Sequence record: M10495.1
Origin: a phage
Length of the DNA: 221 nucleotides
Reading direction: 5' to 3' (one strand)
Shown: positions 1-221 of the stretch, piece by piece
Position numbering within the stretch: position 1 is the first letter of the stretch
Layout of the letters: the number at the start of each line of letters is the position of its first letter
Program-made: the position numbers and the translations under genes
Notes under the pieces: model-generated
What the model was told of the DNA's origin: nothing
The model's database searches: none
What the model saw: only the letters and a program-made list of their open reading frames with translations

Positions 1-5
1 GGGGA

Positions 6-21
6 CCCCCCGGAAGGGGGG
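6..21 (+). other. 5'-terminal stem-loop; the 5' GGGGA (1-5) is left unpaired
   Basis: CCCCCC (6-11) is the exact reverse complement of GGGGGG (16-21): 6 bp stem, GGAA loop (12-15, GNRA-type). Checked by hand. Confidence 0.7.
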
Positions 22-41
22 ACGAGGTGCGGGCACCTCGT
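22..41 (+). other. Perfect 8-bp hairpin
   Basis: ACGAGGTG (22-29) pairs with CACCTCGT (34-41); loop CGGG (30-33). Checked by hand. Confidence 0.7.
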
Positions 42-53
42 ACGGGAGTTCGA

Positions 54-69
54 CCGTGACGAGTCACGG
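54..69 (+). other. 6-bp hairpin with CGAG loop; candidate exterior loop that tolerates insertions
   Basis: CCGTGA (54-59) pairs with TCACGG (64-69); loop CGAG (60-63). A weaker alternative hairpin, 42-45 with 54-57 (ACGG/CCGT), competes for the same bases. Confidence 0.65.
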
Positions 70-72
70 GCT

Positions 73-86
73 AGCGCTTTCGCGCT
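73..86 (+). other. 5-bp hairpin with TTTC loop
   Basis: AGCGC (73-77) pairs with GCGCT (82-86); loop TTTC (78-81). Confidence 0.6.
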
Positions 87-92
87 CTCCCA

Positions 93-119
93 GGTGACGC
101 CTCGAGAAGAGGCGCGACC
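93..119 (+). other. Central hairpin with internal loop
   Basis: Core stem CGCCTC (98-103) pairs with GAGGCG (109-114), 6 bp, loop GAGAA (104-108). Outer GGT (93-95) pairs with ACC (117-119) across a small internal loop (96-97 and 115-116). Confidence 0.6.
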
Positions 120-120
120 T

Positions 121-143
121 TCGTGCGTTTCGGCGACGCACGA
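121..143 (+). other. 7-bp hairpin with 9-nt loop
   Basis: TCGTGCG (121-127) pairs with CGCACGA (137-143); loop TTTCGGCGA (128-136). Confidence 0.6.
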
Positions 144-148
144 GAACC

Positions 149-171
149 GCCACGCTGCTTCGCAGCGTGGC
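149..171 (+). other. Longest perfect hairpin (9-10 bp)
   Basis: GCCACGCTG (149-157) pairs with CAGCGTGGC (163-171); loop CTTCG (158-162), or TTC if C158-G162 also pairs. Confidence 0.7.
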
Positions 172-173
172 CC

Positions 174-197
174 CTTCGCGCAGCCCGCTGCGCGAGG
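174..197 (+). other. 7-10 bp hairpin near the 3' end
   Basis: Core CGCGCAG (177-183) pairs with CTGCGCG (188-194); loop CCCG (184-187). Extendable by T176-A195, T175-G196 (G-U wobble in RNA) and C174-G197. Confidence 0.65.
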
Positions 198-200
198 TGA

Positions 201-214
201 CCCCCGAAGGGGGG
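201..214 (+). other. 3'-proximal stem-loop, mirror of the 5' hairpin
   Basis: CCCCC (201-205) pairs with GGGGG (210-214); loop GAAG (206-209). Confidence 0.65.
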
Positions 215-221
215 TTCCCCA
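215..221 (+). promoter_or_regulatory. Single-stranded 3' tail TTCCCCA: C-cluster initiation site for the replicase plus a terminal A
   Basis: Seen: bases 215-221 lie outside every local hairpin and end in CCCCA. Established knowledge: Qbeta replicase starts synthesis opposite a 3' C-cluster and adds a non-templated A. The tail could instead pair with 1-5 in a terminal panhandle (see findings). Confidence 0.6.

Follow-up and report, generated by a model that had tools for sequence, protein, structure and literature searches.

Record M10495.1, a 221-Nucleotide Phage Sequence, Is Best Explained as the Full-Length Plus Strand of the Qβ Replicase Template MDV-1

Introduction

Does the short phage record M10495.1 hold a slice of a larger gene, or is it a complete molecule with its own two ends? 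The record consists of a single stretch of 221 nt, which was analysed here at its full length and is referred to below as the window; the strand as deposited is called the plus strand. An earlier reading, made from the letters alone (the sequence-only reading), had taken the window for a whole RNA template of Qβ replicase resembling MDV-1, which encodes nothing and is amplified by the phage polymerase, and had considered it a well-known molecule and no novelty.

MDV-1 (midivariant-1) is a classic, one of the earliest replicating RNAs whose complete sequence was determined; its plus strand reportedly goes back to the work of Mills, Kramer and Spiegelman in 1973. Since then it has been a workhorse of Darwinian evolution in vitro and the basis of amplification probes that use Qβ replicase, and it is now the scaffold of self-encoding RNA replicons and of their parasites. 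In the present work, the ends, the coding potential, the relatives and the predicted folding of the window were analysed computationally, and the alternative explanations of the record were weighed against each other.

Results

Termini, length and start codons

The window was found to contain 71% G+C, to begin with GGGG and to end with CCCCA. The probability of both termini occurring together by chance was about 4e-5, as calculated from the base composition of the window. The reverse complement of positions 1–220 starts with GGGG and ends with CCCC as well, and an added A gives it the same end design as that of the plus strand. Hence, 5' GG(G) and 3' CC(C)A, the ends expected of a Qβ replicase template, were present on both complementary strands.

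In Qβ RNA, 5'-GG and CCA-3' are found on each strand (PMC4200798). Synthesis by Qβ replicase starts de novo with GTP placed opposite the penultimate C; the A at the end stacks on the first base pair but is left uncopied, and each round ends with a new untemplated A (PMC4200798). The ends of the window fit this published initiation scheme exactly, and they do so on both strands. On the plus strand, the CCCC at positions 217–220 would be the initiation site, where copying begins opposite the penultimate C with GTP, and the A at position 221 would be the untemplated addition, which is left uncopied and stabilizes the initiation complex (PMC4200798). The GGGG at positions 1–4 would be the last stretch to be copied and would template the 3'-terminal CCCC of the complement (PMC4200798). 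The length of midivariant RNA was given as 221 nt elsewhere (PMC5336357). The claims that both natural ends were present and that the window had the length of MDV-1 were therefore borne out.

The statement that no start codon existed on either strand was correct in part. Neither ATG nor TTG occurred on either strand of the window, but the plus strand has six GTG codons and the minus strand four, and mechanical open reading frames of 25 and 29 amino acids were listed. ATG was missing from both strands because the AT (ApU) dinucleotide was wholly absent (0 observed versus 4.6 expected, P = 0.004 by mononucleotide shuffles). The absence of ATG itself was no more than mildly unusual for this composition (P about 0.05, mononucleotide shuffles).

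Unique recognition sites for XhoI (CTCGAG, 101–106), NheI (GCTAGC, 70–75) and BstEII (GGTGACC, 196–202) were also noted in the window. The XhoI site is situated in a hairpin loop, where the Qβ minus strand, Qβ(-), has CTCGTG. The site may be natural or introduced; in the one paper found to name XhoI together with MDV, it is a cloning site in Mills's plasmid pDM1002.

Coding potential and searches for another source

One stop-free frame per strand spans the window (1–219 on the plus strand and 3–221 on the minus strand), which is to be expected fairly often at 71% G+C. No homologue of either translated frame was found among 5.8 billion proteins, and neither belonged to a Pfam family. The G+C fraction at the three codon positions varied from 0.63 to 0.77 in every frame, with no codon-position bias. 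A coding origin was rejected because both translated stop-free frames lacked a Pfam family and a homologue. The RNA encodes nothing, as the sequence-only reading had asserted; along with the results above, the lack of ATG speaks for this.

With permissive E-values, Rfam gave nothing beyond hairpins matching by chance, the best of them scoring 18.6 bits against a gathering threshold of 45, and no tRNA or tmRNA was detected by ARAGORN. BLAST against plasmids and 5,426 E. coli genomes gave no meaningful match. Exact-pattern scans with five patterns of 24–34 nt in viral, genome and metagenome contigs produced no match save one 24-nt hairpin, which is positions 149–172 of the window and was found at 1394–1417 of the soil-type metagenome contig Ga0187784_10064742. 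In that contig the hairpin has AAAA before it and TTTATTTAT after it, in the manner of an intrinsic terminator. The match was rejected as a coincidence because flanking similarity was absent, the hairpin running into a T-run and the flanks being unrelated to those in the window. Given the lack of protein homologues and of matches in the E. coli, plasmid and contig collections, the view that the window is not a slice of a larger gene was upheld.

Comparison with published MDV-1 sequences

The window was compared with 12 oligonucleotides published for the MDV-1 plasmids pUC-MDV-LR, pUC-mdv-alpha and pUC-N96 by the Yomo and Ichihashi laboratories (PMC4652763, PMC5362092, PMC6082869). All 12 were placed on the window, at positions 1–27, 32–82 and 187–203. 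Over these 95 of the 221 nt (the other 126 nt being 28–31, 83–186 and 204–221), not a single substitution was recorded, and the only differences were two single-base changes in run length. An alignment with published MDV-1 had been named as a check by the sequence-only reading, and its outcome over the 95 nt was in favour of that reading.

The plasmid sequences of the pUC-N96 and pUC-MDV lineage have a 5' hairpin of GGGGAC7GGAAG7AC, whereas that of the window is GGGGAC6GGAAG6AC. Since C6/G6 stands in place of the C7/G7 of current plasmids, the window is one published version of MDV-1 and differs from some of the MDV-1 sequences now used. The difference at positions 6–21 may reflect either an under-counting of the runs in the older sequence or a real variation among MDV-1 stocks.

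The MDV-1 insertion site, called "63/64" in the papers, was identified as the junction GTGACG/AGTCAC at positions 61/62 of the window, in the loop 60–63 of the hairpin 54–69. Of the primers flanking this site, one ends at position 61 and the other begins at position 62. The offset of two bases arises because two runs are each one base shorter in the window. The position of the site also means that the strand in the window is the one numbered as MDV-1(+). The laboratory "222-nt" RNA would then correspond to the window with two run bases added and the terminal A removed, as this A is absent from the SmaI run-off transcript. In the NCBI taxonomy, "midivariant sequence" (taxid 31896) is placed under "other sequences", which fits a record made of the MDV-1 molecule alone.

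Homology to the Qβ minus strand

Two blocks of the window were found to be homologous to Qβ(-). The internal block, at positions 79–126 of the plus strand, aligned with positions 81–128 of Qβ(-) and was identical at 41 of 48 positions in laboratory Qβ and at 38 of 48 in strain TW18. The 3'-terminal block, at positions 187–220, aligned with the 3' end of Qβ(-) with 30 of 34 identities in TW18, and 28 of 33 identities were counted for positions 187–219 in laboratory Qβ. Smith–Waterman comparison with the whole Qβ genome gave scores of 48 (187–220) and 46 (79–126), when the maximum of 100 shuffles was 29. Of the two, a phage BLAST search detected the 187–220 block only, which is the complement of nt 1–34 of Qβ RNA, Qβ(+); the internal block was found by the Smith–Waterman comparison. 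An internal and a 3'-terminal block homologous to Qβ(-), as expected of MDV-1, were hence both present. Outside of them, the similarity to the corresponding regions of Qβ(-) was not significant, with z values of 1.8 and 0.25 for positions 1–78 and 127–186, respectively.

These two blocks would be the homologies that Nishihara, Mills and Kramer reportedly described in 1983, in work said to have dealt with the role of the internal and 3' blocks in replicase binding.

Measured from the 5' end, the internal block starts almost equally far along in both molecules, at 79 in MDV-1(+) and 81 in Qβ(-), and the two distances become equal when C7/G7 is used for numbering. Despite this, no significant similarity to Qβ(-) was seen in the first 78 nt. 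A direct repeat of 19 nt with 74% identity was also observed, having AGGTGAC in common and one copy in each Qβ-homologous block (83–101 and 186–204). Tandem Repeats Finder reported no repeats in the window.

In the predicted folds, the internal block together with its upstream neighbour forms two adjacent hairpins in MDV-1 and Qβ(-) alike, and the same two-hairpin layout was found in the minus strands of M11 and FI. Ten of the 16 predicted pairs were kept through two-sided changes in at least one of the seven sequences compared, four of which were nearly identical; such compensatory changes would equally be expected if the complementary structure of the plus strand were conserved. Judged by its homology and its conserved two-hairpin module, the region 79–126 is presumed to be the internal site at which the replicase recognizes and binds the RNA.

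Predicted folding of the two strands

The minimum free energy was −143.5 kcal/mol for the plus strand and −138.9 kcal/mol for its reverse complement, when the shuffled sequences folded at about −104 and −103 kcal/mol, respectively. The corresponding z values were −8.1 and −7.8, and none of 200 shuffles folded as well. About 71% of the bases were paired. The strong intramolecular structure that is expected of a template was thus found in both strands.

Nine local hairpins were predicted in the plus strand. The 5' hairpin C6-GGAA-G6 occupies positions 6–21 and is followed by an 8-bp hairpin at 22–41, which was also seen as an inverted repeat. A branched domain at 44–91 is closed by the helix 44–48/87–91 and carries the hairpins 54–69, with the insertion site marked by the flanking primers, and 73–86. 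The hairpin at 92–120 contains an internal loop (92–95/117–120 and 98–103/109–114) and lies inside the internal Qβ-homologous block. Further along the chain are a 9-bp hairpin at 121–143 and a perfect 10-bp hairpin at 149–171, both of which are inverted repeats as well, a 10-bp hairpin at 174–197, and the 3' hairpin at 199–216.

The 5' and 3' hairpins have an alternative. In the lowest-energy fold of the full-length molecule, these regions enter a long-range helix formed by 1–11/209–219 and 16–20/201–205, and the structure with separate hairpins at 6–21 and 199–216 was about 12 kcal/mol less stable. The helix between 1–20 and 201–219 recalls the "functional circularity" of legitimate templates that was reportedly described by Ugarov and Chetverin in 2008. 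In the same predicted fold the 3' CCC is paired with the 5' GGG. Taken alone, such pairing would leave the initiation site inaccessible, unless the helix is opened by the enzyme or a metastable form with the two hairpins is used. The description of the window as "wall-to-wall local hairpins" therefore held for the nine hairpins and the z values of about −8, but it left out the long-range terminal helix of the predicted fold.

Folding of the growing chain was modeled by taking prefixes of increasing length. Each hairpin joined the lowest-energy structure once its second arm existed. All prefixes of up to 215 nt retained the 5' hairpin, and only with the last few bases did the long-range helix between the termini become favourable. 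The duplex of the plus and minus strands was calculated at −557 kcal/mol, versus −284 kcal/mol for the two folded strands together. Because the duplex is far more stable than the folded strands, the single-stranded state must be maintained kinetically.

Strong intramolecular structure is known to suppress the formation of dead-end duplexes, and MDV-1 is regarded as a legitimate template (PMC4652763, PMC6913131). The sequential appearance of hairpins in the growing chain agrees with this relation between structure and duplex formation (PMC4652763, PMC6913131).

Discussion

Identity of the window

Every feature of MDV-1 that was tested, and every sequence-level feature of a legitimate Qβ replicase template, was found in the window. 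Based on these results, the window (positions 1–221, plus strand) is almost certainly the full-length, non-coding plus strand of MDV-1 in DNA letters, complete to its two natural ends, an RNA that would be amplified autocatalytically by Qβ replicase; its length, its termini, the oligonucleotides and the fold z of −8.1 all point to this explanation as the best one. The earlier reading of the window as an MDV-1-like template of Qβ replicase was thereby supported by the fit of the 12 oligonucleotides over 95 nt, the insertion site, the two Qβ(-) blocks and the length of 221 nt. The identification is correct, and the molecule has long been known, so the opinion that no novelty was involved stands and no discovery is claimed.

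It was considered whether the record represents a cloned, engineered or edited MDV-1, derived from a cDNA or a vector backbone or from an early sequence with under-counted homopolymer runs, instead of the exact master sequence. The C6/G6 hairpin, set against the C7/G7 of the pUC-N96 and pUC-MDV lineage, would be explained in this way, as would the unique XhoI site at 101–106 in a hairpin loop exactly at the Qβ(-) CTCGTG, and the unique NheI and BstEII sites. However, restriction sites arise easily by chance at 71% G+C, and the window carries neither a polylinker nor a promoter, is not flanked by vector sequence and has nothing inserted at 61/62. Its 3' end is the natural CCCCA without a run-off restriction site, its 3' hairpin has the same C5/G6 runs as Qβ(-) of strain TW18, and 221 nt is the length quoted for the natural RNA (PMC5336357). 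An edited MDV-1 is thus unlikely, though it deserves some consideration. A still more doubtful proposal is that the window is a distinct replicating version of MDV-1 and not a transcription of the standard one. If so, the C6/G6 5' hairpin and A104 in the loop, where Qβ has T, might matter functionally, and the co-linearity of the module might mean that MDV-1(+) arose from Qβ(-) through divergence in place together with a single internal deletion, rather than through unrelated pieces being recombined.

The remaining explanations place the window outside MDV-1 altogether. Ends of the GG...CCA type and strong structure are common to all RNAs of this class, and they were the features used by the sequence-only reading, so a different Qβ replicase RNA, such as an RQ or 6S-type variant sharing only the end motifs with MDV-1, would show them too. 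Such a variant is highly improbable, as the MDV-1-specific oligonucleotides fit exactly over 95 nt, with the insertion-site hairpin included, and the window is 221 nt long, when the other named variants are much shorter, at about 77–135 nt. Equally remote is a Qβ genome made defective by internal deletion (a DI-type RNA). The homology of two blocks to Qβ(-), with the internal one nearly equally distant from the 5' end (79 versus 81), would suit such an origin, but resemblance to Qβ extends over about 82 of the 221 nt only, and the window retains neither a Qβ gene nor a binding site of the plus strand. A Qβ deletion genome was rejected, as the window is not wholly Qβ sequence joined by deletions, the regions 1–78 (z = 1.8) and 127–186 (z = 0.25) being dissimilar. 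The least credible origin, to which next to no weight was given, is a cellular or phage genome rich in G+C, of which the window would be a slice with GGGG and CCCCA at its ends by accident. The 71% G+C, the two stop-free frames and the 24-nt hairpin shared with a metagenome contig could be quoted in its favour; on the other hand, the frames have neither a homologue, nor a Pfam family, nor a codon-position G+C bias, and the E. coli genomes, the plasmids and the viral, genome and metagenome collections gave no match beyond that terminator-like hairpin with its dissimilar flanks. The joint probability of the termini, about 4e-5, argues against an accident as well.

Proposed replication scheme

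With the window taken as MDV-1(+), the following course of replication was proposed. Qβ replicase, composed of the β subunit, EF-Tu and EF-Ts, would take a free 3' end and begin with GTP at the penultimate C of CCCCA. The template would be recognized through the internal module 79–126 and the 3' block 187–220, a role suggested by their computed homology to Qβ(-). As the chain grows, product and template would each fold into a row of local hairpins, and the strands would be kept apart in this way despite the greater stability of the duplex. At the 5' GGGG of the template, the product would gain CCCC and one untemplated A. The complement matches the plus strand in end design and folds comparably, and both strands would be expected to act as templates, so that the number of copies would grow exponentially until the enzyme, the nucleotides or the annealing of strands became limiting. 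Exponential amplification, limited by duplex formation or by nucleotide supply, was described for RNAs of the MDV-1 type (PMC6847885).

The record accordingly represents a non-coding replicator of laboratory origin, classed among "other sequences", and it does not add a new element to any natural genome. Its ends, its row of hairpins, its two Qβ-derived blocks and its insertion loop display what a minimal template of a viral RNA polymerase needs.

Comparison with known systems

The window resembles MDV-1(+) in its length of 221 nt, its GGGG...CCCCA ends, all of the 95 nt compared, the position of the insertion-site hairpin and the homology to Qβ(-). The MDV-1 plasmids of today differ from it by having both 5' homopolymer runs one base longer (C7/G7 in place of C6/G6). 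The 222-nt MDV-1/S222 transcripts and the "parasite" RNAs of the translation-coupled replication system of Yomo and Ichihashi share the same backbone, and their primers match the window. The S222 and "parasite" RNAs are legitimate templates that are amplified by Qβ replicase. The 222-nt transcripts are distinguished from the window as T7 run-off products ending at a SmaI site, which lack the terminal A and carry C7/G7, whereas the host RNAs of the same system differ by a gene inserted at 63/64.

To our knowledge, RQ135, MNV-11, SV-11 and the micro- and nanovariants are unrelated to MDV-1 in sequence and are shorter. They are like the window in being non-coding and structured, in having GG...CCA ends and in using both strands as templates, as described in part in PMC6847885 and otherwise from general knowledge of these RNAs. 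Finally, Qβ(-) shares with the window the 3'-end hairpin with CCC(A), the 5'-proximal two-hairpin module (28 of 33 and 41 of 48 identities, respectively) and the same initiation chemistry; however, it is a 4.2-kb complement of a coding genome, and the Qβ-like part makes up only about 37% of the window.

Follow-up and report, generated by a model that had tools for sequence, protein, structure and literature searches.

The window, by which we mean the whole stretch of DNA analysed, is 221 nt long; it starts with GGGGACCCCCCGGAAGGGGGG and ends with CCCCCGAAGGGGGGTTCCCCA. Its G+C content is 71%, and the minimum-energy (MFE) fold likewise pairs 71% of the bases. The plus strand reads 5′ GGGG...CCCCA 3′, and its complement has (U)GGGG at the start and CCCC at the end. 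Both strands are predicted to be extremely structured, with folds of -143.5 kcal/mol for the plus strand (z = -8.1) and -138.9 kcal/mol for the minus strand (z = -7.8); in neither case was any of 200 dinucleotide shuffles as good. The features discussed below are collected in Table 1.

Table 1. Features of the 221-nt window and the observations that define them.
Feature	Positions	Strand	Observation
5′ GGGG	1-4	+	Complement of the 3′ CCCC; half of a 4-bp clamp that is compatible with both hairpins
5′ leader hairpin: C6-11, GGAA loop, G16-21	6-21	+	-13.7 kcal/mol (6-11/16-21); bases 1-10 equal Qβ(+) 1-10
Core local helices, same in all terminal conformers	22-197	+	Folds with and without long-range pairs
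Individual core helices	22-41; 44-91 (enclosing 54-69 and 73-86); 92-120; 121-143; 149-171; 174-197	+	
Insertion loop site	61-62	+	Abutting primers of PMC4652763
Internal segment homologous to Qβ 4090-4134	82-126	-	39/45 identities, E 1e-10
3′ module in common with MNV-11: two hairpins and a C-rich tail	173-220	+	43/49 identities, E 2e-9
Complement of the Qβ(+) 5′ leader (nt 1-34)	187-220	-	BLAST, 88% over 34 nt, several Qβ records
3′ hairpin: G199-U216, A200-U215, C201-205/G210-214, GAAG loop	199-216	+	-13.5 kcal/mol (199-205/210-216)
3′ CCCCA: replicase initiation end and terminal A	217-221	+	Pairing with G1-4 predicted for the two low-energy states
Alternative panhandle: 1-11/209-219 or 220, and 16-20/201-205	1-221	+	MFE fold, shuffles

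Several lines of evidence bear on the identity of this molecule. Two primers for MDV-1 (18 and 20 nt; PMC4652763) have exact matches in the window, at 44-61(-) and 62-81(+), and they abut in a hairpin loop at 61|62, which is where foreign sequence was inserted into MDV-1 in that study. When the window was compared with phage records by BLAST, the one meaningful match was that of 187-220 (-) to nt 1-34 of many Qβ genomes. A sensitive alignment also uncovered the internal Qβ segment; taken from 79 to 126(-), and thus up to Qβ 4137, it retains 40 of 48 identities, so that identity is 83-87% over 45-48 nt. Qβ 4090-4137 runs from the end of the replicase coding sequence, whose last position is 4121, into the 3′ UTR. 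Finally, the last 49 nt of the window (173-220) align with positions 38-86 of MNV (sequence from PMC5986701 Table 1). Given the primer matches, the Qβ and MNV-11 homologies and the general features of the molecule, we conclude from its sequence, of which 38 of the 221 nt were checked directly, that the window is the cDNA of MDV-1(+) RNA, the midivariant template amplified in vitro by Qβ replicase. The original prediction had likewise taken it for a replicase template. Where PMC6913131 and PMC10013734 cite its origin, MDV-1 is credited to Mills, Kramer & Spiegelman 1973.

The window is like MDV-1 in its 5′ GGGG, its 3′ CCCCA, the primer matches at the insertion loop and the extreme structure of both strands, as well as in its Qβ-minus-strand-like 3′ end and internal Qβ segment. 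It has 221 nt, whereas recent papers give 222 nt for MDV-1, and no other difference was found save an offset of about 2 in the insertion site: it is numbered 63-64 in the published 222-nt molecule, and the primers put it at 61|62 here. Laboratory versions of MDV-1 probably differ by 1-2 nt in the length of C/G runs within the terminal hairpins. Such differences in run length would slightly shift the balance between the terminal conformers described below.

Other searches yielded little. Rfam 15 holds no family for the 221-nt RNA; the top match, PhotoRC-I, reached 18.6 bits, where the gathering score is 45, and was rejected as a chance match to a tetraloop hairpin. The terminal 27-mer was absent from the viral contigs scanned, and the plasmid collection gave chance GC-rich matches and nothing else. 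The two open reading frames (25 and 29 aa, with GTG starts) are trivial, and coding potential was set aside as irrelevant. A verbatim literature search with stretches of the window (its 5′ end and insertion region) and with SV-11 returned the primer paper and the MNV/RQ table and nothing more. The MDV-1 terminal sequence was not found in the supplements of PMC7378860 and PMC6913131, and PMC4176380 makes no statement on MDV-1 or on the strandedness of 3′ ends.

The two ends of MDV-1 are alike when each strand is read from its 5′ terminus. Positions 1-10 of MDV(+) are identical to Qβ 1-10, and positions 3-35 of MDV(-) agree with Qβ 1-33 at 29 of 33 positions. Both strands thus begin with the same 5′ leader module, composed of GGGG-A, a C run, a tetraloop and a G run. 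In Qβ itself, the 5′ ends of the plus and minus strands are not alike. Since 187-220 of the window is complementary to Qβ nt 1-34, its 3′ terminus mimics that of the Qβ minus strand. Further, the internal Qβ segment (82-126) and the 5′-leader copy (187-220) together point to a partial origin of MDV-1(-) from Qβ(+) RNA by recombination or deletion. For about 60% of the window, no Qβ counterpart could be detected. The 3′ module (173-220) recurs in MNV-11, a template otherwise unrelated to the window. This module of two hairpins and CCCC looks like a common possession of spontaneously arising Qβ replicase templates. We also observed a direct repeat, 83-101 and 186-204 (74% over 19 nt), centred on AGGTGAC; one copy lies in the internal Qβ segment and the other just before the 3′ hairpin, and the motif follows a stem in both. 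It is possible that this repeat represents a shared replicase-contact or duplication motif.

The original prediction held that a panhandle, made by 1-11 with 209-220 and by 16-20 with 201-205, competes with a local hairpin at each end. These pairings are indeed present. G1-4 can pair with C217-220, A5 with U216 (leaving U215 bulged), C6-11 with G209-214 and G16-20 with C201-205, for a total of -143.5 kcal/mol with the core helices. A register without the bulge (1-11/209-219, with G4-U216 and A5-U215) is equal in energy, at -143.5 kcal/mol, and is the ViennaRNA MFE of the plus strand; the MFE of the minus strand holds the equivalent, mirror-image panhandle. The core helices are identical whether or not long-range pairs are allowed. 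The panhandle and the hairpins had been regarded as mutually exclusive. This is correct for 6-11/209-214 and 16-20/201-205, but not for GGGG/CCCC: along the refolding path, this outer helix can coexist with both local hairpins. We refer to the outer helix as the clamp.

The terminal complementarity is far beyond chance. The terminal duplex of the window has an energy of -38.9 kcal/mol, a value reached in none of 2000 dinucleotide shuffles (mean -14.9 kcal/mol), in none of 2000 shuffles in which GGGG...CCCCA was kept (mean -20.4 kcal/mol) and in 6 of 2000 sequences having independent random G/C-stem hairpins at both ends. An extended terminal duplex is not common to the related templates, for which the corresponding values are -14.6 (Qβ), -15.7 (MNV) and -10.3 kcal/mol (RQ157), against -39.3 kcal/mol for the window in this comparison; what is general among them is GGG/CCC complementarity only.

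The models point to three main states: one with open ends and two hairpins, one with two hairpins and the 4-bp clamp, and the full panhandle. Their energies under four parameter sets are given in Table 2.

Table 2. Predicted energies (kcal/mol) of the three terminal states of the plus strand.
Parameter set	Open ends + hairpins	Clamp + hairpins	Panhandle
Turner 2004	-131.3	-143.2	-143.5
Turner 1999	-141.3	-147.1	-145.8
Andronescu 2007	-120.2	-125.6	-126.3
Langdon 2018	-130.2	-147.4	-148.4

In all four sets, closing the clamp is favourable relative to the open form, by 5.4-17 kcal/mol. When long-range pairs are forbidden, 10-12 kcal/mol are lost; because the clamp coexists with both hairpins, almost the whole of this penalty belongs to the clamp. 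All of these energies are nearest-neighbour predictions, and the least secure of them concerns the 4-bp helix that closes a multiloop of about ten branches (-5.4 to -17 kcal/mol). Between the two clamped states there is little to choose on the plus strand. The panhandle differs from the clamped hairpins by -2.7, -2.3, -0.3 and +0.6 kcal/mol under dangle models 0, 1, 2 and 3, respectively, and with the last of these, which treats coaxial stacking explicitly, the MFE is the clamp with hairpins. Over all conditions, the difference spans -2.7 to +1.3 kcal/mol, and which form wins depends on the parameter set and dangle model. For the minus strand, the models prefer the panhandle by 2.7-5.7 kcal/mol. 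Thus, a comparison of conformer energies bears out two competing pairings of the same G/C runs, but the panhandle is no clearly stabler ground state of the plus strand. The barrier between the clamped hairpins and the panhandle was estimated with findpath at 12-20 kcal/mol, and that from the open form to the clamp at 0-3.7 kcal/mol.

Classical drawings of the MDV-1 structure, which show the extreme termini unpaired, count against a clamp. The local fold had been supposed to keep the 3′ CCC free. The calculations speak against this supposition: at equilibrium, C217-219 are unpaired with a probability of <3% under each of the four parameter sets, and the clamped form lies well below the open one in each.

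The order in which the ends are made was also considered. Predicted MFE structures of the growing chain contain the 5′ hairpin from nt 22 to 216 (+) or 219 (-) and the 3′ hairpin at nt 213-216; the panhandle becomes optimal only from nt 217 on the plus strand, when the last 4-5 nt are made, or from nt 220 on the minus strand. Gillespie simulations of the termini were performed with the core frozen and with Metropolis rates; chain-diffusion time, replicase and S1 lay outside this model. Starting from the open two-hairpin state, the clamp closed almost at once with the hairpins kept (12 of 12 runs), and no run reached the panhandle over about 5x10^4 time units (0/12). When the 3′ end was grown nucleotide by nucleotide, the 5′ hairpin was kept in 12/12 runs and the panhandle again appeared in 0/12. 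From denatured termini, 72 runs ended as 30 two-hairpin, 19 panhandle-like and 23 mixed structures, and C217-219 were free in none of the 72 end states. These models therefore predict that 5′ to 3′ synthesis yields the two-hairpin form and that the fold depends on its history, in keeping with the earlier expectation that the local hairpins form first. The simulations also disclosed a fourth conformer (-134.8 kcal/mol), trapped in 4 of 12 growing-chain runs, in which G1-4 pair with C201-204 and G209-212 form a mini-hairpin with C217-220; the former pairing is captured while the C run emerges. The G/C homopolymer runs give rise to many slipped-register traps.

Published experiments on MDV-1 derivatives are pertinent here. 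In SHAPE-constrained MEA models of 2-kb MDV-1-derived RNAs (PMC6913131 supplement), the structures start with ‘(((.(((((((...)))))))’ and end with ‘(((((((....))))))).))).’; these brackets correspond to a GGG/CCC clamp together with both terminal hairpins, although the primer-bound extreme 3′ end probably contributes no data to these models, which are there tied to the energy model. A long-range interaction between the termini was described for 9 of 9 MDV-1-derived RNAs (PMC6913131), and for legitimate Qβ templates the 5′ and 3′ termini have been reported to cooperate. As to the claim that the local fold stops the annealing of template and product, stems in MDV-1 derivatives do lower template-product duplex formation (PMC4652763); the effect of stems is documented for these derivatives generally, however, and is not specific to the competition at the termini. 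S1 causes the product to be released as a single strand (PMC5762825).

We consider it likely that MDV-1(+) has symmetric ends, that its two hairpins are locked in by synthesis, that the clamp can close in either form and that the panhandle is an unselected by-product. In this account, replicase would need the same type of 3′ end and the same type of 5′ leader on both complementary strands; each end would therefore carry a copy, inverted with respect to the other, of a single module that stems from the Qβ 5′ leader (GGGG-A, a run of 5-6 C, a tetraloop and a run of 5-6 G). Such a module would form a hairpin by itself, and two inverted copies could form either separate hairpins or one joint panhandle. 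The duality of hairpins and panhandle would then follow simply from having inverted terminal copies of one self-complementary hairpin. The two forms would be nearly isoenergetic because identical C-G pairs are made either way, and the barrier large because two 5-6-bp G-C stems must be exchanged. With the 5′ hairpin set by about nt 22 and the 3′ hairpin set before the final CCCC, the nascent strand is predicted to emerge in the two-hairpin form. The outermost GGGG/CCCC would act as a short terminal clamp in the hairpin or the panhandle form, so that the availability of the 3′ CCC would be independent of the choice between them. Replicase would have to fray the 4-bp clamp or catch the 3′ end before it closes, and the clamp offers a plausible physical basis for the 5′/3′ terminal cooperation in legitimate Qβ templates. 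The symmetry of the ends most likely brought about the extended panhandle incidentally, without selection for it. A DNA cruciform provides an analogy, and only that: pairs are shifted between two hairpins and one helix, with a near-zero difference in energy and a high barrier. The window, by contrast, is one RNA strand whose repeats are separated by 176 nt of structured core, and supercoiling plays no part in it.

A different reading takes SV-11 as its model. The panhandle would be a ground-state dead end, the metastable hairpins formed during synthesis would free the 3′ CCC, and the sequence would have been selected for this behaviour. There is an experimentally demonstrated precedent among Qβ templates in SV-11 itself (Biebricher & Luce 1992), a metastable template whose MFE is -95.9 kcal/mol as compared with -63.6 kcal/mol for the active form. 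Like the window, SV-11 carries plus- and minus-type terminal modules on one strand and hence has mutually complementary ends; its active form is made during synthesis and interconverts slowly, as is predicted for the window. Further, the default-parameter MFE of both strands of the window has the panhandle, the loss incurred by barring long-range pairs is large, and growth order favours the hairpins. A high barrier and a dependence on history are also evident in silico (0/12 panhandle-like outcomes against 19/72), the mixture obtained from denatured termini being other than that from sequential synthesis. In SV-11, however, complementarity extends through almost the whole molecule, as opposed to about 16 bp at the ends of the window, and its long hairpin, which is inactive, is stabler than the active form by about 32 kcal/mol. 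Nothing approaching such a gap was found here: with the clamp counted, the plus-strand forms are near-isoenergetic, with the hairpin form as the MFE under Turner 1999 and under dangles 3, and the minus-strand preference (-2.7 to -5.7 kcal/mol) is small by this measure. The apparent cost of losing long-range pairs derives nearly all from the clamp, which tolerates the hairpins, and every low-energy state is predicted to have the 3′ CCC paired, including the hairpin form that should free it. We regard this reading as unlikely. The broader claim that the sequence is built for a metastable fold gives way to a simpler explanation, namely that the same Qβ-leader-type hairpin starts both strands, which makes the duality automatic.

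Equally improbable, in our estimation, is that the termini are open when the template is active. The predicted clamp would then be an artefact of multiloop parameters, or GGGG/CCCC would be parted by replicase/S1 or by the entropy of closing a domain of about 200 nt, and only the two hairpins would matter. The threefold spread of clamp stability among the parameter sets is consistent with this notion, as is the assignment of strand release to S1 and replicase. The 3′ CCC is also predicted to be largely free in other templates, which fits the reported requirements for a 3′ oligo-C and a terminal stem. MNV-11 (86-87 nt) is a case in point: it has the 3′ two-hairpin and CCCC module in common with the window, but its 5′ end is unrelated, its terminal duplex far weaker and its 3′ CCC predicted to be mostly free. 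In RQ157 and RQ11+12 (PMC5986701 Table 1), the predicted fold has the 5′ GGGGUUUCGAACCGG paired just upstream of the 3′ hairpin, leaving that hairpin and the CCC free, whereas it is the very 3′ CCCC that is paired in the window; the RQ-type templates thus place their 5′ end beside the 3′ domain by other means than the window does. Against open termini, the clamp is preferred by at least 5 kcal/mol under every parameter set and dangle model, it is present in the published RNAstructure/SHAPE models, and the evidence for terminal cooperation is experimental.

The panhandle could instead be the functional form, circularising the template so that replicase meets both ends, with the hairpins as transient intermediates. 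This idea recalls the ‘functional circularity’, or terminal helix, of legitimate Qβ templates that Ugarov and Chetverin are said to have described in 2008, and also the panhandles of RNA viruses. As in those systems, the window possesses 5′/3′ complementarity that could hold the ends together, and its end symmetry reflects the role of both strands as templates. The reported cooperation of the termini, the statistical strength of the complementarity and the status of the panhandle as the default-parameter MFE, preferred on the minus strand, all agree with such a function. Even so, we find it very doubtful: the predicted barrier from the co-synthetic state is high (12-20 kcal/mol), the panhandle was reached in 0 of 24 simulated post-synthesis or growing-chain runs, its 11-bp G-C helix would bury the initiating CCC deeper than would the 4-bp clamp, the published SHAPE-guided models show the hairpins and clamp, and MNV, RQ157, RQ11+12 and Qβ are without a comparable extended terminal duplex. 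Just as remote is the notion that the near-degeneracy was itself selected, as a bistable, four-way-junction-like switch with the clamp as the terminal helix of 5′-3′ cooperation when the replicase complex is closed and panhandle exchange as a timer, although such a timer would retire old strands from the template pool and would explain why the same leader hairpin occurs at both ends of MDV-1, unlike the arrangement in MNV-/RQ-type templates.

The terminal competition in MDV-1 is of an already known kind; the molecule, co-synthetic folding, SV-11 and 5′-3′ cooperation have all been described before, and as a discovery this one is minor. Nonetheless, work on self-replicating RNA, for example in artificial cells and in experiments on host-parasite RNA evolution, still takes MDV-1 as its standard scaffold, and which terminal conformer replicase actually uses matters for the design of replicable RNAs. 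According to the models presented herein, accessibility of the 3′ end would be set by the 4-bp GGGG/CCCC clamp and not by the choice between hairpins and panhandle, and the panhandle is removable by a stem swap that leaves both hairpins intact.

Follow-up and report, generated by a model that had tools for sequence, protein, structure and literature searches.

The 3′ end of an MDV-1-type RNA is a probable initiation module homologous to the 3′ end of the Qβ minus strand, with Qβ RNA as its most likely origin

Small RNAs that are copied by the replicase of phage Qβ raise the old question of where replicase parasites come from. The DNA analysed here, a stretch of 221 nt from a phage sequence record (M10495.1; positions 1-221, hereafter the window), poses this question in a concrete form. 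A preliminary description, made from the letters alone, had noted that the reverse complement of its 3′ end resembles the 5′ end of the Qβ genome, and had proposed that the RNA either arose from, or converged on, the phage RNA ends which the replicase recognises. We asked what kind of molecule the window represents, how far the likeness to Qβ extends, and whether it is better explained by descent or by one of several rival explanations. The homologies described below bear on the origin of such parasites.

Judged from its sequence, the window represents, over its full length, the plus strand of an MDV-1-type (midivariant) RNA; such RNAs are small, non-coding templates and parasites of Qβ replicase. 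This assignment follows from the mapping of published primers, the features of the two ends, the predicted structure and the absence of coding capacity. Five primers published for the MDV-1 plasmid pUC-MDV-LR (PMC4652763) match the window exactly, at positions 44-61, 47-61, 62-77, 62-81 and 66-81; they span positions 44-81, and the identification rests on them together with the length and the end features. The length is 221 nt, compared to 222 nt for the MDV-1 of PMC4652763, and the primers meet at 61/62 in the window, whereas the insertion site is numbered 63/64 in that publication. From the displaced junction it follows that the window is a length variant with 2 nt fewer upstream of the site. 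The shortfall presumably reflects runs of C6 and G6 in place of C7 and G7.

The termini of the window are GGGG at the 5′ end and CCCCA at the 3′ end, that is, the 5′ cluster of G and the 3′ cluster of C followed by A that are a trait of small Qβ replicase RNAs, and its G+C content is 71%. Both strands fold into chains of stable hairpins. The minimum free energy of the plus strand is -143.5 kcal/mol (z = -8.1) and that of the minus strand -138.9 kcal/mol (z = -7.1), and for either strand none of 200 dinucleotide shuffles was as stable. The window contains no open reading frame longer than 29 amino acids and no tRNA-like gene. A search of Rfam 15 at permissive thresholds assigned it to no family and returned only sub-threshold matches to generic hairpins, the best of which was a partial match of 18 bits to the generic CCCC-UUCG-GGGG hairpin of PhotoRC-I, a family with a gathering score of 45. 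Two restriction sites were also seen, a PpuMI site at positions 2-8 and an XhoI site (CTCGAG) at 101-106; A105, within the latter, is one of the seven positions at which the central segment described below differs from Qβ. The features of the window are collected in Table 1.

Table 1. Positions of the structural and Qβ-related features in the 221-nt window
Feature	Positions	Strand	Description	Basis
Plus-strand 5′ hairpin	1-22	+	GGGG-A-CCCCCC-GGAA-GGGGGG, of the Qβ 5′ type	Fold
Second Qβ-like segment	79-126	-	Complement matches Qβ(+) 4090-4137, 41/48 identical (85%)	
3′ module common to MNV	173-220	+	MNV nt 38-86; 42 of 49 columns identical, 6 mismatches, 1 gap	
Penultimate hairpin	174-197	+	Stem 174-183 with 188-197, loop 184-187	Fold
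Qβ-terminus homologue	187-220	-	Complement forms nt 1-34 of the minus strand and is homologous to Qβ(+) nt 1-33/34	Alignments, blastn, statistics
3′-terminal hairpin	199-216	+	G199-U216, A200-U215, C201-205 with G210-214, loop GAAG at 206-209	Local fold
CCCC-A tail, single-stranded	217-221	+	Unpaired; putative site of de novo initiation according to the Qβ literature (PMC4200798)	Local fold

Read on the plus strand, the last part of the window and the 3′ end of the Qβ minus strand are homologous. The complementary sequence quoted in the preliminary description, GGGGAACCCCCCUUCGGGGGUCACCUCGCGCAGC, is the exact reverse complement of positions 187-220, and the Qβ 5′ end that had been given there is exactly the start of the genome of Qβ Anc(P1) (AB971354), GGGGACCCCCTTTAGGGGGTCACCTCACACAGC. 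The two resemble each other as had been proposed, and the alignment runs end to end with nt 1-33 of AB971354, 28 of 33 positions being identical without gaps; when the alignment is anchored at the ends, it comprises 29 identical positions, 4 mismatches and 1 gap. In the Qβ strains TW18, BR12 and HL4-9, which share the C6 run of the window, identity reaches 30 of 34 positions. Only the extent had to be amended: the likeness had been placed at 183-220, and the homology holds from position 187 onwards but not for 183-186, which represent the end of the next stem and three loop bases. Folds and alignment also confirm the common G/C hairpin and the identical UCACCUC that follows it, and the purine/CAGC stretch which comes next reads GCGCAGC in the window and ACACAGC in Qβ. 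On the strand given in the record, the 3′ end of the window can be read functionally as a mimic of the Qβ minus-strand 3′ end, the end on which plus-strand synthesis is templated, and the Qβ-5′-like sequence on the complement as the product of copying that end.

The choice of the reference genome proved critical. We rejected NC_001890.1 (1-4215) as a Qβ reference; although its RefSeq title is 'Enterobacteria phage Qbeta, complete genome', it carries MX1p locus tags and is an MX1-type genome. Its 5′ end is of the M11/MX1 type (GGGTTCCCCCCGTAGGGGGGTAC) and matches neither the true Qβ isolates nor the window, so that its use as a reference would falsely refute the terminal homology.

Against the genuine Qβ 5′ end, the local alignment of the reverse complement is significant. 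Its Smith-Waterman score is 41, compared to 22.2 +/- 2.1 (maximum 30) under a null model of 300 dinucleotide shuffles searched on both strands against the whole Qβ genome. When phage records totalling 2.3 Gb were searched with the whole window by blastn, nt 1-34 of Qβ, on the minus strand, accounted for matches 1-4 (E = 0.02). Since the two arms of a hairpin are not independent and inflate the naive identity, we also considered only the bases outside the hairpin, of which 12 of 14 are identical in fixed register (P ~1e-5 to 8e-5, corrected for two ends and two strands). The proposal that the 3′ end arose from, or converged on, the phage ends recognised by the replicase is thus supported, the resemblance being terminal-to-terminal, statistically solid and located at the end where de novo synthesis starts.

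A scan of IMG/VR with a Qβ-type motif (GGGGGTCACCTCNCNCAGC) returned one real Qβ contig and three chance matches. The environmental 2.9-kb contig IMGVR_UViG_3300019216_000421 carries, at the contig end, a genuine 5′ fragment of Qβ, from which only the first few bases are missing (CCCTTAGGGGGTCACCTCACACAGCAGTATTTCAC...) and which has a loop of the TW18 type. Conversely, the 19-nt exact minus-strand match at 5171-5189 of IMGVR_UViG_3300028809_000119 (GGGGGTCACCTCGCGCAGC) lies inside an unrelated G+C-rich viral contig. Exact matches of 19 nt thus occur by chance in very large collections, and the meaning of the Qβ match derives from its end-to-end register and from the identity of the partner.

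The 3′-terminal hairpin and its counterpart in the Qβ minus strand, ACCCCC-UAAA-GGGGGU, are isostructural, as judged from folds of positions 183-221 of the plus strand and of the complement of Qβ nt 1-37. Both ends share the same secondary structure, namely a G/C-rich stem of six pairs, a four-base loop and an adjoining terminal G/C run. In the penultimate hairpin, the 3′ arm lies in the Qβ-like stretch and the 5′ arm is an inverted copy of the 3′ arm, the inverted repeat as a whole (I2) pairing 169-184 with 187-202. By analogy with the Qβ literature, A221 would be a non-templated 3′ adenosine (PMC4200798). In the equilibrium fold of either strand, the termini are paired as a panhandle which competes with the terminal hairpins, and a free tail is to be expected under a model of local, kinetic folding. 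The panhandle may relate to the 'functional circularity' of legitimate templates, an expression from the title of a 2008 paper by Ugarov and Chetverin.

The opposite end of the plus strand is built in a similar way. Its hairpin is of the Qβ 5′ type, the first bases of the window (GGGGACCCCC) being identical to Qβ nt 1-10, and the minus strand therefore also possesses a 3′ end of the Qβ minus-strand type. Positions 1-11 and 209-219 form a terminal inverted repeat (I3) with 91% complementarity. Beyond the hairpin, the similarity of the plus-strand 5′ end to Qβ is marginal (p ~0.02) and suggestive only. The heptamer CACCUCG is present near both 5′ ends, at 34-40 of the plus strand and at 22-28 of the minus strand. 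Furthermore, inverted copies adjoin the Qβ-like stretches in two places (169-184/187-202 and 22-30/33-41) and make additional hairpins that Qβ lacks, a pattern which suggests snap-back duplication.

The likeness to Qβ is not confined to the termini. The second homologous segment, in the centre of the window, gives a stronger signal than the terminal one, with a Smith-Waterman score of 61 against a null maximum of 30; by a conservative count, 30 of 36 independent positions are identical, and the probability multiplied by the number of placements is 3e-7 to 4.5e-5. In AB971354, the matching region runs from the final codons of the replicase gene across the stop codon into the beginning of the 3′ UTR and includes a stem-loop of 12 pairs (Qβ nt 4096-4124), whose counterpart in the window has its arms at 92-103 and 109-120 of the plus strand. 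The stem covaries across the Qβ strains and M11: 95% of the cells are paired, compared to no more than 43% when the partners are slid, four pairs show double changes, and none of 500 shuffles reached the observed score. The flanks of the stem-loop, GCACGAAGG and CCUGGGAG, are invariant in the Qβ strains, M11 and the window. The element occupies nt 81-128 from the 5′ end of the Qβ minus strand and 79-126 from that of the window plus strand. The agreement in this position and at the 3′ end makes the window plus strand, in these two regions, the analogue of the Qβ minus strand. We infer that 79-126, the homologue of this conserved stem-loop close to the Qβ minus-strand 5′ end, serves as an internal replicase-binding element. 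The minus-strand complement of the Qβ 4090-4137 element reportedly corresponds to the central replicase-binding region of MDV-1, as described by Nishihara et al. in 1983. A direct repeat (83-101 and 186-204, 74% over 19 nt) is centred on AGGTGAC, a heptamer that both Qβ-like modules therefore contain, possibly as a recognition motif but perhaps only by coincidence.

Attempts to extend the homology further gave weaker signals. An extension through the Qβ 3′ tail (4138-4217) reached p ~0.04 and was not accepted. A candidate third collinear piece, of the same strand sense as the terminal and central segments, in which positions 39-84 of the minus strand (138-183 of the plus strand) are aligned with Qβ(+) 562-605, scored 26, compared to a null of 20.5 +/- 2.4 with a maximum of 28. 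This similarity was not accepted either, because both partners are hairpins, the symmetry of which inflates the score, and the null is too lenient. The similarity to Qβ is thus not collinear over the whole molecule, only the segments of 34 and 48 nt being significant. About 40% of the molecule is demonstrably related to Qβ; the other ~60% has no significant similarity to it, which counts against an origin wholly from Qβ.

Both matches are confined to Qβ sensu stricto. M11 and MX1, which belong to the same species, give background scores of 10-23, as does FI. We further compared the window with other small RNAs, using the sequences of MNV, RQT157 and RQ11+12 in Table 1 of PMC5986701. The 3′ module of the window and that of MNV match each other more closely than either matches Qβ, and the pair 181/190 shows a compensatory change between window and MNV, from C-G to U-A. 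The 86-nt MNV is, we assume, MNV-11 of Biebricher and Luce. All three RNAs are presumably templates of Qβ replicase from the Biebricher and Chetverin lineages, a point on which the source of the sequences is silent. The RQ135-type RNA showed no similarity to the window or to the Qβ termini beyond the terminal G/C runs. If, as we believe, RQ135-type RNA is an efficient template of Qβ replicase, its lack of the module indicates that a Qβ-like module is not obligatory for every good template.

The searches of host, plasmid and environmental sequences yielded no further relatives. A blastn search against 5,426 Escherichia coli genomes (E up to 1) gave no match, and one against plasmids gave just two matches at chance level; these searches thus provide no evidence for a host or vector origin of the window. 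RQ135 and RQ120 reportedly consist of fragments of E. coli RNA, plasmids or phage lambda. When IMG/VR, JGI metagenomes and GTDB genomes were scanned with an internal 18-mer, 187 loci were returned, none of which extended beyond 21-28 nt, and we therefore consider them chance matches in G+C-rich DNA.

How the 3′ module might work can be outlined from the literature on Qβ. Both strands of Qβ RNA end with CCA-3′ and begin with GG. Initiation by the replicase is de novo, GTP being placed opposite the penultimate C; no template specifies the 3′ A, whose addition is best on templates that begin with GG (PMC4200798). By the same route, Qβ replicase would thread the unpaired CCCC-A of the window into its template channel, initiate de novo with GTP opposite the penultimate C, copy the RNA and append an untemplated A to the product. 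The stable hairpin 199-216 would probably keep the tail accessible and refold behind the enzyme, whereupon template and product would separate as single strands. Such refolding fits the finding that strong intramolecular structure limits the formation of double strands, and hence of dead-end duplexes (PMC4652763). In the product, the 3′ module would become a 5′ GGGG-hairpin, and because the plus-strand 5′ end also is a hairpin of the Qβ 5′ type, both strands would offer the replicase a 3′ end of the minus-strand type. We also infer a role for GAGGUGA (193-199). In general, small variants drop genes and retain the sequence recognised by the replicase (PMC5041002).

The requirement for the S1 protein has been debated in this context. 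According to a 1972 claim of Weissmann, as reported in PMC5762825, S1 is needed only to start the copying of the Qβ plus strand and not for that of the minus strand or of small RQ RNAs. PMC5762825 disputes this for exponential replication, in which, with replicase in excess, S1 strongly stimulates the replication of both Qβ RNA and RQ RNAs, and finds that S1 acts as a termination factor. At most, the literature on S1 supports the notion that initiation on ends of the minus-strand type is independent of S1. Templates of this type are not known to need a host factor.

We consider it very probable that positions 187-221 of this MDV-1-type plus strand constitute a 3′ initiation module with a homologue at the 3′ end of the Qβ minus strand, and that Qβ RNA was its source. 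The principal rival explanation is convergence, in which selection by the replicase would have produced a Qβ-minus-like 3′ end independently, without any descent from Qβ, because the enzyme initiates best on such ends. A 5′ GGG, a 3′ CCC-A and strong local hairpins are indeed general requirements (PMC4200798, PMC4652763), the other end of the window carries a similar G/C hairpin without convincing similarity downstream, and the changes relative to Qβ all raise the G+C content or the stability of a stem, which shows strong selection in this region. However, general requirements of this kind do not readily account for 12 of 14 identical bases outside the hairpin in fixed register, for a match to Qβ proper rather than to its relatives M11 and MX1, or for a separate internal segment of 48 nt which is 85% identical to Qβ and would be hard to reach by convergence. 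Moreover, the RQ135-type sequence, that of a presumably efficient template, lacks the module. For these reasons, descent from Qβ RNA appears better supported on the sequence evidence, the Qβ-like module seems to behave as an inherited cassette, and we regard convergence as unlikely. Inheritance need not be complete: given an identity of 85-88% and the generic need of the enzyme for G/C hairpins and GGG/CCC, part of the module could be the result of selection.

Two other explanations deserve even less credence. In a laboratory chimera, a Qβ-like end would have been grafted by cloning onto a small RNA; constructs that combine the Qβ minus-strand end with MDV do exist (Mills 1988, described in PMC10013734), and the window has an XhoI site at 101-106 and a PpuMI site at 2. 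A graft, however, would equal Qβ, whereas the module is only 85-88% identical to it, contains an additional base and differs in the loop. The molecule is also as long as natural MDV-1, and the same diverged module is found in MNV, all of which makes a chimera very improbable. Chance likeness of two G/C-rich terminal hairpins seems to us the least credible of all. It is true that 19-nt exact matches arise by chance in large databases and that hairpin arms inflate naive counts, but the shuffle and binomial tests refute this explanation: the scores of 41 and 61 compare to a null maximum of 30, and even when the dependent arms are left out, the conservative binomial probabilities stay below 1e-4. 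Moreover, the match runs end to end with the very phage whose replicase copies such RNAs.

If the module descends from Qβ RNA, the window could have originated from pieces of Qβ RNA that were joined by template switching or recombination. Stems would then have been lengthened by snap-back copying, followed by G+C enrichment under selection for fast replication; the inverted copy of 187-202 at 169-184 is as expected under snap-back copying. A more far-reaching version of this route, which we put forward tentatively and think less likely than not, holds that MDV-1 is a copy-back mosaic built entirely of Qβ RNA. Both termini would come from the Qβ 5′ end, the centre from 4090-4137 and further stems from snap-back duplication (169-184 from 187-202), with 562-605 as a possible third piece and heavy enrichment in G+C. 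If this were true, the midivariant would be a diverged defective-interfering RNA of Qβ, neither made de novo nor derived from the host.

Nishihara, Mills and Kramer (1983, J Biochem 93:669; cited in PMC10013734) are said to have described a near-identity of MDV-1 (+) to Qβ (-) in two places, the 3′ terminus being matched by that of Qβ (-) and the central binding region by an internal stretch. On this account, both homologies were already known, and their confirmation is a sanity check rather than a discovery. The literature that we searched contained neither the full MDV-1 sequence in print nor any restatement of the Qβ homology. What the present analysis adds is the specificity of the matches to Qβ proper, the covarying and conserved central stem-loop in the Qβ group, and the comparison with MNV and RQ135-type RNAs. 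MDV-1 is a classic model of Darwinian evolution in vitro and a standard scaffold for replicable recombinant RNAs. The parts inherited from Qβ, namely the 3′ initiation module and the central stem-loop with its invariant flanks, tell designers of such RNAs which bases to spare.

Among known systems, the closest is MDV-1 itself (Mills, Kramer and Spiegelman 1973; cloned in pUC-MDV-LR and related plasmids), which shares with the window a length of ~221-222 nt, GGGG and CCCC-A ends and, in the exact matches of the five primers, the surroundings of the 63/64 insertion site; both strands of the window are likewise chains of hairpins. The 222-nt version differs in being 2 nt longer in its 5′ part. 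The 3′ end of the Qβ minus strand has the same succession of elements, a terminal CCCC(A), a hairpin of one A-U and five C-G pairs, a four-base loop, and then GAGGUGA and GCUG-N-G-N-G. Unlike Qβ, the window has one extra base between the hairpin and the C run, and its loop is GAAG, compared to UAAA in the Qβ minus strand. In addition, two U-to-C changes on the plus strand of the window permit pairing with the upstream inverted copy, and the resulting hairpin is absent from Qβ. The central segment has the same stem-loop geometry as Qβ 4090-4137 and lies at nearly the same distance from the 5′ end of the corresponding strand. It differs by seven substitutions, through which one U-G pair has become C-G, another pair has become a C/C mismatch and two of the five loop bases have changed; moreover, the element is non-coding in the window, whereas in Qβ it overlaps the C-terminus of the replicase.

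Of the other small RNAs, MNV resembles the window in its two 3′ hairpins and CCCC end, whereas its remaining part, including the 5′ end, is unrelated to both the window and Qβ. The RQ135-type RNAs (RQT157 and RQ11+12) are, like the window, small and structured, with 5′ GGGG and 3′ CCC. A broader parallel is offered by defective interfering RNAs of the copy-back and internal-deletion types. Although the window is related to its presumed parent over only ~40% of its length, at 85-88% identity and with exact junctions not preserved, it resembles these RNAs in being a small parasite of the replicase that combines terminal and internal cis-elements of the parent with complementary termini.

Follow-up and report, generated by a model that had tools for sequence, protein, structure and literature searches.

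The ends of the sequence in record M10495.1 raise the question of whether the two strands of a phage-derived RNA carry the same terminal architecture, and whether such a likeness is what would be expected when a single enzyme must initiate on both strands. An earlier note, made from the sequence alone, had proposed both. We examined these proposals in the whole stretch of DNA available, 221 nucleotides (nt) long and referred to below as the window.

Identity of the 221-nucleotide RNA

We recognized the whole window sequence as that of a known molecule, which we take to be MDV-1 (+) RNA, the 'midivariant' that Qβ replicase copies in vitro. Two published MDV-1 plasmid primers match the window exactly and once each, at 66-81 on the plus strand and at 44-61 on the minus strand, and none of 200 shuffled sequences matches them. 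The comparison with published MDV-1 sequence covers 34 nt (both primers), over which no difference was detected. The primers point outward around position 63-64, named in the paper they come from as the MDV-1 insertion site; residues 60-63 form the loop of a predicted hairpin (54-59/64-69), so that the 63-64 junction lies at the loop edge. The short sequence around this site, AGTC (62-65), is left uncovered by the primers. Recent papers give MDV-1 (Mills, Kramer & Spiegelman 1973) a length of about 222 nt, against 221 nt here, and describe it as replicable by Qβ replicase. Besides the exact primers, the window shares with MDV-1 its GGGG...CCCCA ends, its non-coding character and its strong structure on both strands. 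We consider it very likely that the window spells out in DNA letters the MDV-1 (+) RNA, a non-coding parasite of 221 nt that Qβ replicase amplifies exponentially, and that 1-21 and 199-221 are its replication termini.

Coding potential was considered and rejected: the only two open reading frames in the window have 25 and 29 codons. Readings at the DNA level (transposon inverted repeat, CRISPR repeat, terminator) were dropped given the MDV-1 identity and the homology to Qβ described below. Both strands fold much more stably than shuffled sequences, with z-scores of -8.1 (+) and -7.8 (-), and 71.5% of the residues are paired in the best fold of each.

Database searches returned little. An Rfam scan at a permissive E-value found no family above its gathering score, only sub-threshold chance matches. 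The best of these, PhotoRC-I (18.6 bits against a threshold of 45), is the sole match with an E-value below 0.01; it covers only a C5-UUCG-G5 hairpin at 200-216 (-), and we rejected it as a chance resemblance to a generic stable tetraloop hairpin. Searches with blastn gave only chance matches of 25-54 nt in the plasmids of PLSDB, where cloned MDV-1 is absent, and no match in E. coli genomes, hence no sign there of a part derived from host RNA. Exact scans returned nothing, either for the 5' 27-mer in viral contigs or for an internal 27-mer (118-144) in metagenome and genome contigs. Within the window, AGGTGAC occurs twice (92-98 and 195-201), inside a 19-nt repeat that is 74% identical between 83-101 and 186-204, and CGAGGTG also occurs twice (23-29 and 193-199). 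These short internal repeats may be traces of duplication or recombination at the origin of the molecule.

The terminal GGGG/CCCCA clusters and hairpins of MDV-1 were described decades ago, and their confirmation here adds nothing new; our full-text literature search for the terminal sequences themselves found no paper printing them.

Sequence symmetry of the two termini

The plus strand starts at 1-21 with GGGGACCCCCCGGAAGGGGGG, that is, GGGG-A-CCCCCC-GGAA-GGGGGG, exactly as had been described from the sequence. Its 3' end (200-221) reads A-CCCCC-GAAG-GGGGG-UU-CCCC-A. On the opposite strand, 220..201 gives the 20-nt sequence GGGGAACCCCCCTTCGGGGG, after which comes T (position 200), and the 5' end of the minus strand reads GGGG-AA-CCCCCC-UUC-GGGGG, equivalently UUCG-GGGG, then U. 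The architecture that the earlier note assigned to this end from 201-220 holds, but its 'UUCG-GGGGG' has one G too many, making 21 letters out of a 20-base interval. The terminal features are the following.

1..4 (+): 5'-terminal GGGG, from the sequence; its complement is the 3'-terminal CCCC of the minus strand.
6..21 (+): predicted 5' hairpin C6-C11/G16-G21 with loop GGAA (12-15); on the minus strand, the 3' hairpin C6-UUCC-G6.
200..215 (+): predicted 3' hairpin, A200-U215 plus C201-C205/G210-G214, with loop GAAG; on the minus strand, the 5' hairpin with loop CUUC or UUCG.
217..220 (+): 3' CCCC, start site of the replicase for copying (from the sequence and PMC5850383).
221 (+): 3'-terminal A, an untemplated adenosine from the replicase, outside the symmetry (PMC5762825, PMC5850383).
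1..5 and 216..220 (+): terminal clamp helix G1-A5 : U216-C220, from the best structure with hairpins forced; with both hairpins in place, it holds the molecule closed.
201..219 (+): 3' arm of the predicted panhandle, 209-219 pairing with 1-11 and 201-205 with 16-20 in the minimum-free-energy (MFE) fold of both strands.

The symmetry of the two 5' ends begins at the complement of 220, and A221 is without counterpart. Aligned without gaps, the 5' 21-mers of the two strands agree at 15 of 21 positions; the 5' stem has six G-C pairs on the plus strand and five plus an A-U pair on the minus strand. The end-to-end similarity score was equalled in 12 of 5000 dinucleotide-preserving shuffles of the window. 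Part of this likeness is automatic, because a run of C paired with a run of G reads identically after reverse complementation and will appear as the same stem on both strands. The description of near-identical stems with differing loops thus holds, but is partly trivial: the C6/G6 stem is self-reverse-complementary and the loops are near-complements (GGAA versus UUC(G/C)). What the two hairpins share within each strand is the sense of their loops, GGAA and GAAG on the plus strand, UUCC and CUUC on the minus strand. A repeat search returned both an inverted repeat (1-11 versus 209-219, 91%) and a direct repeat on one strand (8-21 versus 201-214, 13 of 14 positions identical, 93%), and of the two descriptions that of a direct repeat is the more informative.

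Template requirements of Qβ replicase

Qβ replicase needs a 3' CCC, a 5' stem, an internal C/U-rich domain and a long-range 5'-3' interaction (PMC4652763); the last is also given as a template requirement in PMC6847885. Initiation occurs de novo, the penultimate C being the first templating base and the 3' A serving as a platform (PMC5850383), and the replicase adenylylates the 3' end without a template before release (PMC5762825). According to the literature, template and product are both copied in each round. Since both serve as templates, each strand takes the form GGGG...CCCC-A: a 3' CCCC on one strand implies a 5' GGGG on the other, and likewise a 5' hairpin on one strand implies a 3' hairpin on the other.

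As far as sequence and modeling go, all four requirements are present on both strands. The plus strand ends in CCCC-A (217-221), and the complement of 1-4 provides CCCC at the 3' end of the minus strand. Hairpins that can supply the 5' stem lie at 6-21 of the plus strand and at nt 6/7-20/21 of the minus strand; they are predicted in isolation, in sequential folding and in near-MFE folds, whereas the MFE fold spends these bases on the panhandle. The C/U tracts, which are candidate enzyme contacts, are CUCUCCC at 85-91 (+) and CCUCUUCUC at nt 109-117 of the minus strand (window 105-113). The 5'-3' interaction is predicted between G1-G4 and C217-C220. The proposal of a single enzyme that must initiate on both strands is correct, and long established for this molecule: MDV-1 is a Qβ replicase template, both strands of which are copied from a de novo start at the 3' CCC(A); exponential amplification of both MDV-1 strands by this enzyme is stated in the literature.

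These elements suggest the following mechanism. The replicase would start primer-free, with GTP opposite the penultimate C of the 3' CCCC-A, and copy to the 5' GGGG, after which one untemplated A would be added. Each strand would then have to begin with GGGG and end with CCCC-A, so that a short terminal inverted repeat would be forced upon the molecule. The G/C hairpin inside each terminus would fold once about 21 nt had emerged, and may have three roles: to supply the 5' stem needed by the enzyme, to stop the growing strand from annealing to its template as dead-end double-stranded RNA, and to limit the 5'-3' contact to a GGGG(A):(U)CCCC clamp of 4-5 bp. The second role can be set against predicted energies. 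The plus/minus duplex reaches -557 kcal/mol versus -284 kcal/mol for the two folded strands; the duplex is so much more stable that single-stranded products must be kinetically protected, and a 5' hairpin that folds quickly as it emerges could plausibly hold the product away from its template. A literature model of double-strand formation is consistent with such a strand-separating role.

Terminal hairpins and the end-to-end panhandle

Folded in isolation, each terminus forms the hairpin listed above, at -11.1 to -14.3 kcal/mol and with 64-98% of the local ensemble: the 6..21 (+) hairpin has -14.3 kcal/mol and 98%, and the 200..215 hairpin has -13.1 kcal/mol on the plus strand and -11.1 kcal/mol on the minus strand. 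Such energies are ordinary for the base composition (z between -1.1 and +0.3). The special trait of these ends is the placement and symmetry of their G and C runs, not the stability of the hairpins.

Full-length folds give another picture. The MFE and centroid folds of both strands are without terminal hairpins; instead the ends pair with each other, 1-11 with 209-219 and 16-20 with 201-205, in a panhandle with pairing probabilities of 0.75-0.82 on the plus strand and 0.59-0.79 on the minus strand. This panhandle is interrupted by a 4x3 internal loop in which the loops 12-15 and 206-208 are opposed. The earlier note expected terminal hairpins when either strand is folded, and in this it was only narrowly right: they are missing from the MFE folds, but suboptimal structures containing both lie just 0.3 (+) and 0.2 (-) kcal/mol higher. 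In the full-length equilibrium ensembles, hairpin pairs have probabilities of 0.17-0.19. The single-stranded 3' tail that it also envisaged is not predicted, the 3' CCCC pairing with the 5' GGGG in essentially the whole ensemble. Pairing of G1-G4 with C217-C220 is predicted in both conformers (probabilities 0.72-0.998; 0.72-0.73 for the in-register pairs 1-4 : 217-220), residues 1-4 are paired with a probability above 0.99, and only A221 is unpaired at the 3' end of either conformer (GGGG(A) : (U)CCCC). Freeing the 3' CCCCA alone would cost about 8 kcal/mol, and structures without any end-to-end pairing make up 2-6e-5 of the ensemble.

Folding of the growing chain favors the hairpins. On the plus strand, from n=20/21 to n=216, almost all prefixes have the 5' hairpin in their MFE structure, with a brief displacement near n=132, and the panhandle appears only upon addition of the last four bases. 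On the minus strand, the 5' hairpin is likewise in the MFE structure of nearly every prefix, with alternative 5' pairings at several intermediate lengths, and the panhandle is first seen at n=219. An estimated direct-path barrier of about 19 kcal/mol separates the hairpin conformer from the panhandle. Isolated folds, sequential folding and this barrier together favor the hairpins as the form that actually arises, and the modeling suggests that the hairpin form would be the active conformer. There is a precedent in the literature: in SV-11, template activity belongs to a metastable hairpin form, and the MFE rod is inactive.

The functional structure might instead be the full panhandle (1-11/209-219 and 16-20/201-205), whose paired termini the enzyme would see as one element, in the manner of the polymerases of segmented negative-strand viruses; the same architecture on both strands would then merely reflect a need for terminal complementarity. 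The panhandle does dominate the predicted ensembles of both strands, as given above, and a long-range 5'-3' interaction or 'terminal helix' is among the requirements for efficient Qβ replicase templates (PMC6847885, PMC4652763). Its advantage of 0.2-0.3 kcal/mol is, however, smaller than the energy model's error, the 5' hairpin is the first of the two structures to form as the strand is made, and the barrier just described opposes rearrangement. The hairpin conformer also has a terminal helix (1-5/216-220), so that the 5'-3' requirement does not separate the two structures, whereas 5' stems are a separately listed requirement (PMC4652763). The panhandle is limited by the lack of complementarity between the loops, and in SV-11 it is the long end-to-end rod that is inactive. 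We regard a functional panhandle as improbable. A more elaborate version would give each conformer a part: hairpins with the 5-bp clamp and the 16-bp interrupted panhandle would have been tuned to equal energy through their same-sense loops, and the RNA would be a built-in switch in which the fresh hairpin form is active and slow conversion to the panhandle retires or protects old molecules, loop orientation being the selected property. This last idea seems to us a long shot, somewhat less credible still than the panhandle by itself. The hairpin form, closed by its short clamp, is the structure that we prefer.

Loop orientation and imperfect self-complementarity

That the molecule is not simply self-complementary had been correctly noted, and the consequence can be gauged in silico. 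In one model 200-220 was made the exact reverse complement of 1-21, and in a second 1-21 was made that of 200-220. With such exact inverted-repeat termini, the fold goes from -143.5 to -162.1 or -157.8 kcal/mol, that is, 14-19 kcal/mol deeper, a continuous 21-bp terminal duplex is formed, and the probability of the hairpins is 0.000. Given this result for a perfect repeat, it is the same sense of the loops that keeps the hairpins competitive: with loops of the same sense on one strand, the ends cannot zip up into an uninterrupted 21-bp panhandle, in which the start site would be buried. The orientation of the loops may for this reason be a property under selection.

Kinship with Qβ RNA and possible origin of the ends

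In its minus-strand reading, 187-220 is 88% identical to nt 1-34 of the Qβ plus strand, whose complement forms the 3' terminus of the minus strand. A second region, 79-126 (+), which includes the C/U tract at 85-91, aligns colinearly with Qβ (-) nt 81-128 (79%, ungapped, E=6e-7 in a small local database). The similarity of 1-19 to Qβ (+) 2-20 (84%, E=1.7) is weak by itself. From these alignments, MDV-1 (+) has the look of a Qβ minus strand that has lost most of its length and in which a second hairpin of the Qβ (+) 5' type has taken the place of the original 5' end.

The internal region, 79-126, looks like a conserved replicase-contact element common to MDV-1 (+) and Qβ (-). Within it, CUCCCAGG and CCUUCGUGC are invariant in six minus strands of the Qβ group and in one IMG/VR fragment, and the stems of two adjacent hairpins vary. 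Application of alifold to the alignment of this region gave no consensus structure, and the sequences of the faecium group did not align. A degenerate form of the internal pattern retrieved from viral contigs one Qβ-like fragment and four long contigs (13-45 kb), the latter presumably by chance. The fragment, IMGVR_UViG_3300019210_000229 (1195 nt, environmental), appears to be a Qβ-like 3' genome fragment without roughly the last 30 nt; it is the sole natural match to the conserved internal motif among short contigs (region 1040-1195 (-), aligned at 1091-1165 (-)).

This kinship offers a different account of the likeness between the two ends. The near-identity of the hairpins may be a historical by-product of recombination or copy-back from Qβ RNA, with both ends derived from the Qβ (+) 5' hairpin, while replication requires no more than GGG...CCCA and 'some' stem. 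The similarities of the minus-strand 5' end to Qβ (+) 1-34 and of the plus-strand 5' end to Qβ (+) 2-20 fit this account, as does the colinearity of the internal region, which points to a shortened Qβ minus strand with its 5' end (GGGAGGAG...) replaced; moreover, ten natural genomes carry hairpins unrelated in sequence on their two strands, both of which replicate. Yet a short, low-complexity hairpin of G and C runs provides weak evidence of descent at 84% over 19 nt, and the large structural effects of a perfect repeat in silico suggest that the sense of the loops may be selected. As a replacement for a functional explanation, we consider the by-product account unlikely, although it has more in its favor than any other alternative weighed here; it explains origin rather than mechanism, and does not conflict with the functional account. 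Near-identical hairpins, which are particular to MDV-1, may be a trace of its origin. We can give almost no credence to the notion that the resemblance of the ends is biologically meaningless and arises by chance from a G/C-rich, low-complexity sequence. The window does have a G+C content of 66-74%, and shuffled termini reach folds of much the same stability as the native ends. The rarity of an equal similarity among the shuffles and the recurrence of the same end architecture in the ten phage genomes nonetheless effectively refute it; the window is, besides, a known replicase template, and its 3' segment shares homology with the 5' end of Qβ. A functional reading of the termini, as ends shaped by initiation of one replicase on both strands, is the one retained below.

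Comparison with other replicating RNAs

We examined ten Qubevirus genomes: Qβ TW18, BZ1 and Anc, MX1, M11, SP, NL95 and three FI strains. All ten have GGG at the 5' end of both strands and a 3' CCCA, and a G/C hairpin is found within the first 25-35 nt of both strands in all but the SP (+) record. The stem varies compensatorily between groups (CCCCCC/GGGGGG versus GGCCCC/GGGGCC). Unlike MDV-1, which has no genes at all and carries the same type of hairpin at both ends, these phages have 5' hairpins that are unrelated between strands, CCCCCC-UUAG-GGGGG on the plus strand versus GAGGGC...GCCCUC on the minus strand; identical hairpins are therefore not required. Their extreme ends make only a short GGG:CCC contact, at -5 to -14 kcal/mol versus -26.5 kcal/mol for MDV-1. 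In the phage SP record (X07489, 1-30), the 5' end GGGGGUAGGGGGGAUAAAGGGGGCC differs from that of NL95 and FI (GGCCCC...GGGGCC) such that the conserved 5' hairpin can no longer form; the discrepancy is probably a G/C compression error in an old sequence, not biology.

Other small templates of Qβ replicase, including RQ135 and other RQ RNAs, MNV-11, SV-11 and DN3, resemble MDV-1 in their GGG...CCCA termini (as in the DN3 sequence) and in the amplification of both strands. Small templates of this kind also need 5' stems and the 5'-3' interaction (PMC6847885, PMC4652763), and are unrelated to MDV-1 in sequence. The two conformers of SV-11 differ by about 32 kcal/mol, against the 0.2-0.3 kcal/mol that separates those of MDV-1.

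A more distant parallel concerns viruses with panhandle promoters. In influenza viruses and bunyaviruses, owing to partly complementary termini, one polymerase meets similar ends on genome and antigenome. The likeness to MDV-1 is one of analogy only: sequences, enzymes and hosts are unrelated, and we claim no membership for MDV-1. In contrast to those panhandles, the complementarity of the MDV-1 ends is broken by the same-sense loops, and local hairpins compete with it. The MDV-1 panhandle is indeed the MFE structure (probability about 0.8), yet it contains the 4x3 internal loop, is isoenergetic with the hairpins and is predicted to be kinetically disfavored.

Implications

MDV-1 is a founding model for RNA self-replication, for in-vitro evolution and for amplification vectors based on Qβ replicase. 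For such molecules the plain minimum-energy fold is misleading, as it displays a panhandle in place of the hairpins. The finding that same-sense loops block a 21-bp panhandle bears on the design of replicable RNA vectors. The general architecture of the ends, in turn, is common to all templates of this enzyme family.
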